Below the pieces are notes generated by a model. The model had not been told where the DNA came from. It searched no databases and worked only from the letters and a program-made list of their open reading frames with translations. A program made the translations under genes and the position numbers. From the NCBI GenBank assembly GCA_045630515.1, contig JAZQTG010000076.1, positions 354,299 through 418,298 of the forward strand: DNA of 64,000 nucleotides. Direction: 5' to 3'. Positions 1 to 64,000 of the stretch are shown piece by piece. Positions within the stretch are counted from its first letter, which is position 1, and each line of letters opens with the position of its first letter. Source of the stretch: Acutalibacteraceae bacterium (GTDB lineage Bacteria > Bacillota > Clostridia > Oscillospirales > Acutalibacteraceae).

Positions 1-209
1 AACCTAACACTTATTATTCCATTAAAGTTACCTACTCTTCTGGTGTTAGCAAATCAAAATCACTATTTGCTCAAAATTCCGACAATAACGGGTTCGTTTC
101 TTGGTGTTGGACTGTTGGCGCTAAAACAAAGGTTGGAGAATACCCAGTTGAAATATTTGATAAAGACAATATAATAATTAAAACAACCTTAATGGTTACT
201 GATAAATAA
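1..209 (+). CDS. 3' end of a CDS that starts upstream of the window; C-terminal beta-sandwich-like domain of unknown function
   Basis: The frame is open from the window edge to TAA at 207-209 (...VSWCWTVGAKTKVGEYPVEIFDKDNIIIKTTLMVTDK*) and is followed by a terminator hairpin. Confidence 0.4.
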   Translation, partial: PNTYYSIKVTYSSGVSKSKSLFAQNSDNNGFVSWCWTVGAKTKVGEYPVEIFDKDNIIIKTTLMVTDK

Positions 210-210
210 A

Positions 211-249
211 AGCGGTGCTTTAAGAACAACTTAAAACACCGCTTTTTTA
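211..249. terminator. Bidirectional rho-independent terminator
   Basis: Stem agcggtg (211-217) pairs with caccgct (237-243) and is followed by a T-run. The A-rich 5' flank would let it serve the convergent minus-strand gene too. Confidence 0.6.
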
Positions 250-579
250 TATTATCTTAAAAATCACACCTAATGACACTCCAACTATAGCAACCGTTAC
301 TATTATTGAACATATAATTTTTTTATTTAATTTCAACTTCCTTTTTTGTTTTTTTAATTGGAAATTTGTTATTAATTGCTTTTCGCTTTCTATATCTTTT
401 AAAAACTCATTTGCTTTATCTCGTAATTTTATTTCAGAAGCCTCTGCAAACTCAGGTCTTACAAAAAGAATTGCCTTTTCAAAATAACAATTATCTGTAC
501 TGTTAATTTCAATTATCTGCTTGTTTACACCACGAAGCATACTATCACTCCAATCACAGATATTTTGGGACTTTGGCAA
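247..579 (-). CDS. Hypothetical C-terminally membrane-anchored protein
   Basis: 110-aa ORF with a soluble N-terminal part, a lysine-rich linker (KKQKRKLKLNKK) and one C-terminal TM helix (IICSIIVTVAIVGVSLGVIF). I do not recognise a family. Confidence 0.5.
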   Translation of the reverse strand: MPKSQNICDWSDSMLRGVNKQIIEINSTDNCYFEKAILFVRPEFAEASEIKLRDKANEFLKDIESEKQLITNFQLKKQKRKLKLNKKIICSIIVTVAIVGVSLGVIFKII

Positions 580-681
580 ATCTTTTATACAAGTATATTT
601 TTATTTTATGTAGATGCATACGGTTTTGATAACACAGTTTACTTTATACAATAGTTATGTTAAAATATAAATGGTGATAAT

Positions 682-1488
682 ATGGACTTTGTAATTGAGA
701 ATATTACTTGTTTAGACTTAGGCGAAACCTTAGACTGCGGACAGGCTTTTAGATGGAAACCTATAGATAACAATAAATGGTATGGTATCGCATTTGGTAA
801 GGAATTAACCCTTTCTTTGCAAGATGGCAAACTTACTTTTTATGATACTTCCAAAGAAGATTTCAATAAATACTGGAAAGATTATTTTGATTTAAATCGC
901 GACTATAATAGCATAGAAGCCTTTATGAAAAAAGATGATATGCTTAATAAAATGTGTGAAACTTCAAGCGGAGTGCGAGTGCTTAATCAAGAGCCTTGGG
1001 AAACTCTGTGCTCTTTTATTATTTCTCAGAACAATAATATAAAGCGAATTAAAGGTATTGTTGAGCGACTTTGCGAACAGTATGGTAAAAAACTAACAAA
1101 CGGCTACGCCTTCCCCACTGCCCAAACTATTGCAAATTTAACTTTAGATGACCTGGCACCCTTGCGAGCAGGCTTCCGTGCAAAATATATACTTGATGCC
1201 GCAAAAAAGGTTTCAAGCGGAGAAATTGATTTCCGAAAAATAAGAACACTATCTCTGGAAGAAGCCGAAAAAGAACTCACAAAAATACACGGTGTTGGTT
1301 TGAAGGTTGCCGACTGTACTCTATTATTTTCACTAGGCTTTGCCAATGCTTTTCCAAAAGACGTTTGGATAAAGCGCGCTATGCCGATACTTTTTCCAAA
1401 CGGATTACCGAAAGGCAGTGAAGGTATTGAAGGTATCCTACAACAATATATATTTTCTTTCGCCAGAAAAACAAAACTTGAAATATAA
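682..1488 (+). CDS. ogg: 8-oxoguanine DNA glycosylase / HhH-GPD family DNA glycosylase (clostridial Ogg type)
   Basis: Helix-hairpin-helix motif IHGVGLKVADCTLLFSLG and N-terminal CGQAFRW, typical of Ogg-type HhH-GPD enzymes. RBS ggtga lies upstream. Confidence 0.8.
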   Translation: MDFVIENITCLDLGETLDCGQAFRWKPIDNNKWYGIAFGKELTLSLQDGKLTFYDTSKEDFNKYWKDYFDLNRDYNSIEAFMKKDDMLNKMCETSSGVRVLNQEPWETLCSFIISQNNNIKRIKGIVERLCEQYGKKLTNGYAFPTAQTIANLTLDDLAPLRAGFRAKYILDAAKKVSSGEIDFRKIRTLSLEEAEKELTKIHGVGLKVADCTLLFSLGFANAFPKDVWIKRAMPILFPNGLPKGSEGIEGILQQYIFSFARKTKLEI

Positions 1489-1514
1489 AAAGACCGCTAT
1501 TGCGGTCTTTTTTT
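1488..1514. terminator. Bidirectional terminator between ogg and ung
   Basis: aaagaccgc / gcggtcttt hairpin followed by a T-run. Confidence 0.7.
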
Positions 1515-1515
1515 G

Positions 1516-2184
1516 CTAATCTAATTGCCAATCTATCGGTGTTAAACCTGCAGTTGCCAATATCTCATTGGTTTTTGAAAAATGCTTACAACCGAAGAAG
1601 CCGCTATATGCCGAAAGTGGACTGGGATGTGGTGCCTCAAGTTTTTTATGAATAGGGTTAGTAATCAGTTGTGCTTTTGTTTTAGCGTTAGCACCCCATA
1701 AAAGAAACACTACAGGGGTTTCTTTGTTGTTAAGTTCCGATATAACCCTATCGGTAAACTTTTCCCAACCTTTTCCCTTGTGGCTATTTGGCGTATGCTC
1801 GCGTACGGTTAATACATTGTTAAGCATAAGTACACCTTGTTTAGCCCATTTTGTAAGTTCTCCGTGACCACTTGATTCAAAACCCACATCACTTTGCAAT
1901 TCTTTAAAAATATTTTTTAGTGATGGTGGTGGCTCAACACCTTTTTGCACAGAAAAACAAAGTCCGTGCGCTTGCCCCTCGCCGTGATATGGATCTTGAC
2001 CTATAATTACAACCTTAGTATCAGCAAAAGAAGTATACCTTAGCGCATTAAAAATATCATCCATTTTAGGATAAATTGTGTACTTGGTATATTCCGCTCG
2101 CAAAAACTCGCGCAACAATATGTAATAAGGCTTTTGAAATTCATCTTTTAAAATTTCGGTCCAGTCGTTACCTAAATTAACCAT
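1516..2184 (-). CDS. ung: Uracil-DNA glycosylase
   Basis: Family-1 UDG motifs GQDPYHG (water-activating loop) and HPSPLSA (Leu intercalation loop). Confidence 0.95.
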   Translation of the reverse strand: MVNLGNDWTEILKDEFQKPYYILLREFLRAEYTKYTIYPKMDDIFNALRYTSFADTKVVIIGQDPYHGEGQAHGLCFSVQKGVEPPPSLKNIFKELQSDVGFESSGHGELTKWAKQGVLMLNNVLTVREHTPNSHKGKGWEKFTDRVISELNNKETPVVFLLWGANAKTKAQLITNPIHKKLEAPHPSPLSAYSGFFGCKHFSKTNEILATAGLTPIDWQLD

Positions 2185-2250
2185 ACAACAAATCCTTTAT
2201 GTTTTTTATAACTACAGTATAACAGAAAAATTAATTTTTTCAACTTTATA

Positions 2251-2279
2251 TTGAATGTAGCTACATTGTGTAGTATAAT
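2251..2279 (+). promoter_or_regulatory. SigA-type promoter of yhaM
   Basis: TTGAAT, 17-nt spacer, TATAAT. The spacer contains the palindrome tgtagctaca. Confidence 0.55.
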
Positions 2280-2308
2280 CAAATAAAGACTTTTAGGGGG
2301 AATTTTCT

Positions 2309-3277
2309 GTGAACTTTACTTCTATTGGCGGCGAATTTGTAGAAGGCTACTGCCTAATAAAATCTGCCGATGTTAAAACAACCGCTAAAGGTATGAAATA
2401 CCTTGACCTTACCGTCGCTGACAGTAGCGGTGAAATTATTGCTAAGTATTGGAATCTGAATGATAAAGAGCAAGACCTGTATAAATCGGGCGACGTTGTT
2501 AAAATTCGCGGCTCTATTGCTCCATACAATAACGTTAACCAACTAAAGATTGACAGAATCAGACATACAACAGCAGAAGATAATATTGATATAAACGACT
2601 TTGTTCCTAGTGCCGATTACAATCCCGAAGATATGTACAACGAACTTTTTAGAATTGCAAATGATTTTGAGGACGAGGATTTAAGGCGTTTGGTTACTAC
2701 TATTTATGAGCGCAACCGCGAAGTAATGCTATATGTACCTGCCGCTTTTAAATTGCATCACGCTATACGCGGCGGTCTACTGTACCACGTACTTTCAATC
2801 GTAAGGCTTTGTGAAAAGGTATGCGATGTATACCCCTTTGTTGATAGAGAACTGCTTATTTCGGGTGCTATGCTTCACGATATAGCAAAGATTTCTGAGT
2901 TTAGTCTTAACTCCACAGGTCTTGTTGAGGAATATTCAACAAAAGGTAACCTACTTGGACATATTCCAATGGGTGCTATGATTATTGATGGCATTGCTAA
3001 AGAGTTAGGTATAAACGAAGAAACCGCCATGCTTATAGAACATATGATTTTATCTCACCACGGCAACCCAGAATTTGGTGCCGCTGTAAGACCTATGTTC
3101 CTAGAGGCAGAACTTTTAAGCGAACTTGACCTTATGGACTCTCGCGTTTATGAAATTGCGAGCGCAACTAAAGATTTAGACAAAGGCAAATTCTCCTCTC
3201 GTCAATGGGCGCTTGATAATGTTAAACTTTATAATCATAAAAGAAAGAATATAATAGCAAGTGCAAAATTATTTTAA
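2309..3277 (+). CDS. yhaM: 3'-5' exoribonuclease YhaM (OB-fold plus HD domain)
   Basis: N-terminal OB-fold region (CLIKSADVKTTAKGMKYLDLTVADSSGEI) and an HD domain (HHAIRGGLLYH ... LHDIAK ... LSHHG). GTG start after RBS aggggg. Confidence 0.8.
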   Translation: MNFTSIGGEFVEGYCLIKSADVKTTAKGMKYLDLTVADSSGEIIAKYWNLNDKEQDLYKSGDVVKIRGSIAPYNNVNQLKIDRIRHTTAEDNIDINDFVPSADYNPEDMYNELFRIANDFEDEDLRRLVTTIYERNREVMLYVPAAFKLHHAIRGGLLYHVLSIVRLCEKVCDVYPFVDRELLISGAMLHDIAKISEFSLNSTGLVEEYSTKGNLLGHIPMGAMIIDGIAKELGINEETAMLIEHMILSHHGNPEFGAAVRPMFLEAELLSELDLMDSRVYEIASATKDLDKGKFSSRQWALDNVKLYNHKRKNIIASAKLF

Positions 3278-3282
3278 AACTA

Positions 3283-3318
3283 AAAGCGTTGGTATTTCTA
3301 CCAACGCTTTCCTTTTTT
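3283..3318. terminator. Bidirectional terminator (yhaM / rubrerythrin)
   Basis: aagcgttggta / taccaacgctt hairpin plus a T-run. Confidence 0.7.
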
Positions 3319-3970
3319 AATAGTTCTGTTTTCTTACTTCAAAGTAGCTTTGTGGATGGTTACATACAGGGCAAACTTCCGGTGCCTTTGTACCAACAAC
3401 AATATGTCCACAATTACGGCACTCCCAAACTGTTACGCCGCTCTTCTCAAACACCTGTTTAGTTTCAACATTGTTAAGAAGTGCACGATATCTTTCCTCA
3501 TGCTCTTTTTCAATGGCGGCAACACCGCGAAAACGAGCTGCTAAATCATGGAAGCCTTCTTCATCCGCTTCTTTAGCCATACGCTCATACATATCGGTCC
3601 ATTCTGCATTTTCACCTTCAGCAGCATGCGCTAAGTTTTGAGCAGTATCACCTAACTCGCCAAGCTCTTTAAACCAAAGTTTAGCATGTTCTTTTTCATT
3701 GTCTGCTGTTTTTAAGAAAAGTTCTGCAATTTGCTCGTAGCCTGCTTTTTTAGCAACAGAAGCAAAATAGGTATATTTGTTTCTAGCTTGAGATTCGCCT
3801 GCAAAAGCCTCCCATAAATTTTTCTCTGTTTTTGTTCCTGCGTATTTGTTAGTTGCCATTACTTTTTCCTCCTTAAATTTTGATGCCGGTACATGACATA
3901 TTGGACATTCTTGTGGTGCGGCGGTTCCTTCGTGAACATAACCGCATACTGTACAAATAAATTTACTCAT
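3317..3970 (-). CDS. rbr: Rubrerythrin with rubredoxin-like CxxC...CxxC domains at both termini
   Basis: The ferritin-like diiron core ([10 protein letters not shown] ... NEKEHAKLW ... [11 protein letters not shown] ... EKEHEERY) is flanked by CTVCGY..CPIC at the N-terminus and CRNCGH..CPVC at the C-terminus. Confidence 0.85.
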
Positions 3971-4365
3971 AAATTTTCCTCCTCATAAATTAACTGACAT
4001 TTAGGACAAATCCCTTCAAAAACGGTACGATGTCGCGATACCTTAAAACCGGTTGTGCTTGCGGCAGTTTCATCCAGTTTTTCGGCATAAGGTGATGGTA
4101 CGTCAAACACCTTATCACAACAAGTGCATATTATATGATAATGTTTATCCTGCCTTAAATCAAACCTGTCGGCAGTTGGTACCTTAATATGCAATATCTC
4201 ACCATTTTCGGAAAGTACATTCAAGTTTCTGTATACCGTACCGCGACTTATGTGATTATCAACCTGACGCACATCTAAATAAATTTCATCTGCTGTGGGG
4301 TGATCCATACGCTCGCGTACAGCATCTAAAACAATTTGCCTTTGCCGGGTATTTCGTTGTTGCAT
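3967..4365 (-). CDS. perR: Fur-family transcriptional regulator, PerR-like
   Basis: Fur-family winged helix ([11 protein letters not shown]...HPTADEIY) and C-terminal CxxC...CxxC structural Zn site. It overlaps the rbr start by 4 nt. Confidence 0.8.
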
Positions 4366-4466
4366 CGTATCGCCTCCTTATCACTATTAGGATTTGATAC
4401 TATCATAACCTATCTTTTTTATTTTGTCAAGATTATTTTTATAAATTTTTTAAAAAAATATTCGCA

Positions 4467-4495
4467 TTGACAAGTTTTTATCCGTGATATATAAT
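4467..4495 (+). promoter_or_regulatory. Consensus SigA promoter of mscL
   Basis: TTGACA (4467-4472), 17-nt spacer, TATAAT (4490-4495). Confidence 0.65.
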
Positions 4496-4543
4496 AGAAT
4501 TGTTAAAAAACTTGCTACGGCAAGTCAAAATGGAGAAATTAAA

Positions 4544-4981
4544 ATGAAGAAGTTTTTAAAAGATTTTAAAGAGTTTGCAATGAAAGGCAATGTACTTGAT
4601 ATGGCAGTCGGTGTTGTTATCGGCTCTGCTTTCGGTAAAATTGTTTCTTCCTTTGTTGCAGATGTAGTTACTCCCCTTTTAGGTTTACTACTTGGCAAAA
4701 TTAAGTTCACCGATTTACGTTGGGTTATTAAAGCTGCCGGTGCAGACCCTACACTTGAGCCTGAGGTTGCACTTACATACGGTAACTTTTTACAAAGTGT
4801 TATTGACTTTTTGATTATTGCGCTTGCTATATTTATTGTTTTACGCGTAATGATGAACCTTAAAGACCGCTTTGCAAAGAAAGAAGAGGAAGTTGTTGAG
4901 GAGGCTCCTGCAGAACCAGAGCAATCTGAAGAACTTAAAACTCTTATTGAAATCCGCGATTTACTTAAAAAGGATAAATAA
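4544..4981 (+). CDS. mscL: Large-conductance mechanosensitive channel
   Basis: MKKFLKDFKEFAMKGNVLDMAVGVVIGSAFGKIVSSFVADVVTPLLG is the canonical MscL N-terminus. I chose the ATG at 4544, behind RBS ggaga, over the ORF-track start at 4484. Confidence 0.9.
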   Translation: MKKFLKDFKEFAMKGNVLDMAVGVVIGSAFGKIVSSFVADVVTPLLGLLLGKIKFTDLRWVIKAAGADPTLEPEVALTYGNFLQSVIDFLIIALAIFIVLRVMMNLKDRFAKKEEEVVEEAPAEPEQSEELKTLIEIRDLLKKDK

Positions 4982-4990
4982 TAAAATAAA

Positions 4991-5018
4991 ACACCTACCA
5001 AGTTTGGTAGGTGTTTTT
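4991..5018 (+). terminator. mscL terminator
   Basis: 10-bp stem acacctacca / tggtaggtgt, loop agtt, then a T-run. Confidence 0.8.
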
Positions 5019-5095
5019 TGGTGAAGACGAGTGGACTTGAACCACCGACCCCCTGCATGTCAAGCAGGTACTCTAACCAACTGAGCTACGCCTTC
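5019..5095 (-). tRNA. tRNA-Val (anticodon GAC)
   Basis: The reverse complement folds as a cloverleaf: acceptor GAAGGCG/CGTCTTC, D arm GCTCAGTTGGTTAGAGT, anticodon stem CCTGC/GCAGG with loop TTGACAT, T arm GGTGGTTCAAGTCCACT, encoded CCA. Confidence 0.85.
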
Positions 5096-5196
5096 ATTTT
5101 TATTGCTTGCATATTTTAACATATCGCCTTTAAAAAATCAAGGTGTTATTAGAAAAAAGCGTGCTAATGCTTATTTGCTATAGCACGCTTTAAATT

Positions 5197-5676
5197 TTAG
5201 AGTTCTAAAGTTATATTTTTATTGCCCATCTCATACTTACGGAATGTTACTCCGGCAGATTTCATCATCATTTTTGAAGCAATAACAGAATCGGTGCTGG
5301 AATATTTATCCTCCATATAAATAATTTCTGAAATGCCGCTTTGGATAAGTGCCTTTGCACACTCGTTACAGGGGAACAATGTTGTGTAAATTCTGCAACC
5401 CTCTAATGTACCGCCGCGGAAATTAAGTATTGCATTTAGTTCAGCGTGGCAAACGTAAAGATACTTTGTATTAAGTGCATCTCCATCTCTATCCCATGGA
5501 TAAGAATCGTCAGAACAACCAGACGGCATACCGTTATAGCCAACCGACATTATACGGTTTGTTTTACTTACTATACATGCACCAACCTGTGTACCGGGGT
5601 CTTTACTGCGACCTGCAGAAAGCATAGCAACCCCCATGAAATATTCGTCCCAATTAAGATAACCGCTACGTTTCAA
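5197..5676 (-). CDS. comEB: dCMP deaminase (ComEB-type)
   Basis: Cytidine/deoxycytidylate deaminase zinc motifs CHAELNAI and PCNECAK. Confidence 0.9.
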   Translation of the reverse strand: MKRSGYLNWDEYFMGVAMLSAGRSKDPGTQVGACIVSKTNRIMSVGYNGMPSGCSDDSYPWDRDGDALNTKYLYVCHAELNAILNFRGGTLEGCRIYTTLFPCNECAKALIQSGISEIIYMEDKYSSTDSVIASKMMMKSAGVTFRKYEMGNKNITLEL

Positions 5677-5682
5677 AATAGT

Positions 5683-6921
5683 TCATTCCTTTACATTTTT
5701 ATTATTTATATTTGAAAATAGTATTGCTACAACAGTTATAAGTGGGAAAATCGTGCCCACCAAAAAGCCCAATTTAATTGCCACTTGCTCACAAGGGACA
5801 TTCAACCTTGCGCTTAATTCGTAAATCTTTTGGCTTTTTTCTGCAAAGTCTGACACTACACCTGTAAGCCAAGGGCCAACAGAACAACCAATATCACCAC
5901 AAAGTGCCAATATACCAAACATTGCGGTACCACCACCTTTAAAGGTAGTACCTGCCATGCTATAAGTACCAGGCCACATAATTCCTACCGCAAAACCGCT
6001 CAGTGCTAATGCAACAAAAGATATTACGGGGTTTAACGAAACACCTGCCGCAAAATAACACACAACACATAATACTCCGCAAAACAACATAGCCAAACGC
6101 ATTGGTATTTGTTTTTCAAAAATACCATAAAGAATACGCGCTACACCCATAAAGGCTGCAAACAAACACGGACCTAATATATCGCCGATTAGTTTTGGTA
6201 CGCCTAATCCTTTCTCTGCAAAAAATGACGCCCATTGAGACATAGCAAGTTCTGACGATCCTGCAGAAAGCATTAAAAATATAAATACAATAAAGGTGCC
6301 TTGTTTAAAAATTTGCTTAATTGGAGTACGCTCTTCTTTTTTTAGCATTGGCGGAAGTTCGGCTTTAAAAAACGCCACCATATTTGCTAAGGGCACTAAT
6401 GACCACAAAACAGGTAAAACATACCAATACTCTTTGCCAAAAGCAAATACAAACAATGTTGTTAGCAACACTACAAGCATTTGACCCCAACAATAAAAGG
6501 AGTGCAGAAAACTCATTGCTGCGCCTTTACCCTCTTGCACCATTCCGTCTAGTAGTGGGCTAACCATTACCTCTATCATACCGCCACCTATGGCAAAAAA
6601 CAAGGTGGAAATTAAAAGCGCAATATAAATATCCGTAAACGCCAAAGGTAAAACGGTAATAAATATAAGACCTATTCCCGCACAACCGTGCGATAGAATC
6701 ATTGCCCTTCTATAACCCAGCCTGTCACCGTAACGCGTAGCCAAAATATCAACCGACATTTGAATTAAAAAATTAATAAGAATAAGGCTACCAAGTTTTT
6801 GGTTGTTTAAGCCAAACTCCTCACGGAAAATAACAAAAAACAAGGGCAGCAAATTGTTTACAACCGCCTGCACTATGTATCCAACATAACAATTCCAAAC
6901 GGTCTTTTTATATCTATTCAT
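5683..6921 (-). CDS. MFS transporter
   Basis: 412 aa with about 12 predicted TM helices in two six-helix halves separated by a charged loop (MLKKEERTPIKQ). Substrate unknown. Confidence 0.75.
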   Translation of the reverse strand: MNRYKKTVWNCYVGYIVQAVVNNLLPLFFVIFREEFGLNNQKLGSLILINFLIQMSVDILATRYGDRLGYRRAMILSHGCAGIGLIFITVLPLAFTDIYIALLISTLFFAIGGGMIEVMVSPLLDGMVQEGKGAAMSFLHSFYCWGQMLVVLLTTLFVFAFGKEYWYVLPVLWSLVPLANMVAFFKAELPPMLKKEERTPIKQIFKQGTFIVFIFLMLSAGSSELAMSQWASFFAEKGLGVPKLIGDILGPCLFAAFMGVARILYGIFEKQIPMRLAMLFCGVLCVVCYFAAGVSLNPVISFVALALSGFAVGIMWPGTYSMAGTTFKGGGTAMFGILALCGDIGCSVGPWLTGVVSDFAEKSQKIYELSARLNVPCEQVAIKLGFLVGTIFPLITVVAILFSNINNKNVKE

Positions 6922-7570
6922 GCAGGTCTATAATCCTTAAAATTTCGTCGGCCTCTTTTACTATATAATTTGCACCTGCGTTTTTAAGTTCTTCCTCGGT
7001 TCTAAATCCCCAAAGAACACCACAAGACACAGCACCGCTATTCTTTGCGGTTTCCATATCAACCGAAGTATCACCAACAAACAAGCACTCTTCAGGAGAG
7101 AGGTCTAACTCTTTTAATGCCTTTAAAGTTAGCAACGGGTCGGGTTTATTAGGCACACCGTCAACTTGACCGTATACTACATCCATACCACCAAAAAAGT
7201 GATTAATAATATTTTTAGCAATAGGCTCTACCTTATTTGTAATACAACCAACCTTCATACCTTTTTGTTTTAATGCGGCTACTAATTCTGCAACTCCGCT
7301 ATACACAGTGGTATGCACAGTGCAGTGGTCTTTATAATAATCAAAGAAAATATCGCGAATTTGCTTTAAAGTATCAGGGTCAACCTTGTTGGGCTCTAAA
7401 GCGCGTTCAATCATAACATATATGCCATTGCCGGCATAATAAGCGTAGTTCTCTATCGGCTTTTCGGGGTAGCCAAACTCACCCATAGCGTAATTAGTGG
7501 CAACAGCAAGGTCGTTCATAGAATTAACCAAAGTGCCGTCCATATCAAAAAATACTGCCTTAATTTTCAT
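6914..7570 (-). CDS. HAD-superfamily hydrolase (phosphoglycolate phosphatase/PpaX-like)
   Basis: HAD motif I FFDMDGTL, motif II CITNK, motif III/IV K...VGDTSVD. Overlaps the MFS gene by 8 nt. Confidence 0.8.
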   Translation of the reverse strand: MKIKAVFFDMDGTLVNSMNDLAVATNYAMGEFGYPEKPIENYAYYAGNGIYVMIERALEPNKVDPDTLKQIRDIFFDYYKDHCTVHTTVYSGVAELVAALKQKGMKVGCITNKVEPIAKNIINHFFGGMDVVYGQVDGVPNKPDPLLTLKALKELDLSPEECLFVGDTSVDMETAKNSGAVSCGVLWGFRTEEELKNAGANYIVKEADEILRIIDLHE

Positions 7571-7581
7571 AAATCATTCAC

Positions 7582-8454
7582 CTAAATTAACGTAATTTTA
7601 TATCCAAATTCGTGTGTTTCCCCTGCAGGTAGCATAATCATACCCTTGCGGTTTTCCAAAAGTCTGCTTTCGTGGGTATATGAACCTGGCGAAGTCCATG
7701 GTTCTATGCATAAAAAGTTACCGTTTTTCATTTGCCAAAGCGCAAGATTTTGGAAACCTTCAAAATCCATTCTAATACCCCTGCCGCTATTTTTAGACAA
7801 AAGTTCTACACCGCGGCTTTTAAGCGTTTCTAAAACAAGAACACCTTTTTGGAAGAGTTCGTGATTTAGTTGTAAATATTGGGTATCGTTAAGTACGGGT
7901 ATATAATTTTCAGCATCTGCCATGGCATCGCGAATTAAATGGGGCGCACTACAGTTTTCAGAATAATCAAATTTCAAGTAATAATCTTCAAACTGCTCAT
8001 CATCTTCCATAGGCACGTTAAAACCCGGATGACCGCCTACCGCATACGGCATATCCTTTTCGCCTGTGTTGGTTATTTTAAACCTTACATACATAGAATC
8101 TTGCGAAAGTTCATAACAAACATCAAAACAGAAATTAAAAGGATAACGCTCTAGTGTGTACTTGTTCTGCTCAAGGCGTAAAATAAGTTTGTCTGAATAT
8201 TTTTCGTGCACTCTAAAATTACAAGCTGCGGCAAAGCCGTGGTCTTCAATAAAATACTCTTTACCTTCATATAGATATGTATTATCCTTTTGCCTGCCGA
8301 CTATTGGAAATATAGTTGGCGATTGCCCTGCCCAAACATCTGCATCACCCTGCCACAAATACTCTGTTCCGTGCACATCGCAAAGTGAACGAAGTTCGGC
8401 ACCAAGACTATCAACCGAAATATATATATTACCATTGTTAATTTTATGAATCAT
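7582..8454 (-). CDS. Aldose 1-epimerase family protein (LacX-like)
   Basis: Size and motifs typical of the galactose-mutarotase-like fold (FPIVGR..., GGHPGFNVP, LCIEPW). Confidence 0.75.
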   Translation of the reverse strand: MIHKINNGNIYISVDSLGAELRSLCDVHGTEYLWQGDADVWAGQSPTIFPIVGRQKDNTYLYEGKEYFIEDHGFAAACNFRVHEKYSDKLILRLEQNKYTLERYPFNFCFDVCYELSQDSMYVRFKITNTGEKDMPYAVGGHPGFNVPMEDDEQFEDYYLKFDYSENCSAPHLIRDAMADAENYIPVLNDTQYLQLNHELFQKGVLVLETLKSRGVELLSKNSGRGIRMDFEGFQNLALWQMKNGNFLCIEPWTSPGSYTHESRLLENRKGMIMLPAGETHEFGYKITLI

Positions 8455-8619
8455 AGTTATATAACAACCTTTCTTGCTCTAAAACATTTTACCATAAGCA
8501 GCACAATATAACAACAATTTTAATAAATTTTAAAATATTTTAAAAAAACACTTGCATTTTCATTTTATATCTGTTATTATAATCTTCGCTATGTAATCAA
8601 TATCAAGGAGGTGCAGATC

Positions 8620-8808
8620 ATGGCAAAGTGTGATATCTGCAGTAAAGAAATTAGCTTCGGTATTAAGGTTTCCCACTCACACAGACGTTCTAACAGAACC
8701 TGGAAGCCTAACGTACAGCGCGTTAAGGCTATTGTTGACGGTTCTCCCCGTCGTATAAATGCCTGCACCCGTTGCTTGCGTTCAGGTAAAGTTACCCGCG
8801 CTATCTAA
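8620..8808 (+). CDS. rpmB: 50S ribosomal protein L28
   Basis: MAKCDICSKE...SHSHRRSNRTWKPNVQ is canonical L28. The ATG at 8620 follows RBS aaggagg. Confidence 0.95.
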   Translation: MAKCDICSKEISFGIKVSHSHRRSNRTWKPNVQRVKAIVDGSPRRINACTRCLRSGKVTRAI

Positions 8809-8830
8809 TTATTAGCAGAATAAAAACTGG

Positions 8831-8867
8831 CGGAGCTTTTCTTTTTTAAGAAAGGCTCCGTTTTTTT
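8831..8867. terminator. Bidirectional terminator after rpmB
   Basis: 11-bp stem cggagcttttc / gaaaggctccg followed by T7. Confidence 0.75.
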
Positions 8868-8875
8868 ATGTAATA

Positions 8876-9148
8876 TTATCGGTAACACAAAAATAAAATT
8901 ATTATATGCAACATAGCAAGTAACGGAAAACTTATCATAAACTTTGGTTTTAGCGTTTTATGGTGCACTAATTTCATAGAAAGAAACATTAAAAATGCAC
9001 CACCGAATATTCCAAAAAAAAATAATGTAGCCTCGCTTATTCTGTTAAACGAATGAATTGCATTATATTTGTCTATAACAACCATTATTGCACCGGTTAA
9101 CGACATAGCAATAAAAATATAAAGTACGGTTAAAAACAGTTGTGGCAT
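8876..9148 (-). CDS. DUF1294 family membrane protein
   Basis: The pattern DKYNAIHSFNRISEATLFFFGIFGGAFLMFLSMKLVHHKTLKPKF matches the DUF1294 signature (DK..A....RI.E..L...GG..G......HKT.K.KF). Confidence 0.7.
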   Translation of the reverse strand: MPQLFLTVLYIFIAMSLTGAIMVVIDKYNAIHSFNRISEATLFFFGIFGGAFLMFLSMKLVHHKTLKPKFMISFPLLAMLHIIILFLCYR

Positions 9149-9152
9149 TTCT

Positions 9153-9392
9153 CTACTCCTTTAAAATAAGCGAGCCTTTACCGTTGAGTAGGTCGTCGCC
9201 CATTTCTTTAGACACTTGATACTTATTTTTACATTCTGTGCAAATTGCTGTGTATTTGCGATTGTGTTGAATATACTTTACAGCTACCGTAATACCTGTT
9301 TTAAAAACCTTGACTTCACATGGTTTCATGCACCTAGGGCAGAGGGCAAAAAATGTATATGGTCCCTCAAATAGCGGATTAACTATAGACAT
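9153..9392 (-). CDS. Hypothetical small zinc-ribbon protein
   Basis: CPRC...CTEC cysteine pairs. I preferred the ATG at 9392, with upstream aggtagggg, over the TTG at 9410. Confidence 0.5.
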   Translation of the reverse strand: MSIVNPLFEGPYTFFALCPRCMKPCEVKVFKTGITVAVKYIQHNRKYTAICTECKNKYQVSKEMGDDLLNGKGSLILKE

Positions 9393-9507
9393 TATACCCC
9401 TACCTTTCAATAAAAAATTACATATATTATCTTACCATATTATAGAAAATATGCAAGTTATTATTGACCTTTTGGGGTATTAAATATAAAATAAAGTAGG
9501 CCTGTGT

Positions 9508-10749
9508 ATGAAAAAACTTTTATGTATTGTTTTGCTTTTATCAATAACCCTTACATCCTGTGTGTTAATGCCGCAAGAAAATGGCAACCATTCAAGTTTA
9601 AATAATTACGTAATCACTGATATAAAAGAAACCGACACTAGTGAGATGGGTTTTTTAGCGGTGTGGTTTTCTTACATAGAACTTGATTTTATTGGATTAA
9701 GTGAAAACGATTTTAAAGCAAAGATACACGAAATGTTTACAAAGGTTAGCGAATTAGGGTTTACTGCGGTTATCTGCCAAGTCAGGTCAAATTGCGATGC
9801 CATTTATCCGTCCAATTATTTTCCGTTTAGTGCGGCATTTACAGGCACGGCAGGTGTTGCGCCCGACTTTGATCCGTTAGAAATAATGATAGATACCGCA
9901 CATAACCTAGACCTCCAGTTTCACGCATGGATTAATCCCTACAGAATCTCCGCAAAAAGCAAGGACTATGAAAGTCTACCAACCGACTCACCTGCTTATA
10001 AATATCTAGCCGACGAGGACAGTAGTAACGACCAAAATGTTCTGTTTACCGACGAGGGTATGTACTTAAACCCTGCAAGTAGTGAAGTGCGCACTCTGAT
10101 AACCCAAGGCATTAACGAAATACTGCAAAACTACACGGTTGATGGGATACAGTTTGACGACTATTTTTATCCTACCACAGACCCATCTTTTGATGAGGTT
10201 TCTTATAACGAATATAAAGATAGCGTTAGCAAATCCCTTACACTTGATGACTGGCGCAGAACAAACGTAAACCTGTTGCTTTCACAAGTGTATGATATTG
10301 TTCATAAAAATAGCGATTGTGTTTTTGGCATCTCACCCGCTGCCGATATTAGTGACGATAAAAGCGATAACAACTACACTAAACATTACGCCGACATATA
10401 CCATTGGTGCAGTACGACAGGTTACATAGATTATATTGCACCTCAACTTTATTTTGGCTATAATTACCCTGACAATAACTTCAGGTTTGAACATCTGCTA
10501 AAAAAATGGTGTGATATACCACGAGCTAAAAACATTAATATATATATTGGCCTTGCAGCATACAAGGTCGGCGTGCTTGATGCAGATAGCAACGAGTGGA
10601 TAACAAATGACAATATGCTTTCAACCCAAGTGAAAGATTTATATAAAGCAAAGGTTAATGGTGTACTTTTATATTCATACAGTTACCTGTTTTCAAGGAA
10701 CGAGCACAACCAAAAAGAACTCAGTAATTTAATAAAGGAATTGAAATAA
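9508..10749 (+). CDS. Glycosyl-hydrolase-like 10 (GHL10/UPF0748, YngK-like) lipoprotein
   Basis: Lipobox LTSC after the signal peptide. TIM-barrel motifs HAWINPYR and DGIQFDDYFYP are typical of GHL10. Confidence 0.7.
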   Translation: MKKLLCIVLLLSITLTSCVLMPQENGNHSSLNNYVITDIKETDTSEMGFLAVWFSYIELDFIGLSENDFKAKIHEMFTKVSELGFTAVICQVRSNCDAIYPSNYFPFSAAFTGTAGVAPDFDPLEIMIDTAHNLDLQFHAWINPYRISAKSKDYESLPTDSPAYKYLADEDSSNDQNVLFTDEGMYLNPASSEVRTLITQGINEILQNYTVDGIQFDDYFYPTTDPSFDEVSYNEYKDSVSKSLTLDDWRRTNVNLLLSQVYDIVHKNSDCVFGISPAADISDDKSDNNYTKHYADIYHWCSTTGYIDYIAPQLYFGYNYPDNNFRFEHLLKKWCDIPRAKNINIYIGLAAYKVGVLDADSNEWITNDNMLSTQVKDLYKAKVNGVLLYSYSYLFSRNEHNQKELSNLIKELK

Positions 10750-12726
10750 ATGAAAATTAATGGTGCAAAAACTAATAGCAATTGCCTACGTCATATCGCG
10801 CTAGGCTTGGTTTTTGCGCTCATTTTAATTATAATTACTGGTTGCGAAATTAATACTAAAACCTCTAGCGAAACCTTAAAGTCTTACGAAGTTATTGACG
10901 AAATTGGCGACAACAAGGGCGTGCTTAATATAACTTCTCCTACACAAAAAGACTTAACTGTAAATAGCGATATTATACTTTTTAGCGGCAGTTGCAATAA
11001 AGAATATCCTCTTTTAATTAACGGCGAAGAAATTAAGGTTTCAAGTGACGGATTTTTTAGTTACGAGGCCAAATTAACTATTGGTAAAAATAAGTTTTCT
11101 ATATCAAACGGCAGAGCGAAAAACACCTACACCATAACATATAATTTGCCTATGATTAAAAGTTGTACCCCTAACACTAAAAACTTGACCTTGGAAAGTG
11201 AGGCGCGTTTTTCCATAACCGCATACGCTTTTATAGGTAGCACGGTTTCTGCAACATTTGGCGGCAAGTCGGTTACACTTGAGCCTGATAGCACAGGTCA
11301 ATACGATGGCAAAACCTATACTCGTTTTTCTGGAATAATGGAATTACCTAAAAAGAACAAAAACAGTAAGGGCGACACACTTGAATTTACCGCAAAGCAC
11401 GATAGCGATACCTACACCCTAACTGCTAGTAAAATTAAAATAATTACACCGGAAGCCGCTAAATACACAAACCCTTCGCCTTTACTTGAATTTGCTACAG
11501 ATAAAAACGGATTTGCAAATGTCGGCACTGAGTACGTTGCCAGAATCATTTCTCCTATGGCAGAAACATTTGATGCAAATACGGTTGACGATACTTCTCG
11601 CCCAACCAATAGTTACCTCCCCACTGGCACGGTAGATTACTGCAACCCTACTACGATATTTGACTCCGAGTCGGGCAAGAAATACTACCTTTTAAAGAGC
11701 AATAAACGTATTTATGCAGATGATGAAAATGTTAAAATATATAAAGGCAAACTTCCCAATGAAAATAAGCTTAGCTTTGCTTCGCAATCAAACGAGGGCA
11801 ATCGCTTTGCTTTTGAACTAATAACCGAATGGCGCGCACCGTTTTATGTTAATTACGGTAACCAAAGTTATAGCGATACTAAATCCCCTAACTATAAGAT
11901 TAACGGACAAACTTTCACATATATAGATATTGTTTTTGCTTATAGCAACGAAATTTCGGGCACACTTAATTTGCAAGATAATAAAATATTCTCAAAATAT
12001 GAAATAATTAAAAGCAATTTTGGTTGCACATTAAGGCTGCACCTTAAAAAAGCAGGCGCATTTTATGGTTGGGATGCTCGTTATGATAATAACGGCAGAG
12101 TTAAATTCACCTTTTTAAATCCCGCAAAAGTCACTCCGACCAGAGAAAACAAATACGGTTATTCGTTACAAGGAATCAAGGTGCTTGTTGACGCTGGACA
12201 CGGCGGAGAAGAATCAGGAACATATAACGCGCTTGGTACCAAAACTTACGAAAAAGAATACAACCTCAATTACGGAATAGAGTTGGCTTTGGCATTAAAA
12301 CGTATCGGTGCCACCGCTACTATGACGCGCACTAAAGATGTAACAAGAACTCTGCAAAGCCGCTATAACTGTATAAGAACCGCAAATGCAAATCTCGTTG
12401 TTTCGGTGCATTTTAATGGGTCGTCCTCTCCTAGTGCTTCGGGTTATTTCGTTGGGTATTTTTATCCCTTTACTTATAATGCAGCACGCGAAATACAAAG
12501 CTCACTAAACACAACAGGACTTATGAACACGGTTGATAGCGGTCTTAAATGGCATTATTTTAATCTTAGCCGTTGCGCCTTTTGTCCTGTTGTTTTAACC
12601 GAAAACGGATACCTAACTAATCCAAAAGATTTTAGTTTGATAAAAGATCCTACCTTTAGGCGTCAGTATATTGATGCTATTGTGTGCGGAATAGTTAATT
12701 ACTTTTTACAGCAATCCGACCTATAA
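10750..12726 (+). CDS. N-acetylmuramoyl-L-alanine amidase (Amidase_3) lipoprotein with a long N-terminal extension
   Basis: Lipobox ITGC. The C-terminal Amidase_3 domain shows VLVDAGHGGEESG ... VSVHFNG ... ENGYLTNPKD. The stop of the upstream gene abuts this ATG. Confidence 0.85.
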   Translation: MKINGAKTNSNCLRHIALGLVFALILIIITGCEINTKTSSETLKSYEVIDEIGDNKGVLNITSPTQKDLTVNSDIILFSGSCNKEYPLLINGEEIKVSSDGFFSYEAKLTIGKNKFSISNGRAKNTYTITYNLPMIKSCTPNTKNLTLESEARFSITAYAFIGSTVSATFGGKSVTLEPDSTGQYDGKTYTRFSGIMELPKKNKNSKGDTLEFTAKHDSDTYTLTASKIKIITPEAAKYTNPSPLLEFATDKNGFANVGTEYVARIISPMAETFDANTVDDTSRPTNSYLPTGTVDYCNPTTIFDSESGKKYYLLKSNKRIYADDENVKIYKGKLPNENKLSFASQSNEGNRFAFELITEWRAPFYVNYGNQSYSDTKSPNYKINGQTFTYIDIVFAYSNEISGTLNLQDNKIFSKYEIIKSNFGCTLRLHLKKAGAFYGWDARYDNNGRVKFTFLNPAKVTPTRENKYGYSLQGIKVLVDAGHGGEESGTYNALGTKTYEKEYNLNYGIELALALKRIGATATMTRTKDVTRTLQSRYNCIRTANANLVVSVHFNGSSSPSASGYFVGYFYPFTYNAAREIQSSLNTTGLMNTVDSGLKWHYFNLSRCAFCPVVLTENGYLTNPKDFSLIKDPTFRRQYIDAIVCGIVNYFLQQSDL

Positions 12727-12817
12727 ATATTTTGTGGTTGTTTGACAAGCATTAAGTATTGAAATAAAACACTTAATATGATAATATATATTTTAGAAAT
12801 TTTTGGAGGTGATACCG

Positions 12818-13276
12818 GTGGCTGATACAAAACAAATCGCAACCAATCGTAAAGTATTTCACGATTATTTTATAATTGAATCAATAGAAGCCGGTATTGA
12901 ACTCTGCGGCACCGAGGTTAAAGCAATTCGTTCAGGCGGTGTAAATTTAAAAGATGCTTGGTGTTCTATTGATGATGGCGAAATCTTTGTTAAAGGCATG
13001 CATATTAGCCCTTATGAAAAAGGCAATATATTTAATCGCGACCCGTTAAGAGTTCGCAAACTTCTAATGCACAAGCGAGAAATTTTAAGATTGTTCGGTT
13101 TACTAAAACAACAAGGCTTAACCTTAATTCCACTCTCACTTTACTACAAAGGGTCTAGAGTTAAGGTGCAGGTCGGTCTTTGCAAGGGCAAGAAACTTTA
13201 CGATAAACGCGCAGATATAGCAAAGAAAACAGCCGATATGGATATTAGGCGTGCCATAAAGGAGCAAAATAGATAA
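12818..13276 (+). CDS. smpB: SsrA-binding protein
   Basis: [13 protein letters not shown]...[13 protein letters not shown]... is canonical SmpB. I chose the GTG at 12818, behind RBS ggagg. Confidence 0.9.
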
Positions 13277-14118
13277 TGTTTAAAACTGTACACTTAAAGG
13301 ATATATACCCACAAATAAAGAGCACTAGCAATCCGACATTAGAATTAATGATACAGGACGAGCCTCGCGAACAATTTATAGGTAGAGATAAAATCAAATC
13401 TCGCCCTGCTGTATTAATACTTCCCGGTGGCGCGTATAGTTTAACTTGGATTGGTGAAGGCAAACCGGTTGCTTACGGTTTTATGGCAGATGGATGCAAC
13501 TGTTTCGTTTTGCATTATTCGGTTAAACCTGACACCTACCCAAAACAACTTTTTGAGGTTGCATTGGCACTTGATTATATTTATACAAACGCCAAAGAGT
13601 TTAATGTTGATACTAGCAAAATTGCTATTATGGGCTTTTCTGCAGGTGGACACCTTGCCGCAAGTTACTGCACATTAAGGAACGAAGATGCTCTTAATAA
13701 TTTAATTTCTGATCCTAAGCCTGTAAATGCAGCTATTCTCTGCTATCCGGTTATCTCTGCAGAAAACTTTGGCCATATTGACTCATTAAATAATCTAATG
13801 GGTAAAGAACGACTGACGGACGACGAAAAAAATCTGCTCTCATTAGAAAAACATGTTGATAAAAATGTTACGCCTCCAACATTTATTTGGACCACAGCCG
13901 AGGATAATTCAGTTAACCCAAAAAACACCTTGGCATATGCAACTGCTTTGGCAGAAGCAGGCGTTAGTTACGAGCTGCATATATTTCCAAAAGGTGCACA
14001 CGGATTATCAACCGCTAAATTAGGCGTGGTTGATAATGCTACCCACAAAGACATTAAATATATGTCAGTTTGGCAAGATTTGGCAAAAAACTGGTTACGA
14101 AATCTATTTGATTTTTAA
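13276..14118 (+). CDS. Alpha/beta hydrolase (acetyl-esterase/lipase-like)
   Basis: Nucleophile elbow GFSAGGHLA, oxyanion LPGGAY, and C-terminal His region FPKGAHG. Confidence 0.75.
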   Translation: MFKTVHLKDIYPQIKSTSNPTLELMIQDEPREQFIGRDKIKSRPAVLILPGGAYSLTWIGEGKPVAYGFMADGCNCFVLHYSVKPDTYPKQLFEVALALDYIYTNAKEFNVDTSKIAIMGFSAGGHLAASYCTLRNEDALNNLISDPKPVNAAILCYPVISAENFGHIDSLNNLMGKERLTDDEKNLLSLEKHVDKNVTPPTFIWTTAEDNSVNPKNTLAYATALAEAGVSYELHIFPKGAHGLSTAKLGVVDNATHKDIKYMSVWQDLAKNWLRNLFDF

Positions 14119-14136
14119 ACGTTTTTGCGGTATAAT
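14108..14136 (+). promoter_or_regulatory. ssrA promoter
   Basis: TTGATT, 17-nt spacer, TATAAT. It lies over the last codons of the esterase gene, about 35 nt upstream of the mature tmRNA 5' end. Confidence 0.55.
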
Positions 14137-14170
14137 AATATTCCCTTAAGCCGTTCGCGGCTTAATATAT

Positions 14171-14521
14171 GGGGATGCAATGGTTTCGACAGGAGCGTTG
14201 AAGCAAGGGAAGCGAGTAGCGGTGCGGTACCGCTTAAAAAGCCGCAAATTTTTAAAAAATAAACGACAACAATAAAGTTGCTCTTGCTGCTTAATTTATA
14301 GCAGCCGTCCTTATTAGAAGTACCGCGGTCTTTTAAGGGCGCCGATTAGCGGTGAACGTGCGCATCGGACCGTTTCAACCGATGCCATGAATCAGAAACT
14401 ACCGTAACTGCGAGCCTGACATTCGGCGTGCAGTGAGGGGAATCTTAATAGACTGTCTGCACTCGGAGAAGCCTTTCGGAAATACTTTTGGACGCGGGTT
14501 CAATTCCCGCCATCTCCACCA
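14171..14521 (+). ncRNA. ssrA: tmRNA (transfer-messenger RNA)
   Basis: 5' GGGGATG pairs with 3' CATCTCC-A-CCA. tRNA-like T arm GCGGGTTCAATTCCCGC. The internal tag frame ends AAC GAC AAC AAT AAA GTT GCT CTT GCT GCT TAA (..NDNNKVALAA*) at 14262-14294. Confidence 0.95.
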
Positions 14522-14588
14522 AACGTTAAAAAAGCTACCTTAATTGGTGGCTTTTTTGTTTTCTATTATAATTTTCTTTAATAGATAC

Positions 14589-14617
14589 TTGCCAGATAGA
14601 TTTCGGTGTGCTAAAAT
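14589..14617 (+). promoter_or_regulatory. ddh promoter (extended -10)
   Basis: TTGCCA, 17-nt spacer, TGcTAAAAT. Confidence 0.55.
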
Positions 14618-14660
14618 ATAAAGGAATTTCGTTTGTCTTATTTTTGAAAGGTGATTTTAT

Positions 14661-15653
14661 ATGGGTGAGCAAATTAGAATTGGAATTATGGGTTACGGTA
14701 ATCTTGGTAAAGGTGTTGAACTTGCTGTTCGCGCAAACAAAGATATGAAACTTGTTGCGTTTTTTACTAGGCGCGACCCTAAAACCCTTAAAACATTAAC
14801 TCCTAATGTTCCTGTTTATAACATTAGCGAGGCTACTTCTTTAAAAGATGAGATTGATGTTTTAATTCTTTGCGGTGGTAGTGCAACCGACCTGCCAACA
14901 CAAAGCCCTCAGTTCGCTGAACATTTTAATATTGTTGATAGTTTTGATACCCACGCTAAAATCCCGGAACACTTTAATAACTGCGATAACGCCGCAAAAA
15001 AAGGTAATAAAATTGCTCTGATTTCTGTGGGTTGGGATCCTGGTATGTTCAGTTTACAGCGTCTACTTGGCAACTGCATTTTGCCTAACGGTAATGATTA
15101 TACCTTTTGGGGAAAGGGCGTTAGTCAAGGGCACTCTGATGCCATACGCCGCATAGATGGTGTTATTGATGCAAGGCAATATACCTGCCCTAAAGAAGAT
15201 GCTTTGATAAAAGTAAGAAATGGCGAGAACCCTACCCTTTCTACCAGAGATAAACATACTCGTCTTTGCTTTGTTGTTGCCGAAGACGGTGCCAATAAAA
15301 AACGCATTGAGCAAGAAATTGTTAACATGCCAAACTATTTTGCCGATTACGACACCACTGTTAATTTTATTACAATGGACGAAATGAAACGCGACCATAG
15401 TACCCTACCACATGGCGGTTTTGTTATCAGAAGCGGCGTAACCGGTGAAAACGGTGAAACTAACCAAATGATAGAATATTCTCTTAAACTTGACTCTAAT
15501 CCGGAATTTACCGCAAGCGTAATTGCTTGCTATGCCAGAGCGGCATATAGAATGAATAAAGAAGGTTTCAGCGGCGCAAAAACTGTATTTGATATACCAC
15601 CCGCCTATCTTTCGGATAAATCGGCAGAAGAGTTGCGTAAACAATTATTATAA
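14661..15653 (+). CDS. ddh: meso-diaminopimelate D-dehydrogenase
   Basis: Collinear, as I recall it, with the Corynebacterium glutamicum Ddh sequence: IGIMGYGNLG, GWDPGMFS, FWGKGVSQGHSDAIRRI, HTRLCFVV, LPHGGFVI, LDSNPEFTAS. Confidence 0.9.
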   Translation: MGEQIRIGIMGYGNLGKGVELAVRANKDMKLVAFFTRRDPKTLKTLTPNVPVYNISEATSLKDEIDVLILCGGSATDLPTQSPQFAEHFNIVDSFDTHAKIPEHFNNCDNAAKKGNKIALISVGWDPGMFSLQRLLGNCILPNGNDYTFWGKGVSQGHSDAIRRIDGVIDARQYTCPKEDALIKVRNGENPTLSTRDKHTRLCFVVAEDGANKKRIEQEIVNMPNYFADYDTTVNFITMDEMKRDHSTLPHGGFVIRSGVTGENGETNQMIEYSLKLDSNPEFTASVIACYARAAYRMNKEGFSGAKTVFDIPPAYLSDKSAEELRKQLL

Positions 15654-15787
15654 TGTGAATAGAAGCACACCAAAATTTATCGGTGCGCTTCTATTTTTTG
15701 TAAAAAAGTGCTTGACAAAAGCAACAAATGATGTATAATATTATCGTTGCTCGTAGATAATAAGCGGGTAATTAAAATTTCATAAAT

Positions 15788-15861
15788 AGCGGAATTGTGT
15801 AACGGTAGCACGACAGACTCTGACTCTGTTTGTTGGGGTTCGAATCCCTATTCCGCTGCCA
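15788..15861 (+). tRNA. tRNA-Gln (anticodon CTG)
   Basis: Acceptor AGCGGAA/TTCCGCT, discriminator G, CCA encoded. Anticodon stem ACAGA/TCTGT with loop CTCTGAC. T arm TGGGGTTCGAATCCCTA. Upstream TTGACA-16-TATAAT promoter at 15712-15739. Confidence 0.85.
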
Positions 15862-15865
15862 AAAA

Positions 15866-15905
15866 GAAACGACAATTTTCGACAGAAGATTGTCGTTTCT
15901 TTTTG
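15866..15905 (+). terminator. tRNA-Gln terminator
   Basis: 11-bp perfect stem gaaacgacaat / attgtcgtttc followed by ttttt. Confidence 0.75.
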
Positions 15906-15995
15906 TTCTTTTCACTTTTCTCTTTTCATTCTTCTCTCTTCTCTCAAATTGTCGTTTCCAGAGAAAAGATAAGAGAGAAGAGATAAAAGAAAAGG
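15906..15995. repeat. Polypyrimidine/polypurine imperfect inverted repeat enclosing a second copy of attgtcgtttc
   Basis: A CT-only run (15915-15945) faces a GA-only run (15961-15994). The 11-mer attgtcgtttc occurs at 15888-15898 and 15947-15957. Confidence 0.6.
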
Positions 15996-16015
15996 TAGCT
16001 TTGCTCCGCAAAGCA

Positions 16016-16044
16016 TTGAATTAAGTCGTACAATATGGTATAAT
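16016..16044 (+). promoter_or_regulatory. Promoter of the four-helix-bundle/GNAT pair
   Basis: TTGAAT, 17-nt spacer, TGgTATAAT (extended -10). Confidence 0.6.
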
Positions 16045-16064
16045 GCATTCAGAGGTGATGATGA

Positions 16065-16415
16065 ATGAACAGTCCTTTACTCGATAAATCTCTCGTTTTC
16101 GCAACACAAATCGTATTATTTTATGAAGAATTTTCAAAAGCAAAAAAAGATACCACAATTGCCAAACAACTGCTTCGCTCTGCTACAAGTGTTGGTGCAA
16201 ATATAAACGAAGCCATATACGGTAACAGCAAAGCCGATTTTATATCCAAACTCCATATTTCTCTTAAGGAAACGGGAGAAAGTATTTATTGGCTTACGCT
16301 TTTAAAAAGAACAAATCTGATAGAGTATAACTTTGATGAACTCCTTTCTCTTGCAGAAGAAATCAAGCGAATGCTGATTGCATCACTTAATACCGCAAAG
16401 GAGAATTCAAAATGA
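16065..16415 (+). CDS. Four-helix-bundle protein (23S rRNA intervening-sequence protein family)
   Basis: AKQLLRSATSVGANINEAIYGNSKADFISKLHISLKETGESIYWLTLL matches the family signature (Q..RS..SI.ANIAEG......DF...L.I..GE..E..YWL.L). Confidence 0.75.
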   Translation: MNSPLLDKSLVFATQIVLFYEEFSKAKKDTTIAKQLLRSATSVGANINEAIYGNSKADFISKLHISLKETGESIYWLTLLKRTNLIEYNFDELLSLAEEIKRMLIASLNTAKENSK

Positions 16416-16804
16416 TATACATATGTAACGAATCCGTTTCCGTAAATGATTTAGCAGATTTACGTGAATCAGTCGGTTGGAGCAGAATGGAGAAAGAGTA
16501 TAATAACCCTTTGCTAACTTCTTATTATCATATCGCAGTTTATGAAAAAGAAGCACTCATCGGATATATTGATTGCGTATCAAACGGTGTTACTGATGCG
16601 TATATACAAGACTTGATGGTTCATCCTGATTATCAAGGCAGAGGGATAGGGACTGATTTGATGAAAAAGATGATCGATTATTTAAAGAAAAAACACATAT
16701 ATATGATTTCTGTCGTTTTTGAAGAAAAGCTAAAACCTTTCTATGAAAAGTTTGGTTTCTTTAGTATGCTTTGCGGACAAATGGAAACGTATGATTGCAT
16801 TTAA
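16412..16804 (+). CDS. GNAT family N-acetyltransferase
   Basis: Acetyl-CoA binding motif A: QDLMVHPDYQGRGIGTDLMKKM. The ATG overlaps the upstream TGA (ATGA at 16412-16415). Confidence 0.8.
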   Translation: MIYICNESVSVNDLADLRESVGWSRMEKEYNNPLLTSYYHIAVYEKEALIGYIDCVSNGVTDAYIQDLMVHPDYQGRGIGTDLMKKMIDYLKKKHIYMISVVFEEKLKPFYEKFGFFSMLCGQMETYDCI

Positions 16805-17077
16805 AATTGCAAGAGTTCGAATTCATACGAAAAAACAGAAAAAATATTTTTTTTGTAGCCCTTACACAGCAAAAAAGCATCGGCATTTAGGTTGGTGCTT
16901 TTTTGTTGTTATATATAAGGATTTAAACATATATTTAAAAAATTAAAGAAATTGGATTTGTGCAAAATTTTATGTCTTTTTCCTCATTAATTTAAATCTT
17001 TTTTTGTTATTAAAAAACATTGAAATTGTAGATGTATTATGATATTATTTAAGTAGATGAACAAAGGAGGCTGAGTT

Positions 17078-17302
17078 ATGAAAAAACATGGTAAAAAGAT
17101 TATTGCACCTATTGTAGTTACCATAATTTTGATAATCTACTTTTTTGTTTATTTTGCTTTTCTAATTTCACTATTAGATGGTTTCTTAAAATACATATTG
17201 GCTATTATACCAATTGCTATGGCGTTTGTTGCAATCTATGTGTGTATTGAAAGATTAAAAGAAATAAGGAGTGGTGAGGAAGATGATCTTAGTAACTACT
17301 GA
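17078..17302 (+). CDS. Hypothetical two-TM small membrane protein
   Basis: 74 aa with two hydrophobic helices and an acidic tail. RBS aaggagg lies upstream. Confidence 0.55.
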   Translation: MKKHGKKIIAPIVVTIILIIYFFVYFAFLISLLDGFLKYILAIIPIAMAFVAIYVCIERLKEIRSGEEDDLSNY

Positions 17303-17594
17303 TTACATCTCCGGCAAACAATTTGAAATGCTAGGACTAGTGCGCGGATGTACTATTCAAAGCAAAAACATTGGAAAAGACCTTATGCAAAGTTTTAAAA
17401 CCCTCGTTGGTGGCGAACTAAAAGACTATACCGAAATGATGAACGAGGCTCGCGCTCTCGCAACTAAGCGCATGGTTGAAGAAGCAGAGGCACTTGGTGC
17501 AGATGCTGTTGTTAATATTCGCTATGCTTCATCTGCAGTTATGCAGGGTGCGGCTGAGGTTATTGCATACGGAACTGCAGTAAAATTCATTTAA
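17283..17594 (+). CDS. YbjQ family (UPF0145) protein
   Basis: MILVTTDYISGK...LGLVRG...LVGGEL..YTEMMNEARALATKRMVEEAEALGADAVVNIRY is the UPF0145 signature. I chose the ATG at 17283, behind gaggaag. Confidence 0.8.
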   Translation: MILVTTDYISGKQFEMLGLVRGCTIQSKNIGKDLMQSFKTLVGGELKDYTEMMNEARALATKRMVEEAEALGADAVVNIRYASSAVMQGAAEVIAYGTAVKFI

Positions 17595-17610
17595 TTTTGG
17601 AGGCAAAATT

Positions 17611-18240
17611 ATGAAAATCAAACTGTTATTTCAAGGCGACAGTATTACTGATTGTTTTAGAGGTCGTGAGGACACTAACTACATAGGTTTGGGATACCCA
17701 AAATATGCTGTTGAGTTACTAAAAAACAAATATCCCGATGTTGAATTTGAATTTGTAAACCGTGGTGTTGGCGGAAATCAAACTATGCATTTAATAAACC
17801 GCTTACAAGAAGATTTGGTTGATGTTAATCCTGATATTGTTTCAATTCTTATCGGCATAAATGATGTTTGGCACCATGCAGATGGTAAAAACTGGCTACC
17901 TGACGATGTGTTTGAAGAGCGTTACCGCAAAATATTAGATACAGTTAAAGAAAAAACACACGCCAAACTTATGATGATGGAGCCTTTCTTAATTCCTGTT
18001 CCTGATAAACTTTTCTTTAGAGAAGACCTTGCACCAAAGATTGAAATTATACGTAAACTTGCACGCGAATATGCGGATGTTTACCTACCAACCGATGGAC
18101 TTTTGGCATCAGCATTTATTGGCGACGAACCCACCTCATTTAGTAATGATGGTGTTCATCCTAACGACAAAGGCTCTGAGTTTATTGGCAAACTATATGT
18201 AGATTATATTTCTAAAATTATTGATGATATGATTAAATAA
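17611..18240 (+). CDS. SGNH/GDSL hydrolase family protein
   Basis: Block I FQGDSITD, block II GVGGN, block V DGVHPN. Confidence 0.8.
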   Translation: MKIKLLFQGDSITDCFRGREDTNYIGLGYPKYAVELLKNKYPDVEFEFVNRGVGGNQTMHLINRLQEDLVDVNPDIVSILIGINDVWHHADGKNWLPDDVFEERYRKILDTVKEKTHAKLMMMEPFLIPVPDKLFFREDLAPKIEIIRKLAREYADVYLPTDGLLASAFIGDEPTSFSNDGVHPNDKGSEFIGKLYVDYISKIIDDMIK

Positions 18241-18244
18241 AACA

Positions 18245-18281
18245 AAAGCATCGCACATACTTATTTGTGCGATGCTTTTTT
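18245..18281. terminator. Bidirectional terminator
   Basis: 14-bp stem aaaagcatcgcaca / tgtgcgatgctttt. Confidence 0.75.
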
Positions 18282-18648
18282 ATCCAAAAATTCTAGTTGA
18301 GTGATCTTTTAAAAGTATTAATCTATTTTTTAAAGTTGTGCAACAATGCAAAAATTCATCTTCTTTATTTGAAAGGAACGGAAGCGAAGAAACCTCAACA
18401 CTAATTGTATCCAGTTCACTATCTGCATAAAATAAGCATAGTATTTTTTCTTTCTTTTCCCAAAACTTTTTAAAGTTTGTTGCAGTTGTTTTTACTTTCT
18501 TTATATTATTATTTTCACATTCATCAGCCATTTGGCTTATATATTTTTTAGAATCTGCTATTATTGCATTTACCTCAATGCGTTCTACAATACATAACGA
18601 AATTATAATAACCGAAATTAGTATTGATGCAACTATCCTACTCATCAC
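18280..18648 (-). CDS. DUF4363 family protein
   Basis: Small N-terminally anchored protein immediately downstream of, and overlapping, a DUF421 gene. This is the usual DUF421/DUF4363 pairing in spore-formers. Confidence 0.6.
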   Translation of the reverse strand: MMSRIVASILISVIIISLCIVERIEVNAIIADSKKYISQMADECENNNIKKVKTTATNFKKFWEKKEKILCLFYADSELDTISVEVSSLPFLSNKEDEFLHCCTTLKNRLILLKDHSTRIFG

Positions 18649-19321
18649 CCTTTTTCTCCTTTTTTATTATTACAGCATTTTTAAACCTATCAACCGTCAT
18701 AATAAAAACATCTTTTTCGCTTAAATGTTTACCATTCAATATCTTTTTAATATCTGCAGAAGTCATCTCAATATCATCCATTCCGCGTTTCAGGAGTTTA
18801 CCATCACTAATAACAAGCGACGGGTATGAATCAGGCTCTGTAACCTTAGCACAATCCATTACACGTGCCGGTCTATATTGTGGTTTTTGCAAAACATTTA
18901 ATGTACCATTAGTTTCAATTACAGCATAAGAAACTTCATTCAAATCAAATATATTTTGACCGCGTAATAATTCCATAAGGTCGGCAACGGTTAGTCGCAT
19001 TTTTCTTAACTGCGACTGTAAAACCTTACCCTCTTTAATAATAAGCGCTGATTTACCATTTGTAATGTTGTTTAGCACATTAGATTTTAAGGTTATTACT
19101 GTCAAAGCAATTTCAAATGCAACCAAAGCAAAAATTGAAACAATTGACACTATTATCGGTTGTGATGTATCTTGTATAGGTACTGATGCTATTTCAGAAA
19201 TTAATATTGTTACTACTAATTCTGCCGGTTGCATATCACCGATTTGGCGTTTGCCCATAAGTCTCATTGCAACCATTACTAGTATATATAAAATTAATGT
19301 TCTTAAAACGGTAGTAAACAC
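18638..19321 (-). CDS. DUF421 (YetF-like) membrane protein
   Basis: The N-terminus MRLMGKRQIGDMQPAELVVTILISEIASVPIQD is the YetF/DUF421 signature. Confidence 0.8.
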   Translation of the reverse strand: MFTTVLRTLILYILVMVAMRLMGKRQIGDMQPAELVVTILISEIASVPIQDTSQPIIVSIVSIFALVAFEIALTVITLKSNVLNNITNGKSALIIKEGKVLQSQLRKMRLTVADLMELLRGQNIFDLNEVSYAVIETNGTLNVLQKPQYRPARVMDCAKVTEPDSYPSLVISDGKLLKRGMDDIEMTSADIKKILNGKHLSEKDVFIMTVDRFKNAVIIKKEKKGDE

Positions 19322-19369
19322 TTATATCACCGTTATTATTTTACCAACAAAAGAACTATATATACACAA

Positions 19370-19395
19370 AAACTCCGCCTATTACGGCGGAGTTT
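19370..19395 (-). terminator. Terminator of the XRE gene
   Basis: aaactccgcc / ggcggagttt hairpin with a U-run on the minus strand. Confidence 0.7.
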
Positions 19396-19426
19396 CTGCA
19401 GTATAGAAAAAAGGAGATTCAAAATC

Positions 19427-19723
19427 TTAATTGTTGTTTTTAATACCAAAAGTTAATTCATTATTTAACTTTTCTACATAGTTGAATTCAACTTCTCTTG
19501 AAAATAGACCGTTGCACTCAAAAACCTTTATAATGGCCAAATATGTATCCCAACCCATTGGTGCGGTTTTACGCTCAATATCCGAAATGGTTTGACGGCT
19601 TTTGCCTATCTTTTCAGCAAGTTCTGATTGAGATATATGTGCTAGTTTTCTAAATAAAGGTAAGTGTGCTACTAATTCGTCTATAAGTGTTTGGCGCCCG
19701 GTGCTAATTTTGAACTCAGGCAT
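19427..19723 (-). CDS. XRE-family helix-turn-helix transcriptional regulator
   Basis: HTH_XRE motif ISQSELAEKIGKSRQTISDIERK. Confidence 0.8.
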   Translation of the reverse strand: MPEFKISTGRQTLIDELVAHLPLFRKLAHISQSELAEKIGKSRQTISDIERKTAPMGWDTYLAIIKVFECNGLFSREVEFNYVEKLNNELTFGIKNNN

Positions 19724-19772
19724 AAATAATTCACCCTCTAAACTTACACAAATTTATAAATACTTTGTAATA

Positions 19773-19801
19773 ATTATACAAAATATTGAGATAGTTGTCA
19801 A
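19773..19801 (-). promoter_or_regulatory. Consensus promoter of the XRE gene
   Basis: The minus strand reads TTGACA, 17-nt spacer, TATAAT. It is followed by the inverted repeat tacaaagtatttataaatttgtgta over the predicted +1 region. Confidence 0.6.
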
Positions 19802-19990
19802 TTAAAATCAGTACAAATTGTGTATTTCGGCAGTTTTAACAATATCTTGACAAATTACTTTTCATATAAAATCTTAATTTTAGTTATTATATATAACTAA
19901 TTAATTATTTGTAAATATTTACTAAATTGCACTATGTTTTTTTGGTACATAAGACCTGTCGTGTTACTATAAAATCAAGATTATTAAAGG

Positions 19991-20023
19991 AAAACGGTAG
20001 CAAGTTTTATTTGCTACCGTTTT
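19991..20023 (-). terminator. Terminator of the Fe-S protein operon
   Basis: aaaacggtagca / tgctaccgtttt hairpin 8 nt after the stop at 20031. Confidence 0.75.
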
Positions 20024-20030
20024 ATACTTT

Positions 20031-20966
20031 TTATTTAAAGTCGTCTATTTTGAAGCGCCACTCTTCCCTTTTTCTAAACGGAGTTTTAAACTTCTTTTGT
20101 AGTTTACCTTGCTCTTCCAAATGAATATAGCAAGCCACATCGCATGCCCTACCACAAATTGAGCACTGATAAGCGTGCTGTGCCGGTGGATAGAAATAAA
20201 TATTATCTAAAATTTTCCTAGCCGTTTCAGGATCCACCTTTGCCTCGCCGCTGATAATTTTCAAGCGATTCTCAAAATCTTCAAATGCTTCGGGAGGCAT
20301 AAATGGGTTTTTTGTACCGTTTGCACCATTATAATAAACGGTACATTGCCAAGGGTCAACCTCTCCGTTAGTGTTTATAGCCTTGCCCGGACAAGCGTTA
20401 GCACACTTACCACAACCATCGCAAAGATGAGGTTCTACCATATCTGTTGGCTCAATTTCTGCATCTGTTAATATAAAGCAATACCTTACCATAGGACCAA
20501 AATCATCAGTTAAAAGGGTGTTATGAAAACCTTTTTCACCAAGTCCGCATTTAATAGCAGCATCCAAAAAGTCCATTTGTACTTCTTGTGATTTGTCTCT
20601 ATATACCGAATCGTATGCAACTTCAGGATTATTACTGTTTTTCTCTGCCATTATTTGTTGATGGCGACGTTGCGGCAACGCAATAAACCCCTCTTCTTCA
20701 ATTAAGTTTGCAACCCTGATACTTGCCATTGGCATAATAGTTTCTTCCATATTTTCAACGCCCATGGTGGTATATTGATAATATGTACTACCTTCTTCTA
20801 TACCACGATAAGCACCGCGAAGCACACGAAAGCCCAGTCCGATAACGGTTTTAGTTTCGGGCATTATTTTAAATATAGCATCATCTTTAGAAAAACGTGA
20901 AGCGGGTGCAAAACCTACTATATCTGCGCTGCATTTTTTTGCTAGTTCAATTATTCTATTTTTCAT
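20031..20966 (-). CDS. QueG/reductive-dehalogenase-like 4Fe-4S protein, paralog 3 (cytoplasmic)
   Basis: N-terminus LAKKCSADIVGFAPASRF, CGLGEKGFHNTLLTDDFGPMVRYCFILTDAEIEP, ferredoxin motif CDGCGKCANACPG, second Cys group W.C...CSICGRACDVAC. No Tat or signal peptide. Confidence 0.7.
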   Translation of the reverse strand: MKNRIIELAKKCSADIVGFAPASRFSKDDAIFKIMPETKTVIGLGFRVLRGAYRGIEEGSTYYQYTTMGVENMEETIMPMASIRVANLIEEEGFIALPQRRHQQIMAEKNSNNPEVAYDSVYRDKSQEVQMDFLDAAIKCGLGEKGFHNTLLTDDFGPMVRYCFILTDAEIEPTDMVEPHLCDGCGKCANACPGKAINTNGEVDPWQCTVYYNGANGTKNPFMPPEAFEDFENRLKIISGEAKVDPETARKILDNIYFYPPAQHAYQCSICGRACDVACYIHLEEQGKLQKKFKTPFRKREEWRFKIDDFK

Positions 20967-20967
20967 T

Positions 20968-21861
20968 TTATAGCTCTCCTATCAAATGCTTATAGCAGGC
21001 AATATCGCACTTTTTACCGCAAAGGCAAGGCGAATAACCCCACTGGGTGTTAGGTAAAAAATTCAATTGTTTATAGATTTCTCTAGCACTCGCACTGTCA
21101 AAACGCTTTTCGCCGTTTAAAATCTGCTCACGTTCGGGGTGCCCTTTTAAAAACTCATCAGTAATGAAAGGATTAGATTTATGCGCACCCTTATAGTATA
21201 CACTACACTGCCAGGTATCAAGCCCATTATCACTAATAGCGTTACCTGGGCAAGCCGTTTTGCATAAACCGCATTTATCGCAAATAGGTTCTTTTATAGG
21301 CTCATCATACTCTAATTCGGCATCTGTAATAATAAAGCAATAGCGCATAAACGGACCATATTTTTTGTTTATGATTTTACCGTTAAGACCTGCCTCACCA
21401 AGACCGCAAGCCTTAGCCGCTTTTGAAAAATCAATAATAACATCGGGTGTAGGTTTACCCTCGGCAACAGGCACAGCGTGTATAAGTTCGTATGTATCAA
21501 CAACTTCTGGATTAGTTTCTTTATCGCCTTTTATTCTAAGGTTTGGAACCGATTTTTGAAGGCAAGCATCATAACCAAAATTCTCAATAAATCCACCTAT
21601 TTTAAGAAGAAAGATTTCTGCTAATTCTTCATCTTCATACTTAACGCCAAGACTGGTATATGCATAATACTGATTTCCGTTATCCATAGCCTTATATAAG
21701 CCTTTTGGCACGGCAAATCCAAAACCTATAATGCTTTTTGCTTTTGGCAAAATCATTTTTGGGTCGCGACCTTTATTGTCTTCTTCGTAAACTCTACCAA
21801 TGCCGCAAAGTGTAGCACCTAGTTCACGTGCTTTGTTTTTAATCAATTCACTTGTTAACAC
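20968..21861 (-). CDS. QueG/reductive-dehalogenase-like 4Fe-4S protein, paralog 2 (cytoplasmic)
   Basis: ARELGATLCGIG, ILPKAKSIIGFGFAVPKG (as in the QueG N-terminus), CGLGEAGLNGKIINKKYGPFMRYCFIITDAELEYD, CDKCGLCKTACPG, CLCGKKCDIAC. Confidence 0.7.
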   Translation of the reverse strand: MLTSELIKNKARELGATLCGIGRVYEEDNKGRDPKMILPKAKSIIGFGFAVPKGLYKAMDNGNQYYAYTSLGVKYEDEELAEIFLLKIGGFIENFGYDACLQKSVPNLRIKGDKETNPEVVDTYELIHAVPVAEGKPTPDVIIDFSKAAKACGLGEAGLNGKIINKKYGPFMRYCFIITDAELEYDEPIKEPICDKCGLCKTACPGNAISDNGLDTWQCSVYYKGAHKSNPFITDEFLKGHPEREQILNGEKRFDSASAREIYKQLNFLPNTQWGYSPCLCGKKCDIACYKHLIGEL

Positions 21862-21873
21862 CTTTGCTGCCCC

Positions 21874-22953
21874 CTATCTGTCAAGTTTCCAAGGCTTGCC
21901 TGTGCGAAGTGGGTTTTTAAACCTATCTTCCATACAGCCGCCTTTTTTCTCTAGCATTGAAACACAGCCTCGGATACAACCGCCGCATTTTGCCATGTTA
22001 TAACCAACCCAACTTGGAAAATACTTCTGCAATGCGGTGTAGACCTTAACAACCTCAGTTTCGTCGGCAACATCTGTTACGCCTTCTAACAAATCAAGGG
22101 ATCCGTTTTCGTTCTTATCAAAAACATCCTTTGGAACGAACGGATTATAGTATCTGCCCGCATGGGTATAAAAAGCATAACAGCGCCACATATCTATATC
22201 GCCCCACTCACAAATCTTGCCTGCTAAATCAACAGTAAGTTTTTTATCAGAATTAATTGGAGGAATGCATCCGCCAGGGCACTCACGAACACAAGCGCCA
22301 CATTTACGGCAAAGAGGCTCGCCATTATACATCTCATCGTACTCAAGCTCTGCATCGGTAAATAAGAACGCTACCCTTTGCAACGGTCCAAAATCTTTAG
22401 TAAGTAGCATCTTACTCCAACCGATTTCACCAAGACCGCAAGCGACTGCTGCTAATCTGAACTGAAACTGCAAGTCAGGTGCAACGTTTATGTCTCTGGT
22501 TGCTCTGGTAAACTCAACACTGCGGTGATGAGCAGTTGCATTTTTAACCTGGTCGTTTGCCTCTATTTGCTCTTCGGGAGAAAGCGTACTTCCCTCTCTA
22601 CCATCCATATCCGAAACAGAACCACGCGCACCGGTGTTACGGTATACAAATGCTTCGTAACCTTCGTCCTCAATAAGTTTACCTACGTTATATAAAACTG
22701 CAGGTGCAAAAATTTCGTTAATACCGCCATATGCCATGGAAGGATATTGGAAGAACTGCGTACCCTCTTCAATACCCCGTTGAACACCACGTGGAATTCT
22801 GAAGACAAATCCAATTACACTTTTCGCCTCAGGGAAAAGGAACTGTGGATTCATATCATCAGGCGCACCGTCAAAACGTGACATTGGACCGATGCCACAC
22901 ATATCAGCACCCGCCGCTAAGGCTGCCTCTTTAATCATTTTTGATGTTAACAT
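21874..22953 (-). CDS. QueG/reductive-dehalogenase-like 4Fe-4S protein, paralog 1 (with internal insertion)
   Basis: ALAAGADMCGIG, CGLGEIGWSKMLLTKDFGPLQRVAFLFTDAELEYD, CRKCGACVRECPG, CGGCIRGC. It carries an extra hydrophilic segment of about 55 aa absent from the two paralogs. Confidence 0.7.
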   Translation of the reverse strand: MLTSKMIKEAALAAGADMCGIGPMSRFDGAPDDMNPQFLFPEAKSVIGFVFRIPRGVQRGIEEGTQFFQYPSMAYGGINEIFAPAVLYNVGKLIEDEGYEAFVYRNTGARGSVSDMDGREGSTLSPEEQIEANDQVKNATAHHRSVEFTRATRDINVAPDLQFQFRLAAVACGLGEIGWSKMLLTKDFGPLQRVAFLFTDAELEYDEMYNGEPLCRKCGACVRECPGGCIPPINSDKKLTVDLAGKICEWGDIDMWRCYAFYTHAGRYYNPFVPKDVFDKNENGSLDLLEGVTDVADETEVVKVYTALQKYFPSWVGYNMAKCGGCIRGCVSMLEKKGGCMEDRFKNPLRTGKPWKLDR

Positions 22954-22980
22954 ATTATTATCCCCTTTTTAAGTGTAGAA

Positions 22981-23922
22981 CTATGACCACTTTTCTTCAA
23001 TATTAACAAGCGTTAATGGTTCACCATTTTGCAAAGCATACGGATATATGCTATGCTGCGGCTCTAAAATATCTAATATATTACCCGAAAATTTGCCTCT
23101 TACATAACTTTCTACTACTGCAATAGGATTTCTATGTACCCTTGTTGCAAGTTTTATAGCTTTATATATGCCATTATATTTTTCGGTATCTTCAGGTCTT
23201 ATGAAATTTGTGTAGTTAATAAGTTTATTGTAATTTTTTGGATTGCTTAAAAACTCTTTACACATACCGCTAAAGTTATAAGCATTATCCATTTTTGAAA
23301 TTTCGTCTTCGTGGGCTACCAGATTATCGTGAAAAATGTGTGCAGAGCAATAGTTCAGACAACCGCTATTTCCAAGACCATAAAGTTCTTTTCCATTATC
23401 TTCTGCCCAGTTTTTTAAATTTAGAAGAGCGTTAATATCCCTATTAAGTTCGCGTCTTACATAAAAACTATCAAAATATTCAGCCAAATACTCCATGCCC
23501 TCTATGGTCCCAATCTCCATATTTACAGAGGCGCGCACCTCAATATCACTAAAGTTGTTTTTTGTGAATTTAGCAATAAGTGGAGACGTTGTTGTTATAG
23601 AATTAAGATTATAATTTGTTCTTACATAATCCATAGCCATACCAACGCTATTAAAGAAACTGCGAGATTGAGCATCCTTGCCATAGCAATTTGCATTAAA
23701 TAATATATTGAAAGCAATTCCGCCTTGGTTAAGTTTTTTTAGCGTTTCTAACTGTTTTGCCTGCATTTCCCAAGGAGTTATATTCTCATTAAGCAGTTGA
23801 TTACTTCTACCATTAGCAAAACTACTAAAAGAAAAATAAACCTCGTATATGCTATCGGCATTATTTAAAATACAATCAGTTAAACGATTATTGTTAAAAT
23901 TCAAACCTACCATATATTTCAT
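22981..23922 (-). CDS. Distant peptidase-U32-like TIM-barrel protein (first gene of the operon)
   Basis: Recognised by eye only, through loose collinearity with U32 proteins (YhbU/UbiU class): FNILFNAN, VRASVNMEIGT..., YVRRELNRD, ELYGLGNSGCLNYCS, IKLATRVHRNP. I chose the ATG at 23922, behind ggggtga. Confidence 0.45.
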   Translation of the reverse strand: MKYMVGLNFNNNRLTDCILNNADSIYEVYFSFSSFANGRSNQLLNENITPWEMQAKQLETLKKLNQGGIAFNILFNANCYGKDAQSRSFFNSVGMAMDYVRTNYNLNSITTTSPLIAKFTKNNFSDIEVRASVNMEIGTIEGMEYLAEYFDSFYVRRELNRDINALLNLKNWAEDNGKELYGLGNSGCLNYCSAHIFHDNLVAHEDEISKMDNAYNFSGMCKEFLSNPKNYNKLINYTNFIRPEDTEKYNGIYKAIKLATRVHRNPIAVVESYVRGKFSGNILDILEPQHSIYPYALQNGEPLTLVNIEEKWS

Positions 23923-24032
23923 GCTATCACCCCACATAACTTTATATATTGATTTTATCACTTTCTTCTGCTATTATTAAGAGAGAAATCAAACATAAAA
24001 TATAACAAAACAAACATTTTAGGGGTTGTAGT

Positions 24033-24875
24033 ATGACTATTGCTGAAATCAATCCATTTATTAGGTTTGCAGACCTTGTAAAATACCAAACCAGTAGTGG
24101 TAAGGTTTATGTTCGCGACTGCAGAATCTTCTATATATCTGCAGGTTGTGCCGAAATAACTATTGATAACCAACATTACAAGCTATCGGAAGACAGTATG
24201 TTTTATTGTCAAAATGGTAGCGTTTATGAAATTTCATCAACCAATGGCGCTGACATCCTTGCAATCAACTTTGACCTAACGCAAGAAAACAAAGACCAAA
24301 AAGATAGTTTTCTTCCTCAAATGTACAACGATTCAACAGCTAAAATGTTGCAACACGATATATCCGACAGTCCTTTTTTAAAAGGCTTTTTATACATACC
24401 TAACGGTAGTTTTTATAAATCAAAAATAAAGGCAATTATTACTGAGTTTCAGTCTTTAAGAATTTTAAGCAGAGAAAAAACCAGTAGCATGTTAAAAACC
24501 CTTATCTGCGAAATACACCAAAACTCAGGCAAAAAGTTTTCAACGGCTTACAAAACGATTAATAAAATTTTAGACTACATAAATCACAACCTTAATTTGC
24601 CTATTACCAATAACGAACTGGCAATTTTAGCAAACTACCATGAATATCACCTTAATAGGTTATTTTTACAAACTACAGGATTAAGTATACACCAATACAT
24701 CATTAAGCAACGAATTGAAGAAGCAAAACGATTACTGCAAAGCACCGAATTATCAGTTAGCGAAATATCAGAACAGGTTGGTTTCCAAACAAATGCATAC
24801 TTTTCCAGATACTTTAAAGAATCTACTAACTACACCCCATTACAATACAGAAAAACCTTTAAATCTTTTATTTAA
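24033..24875 (+). CDS. AraC-family transcriptional regulator (cupin sensor plus HTH)
   Basis: C-terminal double HTH_AraC (LAILANYHEYHLNRLF...GLSIHQYIIKQRIEEAKRLL...VSEISEQVGFQTNAYFSRYFK). Transcribed divergently from the U32-like operon. Confidence 0.85.
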   Translation: MTIAEINPFIRFADLVKYQTSSGKVYVRDCRIFYISAGCAEITIDNQHYKLSEDSMFYCQNGSVYEISSTNGADILAINFDLTQENKDQKDSFLPQMYNDSTAKMLQHDISDSPFLKGFLYIPNGSFYKSKIKAIITEFQSLRILSREKTSSMLKTLICEIHQNSGKKFSTAYKTINKILDYINHNLNLPITNNELAILANYHEYHLNRLFLQTTGLSIHQYIIKQRIEEAKRLLQSTELSVSEISEQVGFQTNAYFSRYFKESTNYTPLQYRKTFKSFI

Positions 24876-24993
24876 CACCCATTATTTTATTTGAAAGTAT
24901 ATACTCTTAAGTATTTATGGCATTAAATTTAGCCCTTGACTTAGTTCATTGTATGTAATAAAATTTTTACAGTAATTGTAAAGGAGTTTAATA

Positions 24994-26574
24994 ATGAACA
25001 CTTCTGCGAAACTTCAAAGTTTAATTGATAATCTTAATGACGGAGAAATTCTAAACCTTAACGGTGAAGACTTTTATTTAGATAAACAGATTACAATAGC
25101 GAACAAAAAAGGAATTGTTATTGACGGTGGCGGTACACAGATTATAACAAAATTTGTAAATTCTGCCGAATATTCTAAAAGTGTTGATGCATTTTTAATT
25201 GTGGGTTGCGAAGATATAACTCTTAAAAATATATATTTAGATACTGATGTTCCTACAAATGTTACCGCAACAGTTAAAGAAATTTTAACCGAGCAAAAGG
25301 CATTAATTTTAGAAGTAGACGACGTCTACAAAATAAACGGTAATGAAATACTAATGTCTTTTAACGCCATTGACGAAGAAGGCACCCCTTATCGTTTTGG
25401 ATACTACCAAAAACATCCCGATAAAAATATAATCACAGTTGTTCAAAACGAAGTTTTAGCGGCAAACACATATTGGACCGCTAAATACGACTATCTTGGT
25501 AACAACTGCTTTAAAGTTTACTTTGAACTGGATTCTTTCGGCAAATTAGAGATTGGCGATAGAATTTGTATTCGCCACACAATGTATGGTCCTAGCACTA
25601 TTGTTATTAGAGATAGTAACAACACTACCCTTAAAGATATCACAATGTATGCTACTCCCGGTATGGGTATAATGGTATTTCCCAGATGCAGAAATTTAAC
25701 CTTTGATGGAATTAAAATGGTTAAAAAAGATGGTAGTCATTCCCTAATGGCGTGCAACTGCGACGGAATACATTTAACAGGTGCAATGGGCAAGTTAATT
25801 ATGAAAAACTGCGAGTTTGACGGTATGGGCGATGATGCGCTAAATATACACACTATAGCTGCCACTTGTACTGATGTTGATTCGGTTAATAAAAAGATTA
25901 AATGTAACTACTGCAAGAAAAGTCCCGATGGCCCTTTGAAAGAAAACTGGTGCATAAAGGGTGATACTATTAAGGTTTTTGACCCATTATCAATGCAACA
26001 TATGGGAACATTCCAAGTAGTTGATTACAAAGACGGACATATAATTTACGAGAATTTACAAGGTGTCTTGGAACCTTCTTACATTATGCAAAACTACACC
26101 TTAACTGTTTCTTGCGAGATAACTGATTGCGAAATAAAAAACACACGTTCACGCGGTTTTGTTATTCAAACCGACAATGTAGAGATTAAAAACTCAAGAT
26201 TCTTCGGTTTGTCAAACTGCGCCGTTAAGGTTGCTTGTTGCTTTAGTTATTGGTACGAAGTTGGCCCTGCAACAAACTTTTATATGCACGACAATATTAT
26301 TGAAAAATGCGCTTATATTGATGTTAATTCCCCTGGAATTGGCGTTTTTACAAGGCATGATGGTAACAATGAAAAGGTTACCGGATTACACAAAAACATA
26401 AAAATAATAAACAATACCTTTAAGCGTATGAAAAACAATATGATTACAATTTCTTCCTCTGATAATGTTGAAGTTTGCGGTAATAAATTTATTTCCAGAG
26501 ATGAAAAAGAAATACCTCCTGTTAAATTTATTAGTTGCAACAACATTACTCAAAAGGACAACCAAGATATTTAA
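24994..26574 (+). CDS. Right-handed parallel beta-helix protein, GH28-like, without signal peptide
   Basis: Pectate-lyase-fold N-terminus (LNLNGEDFYLDKQITI..GIVIDGGG). Repeats carry NCDGIHLTG and GMGDDALNIH, which resemble the GH28 NTDG / GDDC motifs. Own promoter TTGACT-17-TAAAAT upstream. Confidence 0.6.
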   Translation: MNTSAKLQSLIDNLNDGEILNLNGEDFYLDKQITIANKKGIVIDGGGTQIITKFVNSAEYSKSVDAFLIVGCEDITLKNIYLDTDVPTNVTATVKEILTEQKALILEVDDVYKINGNEILMSFNAIDEEGTPYRFGYYQKHPDKNIITVVQNEVLAANTYWTAKYDYLGNNCFKVYFELDSFGKLEIGDRICIRHTMYGPSTIVIRDSNNTTLKDITMYATPGMGIMVFPRCRNLTFDGIKMVKKDGSHSLMACNCDGIHLTGAMGKLIMKNCEFDGMGDDALNIHTIAATCTDVDSVNKKIKCNYCKKSPDGPLKENWCIKGDTIKVFDPLSMQHMGTFQVVDYKDGHIIYENLQGVLEPSYIMQNYTLTVSCEITDCEIKNTRSRGFVIQTDNVEIKNSRFFGLSNCAVKVACCFSYWYEVGPATNFYMHDNIIEKCAYIDVNSPGIGVFTRHDGNNEKVTGLHKNIKIINNTFKRMKNNMITISSSDNVEVCGNKFISRDEKEIPPVKFISCNNITQKDNQDI

Positions 26575-26578
26575 AGCA

Positions 26579-26612
26579 AAACACCCTTGTAATTACAAGG
26601 GTGTTTCTTTTT
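26579..26612. terminator. Bidirectional terminator
   Basis: aaacacccttgt / acaagggtgttt hairpin plus a T-run. Confidence 0.75.
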
Positions 26613-26618
26613 GTAGTT

Positions 26619-26828
26619 TTATTTAAAGAATAATTTTTTCTGTTTTTCAAACAGTTCTTTTTTTCGCCTTTCTGTTTCATCATCATTAACGTAATAACCT
26701 TGTTCGTCTTCAACCAAAACACAGCCTTCTTTAACAGCACCACGTATGCTGCTAAGAGGGATATCTACAAAACAATCCCCTATTTCGCAAACGGCAAAGC
26801 CATTTTCTATTCTATCAACAATAATCAT
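26619..26828 (-). CDS. DUF3006 domain protein
   Basis: MIIVDRIENGFAVCEIGD..VDIPLSSI..AVKEGCVL is the DUF3006 pattern. ATG at 26828 behind aggtggg. Confidence 0.65.
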   Translation of the reverse strand: MIIVDRIENGFAVCEIGDCFVDIPLSSIRGAVKEGCVLVEDEQGYYVNDDETERRKKELFEKQKKLFFK

Positions 26829-26837
26829 ACTGCCCAC

Positions 26838-28694
26838 CTATCTACGCTTCTTACCATCCCATTTGCCGCCCATACGGCTTTTTGGTTTGGCTTTTACATT
26901 TTTAGTGTTATTGGCTTTACCCACAACCAAACAATTTTTACCGGTTCCTATAAGGTCGGTTCTTCCGGCCTTGCGCAACGCTTTTACTATCAGTTCGCGG
27001 TTTTCAGGCTTATAATACTGCAATAATGCTCGTTGTAGTTGCTTTTCTTCTTGTGTTTTTGGAACGAATACCGCCTTCATAGTATGTGGGTCTAACCCTG
27101 TATAATACATAGCAGTTGATAACGTTCCCGGTGTTGGATAAAAATCTTGCACCTGCTCAGGTCTAATCTTTTCACGTTTTAAAAATAATGCCAATTCTAT
27201 AGCATCGCGCAGAGTACTACCAGGGTGGCTAGACATAAGATATGGCACTAAATACTGCTCTTTACCCATGCCCTTGGTAACGTTATAAAACTCGTCCGCA
27301 AATTGCTTATAAACCTCTATGTGCGGCTTACCCATTTTATCTAAAACCGCCGCTGAGCAATGCTCAGGTGCAACTTTAAGTTGACCGCTTACATGGTGCC
27401 TTACCAATGTTTTTAAAAACTCGCGGCTTTTATCTTCCAAAAGATAATCAAACCTAACACCAGAACGAATAAATACCTTTTTTATTTTGGGTATGTTTCG
27501 CATTTCATTTAGTATATCAATATACTCACTATGGTCAACATCTAAGTTTTTACAAGGAGTCGGCGCCAAACATTTTTTGCCTTTGCAAAGTCCACACTTT
27601 AGTTGGTTTTGGCACGATGGTTTTCTAAAATTGGCTGTTGGACCGCCAACATCGTGGATATAACCCTTAAAGTGTGGGTTTTTAGTTAGCATTTCTGCTT
27701 CTTTTAAAACAGATTCTTTACTGCGAACCGCAATCTGTCTGCCCTGATGAAAGGCTATGGAACAGAAATTGCACGCGCCAAAACAACCGCGATTGTGTGT
27801 AATAGAAAATTCAACCTCTTCAATCGCAGGTACACCGCCTACCTTTTCGTATATTGGGTGATAATATCTTTCATATGGCAGTTCGTATACTTTATCCAAC
27901 TCACCGGTTGTAAGGGGTGGCATAGGTGGATTTTGTATTAAATACTGTTTGCCGTGTTGCTGAATTAATCTTTTACCGCGCACAGCATCTTGCTCGTCAT
28001 ACTCTATACGACAAGCCTCGGCATACTTTTCTTTAGAATTTTTACAAGAATCATAAGAAGGTAGCGTTATACCACGAATTCCCTCTGCATTATCTGTAAC
28101 GTAACATACACCACGTATCTCATATAGGCTATTTATACCATTCTTGCTACTAAGTGCTTCTGCAATTTGCAAGGTCTGTTTTTCACTCATGCCAAACGAC
28201 AAAATATCGGCCTTACTATCAATCAACACCGACGGCATAACCGAATCTGACCAATAATCATAATGAGCAAAGCGGCGCAAAGATGCCTCTAATCCACCTA
28301 TGATAATAGGTATATCACCAAAAATTTCACGAAGTCTATTAGAGTAAACCGTTACAGCTCTATCAGGGCGCAAACCCATTTTATTTCCCGGTGAATATGC
28401 ATCGGTACTGCGCTTACGCTTTGCGGCGGTATAGTGCGCTACCATAGAATCAATATTACCCGCATTAACCATAAAAGCATACTTCGGAGTACCAAGTTTT
28501 AAAAAGTCGGCATCACTTTTCCAATTAGGTTGGGAAATAATACCGACTTTGTAACCCGCACTCTCTAATACTCTAGATATAATTGCGGTACCAAAGGTTG
28601 GGTGGTCAACATACGCGTCGCCCGTAACGATAATAAAATCGCACTGCTCCCAACCTCTACTATCCATATCTTTTTTTGAAATAGGTAAAAACAT
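26838..28694 (-). CDS. ygiQ: YgiQ family radical SAM protein (UPF0313)
   Basis: N-terminus MFLPISKKDM..RGWEQCDFIIVTGDAYVDHP.FG and radical SAM CFGACNFCS. Confidence 0.9.
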   Translation of the reverse strand: MFLPISKKDMDSRGWEQCDFIIVTGDAYVDHPTFGTAIISRVLESAGYKVGIISQPNWKSDADFLKLGTPKYAFMVNAGNIDSMVAHYTAAKRKRSTDAYSPGNKMGLRPDRAVTVYSNRLREIFGDIPIIIGGLEASLRRFAHYDYWSDSVMPSVLIDSKADILSFGMSEKQTLQIAEALSSKNGINSLYEIRGVCYVTDNAEGIRGITLPSYDSCKNSKEKYAEACRIEYDEQDAVRGKRLIQQHGKQYLIQNPPMPPLTTGELDKVYELPYERYYHPIYEKVGGVPAIEEVEFSITHNRGCFGACNFCSIAFHQGRQIAVRSKESVLKEAEMLTKNPHFKGYIHDVGGPTANFRKPSCQNQLKCGLCKGKKCLAPTPCKNLDVDHSEYIDILNEMRNIPKIKKVFIRSGVRFDYLLEDKSREFLKTLVRHHVSGQLKVAPEHCSAAVLDKMGKPHIEVYKQFADEFYNVTKGMGKEQYLVPYLMSSHPGSTLRDAIELALFLKREKIRPEQVQDFYPTPGTLSTAMYYTGLDPHTMKAVFVPKTQEEKQLQRALLQYYKPENRELIVKALRKAGRTDLIGTGKNCLVVGKANNTKNVKAKPKSRMGGKWDGKKRR

Positions 28695-28696
28695 AA

Positions 28697-31168
28697 TTAT
28701 TCTTCCGTATTTGCGGTTTCTTCACCGCGTGCCTGCATTTCCAATAGTTGTGCCTTTGTTATTAGTACTGCACGAGGTTTTGCACCTTCGTATGGACCTA
28801 TAATTCCACGTTCTGCCATTTGGTCCATAATACGAGCCGCTCTTGCATAGCCGAGTTTTAACCTACGTTGCAAAAGTGAAGTTGATGCCTGTCCGTTATC
28901 AACAACGCACTCAATTGCGGCGCCGAGCATTGCATCGGCATCACCGTCAACATCACCACTATCCGAGCCTTTAGATTTCTTGTTATCAGCGGCAGCTGCT
29001 TGACGTTCAATCTCTTCCATAATTCCGTCATCATACTCGCCTTTTCTAACGCCTTTAATAAACTCAACTACGCTTTCTACCTCTTCATCACTAACGAAAC
29101 AACCTTGAATTCTGCGAGGTTTTATTGCGCCTACGGGATTGAATAACATATCACCTCTACCGAGTAGTTTTTCTGCACCACCTGTATCAAGGATAGTTCT
29201 ACTGTCAATTGCTGACGATACCATGAAGGCAACACGCGATGGAATGTTTGCTTTGATTATACCTGTAATAACATCAACAGATGGGCGTTGGGTAGCGATA
29301 AGTAAATGCATACCTGCCGCACGTGCCTTTTGCGCTATACGACAAATTGAATCTTCAACCTCGTGAGGAGCAGACATCATAAGGTCGGCAAGCTCGTCAA
29401 TAATAATAACGATTTGAGGCATTTTAATTAAGTTTTCGGATTTTTCAGCCAGTTTGTTATACCCCTCAAGATTTCTTACATCGTTTTCTGCAAACAGTTT
29501 ATAACGATTTTCCATCTCTGAAACCGCCCAACCAAGTGCGCCTGATGCTTTTCTTGGGTCTGTAACAACAGGTACTAAAAGGTGTGGTATACCATTATAA
29601 ACGCCTAATTCAACAACCTTAGGGTCAATCATCAAAAGTTTAACTTCATCTGGGTCGGCGTTGTAAAGCAAACTTACAATAAACGAGTTAATACAAACCG
29701 ATTTACCTGAACCGGTTGCACCTGCAATAAGTCCGTGTGGCATCTTTGCAATGTCGGTAACGACAGGTGCACCTGCGATATCTCTACCAAGCGCTACGGT
29801 TAGTTTTGATTTTGTTGATGTAAACGCTTTAGAATCAATAATTTCGCGCACAGTAACCATACCTGCACTTTTGTTTGGAACCTCAATACCAACTGCAGGT
29901 TTATTTGGAATAGGTGCTTCTATACGTACACCTGCGGCAGCAAGATTCATAGCAATATCATTAGCAAGACCTGTAATTTTGCTAATCTTAACACCTGCGG
30001 CAGGTTGAAGTTCGTACCTTGTTACAGAAGGACCTACACTTATATTAATAATCTTAGTTTCTACACCAAAACTGCGGAGAATATTTACAAGTTGTTCGCC
30101 CACTGCTTCATGGTCACTTACGGCATTGCCCATACCTGTTGGTTCTTGTAAAAGAGATAGTGGTGGGAAACGATATGCATCCTCGTCTTCGGGTATATCT
30201 TCTAGCGAAACACCATTAGAAATACCGTCTAGTTTTGGTGAATCGGTTGTTTCGGTTTCCTCTTTGTTCTCTGTTTCTTTAGCAGTTTCTACCGCAATTT
30301 TAACCTGCTTTTCTAGGGGTGATGACTGTTTTTCCTCTTGCTCAGGCTCTTTTTCAACGTCAATTTGAGGCTCAGAATTATATTCTTCACCGCGATAGGT
30401 AGCTATAACCTTACGACGCTTTTCCTCAACATTTAGAGGTTGTTCTGTAGCATCTTCAACGGATTTACCACGTTCTTCGCCAGCAACAGGAACATCTAAT
30501 TGGAACTTTGCCTTTTGTTCTTCGCGACGTTTTTCGTGTTCTTCTAATCTATTCTCAATAGCAGTACCTGCTTTTTTTATTGGTTTTGCAAGCATACCAT
30601 ATGCACTTATCAAAGTAGTGCCGGTTATAAACATTAGGATAACAATAATTAAAATTATGATTGTTATTTTAGCATATTCGCCAAACATAGAATACAACGG
30701 ATGCCCAAGAATTGCGCCAAATGCACCACCATAAACATCGGTATAATCAAACGCGGTTACTATATGCGAGAAGAAATCCAAATCTTTTGCAATGCCTGAA
30801 AAAATATCCATAGCACCACATATAAACCAGACAAGCAACCCACCCTCTAAAAGCGTTGTGGTAAATTTACCGGTATACTTGTCCATAGCACCCGCAACAG
30901 CTATTGCGCCTAAAATTATGGGCATTATGTATGCACATATGCCAAATAAACCAAACATTGTGTTATGAAGAAAACTCCACACATTTTCTTCTTTAGGTGC
31001 GGTTATTGCAACAAACATCAAAAGCACTGCAGTTGCAAACATTATAATCGCACTAACCTGCCTTTTATTAGATGGTTGCGGCACATTTTCTGCTTGAATT
31101 ATACTTGTAGCAGTTGCGCTTGCAGGGCGTTTTTTCTTTGTTGTTTTCTTACCCTTTTTAGTTGCCAT
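28697..31168 (-). CDS. ftsK: DNA translocase FtsK/SpoIIIE
   Basis: N-terminal TM helices, acidic linker, motor domain with Walker A GATGSGKS and DELADLMM, C-terminal gamma wHTH ([19 protein letters not shown]). Confidence 0.95.
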
Positions 31169-31210
31169 TTATGTAACTCCCCTACTATGTATTGGGTAGC
31201 TTTGCCACCC

Positions 31211-31411
31211 TTATTTAATAAGCATACCAGGTGTTAAATCACCTGATAAATAATCCTTTAGATTGGTTGAATTTATTGAACTTATCATAAACCCTTGTGG
31301 TGTTTTTTCGCACCCAATATATCCGTGTTTCAGTTTATAATACTTAATATCACTATACTTTGGCGGAAATATCATTTCAGGGTCAGCTACCGTGTGTAGA
31401 AGCATTTTCAC
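31211..31411 (-). CDS. ylzJ: YlzJ-like protein
   Basis: 66-aa ORF overlapping the 3' end of the TepA-like gene and preceding ftsK, as in the Bacillus tepA-ylzJ-ftsK arrangement. Confidence 0.6.
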   Translation of the reverse strand: MKMLLHTVADPEMIFPPKYSDIKYYKLKHGYIGCEKTPQGFMISSINSTNLKDYLSGDLTPGMLIK

Positions 31412-32129
31412 CGCACCCTTCTATCAAAGAATAAAGACAGTCTATAGCATCTCTCAAACCGCCGAGGTTATCAATCAAGCCCTCATTTACCGCCGCTTCA
31501 CCTTCTAAAACTGTTCCCATATCGGTAACCAATTCGCCAACGTTTAGCATTAGGCTTTTAAACCTATCACCAGAAATTTTAGAATTTTCGGTAATGAAAC
31601 GAATTATCCTATCCTGCATTTTATCAAAATAATTCAGCATTTGCGGAACACCTAGCACAAGTCCTGAGGTTCTAACAGGGTGCAATGTCATTGTAGCGGA
31701 TGGTGCTATAAAAGAGCATTTTGCCGAAACGGCTAACGGGACACCTATTGAATGACCGCCGCCAAGCACTAAAGATACTGTTGGTTTCTTCATACCTGCA
31801 ATAAGTTCGGCAATAGCAAGTCCAGCCTCTACATCTCCGCCAACTGTGTTTAATATAATTAACAGCCCTTCTATTTCTCTATCCTCTTCAATAGCAACAA
31901 GTTGCGGAATAACGTGTTCATACTTAGTTGTTTTGTTTTGTGACGGAAGTATATAATGCCCCTCAATTTGACCGACAATAGTTAAACAGTGTATAACGTG
32001 TTTGCCGTGTGTAGAGGTAACAGAGCCTAACTTTTCTATCTGTTCCAACTGAGGATTTTGACAGTCATCAGAATTATTGCATTGACCCTCTGTTTCGTTA
32101 TCATTATTATTCAATTCTTCATTGCGCAT
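31383..32129 (-). CDS. tepA: ClpP-family protein, TepA-like
   Basis: ClpP/crotonase fold: LNTVGGDVEAGLAIAELI, GGGHSIGVPLA, MTLHPVR. I chose the ATG at 32129 over the upstream hydrophobic extension. Confidence 0.75.
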   Translation of the reverse strand: MRNEELNNNDNETEGQCNNSDDCQNPQLEQIEKLGSVTSTHGKHVIHCLTIVGQIEGHYILPSQNKTTKYEHVIPQLVAIEEDREIEGLLIILNTVGGDVEAGLAIAELIAGMKKPTVSLVLGGGHSIGVPLAVSAKCSFIAPSATMTLHPVRTSGLVLGVPQMLNYFDKMQDRIIRFITENSKISGDRFKSLMLNVGELVTDMGTVLEGEAAVNEGLIDNLGGLRDAIDCLYSLIEGCGENASTHGS

Positions 32130-32264
32130 AATAAACCCGCCTTTCTGCTGATTTATTATTTGCAATATATAGTTAATTATACCATTTATTATATATATTT
32201 GCAAGTGTTATAAAAAGCAAAAAACTTTGCAAAATGCAAAGTTTTTTAATACTTTATAATAGGT

Positions 32265-33917
32265 TTATTCTTTTCTGGGACCAGGTTGAATATATGGCAT
32301 TACGCCCTTAAATTCAATCTCGCCAAATATACCCTTTACAAAGGCCTCCTGCGCCTCTTGACTTAAGGTATATGCATGTACAAACATATCTAGATTACTA
32401 TAAAAATCATAGTACACATAAGGCGAGCCTAGTGAAATTCCAACCGATTTTTCTTTACCCTTTGTAAAAGCATAGAAGAAGGTTGCACATTCGTCGCCAT
32501 AGAAACTTGATGCTCCCATTGGGGCGTGTGTATAAAGATAGCCGGCGTATACAATTAAATCGCTCTCCCTATCAATTCTATCCATATCCTCTTGGTCCTT
32601 AACACGCCTTTGCATTTTTACATTCATACCGCGTTGTTCAAAGGCAGCCTTCATATATTTAAGGGACTCATAAGCCCTATCAACATGAGCAGAACAAACT
32701 ATGGTAACGTTTTTGATTTTAGATGCATCTAGAGGCAACTGATTATTTTTATCACACTCTAAAGTTACTGCAAGGTCTGAAACTCTGCGATTAAAGTCAC
32801 CTATTTCGGTACGCAATTCGTCATTCATAATAATTGGTTCTTCCTTAGTGTCTGAGAATAAACCAATTTTTTCCTTCATATCAAGAACGCGAGAACAAGC
32901 ATCGTTAATTCTTTCTTCACTTACTCTGCCTTCAAGAACTGCCTTTTCAATAATATCTATATATCTATAATCTCTTACGCCTAAAAGTATATCATTACCC
33001 GCATTTAGCAGTGCAACAAACAAGTCTGCAGGGTCTGGGTAAGCCGCATTTAACGCCGCCATATCAATACCATCTGTAATAACTACACCCTTAAAGCCCA
33101 TTTTCTTTTTAAGGAGTCCCATTATAATCTTATCTGAAAGAGTAGCAGGTAAATAGTTAGAGCCAAGTTTTCTATCGTCTACTGCCGGGAAAGATTCGTG
33201 TGTAACCATAACCGACATAACGCCTATATCAAACATATTTTTAAAGGCTTTGCCCTGAAGCTTTTTCCATTCTTTGAAGCTAGAGCCAATCATAGCAGGC
33301 GAGAAATGCGCATCTCTATACTCTGTTTGGTCACTTCCCGGAAAATGCTTTGCAGTTGCCACAACGCCGTTATCTTGAAGGCCTTTTATCATACCTTCAG
33401 AAAGTTCTTTTAATTTTTTAGGTTCGTCAGACATAGCGCGCATAATTGCAACTGCGCAAAATCTTGAAGGAATGTCCATAACGGGAGCCCAATAGTAGTT
33501 ACATCCGCCGCTTTTTGCCATTTTTGCTTGTAACACTCCGTACTCGTATGCTAGTTCTTTTGAGTTTGCCGCAGCAACGGTAGGTGCAGTTACTATCTCT
33601 TTAAAGTTAGTAGCAAAGGTTTCGCCTAATGGGTCGGTTGCAGCAAGTACGGGAATAGGCAACATAGTATTAACCTTTTCAATCCAATTACGATAGTACT
33701 CACTATCCTGTAAGTTTTCACCTACTATACCTGTAAGATTAACTATAGTCATAGCAAGATTGCCGCAGTTCCAAATATTACCAATAGGATTATCCTTAAG
33801 ATACTCTTCTATATTATCGTGATTAATAAAATCTGCTAACTGCATAACCGCAGTTTGACCAATTTTTTCGCGCAAAGTTAACTCGGAAAGTTTTGGTTTT
33901 GCAGTAAATTTTCTCAT
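32265..33917 (-). CDS. Glycoside hydrolase family 3 protein (NagZ/beta-hexosaminidase-like), cytoplasmic
   Basis: GH3 N-terminal domain motifs KHFPGSD and VVITDGIDM. No signal peptide. Confidence 0.75.
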   Translation of the reverse strand: MRKFTAKPKLSELTLREKIGQTAVMQLADFINHDNIEEYLKDNPIGNIWNCGNLAMTIVNLTGIVGENLQDSEYYRNWIEKVNTMLPIPVLAATDPLGETFATNFKEIVTAPTVAAANSKELAYEYGVLQAKMAKSGGCNYYWAPVMDIPSRFCAVAIMRAMSDEPKKLKELSEGMIKGLQDNGVVATAKHFPGSDQTEYRDAHFSPAMIGSSFKEWKKLQGKAFKNMFDIGVMSVMVTHESFPAVDDRKLGSNYLPATLSDKIIMGLLKKKMGFKGVVITDGIDMAALNAAYPDPADLFVALLNAGNDILLGVRDYRYIDIIEKAVLEGRVSEERINDACSRVLDMKEKIGLFSDTKEEPIIMNDELRTEIGDFNRRVSDLAVTLECDKNNQLPLDASKIKNVTIVCSAHVDRAYESLKYMKAAFEQRGMNVKMQRRVKDQEDMDRIDRESDLIVYAGYLYTHAPMGASSFYGDECATFFYAFTKGKEKSVGISLGSPYVYYDFYSNLDMFVHAYTLSQEAQEAFVKGIFGEIEFKGVMPYIQPGPRKE

Positions 33918-34021
33918 ACTCAGTTCCCCTTTTAATATATAAGATTACAATATAATATTATCACGAAGATATATCTATTTCAATGATACAAAATTGTTTT
34001 TTATTGACATTAAATTGTTAT

Positions 34022-34055
34022 AAAAAAATAACGGCATCTATATTTAGATGCCGTT
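34022..34055 (-). terminator. groEL terminator
   Basis: aacggcatcta / tagatgccgtt hairpin with a U-run on the minus strand. Confidence 0.75.
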
Positions 34056-34065
34056 AAATCTTTTA

Positions 34066-35715
<1,650 letters not shown>

Positions 35716-35718
35716 CTA

Positions 35719-36018
<300 letters not shown>

Positions 36019-36040
36019 TTATAATAATTATCTCAGAGAA

Positions 36041-36067
36041 TTAGCACTCTAACTCTCCGAGTGCTAA
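36041..36067 (-). promoter_or_regulatory. CIRCE operator (HrcA binding site)
   Basis: Perfect TTAGCACTC-N9-GAGTGCTAA inverted repeat between the groES start and its promoter. Confidence 0.95.
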
Positions 36068-36168
36068 TATATATAATATACCTTTTTCCAAAAAAATCAA
36101 GTATTATTTGGAATTTATTTGAAAATTTTTTGTTAACACCAATTAATTATATGATTTTATTACTGTTC

Positions 36169-37113
36169 TTATGCTTTTATTGTCGTTTCTTGCGCTAATT
36201 TTAGGTGCTCCCCGAAAGCAGCTAAAGCTTTTTGCGGTACCGATAGTACCAAAGCATTTTTAACAATTTCGCATTTAACCTCGTCAAAATGATAAACCTC
36301 ACCATCAATATTAAAAGCAACAGGTGTACTACATTTATATATCATACTGCTACACTCACCGTTTAAACAATACGGCAAACTGATGTGTGTACCTTTGCGG
36401 TATTTACCTAGAATTGATAAGGTTTTAAACCTTGAACGTGTTGATATAATACTATAATTCAAGGTGTTGTTTGAAGGGTTGGCATTTGGCGCACACTTGT
36501 ATCCACCGCCATAATACGGAGCGTTAGCACACACTGCAAACAGACTTGGTATATACTTATGTTCTTTACCGTCTATTATAAAATCTATCTTTTTACCAAA
36601 CGGCAAAAAGAAGGTTTGAACAACGCCAAGCATATATGCCATTTTACCACTAACACCGCGTATTTTTTTGAATTTATCAGCATTTTCGCAAACCATAGCA
36701 TCCATTCCTGCAGAGCAAGAGTTAATGCCATAATAAGTTTCTCCGTTTGCTGTAACCTTAATTAAATCAACATAACAGAGTTTGCCCGAAAGTTGCGCAT
36801 CTAAATCATTAAATGGTGTTTTATCGCCAAAAAACTTTAAGAAATCGTTACCGCTTCCACAAGGAACAACGCCCATACTTACATTAGGAAAACCAACTAT
36901 TCCGTTAATAACTTCATAGTTAGTGCCTTCCCCACCGCAAGAAAAGATGCGTATTAATTCTCCGCTTTCTGCTAATTTTTTAGCAATCTCGGTTGCTTCC
37001 CCTCTGTATGTAGTTTGATAATATTCAATACCGCGCTCATTCAAAAGGGTTATAAGTTGTTTTTGAATTTCACCCTTGCCTGCATTGGGATTAATGATAA
37101 AAACATTTTTCAT
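36169..37113 (-). CDS. YegS/BmrU-family lipid kinase (diacylglycerol kinase catalytic domain)
   Basis: FIINPNAGKG, SCGGEGT (a variant of GGDGT), PCGSGNDF. Confidence 0.75.
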   Translation of the reverse strand: MKNVFIINPNAGKGEIQKQLITLLNERGIEYYQTTYRGEATEIAKKLAESGELIRIFSCGGEGTNYEVINGIVGFPNVSMGVVPCGSGNDFLKFFGDKTPFNDLDAQLSGKLCYVDLIKVTANGETYYGINSCSAGMDAMVCENADKFKKIRGVSGKMAYMLGVVQTFFLPFGKKIDFIIDGKEHKYIPSLFAVCANAPYYGGGYKCAPNANPSNNTLNYSIISTRSRFKTLSILGKYRKGTHISLPYCLNGECSSMIYKCSTPVAFNIDGEVYHFDEVKCEIVKNALVLSVPQKALAAFGEHLKLAQETTIKA

Positions 37114-37129
37114 TTTCTTACCCTACTTT

Positions 37130-38248
37130 TTACTTAAAATACATATAAAGTTGGCATTTAATCATACCATTATAAAGTTTTCTGCGCTTGTCTGCAGGTC
37201 TACCAAAAATCTTCTCAAACTCATCATGCGGACTTATTACATAATATTTCTTACCCTCGCACTTATTAAAAACAGCGCCCATAGTTCTATATAGTTCTTC
37301 TGCCGCTTTAATATCCAAAAGCCTTTCACCATAAGGCGGATTGGTTATAACAAGGCTTCTACCCTCTGGTAGTTTAAAGTTTTTTACATCTGCAACAGAT
37401 GCCCTTACGTATTTTTCTACGCCCGCTTTTTTAGCATTAGCCAAGGTTAATTCTACTGCAGCAGGGTCAATATCAAAACCTGTTGCAATGAAATCAATAT
37501 TATGGCGCACTAAATCTTGCGCACGTGTTCTTTCTCTACTAAAACTGCCGCTATCAACAAACGGAAAACGTTCTGATGCAAAAGAACGGCGTAAACCGGG
37601 TGCTATATTTGTAGCCTTTAGTGCCGCTTCAATAAGGATAGTGCCAGAGCCACAAAATGTATCATACAAATTAGTATCAGGGTAAATTCTGGCAATATCA
37701 CACATAGCAGCGCCAAGCGTTTCTTTAAGTGGCGCATCGTTTGATTTACGCCTGTATCCGCGTTTATGCAATCCCTCTCCCGAAGTATCAATAGTAACCG
37801 CAACGGTATCCTTTAAAATTGAAAACCGCACCGGTATAATAGCACCTGTTTCTTGGAACCAACTGATTCCGTATTTTTTAGAAAGTCTTGTAACTATTGC
37901 TTTTTTAATTATTGACTGACAATCAGGAATGCTATGCAAAGACGAATCAATACTCCAACCTTTAACAGGAAAAGCGTTGTCTTTACCGATAAAGTTTTCC
38001 CAATCAAGCGCGGCAACGCCATCAAAAAGTTCGGTAAAGGTTGTAGCCTTAAACTCGCCAACCTTAATTAATATACGCTCGGCATAACGCGAGCAAATAT
38101 TAGCACGAGCAAGCATATCCATATTGCCCTTAAAGTCAACCCTACCGTTATTAACCGTTACTTCTTGCATTTCCAAACGTTTTAATTCATCGCCCAAAAC
38201 ACCCTCAATACCAAACAAACAGGGTGCGCTAAAATTTAAAAGTTCCAT
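37130..38248 (-). CDS. THUMP-domain class I SAM-dependent RNA methyltransferase
   Basis: N-terminal THUMP region, SAM motif DTFCGSGTILIEAA and catalytic NPPYGERL. Confidence 0.8.
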   Translation of the reverse strand: MELLNFSAPCLFGIEGVLGDELKRLEMQEVTVNNGRVDFKGNMDMLARANICSRYAERILIKVGEFKATTFTELFDGVAALDWENFIGKDNAFPVKGWSIDSSLHSIPDCQSIIKKAIVTRLSKKYGISWFQETGAIIPVRFSILKDTVAVTIDTSGEGLHKRGYRRKSNDAPLKETLGAAMCDIARIYPDTNLYDTFCGSGTILIEAALKATNIAPGLRRSFASERFPFVDSGSFSRERTRAQDLVRHNIDFIATGFDIDPAAVELTLANAKKAGVEKYVRASVADVKNFKLPEGRSLVITNPPYGERLLDIKAAEELYRTMGAVFNKCEGKKYYVISPHDEFEKIFGRPADKRRKLYNGMIKCQLYMYFK

Positions 38249-38258
38249 TTTTTCTCCA

Positions 38259-39107
38259 TTATTCTATAACTATTGTTTTGTGCCTTGTAACATGGCAACC
38301 TATGTTTATCGCAAGCGGTAAACCGGCAATATGTGTTGGATACTGTTCTATCGCCACCGCCAATGCAGTTGTACTGCCACCAAAACCTTGCGGACCGATG
38401 CCTGTTTTATTCACCGCCGATAAAATCTCTTTTTCTAACTCGGCGTAAAACGGATCAGAATTAGAGATTGATATTGGTCTGCATAAAGCTTTTTTTGATA
38501 GATATGAGCAATACTCAAAATCCCCACCAATACCAACACCTATTACCATTGGCGGACAAGGATTGCCACCAGCCGATTTTACTGTTTCTACAACCTTTTC
38601 TATAATGGTTTGCTTATCTGCAGCGGGAGTAAGCATATAAACCTTACTCATGTTTTCACTACCAAAGCCTTTTGGTGCAACAGTGAGAGTTATTTTATCA
38701 CCCTCAACTATTTCTGTATGTATAATTGCAGGCGTGTTATCATCGGTATTTACCCTTAAGAGTGGGTCGTTAACAACCGACTTGCGCAAAAGTCCTTGGC
38801 AATAACCTTGCTTTACGCCGTTATTGATAGCATCTTTAAGCGGAGTACCAACCAAGTGAACATCCTGCCCTATTTCAACAAACACAACCGCCATACCGGT
38901 ATCTTGGCATACAGGTATATCTAACGCCTTAGCCGCATCAATATTGTTTTTCAGGTCGTTAAGAATATCCTTACCAAGTGCCGAGCACTCACTACAGCTC
39001 GCACTACATATAGCATCACACAAATCTTGTGGCAATATTTTATTGGTTTCAATACAGAGTTTTGCAACCGCTTGTTCAATAACTTTTGTATTAATTTCTT
39101 TAACCAT
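38259..39107 (-). CDS. Fe-S hydro-lyase alpha subunit (class I fumarate hydratase / tartrate dehydratase alpha type)
   Basis: Typical alpha-subunit motifs PVCQDTGMAVVFVEIGQ and GIGGDFE. No beta-subunit gene is adjacent. Confidence 0.8.
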   Translation of the reverse strand: MVKEINTKVIEQAVAKLCIETNKILPQDLCDAICSASCSECSALGKDILNDLKNNIDAAKALDIPVCQDTGMAVVFVEIGQDVHLVGTPLKDAINNGVKQGYCQGLLRKSVVNDPLLRVNTDDNTPAIIHTEIVEGDKITLTVAPKGFGSENMSKVYMLTPAADKQTIIEKVVETVKSAGGNPCPPMVIGVGIGGDFEYCSYLSKKALCRPISISNSDPFYAELEKEILSAVNKTGIGPQGFGGSTTALAVAIEQYPTHIAGLPLAINIGCHVTRHKTIVIE

Positions 39108-39175
39108 ATTACTACCTTTCTAAACCCCTTAAAATATAAATACGGAGCAATAATTGCCCCGTATTATGTAACTAA

Positions 39176-39640
39176 TTAGAAATTATCGCCAGAGCCGCGA
39201 CGGGGACGGCGTGTTTCAAAATTCTTGCGCTTAAGGTCTGAAAACTTTTCATCACTTGTTTGCTTGAATTTATTCATCATATCCTCAAAACTTGATGGCT
39301 CGCTCTTTTTAGAGGTCCAAACATAAGACATGTCCGGTTTTTGAGGAGCAGGTTTTCTTTGTGGTTTTCTTTCTCTAGGTGAGCGTTCGCCCTGTTCTTT
39401 TTGTGGCTCTTGCGCTTTTTTTATAGAAAGACTAATCTTACCCTCTTCGGACACGGTTAATACCTTTGCCTTAACAACATCGCCAACCTTAACATGATCG
39501 CTAATTTGGTTAACATAGGTTTGTGCTACTTCTGAAATGTGCACCATACCTGTTTTACCCTCGCCAATTTCAAGAAAAACACCAAAATTGGTTATACCGG
39601 TAACTTTACCCTCAACAATATCGCCTACAACTAATTGCAT
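39176..39640 (-). CDS. yabR: S1 RNA-binding domain protein (YabR-like)
   Basis: S1 domain GDIVEGKVTGITNFGVFLEI...GMVHISEV plus a basic tail. Position after divIC. Confidence 0.8.
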   Translation of the reverse strand: MQLVVGDIVEGKVTGITNFGVFLEIGEGKTGMVHISEVAQTYVNQISDHVKVGDVVKAKVLTVSEEGKISLSIKKAQEPQKEQGERSPRERKPQRKPAPQKPDMSYVWTSKKSEPSSFEDMMNKFKQTSDEKFSDLKRKNFETRRPRRGSGDNF

Positions 39641-39677
39641 AAACTAAGGTTATCCTCCTTAAATTAAACCGTTAGGA

Positions 39678-39947
39678 CTAATTGCCCGTAACGCTCTTAT
39701 AAACTTCTTCATTTGGGAAAACAAAGCCTAATCTTTCCCTTGCGGCGTCCTCAATAAAATCCGCATCGTCGCCATTATCTATTAAATTATTAAGTCTATC
39801 TATCTCTAATTGAATTTCAGCATTTTGCTGTTGCTGTTCGCGAAGCAGCTGTTTTTCATTAACAAGGTCTACCTGCAATTTTATACAATTGCACACAAGA
39901 TAGATAGCAAATCCCAATAGCGCAAATCTAAACAAATAACTTTTCAT
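39678..39947 (-). CDS. divIC: Septum formation initiator (DivIC/FtsB family)
   Basis: Single N-terminal TM helix, coiled coil, and C-terminal ARERLGFVFPNE motif. Confidence 0.8.
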   Translation of the reverse strand: MKSYLFRFALLGFAIYLVCNCIKLQVDLVNEKQLLREQQQQNAEIQLEIDRLNNLIDNGDDADFIEDAARERLGFVFPNEEVYKSVTGN

Positions 39948-40019
39948 TTAAACACCTTTAAAATATGTATATTCCTTTAGAGATTATACAACAATATTGC
40001 ACTATCTTTCAAGGCTTTT

Positions 40020-40487
40020 TTACAACTTTTTATTTAATTTTTTCATTTTTTTGAACTTTTTTATAGATTTTTTCATTTTAGATAAGAATTGTATTGCTTT
40101 TTCTTTCATAGCTATAATCTTTTTATCTAAAATTAACATTGGCTTTTTTATCAAAGCAATCATTCTTTTTAATAAATCTTGGGCAGTTTTCAAGATAAAC
40201 ATAAACAATTTAGAGATGGTTATTCTACAAACAAAAAAACCAAGTGCAAAACCAATAAAAGCATAAAATCTAATAACACCTTTAGAAAACAACATAAAAA
40301 AGCTAAAGGTTACAACTGCCGCGTATATCCAATACAAAACATCTACAAACGCCAGCACAACGACATTTGGTTTAATTATTAGATTGAAAAACCGAATTAC
40401 ATCATACGAAAGGCATAGCAATACACCAACCAATACCGCATAGCCGAGCGTTTGCAACTGCCAAAAGTTTGAAAAATCTAACCGCAT
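40020..40487 (-). CDS. yabQ: Spore cortex biosynthesis protein YabQ
   Basis: Multi-TM protein immediately after yabP (start overlaps the yabP stop). Lys-rich tail. Confidence 0.7.
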   Translation of the reverse strand: MRLDFSNFWQLQTLGYAVLVGVLLCLSYDVIRFFNLIIKPNVVVLAFVDVLYWIYAAVVTFSFFMLFSKGVIRFYAFIGFALGFFVCRITISKLFMFILKTAQDLLKRMIALIKKPMLILDKKIIAMKEKAIQFLSKMKKSIKKFKKMKKLNKKL

Positions 40488-40759
40488 TATCTGAATACCC
40501 TTTTTATAAAGCCACTTGGCTTAGTAGATTTAGTGTATACAAGTGCATATATATACCCTTCTATGCACATATCCCCTGCGGTTGTATCAAAGGTAACGAT
40601 ACGCATATTCTCTCCCCTTATTTCAAGCCTGCCTAACTCAGTATCTAAACTAATTGCAGTACCATCAAACCCGATAATATCATTAACGCCCGAAAGTACT
40701 AGGCGTTTACAATCTTCCAAAATTGCATTTTGCGGATGCACCACCTGTTTTTCTTGCAT
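40487..40759 (-). CDS. yabP: Sporulation protein YabP
   Basis: LVLSGVNDIIGFDGTAISLDTELGRLEIRGENMRI is the YabP/YqfC pattern. Confidence 0.8.
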   Translation of the reverse strand: MQEKQVVHPQNAILEDCKRLVLSGVNDIIGFDGTAISLDTELGRLEIRGENMRIVTFDTTAGDMCIEGYIYALVYTKSTKPSGFIKRVFR

Positions 40760-40834
40760 AAAAAATAACCCCCTACATATTAGTTTTACTACTGTAAACT
40801 ATATGAAAAGGAGTTTTTTTATATTCGCGAAAAA

Positions 40835-41077
40835 TTATTCTATAATTTTATACATAGTTGGAGCTTGTTCTTTTGTGGCGTGTTCGCTAACGCTTAAAAC
40901 CTCCGCCTTAATGGTATGTGTACCAAAAGCAATTTCAATTATATCTCCAACCTTTACGCTATACGATGCGCGAACAGGTTTACCGCCAACAGACACCCTG
41001 CCGTTATCACACGCCTCATTAGCAACCGTGCGGCGTTTAATTATGCGCGACACCTTAAGATATTTATCTAACCTCAT
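40835..41077 (-). CDS. yabO: S4-domain RNA-binding protein (YabO/Hsp15-like)
   Basis: MRLDKYLKVSRIIKRRTVANEACDNGRVSVGGKPVRASYSVKVGD. Confidence 0.85.
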   Translation of the reverse strand: MRLDKYLKVSRIIKRRTVANEACDNGRVSVGGKPVRASYSVKVGDIIEIAFGTHTIKAEVLSVSEHATKEQAPTMYKIIE

Positions 41078-41131
41078 AACATTTCCTCAAAAGAAAACCG
41101 CCTTATAAAAAGGCGGTTTTTAAAGCTTTAA

Positions 41132-41404
41132 TTATTTTATAGCGTTTTTAAAGCCAGCGCCAGCCTTGAAAGCAGGAGCTTTAGAAGCAGGGATTTGAAT
41201 GGTTTCTTTTGTCTGTGGGTTTCTACCAGTTCTTGCAGGACGGTTCTTTACTTCAAAAGTACCGAAGCCAACCATTTGAACTTTGCCACCTTTTTTAAGT
41301 TCTTCTGTTACGGTGTCAATAAAAGCAGCAACTGCTTTCTCTGCATCTTTTTTGCTGATTGCAGCTTTCTCTGCAACTGAAGCGATAAATTCTGTCTTGT
41401 TCAT
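41132..41404 (-). CDS. hup: HU family DNA-binding protein
   Basis: MNKTEFIASVAEK...GFGTFEVKNRPARTGRNPQTKETIQIPASKAPAFKAG. Confidence 0.95.
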   Translation of the reverse strand: MNKTEFIASVAEKAAISKKDAEKAVAAFIDTVTEELKKGGKVQMVGFGTFEVKNRPARTGRNPQTKETIQIPASKAPAFKAGAGFKNAIK

Positions 41405-41597
41405 TTTAATAGTCCTCCTAAATTTTACGTAACGCGTTATAAACGCGCCGTTTGTTGCTTTTCAAGCACAATATATTTGTACCACAAAACCCCAATAAAA
41501 TCAAGTGTTTGCGAAAATCTTTTATTGTTACGACGAAAATAAGTTGCTTGATTTGTGCAAATTGCACAACACTTTTCCTCAAAATCTTTATTGGCAA

Positions 41598-42299
41598 CTA
41601 AAAGTCCGCATAGTTAAGGGTTTTTAATGTGTCAAAAACTATTTTCATAAGATTGCTATCTGCTAGGCTATTCATCTCTCTATAATCATTTATTGCGGTA
41701 TCTCCAGCATCATCAGATACACGGCGAACCGAAACAAACGGAACTCCATTAGCACTAGCACAATAAGCAATAGCTGCCGTTTCCATATCGCAAGCAATCG
41801 CATTAAACCTTTCGCATAGCATATCACGAACTTTTGGGTCACAGATAAAACTATCACCAGTCACTACTGTTCCAATCTTTATACCTTTATAAGATTCTTC
41901 AAACGCCTTTACCAATCTTTCATCTGCAGTATATATGTAATCTTGATTTGGTTTTTCGCCAACGCTATAGCCTAGTGCAGTTAGGTCAAAATCGTGCTCT
42001 AAAAATTTAGAAGCAACTATGGTTTGACCCCTGCTTACACCATTTATACCGCCAGACAAACCAAAATTAACCAGTATATCCACACCCTCTTCAATTAAAA
42101 GAGTAGCGGCAACGGCAGCGTTAACCTTACCAATACCACAAAGTACCGTGCGAATTATAGCGTTACCAAAAGGTATTTCATGCCCTTTAAGGAATTTTAA
42201 TGATCTTTCTGTACCGCCAACCTCATTTGTATATTCAACAATAGGGGCATATTCATCATTATCGGCAACCACTATGCCTATCTTAAACAAAGTGTCCAT
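41598..42299 (-). CDS. mtnN: 5'-methylthioadenosine/S-adenosylhomocysteine nucleosidase (PNP_UDP_1 family)
   Basis: GIGKVNAAVAATLLI, GLSGG, ACDMETAAIA, VRRVSD: MtnN-type motifs. Confidence 0.7.
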   Translation of the reverse strand: MDTLFKIGIVVADNDEYAPIVEYTNEVGGTERSLKFLKGHEIPFGNAIIRTVLCGIGKVNAAVAATLLIEEGVDILVNFGLSGGINGVSRGQTIVASKFLEHDFDLTALGYSVGEKPNQDYIYTADERLVKAFEESYKGIKIGTVVTGDSFICDPKVRDMLCERFNAIACDMETAAIAYCASANGVPFVSVRRVSDDAGDTAINDYREMNSLADSNLMKIVFDTLKTLNYADF

Positions 42300-42306
42300 T
42301 TAAAAA

Positions 42307-42660
42307 TTAAAATTCCTTTCCGCATTTTTTACAATACTGCGATGCACCATCATTTGTTTCACCGCAATCACATAGTTTTCCGCCTTTTGAAAGCGCAATT
42401 TCTTTTGCAAGCTCATTAATTTCATTTTTTTGTGCTTTAATTACTTCAATTAAAGCAGATATTGCCTCACCGTTATCGTCATTATTTTCTTTTTCGTTAT
42501 AAACATATTGACCCAACAATTCAAAATTCTTGCGCAATTCGTTTTTTACTGAAATATGTTTAAGTTTGAGTTTTTGGGTTGCTATAACATCTTCTGCAAC
42601 CTCACCTGTTTTAGTGGCTAGTTCTTTTGCTTTTGTAATAGTTTCTTCAAAAAATCCCAT
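42307..42660 (-). CDS. Hypothetical coiled-coil protein with C-terminal zinc ribbon
   Basis: C-terminal CDCG...CKKCG; the remainder is helical. Confidence 0.5.
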   Translation of the reverse strand: MGFFEETITKAKELATKTGEVAEDVIATQKLKLKHISVKNELRKNFELLGQYVYNEKENNDDNGEAISALIEVIKAQKNEINELAKEIALSKGGKLCDCGETNDGASQYCKKCGKEF

Positions 42661-42677
42661 AGTACATTTCCTTTCTT

Positions 42678-43592
42678 TTACTGCCCTATAAACTCTTGTA
42701 ACAGTGAGTTTTTTGGAACATTATTTTGGTTTATTTCAACTGCATTTTTCATTGCAGCTATAATCTTTTGTACCCTATCATAGTTTTCAACATTATTAGA
42801 TAAAGTTAGCAACTTATCATACAAAAGGGGTTTAAATAAACATATCTCATAATCGTGGAACGAGCACATCTCAATCTCTGCCGTATTTCTGAACGGGCAA
42901 AGATATTTATCCTCCCCCCTTACAACACTTGAAAAGAGTTTAAGACAACTTTCAGGTGTTGATGAGCGATACAAAATATCGCGCGACATTCTGCGCATCA
43001 AACGGATATTACGGCTTTCTAACAGTTCTGCACCATTATCCTCTAAATAAGAGGCAACCACACTTATATATAGTTTTAAAACCTTTTCACGATCCAAACA
43101 ATCGGCAATAAGTGGATTAAGAGCGTGCAAACCTTCAACTATAACAACGCCGTTTTCACCAACGTCTATCGCTCTGGTTTTTTTCTCTCGTTTTTTTGTT
43201 GTAAAACTGAAAACAGGAAGATTTGTTCTGCCAAAGTTATTAATTTCGTTCAATGCATTAATAATACCCTCGGTGTCTAAAGAATGTACCGATTCAAAAT
43301 CAATAATTCCATGCTCATCATATGGCATTTGATTTTGCTCTAAATAAAAATCGTCTAAAGAGATAATCTCTGTATGAACACCCGCATCCTTTAAATATTC
43401 ACAAAGCAGGTGTGCGGTTGTAGTTTTACCTGAAGCCGACGGCCCTGCAAGCAAAACAATTCGCTTATGGGTCTTCAAAACCCTATCTGCTGCAATTTTA
43501 ATTCTTTTATGATATTCGTCCTCAACCTTTTCAATATATCCTTTAATGTCCCCTAAAACAAGGCCGTTAATTCTAGATATTTTGTTCTCCAT
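42678..43592 (-). CDS. Uridine-kinase-like P-loop nucleoside kinase
   Basis: Walker A GPSASGKTT and uridine kinase-like core. The start is ambiguous: the ORF is open to 43682, and I chose the ATG at 43592, which overlaps the hemZ 3' end by 20 nt. Confidence 0.65.
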   Translation of the reverse strand: MENKISRINGLVLGDIKGYIEKVEDEYHKRIKIAADRVLKTHKRIVLLAGPSASGKTTTAHLLCEYLKDAGVHTEIISLDDFYLEQNQMPYDEHGIIDFESVHSLDTEGIINALNEINNFGRTNLPVFSFTTKKREKKTRAIDVGENGVVIVEGLHALNPLIADCLDREKVLKLYISVVASYLEDNGAELLESRNIRLMRRMSRDILYRSSTPESCLKLFSSVVRGEDKYLCPFRNTAEIEMCSFHDYEICLFKPLLYDKLLTLSNNVENYDRVQKIIAAMKNAVEINQNNVPKNSLLQEFIGQ

Positions 43593-45027
43593 AAAAGTTA
43601 TATATCCGCTCCTTCCTTTGAAGTTGTTCTTGGAATCTATTGATATATTCATACGGATACTTAAAGTTATATATGCGCTCAATAACAGTATCGTTATACC
43701 TGCGCAGTTTTGTTACTGCAGTTGCACCGCAAGCAAGAATTGAATGGGTTTCATCCATAATATAAACATTATAAAGTCCTTCATAACCCCTTTTAGAATA
43801 ACCCACATTCTCTAAATTACCCACCATTTTACTTTGGCGGTACATATAGTATGGATAATACAAGTTATTCTCTAAAGTTGTCTTTGCATAGTCAACCATA
43901 TCTGCCGCGACATCGCCCTCTTTTAGCCAAGAAAGGTCACCGTTGTTTAAAGTAGCAGAACGCTTTAAGCAAAGAGTGTGCACGGTTATACTTTCAGGGT
44001 CCATATCAATAACCTTGTTTACCGTTTCTTTAAAACTTTCCAAACTGTCGTTAGGAAGACCTGCAATAAGGTCCATATTAACATTCTTAAACTTAACTTC
44101 TTTGGCCATATTCATAGCCTCAATGGTTTGCTTAACAGTATGCTTGCGACCTATAGCGTTTAAGATATCCCCATTCATAGTCTGCGGATTGATACTAATT
44201 CTATCCGCGCCGCCTGCTTTTATAGCCTGCAACTTTTCTATAGTTACCGTATCGGGTCTGCCCGCTTCTACAGTATATTCACGTAAATAATTTAGGTTAA
44301 AACTTTTTTTAATGGCATTCATAATTTTAGTTAGTTGCTCTGCCGACAAAGAGGTAGGTGTGCCACCACCAATATAAATAGTTTCAAGCCTTAAATCTAA
44401 ATCTTTTGCAATTTTTCCTGTATATTCTATTTCCTCGCAAAGATATTCTACATATTGCGGAATTAACTTTTTAGCCTGCTCTACCGAATGAGAAACGAAA
44501 GAACAGTAACTACACCTGCTAGGACAAAAAGGTATGCCAATATAAAGGCTAAACGATTTTTCTTTTGATAGTTCAGTAATTGCCGCCTCGCCCTTATTAC
44601 AAGACTTTGCTAAATCTAATTTCTGTTCGCTAACCAATAGTTTTTCTAAAAAATATTCGTCTGCACTTTTCGTACCGTTCTGCCTTTGTAACGCCGAATA
44701 AAGTTTTGCAGGTCGCACGCCTGTTAGTATGCCCCATTTAGATTTATACCCAGTAAGTTCGCAAAAACACTTATATAAAAGTACAGCTAGTTCGCGCTCG
44801 CACTCTTTTTCACTTATAGGCGCCGTTGTTTTTTGCTTTTTGCTTTCCTTGCCAAAAAGCTTTAAAAAAGTTTGAAACTCATACTCTTCGCCCTTATTAA
44901 GTATAACACCAATATCGCACCCTTCTGGGTCTTCACTTACAAACTGGAACTTTTGGAAGGGTAAAAATATTCTACATAGTTTCTCGGTTTCGTAGTTAAA
45001 ACCGTGCCCCTTAATAAATATCTTCAT
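43573..45027 (-). CDS. hemZ: Coproporphyrinogen-dehydrogenase-like radical SAM protein (HemZ type)
   Basis: Radical SAM CPSRCSYCSF with a HemN-like fold and an N-terminal extension typical of HemZ. Confidence 0.75.
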   Translation of the reverse strand: MKIFIKGHGFNYETEKLCRIFLPFQKFQFVSEDPEGCDIGVILNKGEEYEFQTFLKLFGKESKKQKTTAPISEKECERELAVLLYKCFCELTGYKSKWGILTGVRPAKLYSALQRQNGTKSADEYFLEKLLVSEQKLDLAKSCNKGEAAITELSKEKSFSLYIGIPFCPSRCSYCSFVSHSVEQAKKLIPQYVEYLCEEIEYTGKIAKDLDLRLETIYIGGGTPTSLSAEQLTKIMNAIKKSFNLNYLREYTVEAGRPDTVTIEKLQAIKAGGADRISINPQTMNGDILNAIGRKHTVKQTIEAMNMAKEVKFKNVNMDLIAGLPNDSLESFKETVNKVIDMDPESITVHTLCLKRSATLNNGDLSWLKEGDVAADMVDYAKTTLENNLYYPYYMYRQSKMVGNLENVGYSKRGYEGLYNVYIMDETHSILACGATAVTKLRRYNDTVIERIYNFKYPYEYINRFQEQLQRKERIYNFYGEQNI

Positions 45028-45637
45028 AGTTTATAAAAAAGTTATGTATCCTTTCATGCTCTAGGGTTGTTGTCTCACCGTGACCTGTATAAACCTTGCT
45101 GACACCTTTTAAAGTAATTAGTTTTTTCAATGAAGTTTGCAGTTGTTTACTGTCGCCGGTTACGAAATCGGTTCTGCCAACACTTTCAAAAAACAAGGTA
45201 TCACCGCTAAACAAAATATCGTCTATTAGATAGCAAACACATCCATCGGTATGACCGGGTGTATGAATAACCTTTATAGTTTTATCACCAAGCGGTAACG
45301 TTTCTCCGCCCAATAAGGTAATATCTGCAGCTATTGTAGGTTGGCGCAGACCCGCCATTTCGCAAAGACTAAATGAACTATCAGTAAGTCCCGATGCATC
45401 GTTTTTATGTATGCAAACCTTAGCGTTACAGTATTTTAACACCTCTTCAACCCCACCTATATGGTCAAAATGGTCATGGGTTAAAAGGATATACTTTATG
45501 CTATTGCTGTTTTTCTTTGCAAACTCAATAATCTCGCTAGTAGCGGTACCAACATCAATTAAAGCAATCTCTTCGCCACAGGTTACAGCATAACAGTTAG
45601 CTGAAAATCCGCAAGGCATAAACTCTTTTATTTGCAT
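45011..45637 (-). CDS. MBL-fold metallo-hydrolase
   Basis: THDHFDH zinc motif and HTPGHTDG. I chose the ATG at 45637, behind ggagaagg. Confidence 0.8.
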   Translation of the reverse strand: MQIKEFMPCGFSANCYAVTCGEEIALIDVGTATSEIIEFAKKNSNSIKYILLTHDHFDHIGGVEEVLKYCNAKVCIHKNDASGLTDSSFSLCEMAGLRQPTIAADITLLGGETLPLGDKTIKVIHTPGHTDGCVCYLIDDILFSGDTLFFESVGRTDFVTGDSKQLQTSLKKLITLKGVSKVYTGHGETTTLEHERIHNFFINYEDIY

Positions 45638-45639
45638 AA

Positions 45640-46095
45640 CTACCTTCTCCAAGTAACAGTATCTAGAATTATAGTAACAGGACCGTTGTTGTTAATATTG
45701 CAAAGCATATCTGCACCAAAACTGCCGTGCCCTATATTTTTAACACCGTTTTCTTTTAGTTTGTCCATATACAAATGATACAATCTATCTGCCTCTATTG
45801 GCTCTTTCGCTTTTATAAACGATGGACGATTCCCCTTTTTAGTATCAGCACTAAGGGTAAACTGCGAAACAACAAGAATTTCACCATTTATATCCTTAAC
45901 AGAAAGATTCATCTTACCATCAGCATCTTCAAAGATTCTTAAATCTGCAGTTTTCTTAGCCAAGATTTCGGCATCACCATCATTATCCTCTTCGCTTACG
46001 CCAAGCAATACAAACAATCCCTCAGGAATTTTAGAAATCTCTTGCCCGTCTACAGTAACAGAAGCAGAGGTAACACGTTGAATTACTGCTTTCAT
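45640..46095 (-). CDS. dtd: D-aminoacyl-tRNA deacylase
   Basis: [15 protein letters not shown]...VSQFTL...GNRPSF...GPVTI. Confidence 0.95.
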
Positions 46096-46129
46096 ATTTA
46101 TACTCCTATACTAGTTTTAATGCAAATTA

Positions 46130-48301
46130 TCAAGCATTGGTTCTATCAACACTAATAACACTGCTGATTTTTTCAAGTCTTTTAATAATATTATTAAGAT
46201 GCTCAACGCCCTCTGCAGAAATGCTAATATCAATAATGGCGTTTCCATTTTGACTCTGCCTTGCATTAACAGCATGCAATGGTATGCGCATACCCGCAAC
46301 TGCTATTGAAATATCAGCAAGCAAGGTAGGTCTGTCAATAGCATTAATCTGAAGATGGCACTTAAAGATATTACGAGTATTATTTGCCCAACGAGCGTTT
46401 ATCCAACGTTCAGGATGCTCACAAGAATCTATATTCTTAGGAACATTATTACAATCGCGCTTGTGGATTGAAACACCGTGTCCTCTAGTAATAAAACCTA
46501 TGATATCATCGCCTGGGAGTGGGTCACAACAACGCGAGAGTTTAATTAAGCAATTATCAATACCCTCAACAATAACTCCCTCTGCTGAGGTTGTTTTCTC
46601 GGCAGAAATAATATTGTTGATATCTAGCGGAGTGCTAGATTTTTGAGAACGATTGTAATCCTCTTTAATGCGAGGCATTATTTTTGAAAGGTGCAAACCG
46701 CCAAAACCTATAGCAGCATAGAAATCGTCTAACGTTGAAAACTTTTGACGTTTAGCAACCTCTAAAAGAAGTTCTTCTTGTTGCTCGTCGTTTAGTTTAA
46801 TACCAGCGCGCAGAAATTCTTTTTCAAGTTCTTGCTTACCTGTTTCAATATTTTCTTCCCTACGTTCTTTTTTAAACCAAGAACGAATTTTACTTCTTGC
46901 CTGACTGGTTTTTGCAAGGTTAAGCCAATCTCTGCTAGGACCGTGGTTTGGGTTGTTGGTTGTAAGTATTTCAACTATTTCGCCCATGCTTATTACATGA
47001 CTTAAGGGTACAATTTTACCATCAACCTTTGCACCTACCATCTTTTGACCAACTGCGGTATGAATAGCAAAAGCAAAGTCAATTACCGTTGAGCCTACAG
47101 GCAGATTAATTACATCGCCCTTTGGAGTAACGGCAAAAACGTCCTCTTGCGATAGGTCGGTTTTAATCGTTTGAACGATATCCTCTGCATCGTCTGACTC
47201 GCGTTGAGCATCAAGAATTTGACGAATCCAACCAAGCCTATCCTCAAGACGCTTATCGCTACCCTCTATGCCCTCTTTATATTTCCAATGCGCCGCGATA
47301 CCGTATTCTGCCGTATGATGCATATCCCAAGTGCGAATTTGCACTTCAAACGGCAAGGCATCTCTACCAACAACCGTAGTATGAAGCGACTGATACATAT
47401 TGGGTTTTGGCATAGATATATAATCTTTAAACCTACCCGGTATTGGTTGGAACATATCGTGTATAACGCCAAGAATATTGTAACAGTTTGCAACCGTATC
47501 TGTTATAATGCGCACTGCATATATATCATAAATTTCATCAAAATTTTTACCTTGAATGTACATTTTGCGATATATTCCGTGAATAGATTTTACGCGTCCA
47601 GTCAAGGTAATGTTAGGAACATATTGCTTAACACGTTCTTCAATCTTAAGACTAATACTTTCTAAAAATTGTTGGCGATATTTCTTTCTGGAATCAAGCA
47701 TTTGCTCAATTTCCCTATAAGCAATTGGGTCAAGGTGAGCAATAGATATATCCTCAAGCTCTTCTTTAACCGCACTAATACCAAGCCTATGTGCAATAGG
47801 CGCATAAATTTCTAATGTTTCTAATGCCTTTTCGCGTTGTTTGTAATCGCTTTGAGCATCTATAGTACGCATGTTGTGCAGTCTATCTGCTAGTTTTATA
47901 ATGATAACCCTGATGTCCTCAGCCATAGCCATCATCATTTTTCGCACGTTTTCGTTTAACTGTTGCTCATGTGTAACAAGTGGCATTTTTCCAAGTTTCG
48001 TTACACCATCAACCAGTTCTGCCACTCCTGCGCCGAACTCTTTTTTTATTTGGTCTAAAGTTACCTCAGTATCTTCAACGACGTCGTGCAAAAGTGCCGC
48101 CTCAACACACTCTGAGTCCATACCGAGTTTAACAAGAATCAAGGCAACGGAGTAAGGATGCATATAAAAGGGTTCTCCGGATAGACGCTTTTGATCGCCG
48201 TGTGCGGAAACGCAAAAATCTAATGCGCGACGTATACCTTCCAAGTCATGCTTGGATTTTTGTTCACCCATAAAATCTATAAGTTTATTATATAACTCCA
48301 C
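46130..48301 (-). CDS. relA: Bifunctional (p)ppGpp synthetase/hydrolase RelA/SpoT
   Basis: HD hydrolase domain (HPYSVA...LHDVVEDT), synthetase domain (YQSLHTTV), TGS and ACT regions. Confidence 0.95.
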   Translation of the reverse strand: MELYNKLIDFMGEQKSKHDLEGIRRALDFCVSAHGDQKRLSGEPFYMHPYSVALILVKLGMDSECVEAALLHDVVEDTEVTLDQIKKEFGAGVAELVDGVTKLGKMPLVTHEQQLNENVRKMMMAMAEDIRVIIIKLADRLHNMRTIDAQSDYKQREKALETLEIYAPIAHRLGISAVKEELEDISIAHLDPIAYREIEQMLDSRKKYRQQFLESISLKIEERVKQYVPNITLTGRVKSIHGIYRKMYIQGKNFDEIYDIYAVRIITDTVANCYNILGVIHDMFQPIPGRFKDYISMPKPNMYQSLHTTVVGRDALPFEVQIRTWDMHHTAEYGIAAHWKYKEGIEGSDKRLEDRLGWIRQILDAQRESDDAEDIVQTIKTDLSQEDVFAVTPKGDVINLPVGSTVIDFAFAIHTAVGQKMVGAKVDGKIVPLSHVISMGEIVEILTTNNPNHGPSRDWLNLAKTSQARSKIRSWFKKERREENIETGKQELEKEFLRAGIKLNDEQQEELLLEVAKRQKFSTLDDFYAAIGFGGLHLSKIMPRIKEDYNRSQKSSTPLDINNIISAEKTTSAEGVIVEGIDNCLIKLSRCCDPLPGDDIIGFITRGHGVSIHKRDCNNVPKNIDSCEHPERWINARWANNTRNIFKCHLQINAIDRPTLLADISIAVAGMRIPLHAVNARQSQNGNAIIDISISAEGVEHLNNIIKRLEKISSVISVDRTNA

Positions 48302-50325
48302 TACCTATCACCTGCCTTTATATACTTAGATAATTGTTTTATGATTGGTGCTTCAAATATCTCTACCTTGTTTTTTGATTCAGTTACGGTGTATATTCCT
48401 TCTTTTTCTTCAATTAAACCAAGAGAACTTAAAGCGTTTAAAATAACCTTTAGTTTACCTGCACCCATGTAATGATGTTTAAATATTACTTTATCACTAG
48501 ATGCCATGTTGCATTTTAAAAAACGAAACACTACCGCAAAATCATCACGCGTGGGATAAATACTACAAGCATCTTTTGGTTGGTTTTCTAAAAGCAACTG
48601 TTCATACATAGAGAGTGACGAAAAATAATTATCCTCATCTATTTCGTGTGGGCGCAATTCTTTTGCCATTAAATTTACTGCACCTTTGCCCAAAAAATCG
48701 TTGCTTTCTAAATTAAATGCAATGTCAATTTTATCGCCTTTATTAAATGGAAAACTCTGCTCACTATACATAAAACAAAGCACATTAAAATTATAACCAT
48801 CGCGACCCACATTTAAGCGGATATATTTGCCGTTTTTTAATGGAACTATATTATTAATAACGGCGCCAATTAAAGCAAACAAGGGTTGCGGATTGCCAGC
48901 ACCACAAGGTTCAAATCTTTTAAGTTCGCGTAATAAATCTTCACCGATTATCTGCGGTTTTAAGCGGCAATCTATAGTTATTTTTGGAAATACAACTGGT
49001 ACAGTTTTTGCATATTCTAAAAGTGCATTATAAAATGTGTTTAACATATCTGCCTTTAGAGTTACACCTGCCGCTAATTCGTGACCACCAAAATATTCAA
49101 CACTTTCTTTGGCGCTATTAATAGCCAAGAAAAGATTTAACCCCTCTATGCTTCTGCCCGAACCATGTAATAACTCATCGTCACCGCCAAGTAATATACA
49201 TGGCTTGCCGTACATCTGCACTATTTTTGAAGCAACTATTCCGATAACTCCTAAGTGCCAGCCCTTTTTTGCCACAACAATTATTGGATTGTTTTGAAGC
49301 CCATTACTTTCAATTAATTCTACCGCCTGATTATAAATATCCTCGCAAACCTTTTGCCTTAATTGATTATCGCGGTCTAATTCGTTTGCAAGTTGACTAG
49401 CACGAATTGGGTCGGTGGTTAAAAGCAGTTCTACTGCTCGCATACTGCTACCCATTCTGCCTGCGGCGTTAATTCTGGGCACCAAAGAAAAAGATATAGC
49501 ACTCGCATTAAGGGGCTTATTTTCAACCCCTGCCACCGATTTTAAAGCAGAAATTCCAACAAGTGCAAAATTATTTATCTGCTCTATGCCAACCTTACAC
49601 ATAACGCGGTTTTCGTCTAAAAGAGGTACAACGTCACCTATAGTACCAAGTGTAATTAATGGCGCATATTCAAGCAATAATTTTTCAGAAGGGGTATCCC
49701 TTTCCATAGCGCAAATAAGTTTAAATGCAACACCAACGCCACAAAGATTCTCACATCCGCTACTATCATCTTCTCTATGTGGGTCAACAATTGCAACCGC
49801 CTCAGGCAACGCCTCCGAAGGCAAATGATGATCGGTTACAACAACATCTATGCCTAATTCACTTGCTAAATTAATCTCTTGTATTGCACTTATTCCATTG
49901 TCAACCGTTACAATTAAGGTTACGCCCAAATCATAAAGTTTTTTTACGGCATTTAAATTCATACCGTAACCCTCGCTAATACGGTCAGGAATATAATAAA
50001 TTACGTCTGCATTTTTACTTTGTAAATAGGAGTACATTAAAGCGGTTGCAGTAACGCCATCGCAATCATAATCGCCAAATACCGCAATCTTTTCGCCTGT
50101 AATTATTGCGGCAGATATACGCTCTACTGCCTTTTCCATATCGCATAGTAAAAATGGGTCGTTAAGTTCGGGTGTGTCGCTTAAAAATACGTCTAAATCA
50201 TATCCATCTACAATACCCCTGTTTACAGCAAGCATTGCTGTAAAAGAACTTGTTTCGCACTCTCGCGCCAAAATTTTAGCAAGTGCAAAATCGTTTTCTT
50301 TTATATGCCATTTTTTAAGGCCCAT
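48301..50325 (-). CDS. recJ: Single-stranded-DNA-specific exonuclease RecJ
   Basis: DHH motifs GDYDCDGVT, TVDNG, VTDHH, and DHHA1 GGHELAAG. ATG at 50325 behind agggggtgg. Confidence 0.9.
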   Translation of the reverse strand: MGLKKWHIKENDFALAKILARECETSSFTAMLAVNRGIVDGYDLDVFLSDTPELNDPFLLCDMEKAVERISAAIITGEKIAVFGDYDCDGVTATALMYSYLQSKNADVIYYIPDRISEGYGMNLNAVKKLYDLGVTLIVTVDNGISAIQEINLASELGIDVVVTDHHLPSEALPEAVAIVDPHREDDSSGCENLCGVGVAFKLICAMERDTPSEKLLLEYAPLITLGTIGDVVPLLDENRVMCKVGIEQINNFALVGISALKSVAGVENKPLNASAISFSLVPRINAAGRMGSSMRAVELLLTTDPIRASQLANELDRDNQLRQKVCEDIYNQAVELIESNGLQNNPIIVVAKKGWHLGVIGIVASKIVQMYGKPCILLGGDDELLHGSGRSIEGLNLFLAINSAKESVEYFGGHELAAGVTLKADMLNTFYNALLEYAKTVPVVFPKITIDCRLKPQIIGEDLLRELKRFEPCGAGNPQPLFALIGAVINNIVPLKNGKYIRLNVGRDGYNFNVLCFMYSEQSFPFNKGDKIDIAFNLESNDFLGKGAVNLMAKELRPHEIDEDNYFSSLSMYEQLLLENQPKDACSIYPTRDDFAVVFRFLKCNMASSDKVIFKHHYMGAGKLKVILNALSSLGLIEEKEGIYTVTESKNKVEIFEAPIIKQLSKYIKAGDR

Positions 50326-50420
50326 CTTTACCACCCCCTAATATGAAAAAACATTACTCCAATATACAACTATACATTATATATTTTAGCATATTTTATT
50401 CTAATTTACAACAAAAAACA

Positions 50421-50460
50421 CAAAAAATCTGCGCGACAACTAACAATTATCACGCAGATT
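50421..50460 (-). terminator. metK terminator
   Basis: aatctgcg / cgcagatt stem followed by a U-run on the minus strand. Confidence 0.6.
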
Positions 50461-50465
50461 CATGT

Positions 50466-51647
50466 TTATCTTAAAATTTCTTTTAATTCATCGGCTTTAT
50501 CCATTCTTTCCCAAGGCAAATCCAAATCGGTTCTGCCAAGATGTCCGTATGCCGAAAGCGGTGTATAAATAGGACGGCGAAGGTCTAGTTTTTTAATTAT
50601 TGCGGCAGGACGTAAATCAAACACCTTTTGTACCGCATCTGAAAGCTCTTCGTCATTAAACTTACCAGTACCAAATGTATCAACCATAACCGATACAGGT
50701 TTAGCAACACCTATAGCGTATGCTAACTGCACCTCGCATTTATCGGCAAGACCTGCGGCAACAATATTCTTTGCTACATATCTTGCGGCATAAGCGGCAG
50801 AACGGTCAACTTTTGTTGGGTCTTTACCGGAGAATGCACCGCCACCGTGACGAGCAAAACCACCGTATGTGTCTACTATAATTTTTCTACCTGTAAGTCC
50901 TGTATCCCCTTGTGGTCCGCCAACAACAAAACGGCCTGTAGGATTAATAAAAATTTTAGTTTCATTATCTATTAATTCGCTAGGGATTATAGGTTTAATA
51001 ACCTCTTTTAAAATATCCTCGCGGAGTGTTGAAAGTTCAACCTTATCGCTATGTTGAGAGGATATAACTACCGCCTCTACCCTTTTAGGTTTATCATCAA
51101 CATATTCAATGGTTACCTGACTTTTACCATCCGGACGAAGATATGAAAGTGTGCCATTTTTACGCACCTCTGTTAACCTTAAAGAAAGTTTGTGTGCCAG
51201 AGAAATCGGCAGAGGCATAAGTTCTTCGGTTTCGTTGCAAGCAAAGCCAAACATCATGCCTTGGTCGCCTGCACCGTTTTCGTTTTCGGTATCATCCGCG
51301 CCATCTTTAGCCTCTAACGACTTGTCCACGCCCAAAGCAATATCAGGCGACTGACCATCTAACGCTACCATAACTGCACAGGTGTTACCGTTAAAGCCCT
51401 GTTCTTCACTATCATATCCTATTTCGGTTACTGCTTTACGCGCAATCTTTGCAACGTCTACGTCGGCAGTGGTTGTGATTTCACCCATTACCGTTACCAT
51501 ACCTGTTGTAACAAAGGTTTCACAAGCAACGCGAGCGTTGGGGTCACTTGCCAAAATTGCATCCAATACAGAGTCAGAAACGCGGTCGCAAACCTTATCG
51601 GGATGTCCCTCTGTTACCGACTCAGAAGTAAATAATTTTTTAATCAT
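50466..51647 (-). CDS. metK: S-adenosylmethionine synthetase
   Basis: [40 protein letters not shown]. Confidence 0.98.
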
Positions 51648-51673
51648 ATTTTCACCCATATTTATTATTTACA

Positions 51674-51807
51674 AAAAAACAACCCGCCGAAAGAAAGCGG
51701 GTTGAAAACTATCCTCATCTTTCGGATTAACCGCAGGATTTGGCACCTTGCTAAAAAGCAGGTTGCCGGGCGTCTTAGGGCCTGTTCCCTCAGCCACTCT
51801 TGATAAG
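51674..51807 (-). promoter_or_regulatory. SAM-I (S-box) riboswitch with terminator, leader of metK
   Basis: The minus strand reads CTTATCAAGAGTGGCTGAGGGAACAGGCCCTAAGACGCCCGGCAACC...GGTGCCAAATCCTGC...AGATGAG, then the hairpin caacccgc/gcgggttg plus T7. Confidence 0.92.
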
Positions 51808-51869
51808 CGGATTATTTAATTTGCATTTATTATATTAACACATTTTATTGATTTGTCAAGCGGAAAAAT

Positions 51870-52535
51870 TTACACAAGTTCAAGCACTCCACCTAAAACC
51901 AAAGTTAAGAAGATTATGGCAACAGCAACAACTATAACCGAGCAAACAATTGTTATAACGGTTCTCTTATTTAGTTTATACTCCGAACCTTCGCGGTGTT
52001 CTACCAATTTTGCCATGCGTAAAGCGTTAACAAAAGGCTTATAAATAAGCATTGTTAATGCACTGTTGAGCACCGCTTTTGTAAAGTTAAACGGTAGTAG
52101 CAACGGCAATAATAAACCTTTAACCGCAGAAATATCTACGCCCATATAATAAGGTGTAATTAACAGATTTGCCACCAGCATTACCGCAGTCATACAAAAA
52201 GTTCCTACCAAAAGTCCAAATACCGCACCAATCGTAGATTTTTTTAACTTATAAATAACCGAAGCGGGTACAACTAGCGAGAGGGTTGAAAGTATATTCA
52301 TTATAAGTCCGTAAACGCCCGTATCACTTACCGTTAAGAACTCCAAAAAAGATACCGCCACAGAAACAATTATGCCAGAAATTGGACCGTAAAGGAAAGC
52401 ACCTACCGCAATAATTGCATCCTTAGCATCAAAGGTTAAAAACGAAACCTTTATTCTAAAAACAAAGACACATACAAAACTAAGCGCACAAAACAGTGCA
52501 GTAATAACAAGCCTTTTTGTATTATATTTTTTCAT
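51870..52535 (-). CDS. ribU: ECF transporter S component, riboflavin type (RibU-like)
   Basis: Six-TM ECF S-component architecture directly behind an FMN riboswitch. ATG at 52535 behind gaggtg. Confidence 0.8.
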   Translation of the reverse strand: MKKYNTKRLVITALFCALSFVCVFVFRIKVSFLTFDAKDAIIAVGAFLYGPISGIIVSVAVSFLEFLTVSDTGVYGLIMNILSTLSLVVPASVIYKLKKSTIGAVFGLLVGTFCMTAVMLVANLLITPYYMGVDISAVKGLLLPLLLPFNFTKAVLNSALTMLIYKPFVNALRMAKLVEHREGSEYKLNKRTVITIVCSVIVVAVAIIFLTLVLGGVLELV

Positions 52536-52546
52536 ATTGCACCTCG

Positions 52547-52728
52547 CAAAAAAATAAAGCCCCACAAAAACAGTGGGGCTAAAATACTACAAAATGTTAA
52601 TACCATCCGGACTGTACCGTCGGCTTTGGAATTACACCAAATCAACCACCAAAAGTGGCTCGCGGGCTTGTCTTGAAACTTCAAGATTCACCGCCGGTTA
52701 GGGAATTGCACCCTACCCCAAAACAATA
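52547..52728 (-). promoter_or_regulatory. FMN riboswitch (RFN element) with terminator
   Basis: The minus strand reads GGGGTAGGGTGCAATTCCCTAACCGGCGGT...AGCCCGCGAGCC...GGTGGTTGATTTGGTGTAATTCCAAAGCCGACGGTACAGTCCGGATGG, then the hairpin agccccac/gtggggct plus a T-run. Confidence 0.92.
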
Positions 52729-52759
52729 TTTAATTACAAAAACATTATACTACCGATAT

Positions 52760-53764
52760 TTAATTTGTCAACCATGAACTTTCATGCTCGGCTTTGCAAG
52801 GTCTGTTCATTAAAGATTTTACCATATCCTCAACTCTGTAGCCTTTATAAAGCACCGCATAAACTCCCTCAATTATAGGCATTTCTACGACCTTATCTTT
52901 AGCAAGTTTGTAAGCAGTTTTTACGGCGTGGTAACCTTCAACCGTGCCAACTATTTTTAACGCCTCGTCAACACTAACGCCTCTGCCAACAAGTTTACCA
53001 AATCGGTAGTTACGGCTATGCACAGAAGTGCAAGTAACAATAAGGTCGCCAAGACCTGTAAGACCTGTAAAGGTTTCCGACTTTGCGCCAAGCGTTGCAC
53101 CCAGTCTTGCTATCTCTGCAAGGCCTCTTGTAATCAAAGCGGCTTTAGGATTATCACCTAAAGTTAAACCGTCACCAATACCTGATGCTACCGCAATGAT
53201 GTTTTTAAATGCACCGCCTAATTCAACACCTATCAAATCGCTGCCGGTATAAATGCGCAATGTTTCACACATTAAAGTTTCTTGCACATAACGAGCGGCA
53301 TCAAAATCGTGCGATGCGGCTACTAGTGAAGTCGGCTCTTTTCTTGCAACCTCTTCGGCGTGCGACGGTCCTGATAACACAACAATTTTAGCATTAGGCA
53401 ATCTTTCAGAAATCACCTCAGAAAGTCGTTTACCTGTGCCATCTTCAAGACCTTTTGCCACATTTACAACGATGCCAAAATTATTTACCTTGCTTAGTTT
53501 TTCTGCAGTTTCACATACTGCGAAAGACGGTGTAGCAATAATGGTTATATCGCTACCTTCTGCCACATTAATATCGGTTGTAACACCAATCTCTTCCGGT
53601 ATGGTAATACCCTTTAAGAGTTTCTCACTTGCTCTGGTTTCTAAAAGGCAATTAGCCTCCTCAATAAATGGAGTCCACAAAGTTACATCGTTACCGCAAC
53701 TATATGCAGTAATAGCCAATGCTATACCCCATCCGCCTGAGCCAAGAACGGTTATTTTTGCCAT
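52760..53764 (-). CDS. gpsA: NAD(P)H-dependent glycerol-3-phosphate dehydrogenase
   Basis: KITVLGSGGWGIALA Rossmann motif, GLKNIIA-like GAFKNIIAVASG, SRNYRFG. Confidence 0.95.
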   Translation of the reverse strand: MAKITVLGSGGWGIALAITAYSCGNDVTLWTPFIEEANCLLETRASEKLLKGITIPEEIGVTTDINVAEGSDITIIATPSFAVCETAEKLSKVNNFGIVVNVAKGLEDGTGKRLSEVISERLPNAKIVVLSGPSHAEEVARKEPTSLVAASHDFDAARYVQETLMCETLRIYTGSDLIGVELGGAFKNIIAVASGIGDGLTLGDNPKAALITRGLAEIARLGATLGAKSETFTGLTGLGDLIVTCTSVHSRNYRFGKLVGRGVSVDEALKIVGTVEGYHAVKTAYKLAKDKVVEMPIIEGVYAVLYKGYRVEDMVKSLMNRPCKAEHESSWLTN

Positions 53765-53775
53765 AAACTTACCTC

Positions 53776-55107
53776 CTATTTGGTTTTACCGTCACCACGT
53801 TCGCGAATTACAAAGCGAACCGGTGTACCCTCTAAACCGAATGTAGAACGTATTTGGTTTTCTAAATATCGTTGATATGAGAAATGAAACAACTCTGCCC
53901 TGTTGCAGAAACAAACAAATGTTGGCGGTCTTGTAGAAGCTTGAGTCATATAATATATCTTAAGGCGTTTACCCTTATCGGTAGGCGGTTGAGTTCTTGC
54001 AGTAGCATCTGCTAAAACATCGTTAAGCATACCTGTTGAAATTCGCATAGAGTTTTGCGCGTTTACATATTTTATTAGTTCAAATAAGCGGTCAATACGC
54101 TGACCTGTTTTTGCCGAAATGAATATGATTGGCGCAAAGGTCATAAACGAGAAATCTTGCATAAGTTTTTTGCGATACTTATCCATCGTTTCACCGTTTT
54201 TCTCAACGATATCCCATTTATTTACAACGATAATACAAGCCTTGCCCTGTTCTAACGCGATGCCTGCAACCTTTGAATCTTGCTCGGTAAAGCCCTCGGT
54301 ACCATCTATCATAATAACACATACCTGAGCACGCTCTACAGCCATTTGCGCACGCATTACGCTATATTTTTCAATGCGGTCGTCCACCTTGCTTTTGCGA
54401 CGGAGACCTGCAGTATCTATAAAGTTAAAGCGTCCGTGTTTGTTTTCAACCAATGTATCAATAGCATCCCTTGTTGTACCTGCTATATCGGATACTATTG
54501 AACGCTCTTGACCTGAGATTTTATTAACAAGTGATGATTTGCCGGCATTTGGTTTGCCTATAACCGCAACCTCAATGACATCATCATCTTCGCCCTCTTC
54601 ATCATTCTTTGGCAAATATTCAAAAACCGCATCAAGCAAATCACCTGTGCCGTGTCCATGAACCGAGGATACAGGGATTGGGTCACCAATGCCGAGATTA
54701 TAAAACTCGTATACCTCCATTGGCATTTCACCAACGCTATCACATTTGTTAACACAAAGTATTATTGGTTTACCGCTCTTTTGTAGCATAGCCGCAACCT
54801 CGTAATCGGTTGCAGTAACACCTGTGCGAAGGTCAACAACAAATATAATAACCTGAGCCATATCAATAGCCAAGTTTGCTTGCTCGCGCATTTTGGATAA
54901 AATTATATCATCACCGCTTGGCTCTATACCGCCTGTATCTATAAGCAAAAAACTAGTGTTTTGCCACTCGGCAGTACCGTAAATACGATCTCTGGTAACG
55001 CCAGGGGTATCATCAACTATTGATAAACGTTTGCCGCAAATCTTATTAAAAAGGGTTGATTTACCAACGTTTGGTCTGCCAACAATTGCAACTACCGGTT
55101 TTGCCAT
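53776..55107 (-). CDS. der: Ribosome biogenesis GTPase Der (EngA)
   Basis: Two tandem GTPase domains (GRPNVGKST and GKPNAGKSS) plus a KH-like C-terminus. Confidence 0.97.
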   Translation of the reverse strand: MAKPVVAIVGRPNVGKSTLFNKICGKRLSIVDDTPGVTRDRIYGTAEWQNTSFLLIDTGGIEPSGDDIILSKMREQANLAIDMAQVIIFVVDLRTGVTATDYEVAAMLQKSGKPIILCVNKCDSVGEMPMEVYEFYNLGIGDPIPVSSVHGHGTGDLLDAVFEYLPKNDEEGEDDDVIEVAVIGKPNAGKSSLVNKISGQERSIVSDIAGTTRDAIDTLVENKHGRFNFIDTAGLRRKSKVDDRIEKYSVMRAQMAVERAQVCVIMIDGTEGFTEQDSKVAGIALEQGKACIIVVNKWDIVEKNGETMDKYRKKLMQDFSFMTFAPIIFISAKTGQRIDRLFELIKYVNAQNSMRISTGMLNDVLADATARTQPPTDKGKRLKIYYMTQASTRPPTFVCFCNRAELFHFSYQRYLENQIRSTFGLEGTPVRFVIRERGDGKTK

Positions 55108-55122
55108 ATTTTATCCTCCTAA

Positions 55123-56424
55123 CTAATTTTCTGTGCCACAAATGGCATCTATCAAATCATACCCGCTATTAGAAACGGTTTTTACTTTTACATTAAGTTT
55201 TTCTTCTAATTCTTTTAAGGTAACATCGTCTAAAAAAACATCTTCTCCTTGACGGAGCATAGAATTAGGGATTAACAAAGTATCACCTAAAGGTTTATCT
55301 TTTAACTGTGCGATTATATCTCCACCTGTTATAAGCCCTGCAACTGTAATACTATCACCAAAGAAATTATTTATTATTGCATAAACATTACAATTAAAAT
55401 TATGCCACTTTGCTTTACACATATCAGCAATCTTTTTAAGCAGCGGATAAGCAAGTGTGCCTGTTGCTATAGAAATGTTTACATTAGCATTCAAGGTAGC
55501 ATCTTCTAACGCCTTTTCACATTCGTCAAGCAATAATGCCCAAAGACCTACACCGTTTTCTAACTGCAAAAAGTCGCCATAATATAAAGCCGGCGGAATT
55601 TCTCTTTCTGCCAAAAGATAGAATTCATCTGATGGGTAGCAGATACGCTCGCCCCTATCTTTTTCGCAAATATCACCAAACTCGTTAATAATATCTATTA
55701 CTTCATTAGCGGTTTCTTTCGTAAAAGGTTTTAAAGGCACAAGACCATCTCTGTGCTTTGTTAATCCTACAGGAACACAAGCAATGCTGCTAACACTTTT
55801 ATAACTCAAAAGGTCAGAAAGCGACCTGCGAAGTTCATCACCATCGTTATATTCGGGGCATAAAACCAACTGAAAATTAAGTGAAATACCCGACTGCGAA
55901 AGTTTATCTATAACCTTTAATGCTTCACCTGCAAATCGGTTCTTCATCATTTCAACGCGCAACTGAGGGTTGGTGGTGTGCACCGATATATTTACAGGAC
56001 TTATATGCATTTTTATAATTCGCTCAACCTCATGGTCGGTAAGATTTGTTAACGTTATATAGTTACCGAAAAGGAAGGATAACCTTGAGTCATCATCTTT
56101 AAAATACAGACTCTCGCGCATACCCTTTGGCAACTGGTCAATAAAACAAAAAATGCAATTATTCTTGCAATGATGTTGCTTATCCATTAAATAGGTGGCA
56201 AACTCCATGCCGATTTCTTGAAACTCGTCTTTCTTAATCTTAACCTTTATACGCTTTCCATCGCGCAAAAGCACTAGTTTTAAACGTTTTTCGTTTTGGT
56301 AAAAGCGATAATCAAGCACATCAACAATATCATTTCCGTTAATAGAAACAAGTTCGTCACCTGCTACTATACCTACACTTTCGGCAAACGAACCTTCCGT
56401 TACGCCAGTAACGATAACCGACAC
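55123..56424 (-). CDS. DUF512 domain protein (PDZ plus radical-SAM-like)
   Basis: PDZ-like GIVAGDELVSINGNDIVDVLDY and the cysteine motif CKNNCIFCF. I chose the GTG at 56424 behind aggagg with a 9-nt spacer; the ORF-track extension to 56514 has no RBS. Confidence 0.75.
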   Translation of the reverse strand: MSVIVTGVTEGSFAESVGIVAGDELVSINGNDIVDVLDYRFYQNEKRLKLVLLRDGKRIKVKIKKDEFQEIGMEFATYLMDKQHHCKNNCIFCFIDQLPKGMRESLYFKDDDSRLSFLFGNYITLTNLTDHEVERIIKMHISPVNISVHTTNPQLRVEMMKNRFAGEALKVIDKLSQSGISLNFQLVLCPEYNDGDELRRSLSDLLSYKSVSSIACVPVGLTKHRDGLVPLKPFTKETANEVIDIINEFGDICEKDRGERICYPSDEFYLLAEREIPPALYYGDFLQLENGVGLWALLLDECEKALEDATLNANVNISIATGTLAYPLLKKIADMCKAKWHNFNCNVYAIINNFFGDSITVAGLITGGDIIAQLKDKPLGDTLLIPNSMLRQGEDVFLDDVTLKELEEKLNVKVKTVSNSGYDLIDAICGTEN

Positions 56425-56724
56425 AAAAATCCACCTCCTGCAACCATTAGAATAAGTACCGTAGTGGTTTATGCAGAGAGAAATGAGATTTGTTGCAGAT
56501 AGATTTTTGTGCAAACAAAATTGTCATCCCTCAAATCACTTAAAACCGCCACACGTAATGGTTTAAGGTATTCTAAGCGAGGTTTATTGCTAATTGGTTT
56601 TTGTTTGTGCAAAGCATAAAGCACAGCGAATACTTTGTGTATTCGCGAGCATTTAGGCAAAGCACAGGCGAAAAACAATAGTAAGAAAACCGTTTCGCAT
56701 ACCTTAAGCCACTACTAAACATAA

Positions 56725-56757
56725 ACCGCCTGATGCAGTTTAACTGTACCAGGCGGT
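56725..56757 (-). terminator. Hairpin after rpmF (probable, possibly leaky, terminator)
   Basis: accgcctg / caggcggt stem. On the minus strand it is followed by uuauguuu. Confidence 0.55.
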
Positions 56758-56770
56758 CATTGGATGTAAA

Positions 56771-56953
56771 TTAGTCCTCAACCTTTACTACCTCGCGGCC
56801 ATTGTAATATCCGCAGGAAGGACAAACTCTGTGAGGTCTTTTAAACTCGCCGCAGCGTGAACATTTTACAAGTGTGGGAGCAGAAAGCTTCCATACGTTT
56901 GAACGCCTTTTATCACGTCTTGCTTTAGAAGTTTTTCTCTTTGGTACTGCCAT
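56771..56953 (-). CDS. rpmF: 50S ribosomal protein L32
   Basis: [17 protein letters not shown] with zinc-ribbon CSRCG...CPSCG. Confidence 0.97.
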
Positions 56954-57006
56954 TTACGGCACCTCCTTTTTATCCTTTATCAAATATTCCGACGGGCTTG
57001 GTAGAA

Positions 57007-57507
57007 TCACTCGTCATTTAACAACTGTTGCAATATTTCTAAACGAGGGTCTATTTCTTTATGGTTGCAACCGCAACTGCCTTCGTTTAAATTCTTGCCG
57101 CATTTTTGGCAAACCCCTTTACAATCCTCGCGACAAAGGTGCTTTGAGGGAATGCAGAGAACAACCTCTTCCCTTGCTAGTTCTAAAAGATTAAGCTGCA
57201 TGTCGGGTAGTTCTAGCATATCGTCATTCTCATTGCCGTTTGCAAGTTCTGTTACAAGTGTTTTTTGCAACTTGAAAGAATATTTGTTGGTAGCATTTGT
57301 ACCACAACGGTCGCAATCGGCAGTATACTCGGCCTCTATTTTAGCCTCTAGAGAAACAATTCCGGTTTTGCTTAAAATCTCGCCAGTGATTTTAACAGGA
57401 GTTATTATCGGGAATACCCCTGAGAATTCAATGTCGCTAAAATTGAATTCAGCATTGATAGAAATGGACCCATCACCAGAAAAAAGTTTTCGTAAATCAA
57501 GTACCAT
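57007..57507 (-). CDS. yceD: YceD family (DUF177) protein
   Basis: C-terminal CREDCKGVCQKCGKNLN..CGC motif and its position upstream of rpmF. Confidence 0.85.
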   Translation of the reverse strand: MVLDLRKLFSGDGSISINAEFNFSDIEFSGVFPIITPVKITGEILSKTGIVSLEAKIEAEYTADCDRCGTNATNKYSFKLQKTLVTELANGNENDDMLELPDMQLNLLELAREEVVLCIPSKHLCREDCKGVCQKCGKNLNEGSCGCNHKEIDPRLEILQQLLNDE

Positions 57508-57536
57508 TTATATCACCCCAAACTGCTACGACAAAC

Positions 57537-57565
57537 ATTATATAAAAAATACTCCCCAATGTCAA
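57537..57565 (-). promoter_or_regulatory. Consensus promoter of yceD-rpmF
   Basis: The minus strand reads TTGACA, 17-nt spacer, TATAAT. Confidence 0.6.
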
Positions 57566-57643
57566 GTGTAATTTACCATAATTTTTATTTTTTTATTTAT
57601 AATACCTTTTTAATATAAAAATTAACAAATTATTAATTTTTTG

Positions 57644-57672
57644 TTGACTTAGTTTGATATCGGTGTTATACT
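57644..57672 (+). promoter_or_regulatory. Promoter of the lysine-riboswitch transcript
   Basis: TTGACT, 17-nt spacer, TGtTATACT. Confidence 0.6.
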
Positions 57673-57685
57673 TAACACAAATCTT

Positions 57686-57895
57686 GATAGAGGCGCGTTG
57701 TGTATAAGTAACGGCAGATTTATGCGGTAACGGTTTGCCAAGAAAGGACACATCGCCGAAACTTTAGTGCTACCCCGCAGTTGCACTTTGGTTGGGACGG
57801 TGCAAAACATGTACCGTACTGTCACGCAATGTGGAGGGCTATCGCATATCTCACCTTTTTAGCATGGTAACCACCAGATTGTGTGTTATCATGCT
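57686..57895 (+). promoter_or_regulatory. Lysine riboswitch (L-box) with terminator
   Basis: GATAGAGGCGCG...AAGTAAC...GAAAGGACACATCGCCGAAA...TTGGG...ACTGTCAC...TGGAGGGCTATC, then the agcatg/catgct hairpin plus a T-run. Confidence 0.9.
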
Positions 57896-57921
57896 TTTAA
57901 TATTTTTTGGAGGTAAAAAAC

Positions 57922-59544
57922 ATGCAAGCAAAAAAACTTATCCCTAAAGTACTTATAATTGCTTTCGTTGTTGGTTTTGGTGTTCTTTGTGCTTTCACAG
58001 GCTCTATCACCAACCCCGTTGGCACATTATGGTCCTTGTTCCCACCGGTAATCGCTATCGGTTTGGCACTACTCACTAAAGAAGTTTATTCTTCTTTGTT
58101 TGTAGGTATTTTGATGGGTGGACTACTTTCTACAAATTTCCAACCCATACATACCGTTGACTCAATGGTTAGCGACGGTTTTATTTCCGCCGTATCAGGT
58201 AGTGCAGGTATCTTTGCATTCTTGGTAATGCTCGGTATCATCGTTGCCCTTCTTAACAAAGCAGGCGGCTCGCGTGCTTTTGGCGAATGGGCAGCAAAAC
58301 ACGTTAAAGGTAAAATCGGCGCTTCTATCGCAACATTCCTTTTTGGTGTTTTAATTTTCATTGATGACTATTTTAACTGTCTAACAGTTGGTGCAGTTAT
58401 GCGCCCTGTTACCGACAAAGCAAAGATTTCTCGTGCAAAACTATCATACTTAATAGATGCTACTGCTGCACCTGTTTGTATGATTGCCCCTATCTCTTCT
58501 TGGGCTGCTGCAGTTGCTAGCTACGCCCCTGATGGACAAGGTATTTCTCTTTTCGTTAAAGCAATCCCCTACAACTTCTATTCACTAATGACCTTCGTGT
58601 TCATCATTGCTATCACACTTATGAAGTTTGATTACGGCCCAATGAAACTGCACGAAAAGAATGCAGAAAACGGTGATTTATTCACCTTTGGCGGTCAGAT
58701 TGGCAACGACGAGGACGAGGCTCCCGCCACCAACAAAGCACGTGTTATTGACCTAGTATTCCCAATTATCATACTTATTGCTATCTGCGTATTTTCACTA
58801 TTCTACGTTGGTAGATGCATGGGTGAAGAATGGGTATTTGCTTCCAGCAACTACGACCCATCTTTAAGCTTTATTGATGCTTTCTCTAACACAGATGCAA
58901 CTGTTGGTCTACCTTGGGGCGGTCTTGTAGCACTTATATTCACAATTATCTACTTCGTTGCAAGAAAACTTGTTTCCTTTAAAGAGGCTATGGCGTGCAT
59001 ACCCAAAGGCTTTATCGCTATGGTTCCAGCAATTCTTATTCTTACCATGGCAACAACCCTTAAAAACATGACCTCTCTGCTTGAATCCGACACTTTCGTT
59101 GAAGGTGCTTTGGCTTCTGCAGGTAGCCTTGATAAACTCTTACCCGCTATCATCTTCTTGGTAGCTTGCGGTATTGCTTTCTCAACAGGTACATCATGGG
59201 GTACTTTTGGTATTCTTATTCCTATCGTACTTGCTATATTCCCTGTTGGTAGCGAACTTGGTATTATGGCTATGTCTGCATGTCTTGCAGGTGCTGTTTG
59301 TGGCGACCATTGTTCACCTATTTCTGATACAACAATTATGTCTTCTGCAGGCGCTCAGTGCAACCACATCAACCACGTTTCCACACAGTTACCATACGCT
59401 ATAACCGTTGCAGCAATTTCGTTTGTATGCTTCGTAATAGCAGCTTTTGTTCAAAACGTTTACGTTTCGCTAGGCATTGCGCTTGTTCTTACCATTGCAA
59501 CACTCTTTGTTATTAAAGCTATTACTAACAAGAAAACTGCATAA
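57922..59544 (+). CDS. NhaC-family transporter (candidate lysine transporter, LysW-type context)
   Basis: Multi-TM NhaC-like protein directly downstream of an L-box. ATG at 57922 behind ggagg. Confidence 0.75.
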   Translation: MQAKKLIPKVLIIAFVVGFGVLCAFTGSITNPVGTLWSLFPPVIAIGLALLTKEVYSSLFVGILMGGLLSTNFQPIHTVDSMVSDGFISAVSGSAGIFAFLVMLGIIVALLNKAGGSRAFGEWAAKHVKGKIGASIATFLFGVLIFIDDYFNCLTVGAVMRPVTDKAKISRAKLSYLIDATAAPVCMIAPISSWAAAVASYAPDGQGISLFVKAIPYNFYSLMTFVFIIAITLMKFDYGPMKLHEKNAENGDLFTFGGQIGNDEDEAPATNKARVIDLVFPIIILIAICVFSLFYVGRCMGEEWVFASSNYDPSLSFIDAFSNTDATVGLPWGGLVALIFTIIYFVARKLVSFKEAMACIPKGFIAMVPAILILTMATTLKNMTSLLESDTFVEGALASAGSLDKLLPAIIFLVACGIAFSTGTSWGTFGILIPIVLAIFPVGSELGIMAMSACLAGAVCGDHCSPISDTTIMSSAGAQCNHINHVSTQLPYAITVAAISFVCFVIAAFVQNVYVSLGIALVLTIATLFVIKAITNKKTA

Positions 59545-59556
59545 AAAATAAACGAT

Positions 59557-59594
59557 TAACCCCTTGCTAAATCTTAGCAAGGGGTTATTTTTTT
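59557..59594. terminator. Bidirectional terminator
   Basis: 14-bp stem taaccccttgctaa / ttagcaaggggtta plus T7. Confidence 0.8.
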
Positions 59595-60240
59595 ATAACA
59601 ATATTTTTAATATATCGCTTGGAGTTTTTGCTATATAGGTAGCACCTGCTTCTTCTAATTCATTAGGTTCTGCAAAACCGTACTTAACACCTATTGAGTC
59701 TAATAAAAACATTTTAGCACCGCTAATATCTTGCTCGCGATCACCAATCATAATAGCAGAAGTTCTATCTGTTATATTAAACCTTTTTATTACCTCATTA
59801 ATAACCTGATGTTTATGTATTATGGTTCCGCCTATCTCGGCACCTACCATATCACTAAAATACTTGTCCAAAGAAAAATGCGTAATAACCTTTTTTGCGA
59901 AAACAAGGGGTTTGGCGGTTGCTAGTATTATGGTTTTATTCGCCTCTTTCAAGGATTTTAACATATCCTCTATGCCATCATACAGACTACATTCATAAAC
60001 GCCTATATCTTTATATCTTTCTCTATAATAGGCGGTTGCTTGCTCAGCCAACCCTTTATCCATGCCGCAATATTCCATAAATGCATCTACAAGCGGTGGA
60101 CCTATAAAACGGTGTAACACATTTAACGATGGTTGTTGCCATTCTAATTTATTTAATGCATATTTAACACAGTTGATAATTCCTTCAGCAGAGTTGGTTA
60201 TTGTACCGTCTAAATCAAACAATATATACTGCTTATCCAT
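59593..60240 (-). CDS. HAD-superfamily hydrolase (phosphoglycolate phosphatase-like)
   Basis: ILFDLDGTITNS, ATAK, IGDREQD. Confidence 0.8.
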   Translation of the reverse strand: MDKQYILFDLDGTITNSAEGIINCVKYALNKLEWQQPSLNVLHRFIGPPLVDAFMEYCGMDKGLAEQATAYYRERYKDIGVYECSLYDGIEDMLKSLKEANKTIILATAKPLVFAKKVITHFSLDKYFSDMVGAEIGGTIIHKHQVINEVIKRFNITDRTSAIMIGDREQDISGAKMFLLDSIGVKYGFAEPNELEEAGATYIAKTPSDILKILL

Positions 60241-61090
60241 TTTTGTTTTTTCTCCTCCTAAATTTAAAGACTTCCTTTTGATTTATTTGCGCACCAATAA
60301 AGAAGATATACATAAGTATATAAAGCCAAATCATTAAAAGCACAATAGCCGTAAGACTACCATAGACGTAAGAAACGTTTGAAAAGTTCTCAATATAAAC
60401 AGAATATCCAAAAGAAAAGCCGTACCAGCAGGTAGCAGATATTACCGCACCCGGTAACTCCTTAATAAAATTAGAACGCCTGTTTGGTATAAAAGTATAC
60501 ATTAAATCTATAAATAGAAGAATAACCAGGTATGTTACAATTCCCCTTACTATATCAATTATATTACTAAACTCACTTAAAAAAGGTAATTTTACATAAA
60601 TTAGTGCTAAAATACCGCCACCAAAAACCATTAAAACAAGTAATACCAGCAACGATAAAACAAACAAAATCGTATACAAAAGAGAAAGTCCGCGCAAGAG
60701 AAAATATCCTCGCGTTTCTGAGTGTCCATAAATTGCATTAAGTCCGCGAGTTATGGAATAAATGCTTGCCGATGCTGACCATAAAAGAGTTAAAGCAGAG
60801 ATAGATAACGCCAAGCTTCCCGACCTTGCATATACCTCTCTAATAGCAGTATTTAAAGTGTTATTTGCAGTGCCGAGCGGTATACCCGCGACCAACTCTA
60901 AAACCTCATTTTCAGAAAAAGGCATATATTTTACAGATGCCAATAAAAGCATTAATAGCGGAAAAAAGGATATAATTATAAAGAGGGCTGAATGGCCTGC
61001 AAATGCATAAACCGAATTTTGCGAAGCGCATGACAATACTTCTTTTATGGTATGGTAGCATTTTATTATTTTTTCTTTCACGCTAATCAC
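60233..61090 (-). CDS. YihY/BrkB family membrane protein
   Basis: Six-TM protein whose layout and motifs (FAGHSALFIIISFFPLL, YGSLTAIVLLMIWLY) are typical of YihY. Confidence 0.75.
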   Translation of the reverse strand: MISVKEKIIKCYHTIKEVLSCASQNSVYAFAGHSALFIIISFFPLLMLLLASVKYMPFSENEVLELVAGIPLGTANNTLNTAIREVYARSGSLALSISALTLLWSASASIYSITRGLNAIYGHSETRGYFLLRGLSLLYTILFVLSLLVLLVLMVFGGGILALIYVKLPFLSEFSNIIDIVRGIVTYLVILLFIDLMYTFIPNRRSNFIKELPGAVISATCWYGFSFGYSVYIENFSNVSYVYGSLTAIVLLMIWLYILMYIFFIGAQINQKEVFKFRRRKNKNG

Positions 61091-61226
61091 CTTTTTTATT
61101 ATAACTTATATAATGTTTTTTATCAATCGTTTTTATTCTTTACCGTATCTAAAGTTATGTAATTATATTGAAATTCGGTGTGTTTTATGTTAAAATATCA
61201 GTAACAAAATTAAGGGGGTCTTTTTT

Positions 61227-62165
61227 ATGCCTTATGCAATTATAGCTTTAGTTCTTATTATTCTTTTTTGTAACATCCGCATTGTACCACAAGCAACCGA
61301 ATATGTTATTGAGAGGCTTGGTAAATATCAAAAAACTTGGAGTGCCGGCATACACGTTAAAATACCTTTAATAGATAAAATGGCACAGAAAATCACATTA
61401 AAAGAACAGGTAATAGATTCACCACCACAACCAGTTATTACTAAAGATAACGTTACTATGCAGATAGATACCGTTGTGTTCTTCAGAATTTTTGATGCGA
61501 AAACCTACACCTACGGTGTTGTTAATCCTATAAATGCGTTATCTAATCTTACCGCTACTACCCTTCGTAATATAGTTGGTGAATTAGAACTTGACGCTAC
61601 ACTAACCTCTCGTGATATGATTAACAATCGTATGACCGCGATACTTGACGAGGCCACAGACCAATGGGGTATCAAGGTTAGCCGCGTAGAACTTAAAAAC
61701 ATTATTCCGCCCTCTGAAATTCAGAATGCGATGGAAAAACAAATGAAGGCAGAGCGCGACCGCCGTGAAACGTTATTACAAGCAGAGGGGCACAAGGCTG
61801 CCGCAATAACACGCGCCGAGGGTGATAAGCAGGCTATGATTCTTGCCGCTGAGGGTGAACGCGATGCCCAAATTGCCAGAGCCGAAGGTGAAGCAAAAGC
61901 AATCTTCTTAGCAAAACAAGCAGAGGCAGACGGCTTAAAACTCTTAAAAGAAGCAGGCGTTGATGCCGCAGTTATTGAACTTAAAAAATACGAAGCACTC
62001 GTAGAGATGGCAAACGGTACCGCATCAAAATTAATTATCCCTACAGATGCAGTAAACGCCGTTACCAACAACACAATCTTTTCAGAAACAACAGGTCTTG
62101 GCAATACAACATCTGCCTCACCTAAAAAGGCAAAAGAGAAAAAAGACGACCCATGTTGCGAATAA
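61227..62165 (+). CDS. SPFH/band-7 (stomatin-like) protein
   Basis: N-terminal TM helix, SPFH core (IVPQATEYVIERLGKY...ITKDNV...VVFFRI), and an Ala/Glu-rich coiled coil. Confidence 0.9.
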   Translation: MPYAIIALVLIILFCNIRIVPQATEYVIERLGKYQKTWSAGIHVKIPLIDKMAQKITLKEQVIDSPPQPVITKDNVTMQIDTVVFFRIFDAKTYTYGVVNPINALSNLTATTLRNIVGELELDATLTSRDMINNRMTAILDEATDQWGIKVSRVELKNIIPPSEIQNAMEKQMKAERDRRETLLQAEGHKAAAITRAEGDKQAMILAAEGERDAQIARAEGEAKAIFLAKQAEADGLKLLKEAGVDAAVIELKKYEALVEMANGTASKLIIPTDAVNAVTNNTIFSETTGLGNTTSASPKKAKEKKDDPCCE

Positions 62166-62184
62166 CATTATAAATAACTAAATA

Positions 62185-62226
62185 AAAACCAACTAAGTTT
62201 GCAAAATGCTCTTAGTTGGTTTTTTG
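62185..62226. terminator. Bidirectional terminator
   Basis: aaaaccaactaag / cttagttggtttt hairpin. Confidence 0.75.
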
Positions 62227-62237
62227 TTTTAAAGTTA

Positions 62238-64000
62238 TTAAATTTGGAACTCACCGCTTAAACGAATGTCTTTTGAAGAAGAACCTACAAAGACAGTAAA
62301 CATACCTTTTTCAAGTTTCCAATCGTCCCTAATTTCATCAAAGAACGAAAGGTCTTGCTTACTTATATCTAAGGTTATTTTTACACTTTCATTAGGTTTT
62401 AGCTGGACCTTTTTAAAGTTCCTCATTTCCTTTGGCGGACGGCTTACACTACATACTGGGTCACCAATATAAACCTGTGCTATTTCTTTTGCAGTTACAT
62501 TACCAATATTCTTTACTACAAATGATACAACCGCACTATCTTCTTTTGCGATAACGGACAAATTGGAATATTCAAACGAACTATAAGAAAGTCCGTGTCC
62601 GAACGGGAACATTGGCTCAATATTATCGTTATCGTATGCGCGGTATCCAACCAAAATATCCTCGTTATATTTACAGTTACCAGCTTTATATTCGCCATAT
62701 CTTGCCACAGGTGTATCGGCATAGTCTTTTGGAAGAGTGAAAGGCATCTTACCTGATGGGCAAATATCTCCAGTTAGTATATCGCCCAGTACGTTTCCGC
62801 CTTCCATTCCTGCATACCAAGTCCAAATTACCGCATTTGCTTTATCTATCCACGGCATAGCAACAGGAGAGCCTGCAGTTATTGTTACTATTGTGTTTGG
62901 GTTTGCATCTATTAACTTTGGAATGATTGCATCTTGCCCCGAAGGTAGCATCATATCCGGTTTATCACATGACTCGGTATCATAGCTATGGTCAAGGCCG
63001 CCACAATAAATAACGTAATCGGCGTCTGCTACTTTCTCTAACAGTTTGGCTTCAGAATTTGAGCCTTCAAAATCTTTTTGTATTAGCCACTCTACCGAGA
63101 AATCCAATTTCCTATGCTCGCCTTTTTGGGCGCGGCAACTAAATGAAACGATTTGACCTTTTTTGCAATCAATACTACATTCCCCTACCGTTTCTGCGCC
63201 ATCCGGATTGTAGCCAAGTGTTAGAGTTTTGCTTCTGTTTGCCGTTATTTTTGCACTTCCTGTTGTAGCAAACTTAAATGAATAAGTACCATCTTTAGGT
63301 ATGCAAACCGATAGTTCTAATTCGTAAAAATCACACTCGCCACCCTTAATACTTGCGGTGTTTGAAATTATCGTTTCTGCTTTTCCGTTTTGATAACTTG
63401 TTATTTTACAACCTCGGCAACCTGCTTGCTGATCGGCAATGTTCATATCCTGCATTGGTATTGCACTATACTGCAAACCAAAAGCTCCGCTTTCGTACTC
63501 TATTTCACAACTATCACCCAATCGGTTTTTAATACCCTCAAGCAAGGTTACCTCGTAAAGTGCATTTATACCACTGCTACATCCGCCACGTGAGTGCTTA
63601 ACATCTGCATTTGGGCCAATAACAAGTATCTTTTTAATTTTAGTTTTATCAAGCGGCAATAAATTGTTCTCGTTCTTTAGCAGAACCATTCCCTCAGCGG
63701 CAATATCGTATGCAACCTGCTGATGTTCTTTTGTATTAAACTCACCTTTTTTCCTTTCTGGACTCATTTTGTTTATGCTGAACATTAGCCTTAAAATACG
63801 CCTAACCTTATCGTCTAGTAAATCGCGTACTTCTTGGCTATTTTTTGCTTTTTCTAAAAATGCATCTGCCAAATAATACTCGTTATATGGCTTGCCTGTG
63901 CCCATTTCTATATCCATACCATTTGCGATTGCTTCATCCGTATCGTGAACGCCTGCCCAATCGCTCAAAAATACACCTTTAAATCCCCATTTATCTTTTA
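62238..64000 (-). CDS. Glycoside hydrolase family 3 beta-glucosidase-like protein (5' end outside the window)
   Basis: Contains the GH3 nucleophile region SDWAGVHDT, the alpha/beta sandwich domain, an inserted PA14-like segment and a C-terminal Fn3-like domain (AQVYIGDP...FKKVQLKPNES). The frame is open to the window edge. Confidence 0.85.
   Translation of the reverse strand, partial: KDKWGFKGVFLSDWAGVHDTDEAIANGMDIEMGTGKPYNEYYLADAFLEKAKNSQEVRDLLDDKVRRILRLMFSINKMSPERKKGEFNTKEHQQVAYDIAAEGMVLLKNENNLLPLDKTKIKKILVIGPNADVKHSRGGCSSGINALYEVTLLEGIKNRLGDSCEIEYESGAFGLQYSAIPMQDMNIADQQAGCRGCKITSYQNGKAETIISNTASIKGGECDFYELELSVCIPKDGTYSFKFATTGSAKITANRSKTLTLGYNPDGAETVGECSIDCKKGQIVSFSCRAQKGEHRKLDFSVEWLIQKDFEGSNSEAKLLEKVADADYVIYCGGLDHSYDTESCDKPDMMLPSGQDAIIPKLIDANPNTIVTITAGSPVAMPWIDKANAVIWTWYAGMEGGNVLGDILTGDICPSGKMPFTLPKDYADTPVARYGEYKAGNCKYNEDILVGYRAYDNDNIEPMFPFGHGLSYSSFEYSNLSVIAKEDSAVVSFVVKNIGNVTAKEIAQVYIGDPVCSVSRPPKEMRNFKKVQLKPNESVKITLDISKQDLSFFDEIRDDWKLEKGMFTVFVGSSSKDIRLSGEFQI

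What the first reader, a model, noticed from the sequence alone, without database searches (positions are those of the whole stretch)
20031..23922. Operon of a U32-like protein and three tandem diverged QueG/reductive-dehalogenase-like Fe-S paralogs: candidate undescribed anaerobic redox system
Four minus-strand genes are separated by only 27, 12 and 1 nt and end at one terminator (19991-20023).

The last three (359, 297 and 311 aa) are paralogs. They share:
- an N-terminus A..LGAD.CGIG...F;
- the KAKSVIGF.F..PRG block, as in the QueG N-terminus;
- RG.EEG..(F/Y)(F/Y)QY (paralogs 1 and 3);
- CGLGE.G.....LT..FGP..R..F..TDAE.E.D;
- one ferredoxin CxxCxxCxxxCPG motif;
- D.W.C..YY...;
- a C-terminal CxxCxxxC-type cysteine group.

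This core is characteristic of the cobalamin and double-[4Fe-4S] superfamily of epoxyqueuosine reductase QueG and reductive dehalogenase RdhA. However, none has a Tat or signal peptide, an RdhB anchor gene or the QueG HEAT tail. Two end in a shared basic tail (FKTPFRKREEWRFK and FKNPLRTGKPWKL).

The first gene resembles peptidase-U32 TIM-barrel proteins. Characterised members of that family (UbiU/UbiV, TrhP, RlhA) are Fe-S dependent, O2-independent hydroxylases.

I know of no described pathway with three sequential QueG/RdhA-like proteins plus a U32-like protein. The arrangement suggests either a hetero-oligomeric reductase or a multi-step reductive tailoring or dehydroxylation of a small molecule.
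Basis: partly seen in the sequence, partly recalled or inferred. Interest (0 to 1): 0.85.

Follow-up and report, generated by a model that had tools for sequence, protein, structure and literature searches.

The report
Uncharacterised gut-Clostridia Fe-S reductase operon
A tightly packed four-gene operon encoding one U32-like iron-sulfur barrel protein and three different QueG/reductive-dehalogenase-like proteins is real, is conserved next to an AraC regulator in hundreds of gut Clostridia genomes, and matches no enzyme system I could find described, so it is probably a new anaerobic reductase that acts on a sugar-derived compound.

Summary
Four minus-strand genes lie at 20031-23922, with gaps of 27, 12 and 1 nt and one terminator hairpin.

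- **g2-g4:** These are genuine paralogs (BLAST E 2e-44 to 7e-65). Their only significant fold matches are QueG, PceA and NpRdhA. All keep eight Cys for two [4Fe-4S] clusters, but they score far below the RdhA and QueG family cut-offs. They have no Tat signal, membrane anchor or tRNA-binding tail.
- **g1:** It has no direct Pfam hit. Its model matches the U32 protein Mk0906 best (E 4.5e-9), relatives reach Pfam Peptidase_U32, and it has four invariant Cys.
- **Conservation:** The block AraC | g1 g2 g3 g4 recurs in about 73 of the 80 best loci, all gut Clostridia MAGs. dN/dS is 0.014-0.031.
- **Wider pattern:** A more distant lineage keeps the same order. A simpler 1:1 pair of RDH-like and U32-like genes exists elsewhere.
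- **Context:** Optional neighbours point to sugar or cyclitol catabolism. They include a cupin, GH129-like or GH110-like alpha-galactosidase-type hydrolases, GFO/IDH/MocA dehydrogenases and a PflD-like glycyl radical enzyme.
- **Literature:** Seven searches found no description.

My best reading is a substrate-induced cytoplasmic reductase of a new architecture. Corrinoid use and the substrate are unproven.

The parts
24033..24875 (+). Divergent AraC-family regulator with a cupin-like N-terminal sensor half and a C-terminal HTH_18; the putative substrate-responsive activator of the operon
   Evidence: Pfam HTH_18 2.7e-22 and HTH_AraC 1.2e-13. An AraC gene sits divergently upstream of g1 in about 74 related loci.
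23923..24032 (.). 110-nt divergent intergenic region between AraC and g1, presumed to hold both promoters and the AraC operator
   Evidence: Sequence read. It contains only weak sigma-70-like matches and no Rfam element. Its function is inferred from position only.
22981..23922 (-). g1: U32-like TIM-barrel protein (313 aa) with four invariant Cys (C79, C188, C192, C221), a candidate [4Fe-4S] site
   Evidence: AF2 pLDDT 87. The best PDB fold match is U32 protein Mk0906 (5d88), E 4.5e-9, TM 0.67 on the target. 19 of 52 distant relatives hit PF01136, and one is above the gathering score. Invariant Cys. g1 has no direct Pfam, NCBIfam or PDB sequence hit.
21874..22953 (-). g2: QueG/RdhA-fold protein (359 aa) with two [4Fe-4S] motifs and a basic C-terminal tail; the most conserved gene of the block
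   Evidence: NCBIfam RDH 2.4e-9 and QueG 1.8e-6, both far below cut-off. It is 78-87% identical in most of the 80 genome loci (59% in the chimeric L006), where g1 is about 52-64% (88% only in L005) and AraC 25-44% (66% only in L005). dN/dS is 0.014. It carries 9 family-invariant Cys.
20968..21861 (-). g3: QueG/RdhA-fold protein (297 aa) with two [4Fe-4S] motifs and no basic tail in this genome
   Evidence: NCBIfam RDH 1.1e-15 and QueG 1.8e-12, below cut-off. Its orthologs are conserved. dN/dS is 0.026.
20031..20966 (-). g4: QueG/RdhA-fold protein (311 aa) with two [4Fe-4S] motifs and a basic C-terminal tail
   Evidence: AF2 pLDDT 78. All 46 Foldseek matches with E <= 0.001 are QueG (best 2.8e-9), PceA-type RdhA or NpRdhA. 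The profile scores 3.5e-13 against PceA and 5.9e-11 against QueG. C182/185/188/192/208 have the same spacing as QueG C188/191/194/198/214.
19991..20023 (-). Intrinsic-terminator-like hairpin closing the operon
   Evidence: 15-bp stem with a 3-nt loop, found 8 nt after the g4 stop codon.
24994..26574 (+). Possible accessory gene: a cytoplasmic GH110-like beta-helix protein (alpha-1,3-galactosidase family) downstream of AraC
   Evidence: PDB sequence hits to GH110 alpha-1,3-galactosidases (8pvs 4.4e-21, 9i4f, 9beh). Pfam Beta_helix. Only the closest relative L005 keeps it beside the block, so the link is weak.

Best explanation
This is a substrate-inducible, cytoplasmic, oxygen-sensitive reductase module of gut Clostridia, built from a U32-like Fe-S TIM-barrel protein (g1) and three non-redundant QueG/RdhA-fold proteins (g2, g3, g4).

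**Shown**
- Each of g2-g4 keeps the eight Cys that ligate the two-[4Fe-4S] electron wire in QueG and RdhA, and each has the QueG/RdhA core fold.
- g1 has a U32-type barrel with four invariant Cys.
- The four genes plus a divergent AraC regulator form one unit that is conserved and strongly constrained.
- U32-like and RDH-like genes are also paired 1:1 in other anaerobes.

**Inferred**
- AraC senses a small molecule and switches the operon on.
- Low-potential electrons from ferredoxin or flavodoxin (no donor is encoded in the block) pass through the cluster pairs to a base-off corrinoid or equivalent site.
- That site carries out two-electron reductive elimination of a leaving group, most likely oxygen-based (epoxide, hydroxyl or ether) as in QueG rather than a halide.
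- g1 binds or prepares the substrate.
- The three paralogs act either as one hetero-oligomer with g1 or on three positions or steps of the same molecule.
- The substrate is probably a sugar-derived or cyclitol-like compound released in the cytoplasm from an alpha-galactoside-type conjugate.
For: **Fold and cofactor sites**
- Nine Cys are invariant across all orthologs of all three paralogs. The spacing of the first five equals that of the QueG ligands given in PMC5175355.
- The U32 link for g1 rests. U32 proteins are [4Fe-4S] enzymes (PMC6747719).

**Conservation**
- The block AraC | g1 g2 g3 g4 is present in about 73 of 80 loci from Oscillospiraceae, Acutalibacteraceae, Lachnospiraceae and others. 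It is also present in the distant locus L086.
- Divergence within a locus is uneven, which argues for constraint rather than recent transfer. g2 is about 85% identical, g1 about 60% and AraC about 40%. dN/dS is 0.014-0.031.
- 37 alignment columns are conserved within each paralog but differ between them, so the paralogs are not redundant.

**Partnership**
- 1:1 RDH-like + U32-like pairs occur in L090 and in L094-L096, L099 and L100.

**Catabolic, carbohydrate-type context**
- The regulators are AraC, IclR and LacI types.
- A cupin lies between g2 and g3 in 37 loci. A GH129-like DUF5696 protein is present in 29 loci, and GFO/IDH/MocA genes in more than 20.
- A PflD/YbiW-like glycyl radical enzyme with its activase lies next to the block in four lineages. 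PflD and YbiW are sugar C-O lyases (PMC13450708).
- A GH110-like gene is present in this window.
- In L036, g1 sits with DUF5696 and GFO genes and no RDH-like genes at all.

**Cytoplasmic location:** There is no signal peptide and no TM segment.
Against: - **No cofactor measured:** Corrinoid binding has no sequence signature and cannot be tested here. The same fold family also includes CblC.
- **Possible other cofactor:** In a few lineages a radical SAM/SPASM gene closest to 'metallocofactor maturase' models sits inside the operon. This could mean a different cofactor.
- **Active site not mapped:** hhalign and the topology-based alignment disagree on the register N-terminal of the CGLGE motif. 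The QueG DYH motif is absent.
- **Variable accessory genes:** None of the carbohydrate genes is universal, and in this window only the GH110-like gene is nearby.
- **No expression, genetic or biochemical data:** All related genomes in the 80 loci are uncultured MAGs.
- **Stoichiometry untested:** No multimer prediction was available.
Confidence: 0.5

Rival explanations
1. It is a catabolic organohalide dehalogenase system: cytoplasmic RdhA-like enzymes that remove halogens from dietary or host-derived halogenated compounds, with three paralogs for different positions.
For: The best sequence hits of g2-g4 are to RDH TIGR02486 and PceA. Cytoplasmic, non-respiratory RdhA enzymes exist, for example NpRdhA, which is among the fold matches.
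Against: Scores are 37-58 bits against a cut-off of 160. There is no Tat signal, RdhB or fused reductase module. The block is conserved in wild herbivore and Hadza human gut MAGs and sits with sugar-type genes, not aromatic or halide-handling genes. The fold search ranks QueG above the RdhA enzymes.
Confidence: 0.1
2. It is an RNA-modification system. Both parent families contain tRNA or rRNA modifiers (QueG; TrhP and RlhA), so the operon could install or reduce a modified nucleoside.
For: QueG is the top fold match for g4. Characterised U32 proteins include tRNA and rRNA hydroxylases (PMC6599085, listed; also cited in PMC6747719).
Against: g2-g4 lack the QueG C-terminal helical-repeat RNA-binding domain and DUF1730. 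The unit is tied to AraC, IclR or LacI regulators and to glycosidase, dehydrogenase, transporter and glycyl-radical genes. The wider genomic distribution was not surveyed, but none of the loci examined places the block with translation or RNA-modification genes, as would be expected of a housekeeping modifier.
Confidence: 0.07
3. The QueG/RdhA-fold proteins are not corrinoid enzymes here. They serve as Fe-S electron-transfer or maturation subunits for the U32-like protein, which is the true catalyst, for example an O2-independent hydroxylase or dehydratase acting on a sugar.
For: g1 occurs with DUF5696 and GFO genes but without any RDH-like gene in L036. Relatives of g1 occur in unrelated contexts with YcaO, with a glycosyltransferase, or as tandem U32-like genes. 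U32 proteins are catalytic Fe-S hydroxylases. A metallocofactor-maturase-like rSAM gene appears in some operons.
Against: g2-g4 are more conserved than g1. They retain the whole N-terminal cofactor-binding domain, not just the ferredoxin part. Each paralog has its own set of conserved polar residues, which is unusual for simple electron carriers.
Confidence: 0.2
4. It is a corrinoid-processing or salvage system: CblC-like removal or exchange of upper ligands, or remodelling of dietary cobamides.
For: CblC and CblD share the cobalamin-binding fold and appear as weak fold matches (E 0.06-0.2).
Against: Those matches are about seven orders of magnitude weaker than the QueG and RdhA matches. CblC lacks the ferredoxin domain (PMC4646009), which g2-g4 keep. 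There is no cobalamin riboswitch or B12 transport gene near the block in the window. The gene context is carbohydrate-like.
Confidence: 0.04

Closest known systems
Epoxyqueuosine reductase QueG (class III cobalamin enzyme; PDB 5d08, 5t8y, 5d6s)
   Same: It is the best fold match (E 2.8e-9). It shares the nitroreductase-like N-domain plus ferredoxin domain. The eight Cys ligands are present, with identical spacing for the first five. The [AC]G[LI]G core motif is shared, as G-I-G in QueG and CGLGE in g2-g4. It is cytoplasmic and soluble. Its chemistry, reductive removal of oxygen from a carbocyclic polyol, would suit a sugar or cyclitol substrate.
   Different: g2-g4 score 27-47 bits against a cut-off of 200. 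They have no DUF1730 hit, no HEAT-like RNA-binding tail and no DYH motif. A 60-residue insertion, versus 26 in QueG, separates the fifth Cys from the last three. There are three paralogs in an AraC-controlled operon with a U32-like gene, whereas QueG acts alone as a monomer (PMC5175355).
Reductive dehalogenases RdhA (PceA 4uqu and 8q4h; catabolic NpRdhA 4ras and 6zxx)
   Same: These are the best sequence hits over the core CGLGE...CxxCxxCxxxCP region, and they share the fold and redox chain. NpRdhA shows that cytoplasmic catabolic members exist.
   Different: Scores are below the family cut-off. There is no Tat signal, RdhB anchor or fused NAD(P)H reductase module. The proteins are much shorter (297-359 aa against about 460-700), and the gene context is not an organohalide one.
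UbiU/UbiV, TrhP and RlhA (peptidase-U32 family Fe-S, O2-independent hydroxylases) and the U32 structure Mk0906 (5d88)
   Same: g1 has the U32-type barrel, it reaches PF01136 through its relatives, and it has four invariant Cys, as most U32 families do. Like UbiU/UbiV, it works with a partner protein.
   Different: g1 itself has no PF01136 hit. Its Cys spacing (C-x108-C-x3-C-x28-C) differs from the CX6CX15CX3/4C pattern and from the UbiV and UbiU patterns. Its partners are QueG/RdhA-fold proteins, not a second U32 protein. Nothing links it to prephenate.
PflD/YbiW 'anhydroglycolysis' glycyl radical enzymes and GFO/IDH/MocA sugar or inositol dehydrogenase clusters
   Same: In four lineages the block lies next to a PflD-like GRE, its activase and GFO/IDH/MocA genes. 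This suggests a shared substrate class of unusual sugars, anhydro-sugars or cyclitols.
   Different: These are neighbours, not homologs. They are absent from this window and from most loci.

Membership tests
Reductive dehalogenase RdhA (TIGR02486) | Whole-protein score at or above the curated family cut-off (160.35 bits) | tested here: not met
   g2 scores 37.5 bits, g3 58.3 and g4 50.9. Only residues about 118-264 match.
Reductive dehalogenase RdhA (TIGR02486) | Twin-arginine (Tat) signal and an adjacent RdhB membrane anchor (respiratory type), or a fused reductase module (catabolic type) | tested here: not met
   No RR motif in the first 30 residues and no hydrophobic segment. The block contains no small membrane-protein gene. 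There are no extra domains.
Reductive dehalogenase RdhA (TIGR02486) | Two [4Fe-4S] binding motifs following the corrinoid-binding core | tested here: met
   CxxCxxCxxxCP plus C...C-x(2-3)-C-x3-C is invariant in all orthologs of g2, g3 and g4.
Reductive dehalogenase RdhA (TIGR02486) | Bound corrinoid and dehalogenating activity | not testable with these tools
   Needs purified protein.
Epoxyqueuosine reductase QueG (TIGR00276) | Whole-protein score at or above the curated cut-off (200 bits) | tested here: not met
   g2 scores 27.2 bits, g3 46.9 and g4 39.4.
Epoxyqueuosine reductase QueG (TIGR00276) | N-terminal DUF1730 (PF08331) and a C-terminal helical-repeat tRNA-binding domain | tested here: not met
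   Pfam gives no PF08331 or HEAT hit at E <= 0.1. The proteins end 20-30 residues after the last Cys. QueG fragments do carry PF08331.
Epoxyqueuosine reductase QueG (TIGR00276) | Catalytic D-Y-H motif and the Asp134 loop (VDTG) | tested here: inconclusive
   There is no DYH or VDTG string. By topology, the invariant Tyr (g2 Y70, g3 Y68, g4 Y65) could be the class III Tyr, and g2 Y104, g3 Q102 and g4 Q99 could occupy the Asp134 position. hhalign gives a different register.
Epoxyqueuosine reductase QueG (TIGR00276) | Eight Cys ligands for proximal and distal [4Fe-4S] clusters | tested here: met
   g4 C182/185/188/192/208 align with QueG C188/191/194/198/214 at identical spacing. Three more Cys (C271/275/279) follow a longer insertion.
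Class III cobalamin / double [4Fe-4S] superfamily (QueG + RdhA fold) | Nitroreductase-like cofactor domain followed by a ferredoxin domain, recognisable by fold | tested here: met
   All 46 Foldseek PDB matches with E <= 0.001 are QueG, PceA-type RdhA or NpRdhA. hhalign gives probability 97.4 and E 1.2e-11 against QueG.
Class III cobalamin / double [4Fe-4S] superfamily (QueG + RdhA fold) | [quoted passage not shown] | not testable with these tools
Peptidase U32 family (PF01136; UbiU/UbiV, TrhP, RlhA) | Match to PF01136 at or above the gathering score | tested here: not met
   g1 has no hit even at E <= 1. Relatives do: 19 of 52 hit it, and P0381 scores 25.3 bits against a gathering score of 22.4. 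P0381 matches g1 at E 5.9e-22.
Peptidase U32 family (PF01136; UbiU/UbiV, TrhP, RlhA) | U32-type TIM-barrel fold | tested here: met
   5d88 (Mk0906) is the top hit at E 4.5e-9. That is more than 10,000-fold better than the next TIM barrel.
Peptidase U32 family (PF01136; UbiU/UbiV, TrhP, RlhA) | Four conserved Cys binding a [4Fe-4S] cluster (CX6CX15CX3/4C or variants) | tested here: inconclusive
   Four Cys are invariant (C79, C188, C192, C221), and all four are invariant or nearly so in the wider clade. Their spacing differs from every published U32 pattern. Their spatial clustering could not be measured.

The most novel reading that the evidence does not exclude
The U32-like and QueG/RdhA-like proteins form an obligate two-family enzyme, 1:1 in many anaerobes and 1:3 in gut Clostridia. 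It would be a new kind of corrinoid/Fe-S (or new-cofactor) reductase that removes oxygen functions from sugars or cyclitols without O2. That would be a previously unrecognised route of anaerobic carbohydrate deoxygenation in the gut, and the first hetero-oligomeric class III B12 enzyme.
Probability: 0.25. Interest if true: 0.85.

Novelty: new variant of a known kind. Interest (0 to 1): 0.72.

Why it matters
- **A third branch of a small superfamily:** Class III B12 enzymes have only two characterised activities, dehalogenation and epoxyqueuosine reduction. This would be a widespread third branch with a fixed U32-like partner and a three-paralog architecture, which would widen both the chemistry and the quaternary organisation known for the superfamily.
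- **A new role for U32 proteins:** Their mechanism is still largely open, and this gives them a new functional context.
- **Relevance to the gut:** The operon is present in many uncultured Clostridia of humans and herbivores and has no annotation. Solving it could explain an unassigned microbial transformation of dietary or host glycoconjugates, and could add a new B12-dependent trait to models of cobamide sharing in the gut.

Tried and rejected
- **Direct searches with g1:** Pfam, NCBIfam and PDB sequence searches, and the family profile against PDB, all found nothing. Only the fold search and transitive hits gave the U32 link.
- **Literature:** I searched for QueG-like and RdhA-like homologs, U32 with dehalogenase or QueG, DUF5696, and class III cobalamin enzymes. 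None described this operon.
- **Riboswitch control:** Rfam finds nothing near the operon, so riboswitch control, including B12, is rejected for this window.
- **Recent horizontal transfer as the cause of the high g2 identity:** Rejected, because g1 and AraC in the same loci are much more diverged.
- **Mapping the QueG active site:** The last homolog search, seeded with a QueG fragment, returned only fragments. They allowed a partial profile (A6), but the register N-terminal of CGLGE stayed ambiguous, so the catalytic-residue mapping is reported as inconclusive.
- **Structure measurements:** Model coordinates are not exposed to scripts. Cys-Cys distances in g1 and the corrin pocket in g4 could not be measured.
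- **Complex prediction:** None was available.
- **Window neighbours considered and dropped:** FtsK, YgiQ radical SAM, DUF421, a GDSL lipase and an HTH_3 gene are not conserved with the block.

Full report
**1. The observation**

g1 is 22981-23922, g2 is 21874-22953, g3 is 20968-21861 and g4 is 20031-20966. The gaps are 27, 12 and 1 nt. Each start is preceded by a purine-rich ribosome-binding stretch. A 15-bp hairpin at 19991-20023 follows g4.

g2, g3 and g4 are true paralogs. Pairwise BLAST gives E 2e-44 to 7e-65 at 31-38% identity over almost their whole length. None of the four proteins has a twin-arginine motif or a hydrophobic segment. Pfam finds only ferredoxin-type motifs in g2-g4 and nothing in g1.

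**2. What g2-g4 are**

- NCBIfam gives partial, sub-threshold matches to reductive dehalogenase (37-58 bits against a cut-off of 160) and to QueG (27-47 bits against 200). The matches are confined to the CGLGE...CxxCxxCxxxCP core.
- PDB sequence and profile searches hit PceA (3.5e-13) and QueG (5.9e-11) over the same core. There are also weak collinear matches at the N-terminus.
- An AlphaFold2 model of g4 (pLDDT 78) matches only QueG (best 2.8e-9), PceA-type RdhA and NpRdhA at E <= 0.001. CblC and CblD follow about seven orders of magnitude behind.
- A profile-profile comparison with QueG fragments gives probability 97.4 and E 1.2e-11.
- Across ortholog sets taken from 80 genomes, 40 columns are identical in all three paralogs, including nine Cys.
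- g4 C182/185/188/192/208 have the same spacing as QueG C188/191/194/198/214. Together with three later Cys, those QueG residues ligate the distal and proximal [4Fe-4S] clusters (PMC5175355). g2-g4 supply the last three Cys after a longer insertion.

So the two-cluster electron wire is conserved in all three proteins. They are members of the class III superfamily, but not of the RdhA or QueG families.

**3. What g1 is**

g1 has no hit in Pfam, NCBIfam or PDB, whether searched as a sequence or as a profile. Its model (pLDDT 87) is a beta/alpha barrel. Its best PDB match is the U32 protein Mk0906 (5d88; E 4.5e-9, TM 0.67 on the target). The next TIM barrels are more than 10,000-fold weaker.

An exhaustive HMMER search found 711 cluster representatives. 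Of 52 full-length relatives, 19 hit Pfam Peptidase_U32. One of them, P0381, related to g1 at E 5.9e-22, exceeds the gathering score.

g1 has four invariant Cys: C79, C188, C192 and C221. They are invariant or nearly so in the wider clade too. Most U32 families have four conserved Cys that bind a [4Fe-4S] cluster (PMC6747719), but the spacing in g1 differs from the published patterns. The 'U32-like' call is therefore supported, as a divergent branch.

**4. Conservation**

- The word-indexed search found 4380 g1 homologs and 2519 g4 homologs. Of the listed ones that carry a name, all but one JGI entry are called hypothetical; that entry (P0235) is labelled epoxyqueuosine reductase QueG.
- A scan of GTDB species-representative genomes gave at least 562 confirmed stretches. 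The 80 best are all gut Clostridia MAGs: Acutalibacteraceae, Oscillospiraceae, Lachnospiraceae, Acetatifactor, Faecalimonas and others. They come from humans, deer, goats, buffalo and rabbits.
- The nearest relative is an Acutalibacteraceae MAG, L005.
- In about 73 of the 80 loci the order is AraC (divergent), g1, g2, g3, g4. Most exceptions are contig ends.
- Typical identity to the window is uneven within a locus: g2 about 80-87%, g3 and g4 about 60-81%, g1 about 52-64% and AraC about 25-44%; L005 and the chimeric L006 fall outside these ranges. This argues for differential constraint, not recent transfer.
- dN/dS against L005 is 0.014 for g2, 0.026 for g3, 0.026 for g4 and 0.031 for g1.
- 37 columns are conserved within each paralog but differ between them, so the three are not redundant.
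- A much more distant locus, L086 (g1 37% identical), has the same g1-g2-g3-g4 order.

**5. A more general partnership**

In L090 and L091 the canonical block (with a cupin) lies beside a second module. That module holds one RDH-like gene (36% identical to g2), one U32-like gene (40% to g1), a GFO/IDH/MocA dehydrogenase, a glycyl-radical activase and a 737-aa glycyl radical enzyme.

The same RDH-like/U32-like pair recurs in environmental metagenome contigs next to IclR, LacI or GFO genes. The pairing of the two families is therefore the basic unit. The 1:3 form is the gut-Clostridia elaboration.

Still more distant g1 relatives occur with YcaO, with glycosyltransferases, or as tandem U32-like genes. 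The wider clade is functionally mixed.

**6. Context and likely substrate class**

Accessory genes inside or beside the block in other genomes:

| Accessory gene | Where found |
|---|---|
| 107-aa cupin between g2 and g3 | 37 loci |
| DUF5696 protein related to GH129 alpha-N-acetylgalactosaminidase (6e-15) and to a 3,6-anhydro-D-galactosidase | 29 loci |
| GFO/IDH/MocA dehydrogenases, closest (sub-threshold) to inositol, levoglucosan or glycoside 3-dehydrogenases | more than 20 loci |
| Xylose-isomerase-like barrel | L080 |
| EamA and YgjV transporters | a few loci |
| Radical SAM/SPASM protein closest to 'metallocofactor maturase' models | a few loci |
| GRE closest to PflD, YbiW and glycerol dehydratase | four lineages |

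PflD and YbiW are sugar C-O lyases (PMC13450708). In this window the gene beyond AraC is a GH110-like alpha-1,3-galactosidase homolog without a signal peptide. In L036, g1 sits with DUF5696, an esterase, GFO and AraC, and with no RDH-like gene.

All of this points to inducible cytoplasmic catabolism of a sugar-derived or cyclitol-like compound, possibly released from an alpha-galactoside-type conjugate. None of these accessory genes is universal, so this is an inference of moderate strength.

**7. Mechanism**

Shown:
- the folds;
- the cluster ligands;
- the operon structure;
- the conservation;
- the partnership between the two families.

Inferred:
- AraC induction by the substrate;
- electron entry from ferredoxin or flavodoxin, since no donor is encoded in the block;
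- transfer through two clusters per subunit to a base-off corrinoid or equivalent site;
- two-electron reductive elimination of an oxygen-based leaving group, by analogy with QueG;
- g1 as the substrate-binding or activating partner.

Whether g2-g4 form one complex or act in sequence is open. The exceptional conservation of g2 and the shared C-terminal F.P.R....W tails of g2 and g4 lean towards a complex.

By topology, using the AF2 secondary structure against the QueG motif order, three tentative mappings follow:
- The invariant Tyr (g2 Y70, g3 Y68, g4 Y65) may be the class III Tyr described in PMC4646009.
- The QueG Asp134 / RdhA Asn272 position may be Tyr in g2 and Gln in g3 and g4.
- Only g2 keeps an Arg at the QueG Arg141 position.

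hhalign gives another register in this region, so this mapping is unverified.

**8. Comparison and novelty**

The closest known systems are QueG, RdhA (including catabolic NpRdhA) and the U32 Fe-S hydroxylases UbiU/UbiV. The proteins fail the membership tests for RdhA, for QueG and, in the case of g1 itself, for PF01136. They pass the fold-level tests.

No paper in the searchable library links U32 proteins with QueG/RdhA-like proteins or describes this operon. I class it as a new variant of a known kind: class III-type reductases in a new multi-paralog architecture with a U32-like partner. Interest is 0.72. It is a robust, widespread, unannotated system in a mechanistically interesting superfamily, but no function has been demonstrated.

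Noticed in passing
L090:5479-11582 (also L091): A second module lies beside the canonical block. It holds one RDH-like gene (360 aa), one U32-like gene (342 aa, with an extra C-terminal Cys-rich motif), a GFO/IDH/MocA gene, a glycyl-radical activase and a 737-aa PflD-like glycyl radical enzyme, under its own AraC regulators.
   Followed up: partly
L006:8942-9973: A single 343-aa gene whose N-terminal half is g2-like and whose C-terminal half is g4-like, joined at the shared CGLGE motif, with g3 missing. It is either a real recombination between paralogs or a MAG assembly collapse.
   Followed up: no
L036:7929-12834: A g1 ortholog (about 60% identical) is followed by DUF5696, an esterase, a GFO/IDH/MocA gene and AraC, with no RDH-like genes. 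So g1 can occur without its usual partners.
   Followed up: no
L087:78-3707: A distant g1-like gene directly follows a YcaO gene. Upstream is a 95-aa ORF ending in a Cys-rich tail (…SCYGNGTFCCREVMG) that looks like a RiPP precursor. This suggests some U32-like proteins modify peptides.
   Followed up: no
L088:1-2001: Two tandem U32-like genes of this clade, both with the C-terminal CxxxCxxCxYC motif, are reminiscent of the UbiU/UbiV heterodimer arrangement.
   Followed up: no
L046:2099-3034, L065:8927-10003, L082:1329-2324, L017:5932-6918: A radical SAM/SPASM gene sits between g1 and g2, or just upstream. It is closest (235-252 bits, below the 380 cut-off) to the NCBIfam model 'tungsten cofactor oxidoreductase radical SAM maturase'. 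This hints at a special cofactor or maturation step in some lineages.
   Followed up: partly
L086:2430-4522: In this distant locus g3 and the N-terminus of g4 are read as one 461-aa ORF followed by a 239-aa remainder. This is probably a frameshift or sequencing error. A URO-D family gene and a PAS regulator lie downstream.
   Followed up: no
L077:10052-11130: In a complete MAG chromosome (CP091729.1) g2 is matched in two adjacent pieces, suggesting a frameshifted or disrupted copy.
   Followed up: no
window 24994-26574: A cytoplasmic GH110-like (alpha-1,3-galactosidase family) beta-helix protein lies next to the AraC gene. Only the closest relative (L005) shares it.
   Followed up: partly
window 14171-14521; 51712-51809; 52591-52729; 57680-57849: A tmRNA gene and SAM, FMN and lysine riboswitches were found elsewhere in the window. 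They are ordinary and unrelated to the finding.
   Followed up: no
window 23937 / 23961 vs 23922: The database copy of g1 (P0001, 318 aa) starts 5 codons upstream of the ATG used here, and the ORF can extend to a GTG at 23961. Homolog N-termini (MKF.VG…) and the GGGGTG stretch favour the ATG at 23922.
   Followed up: partly
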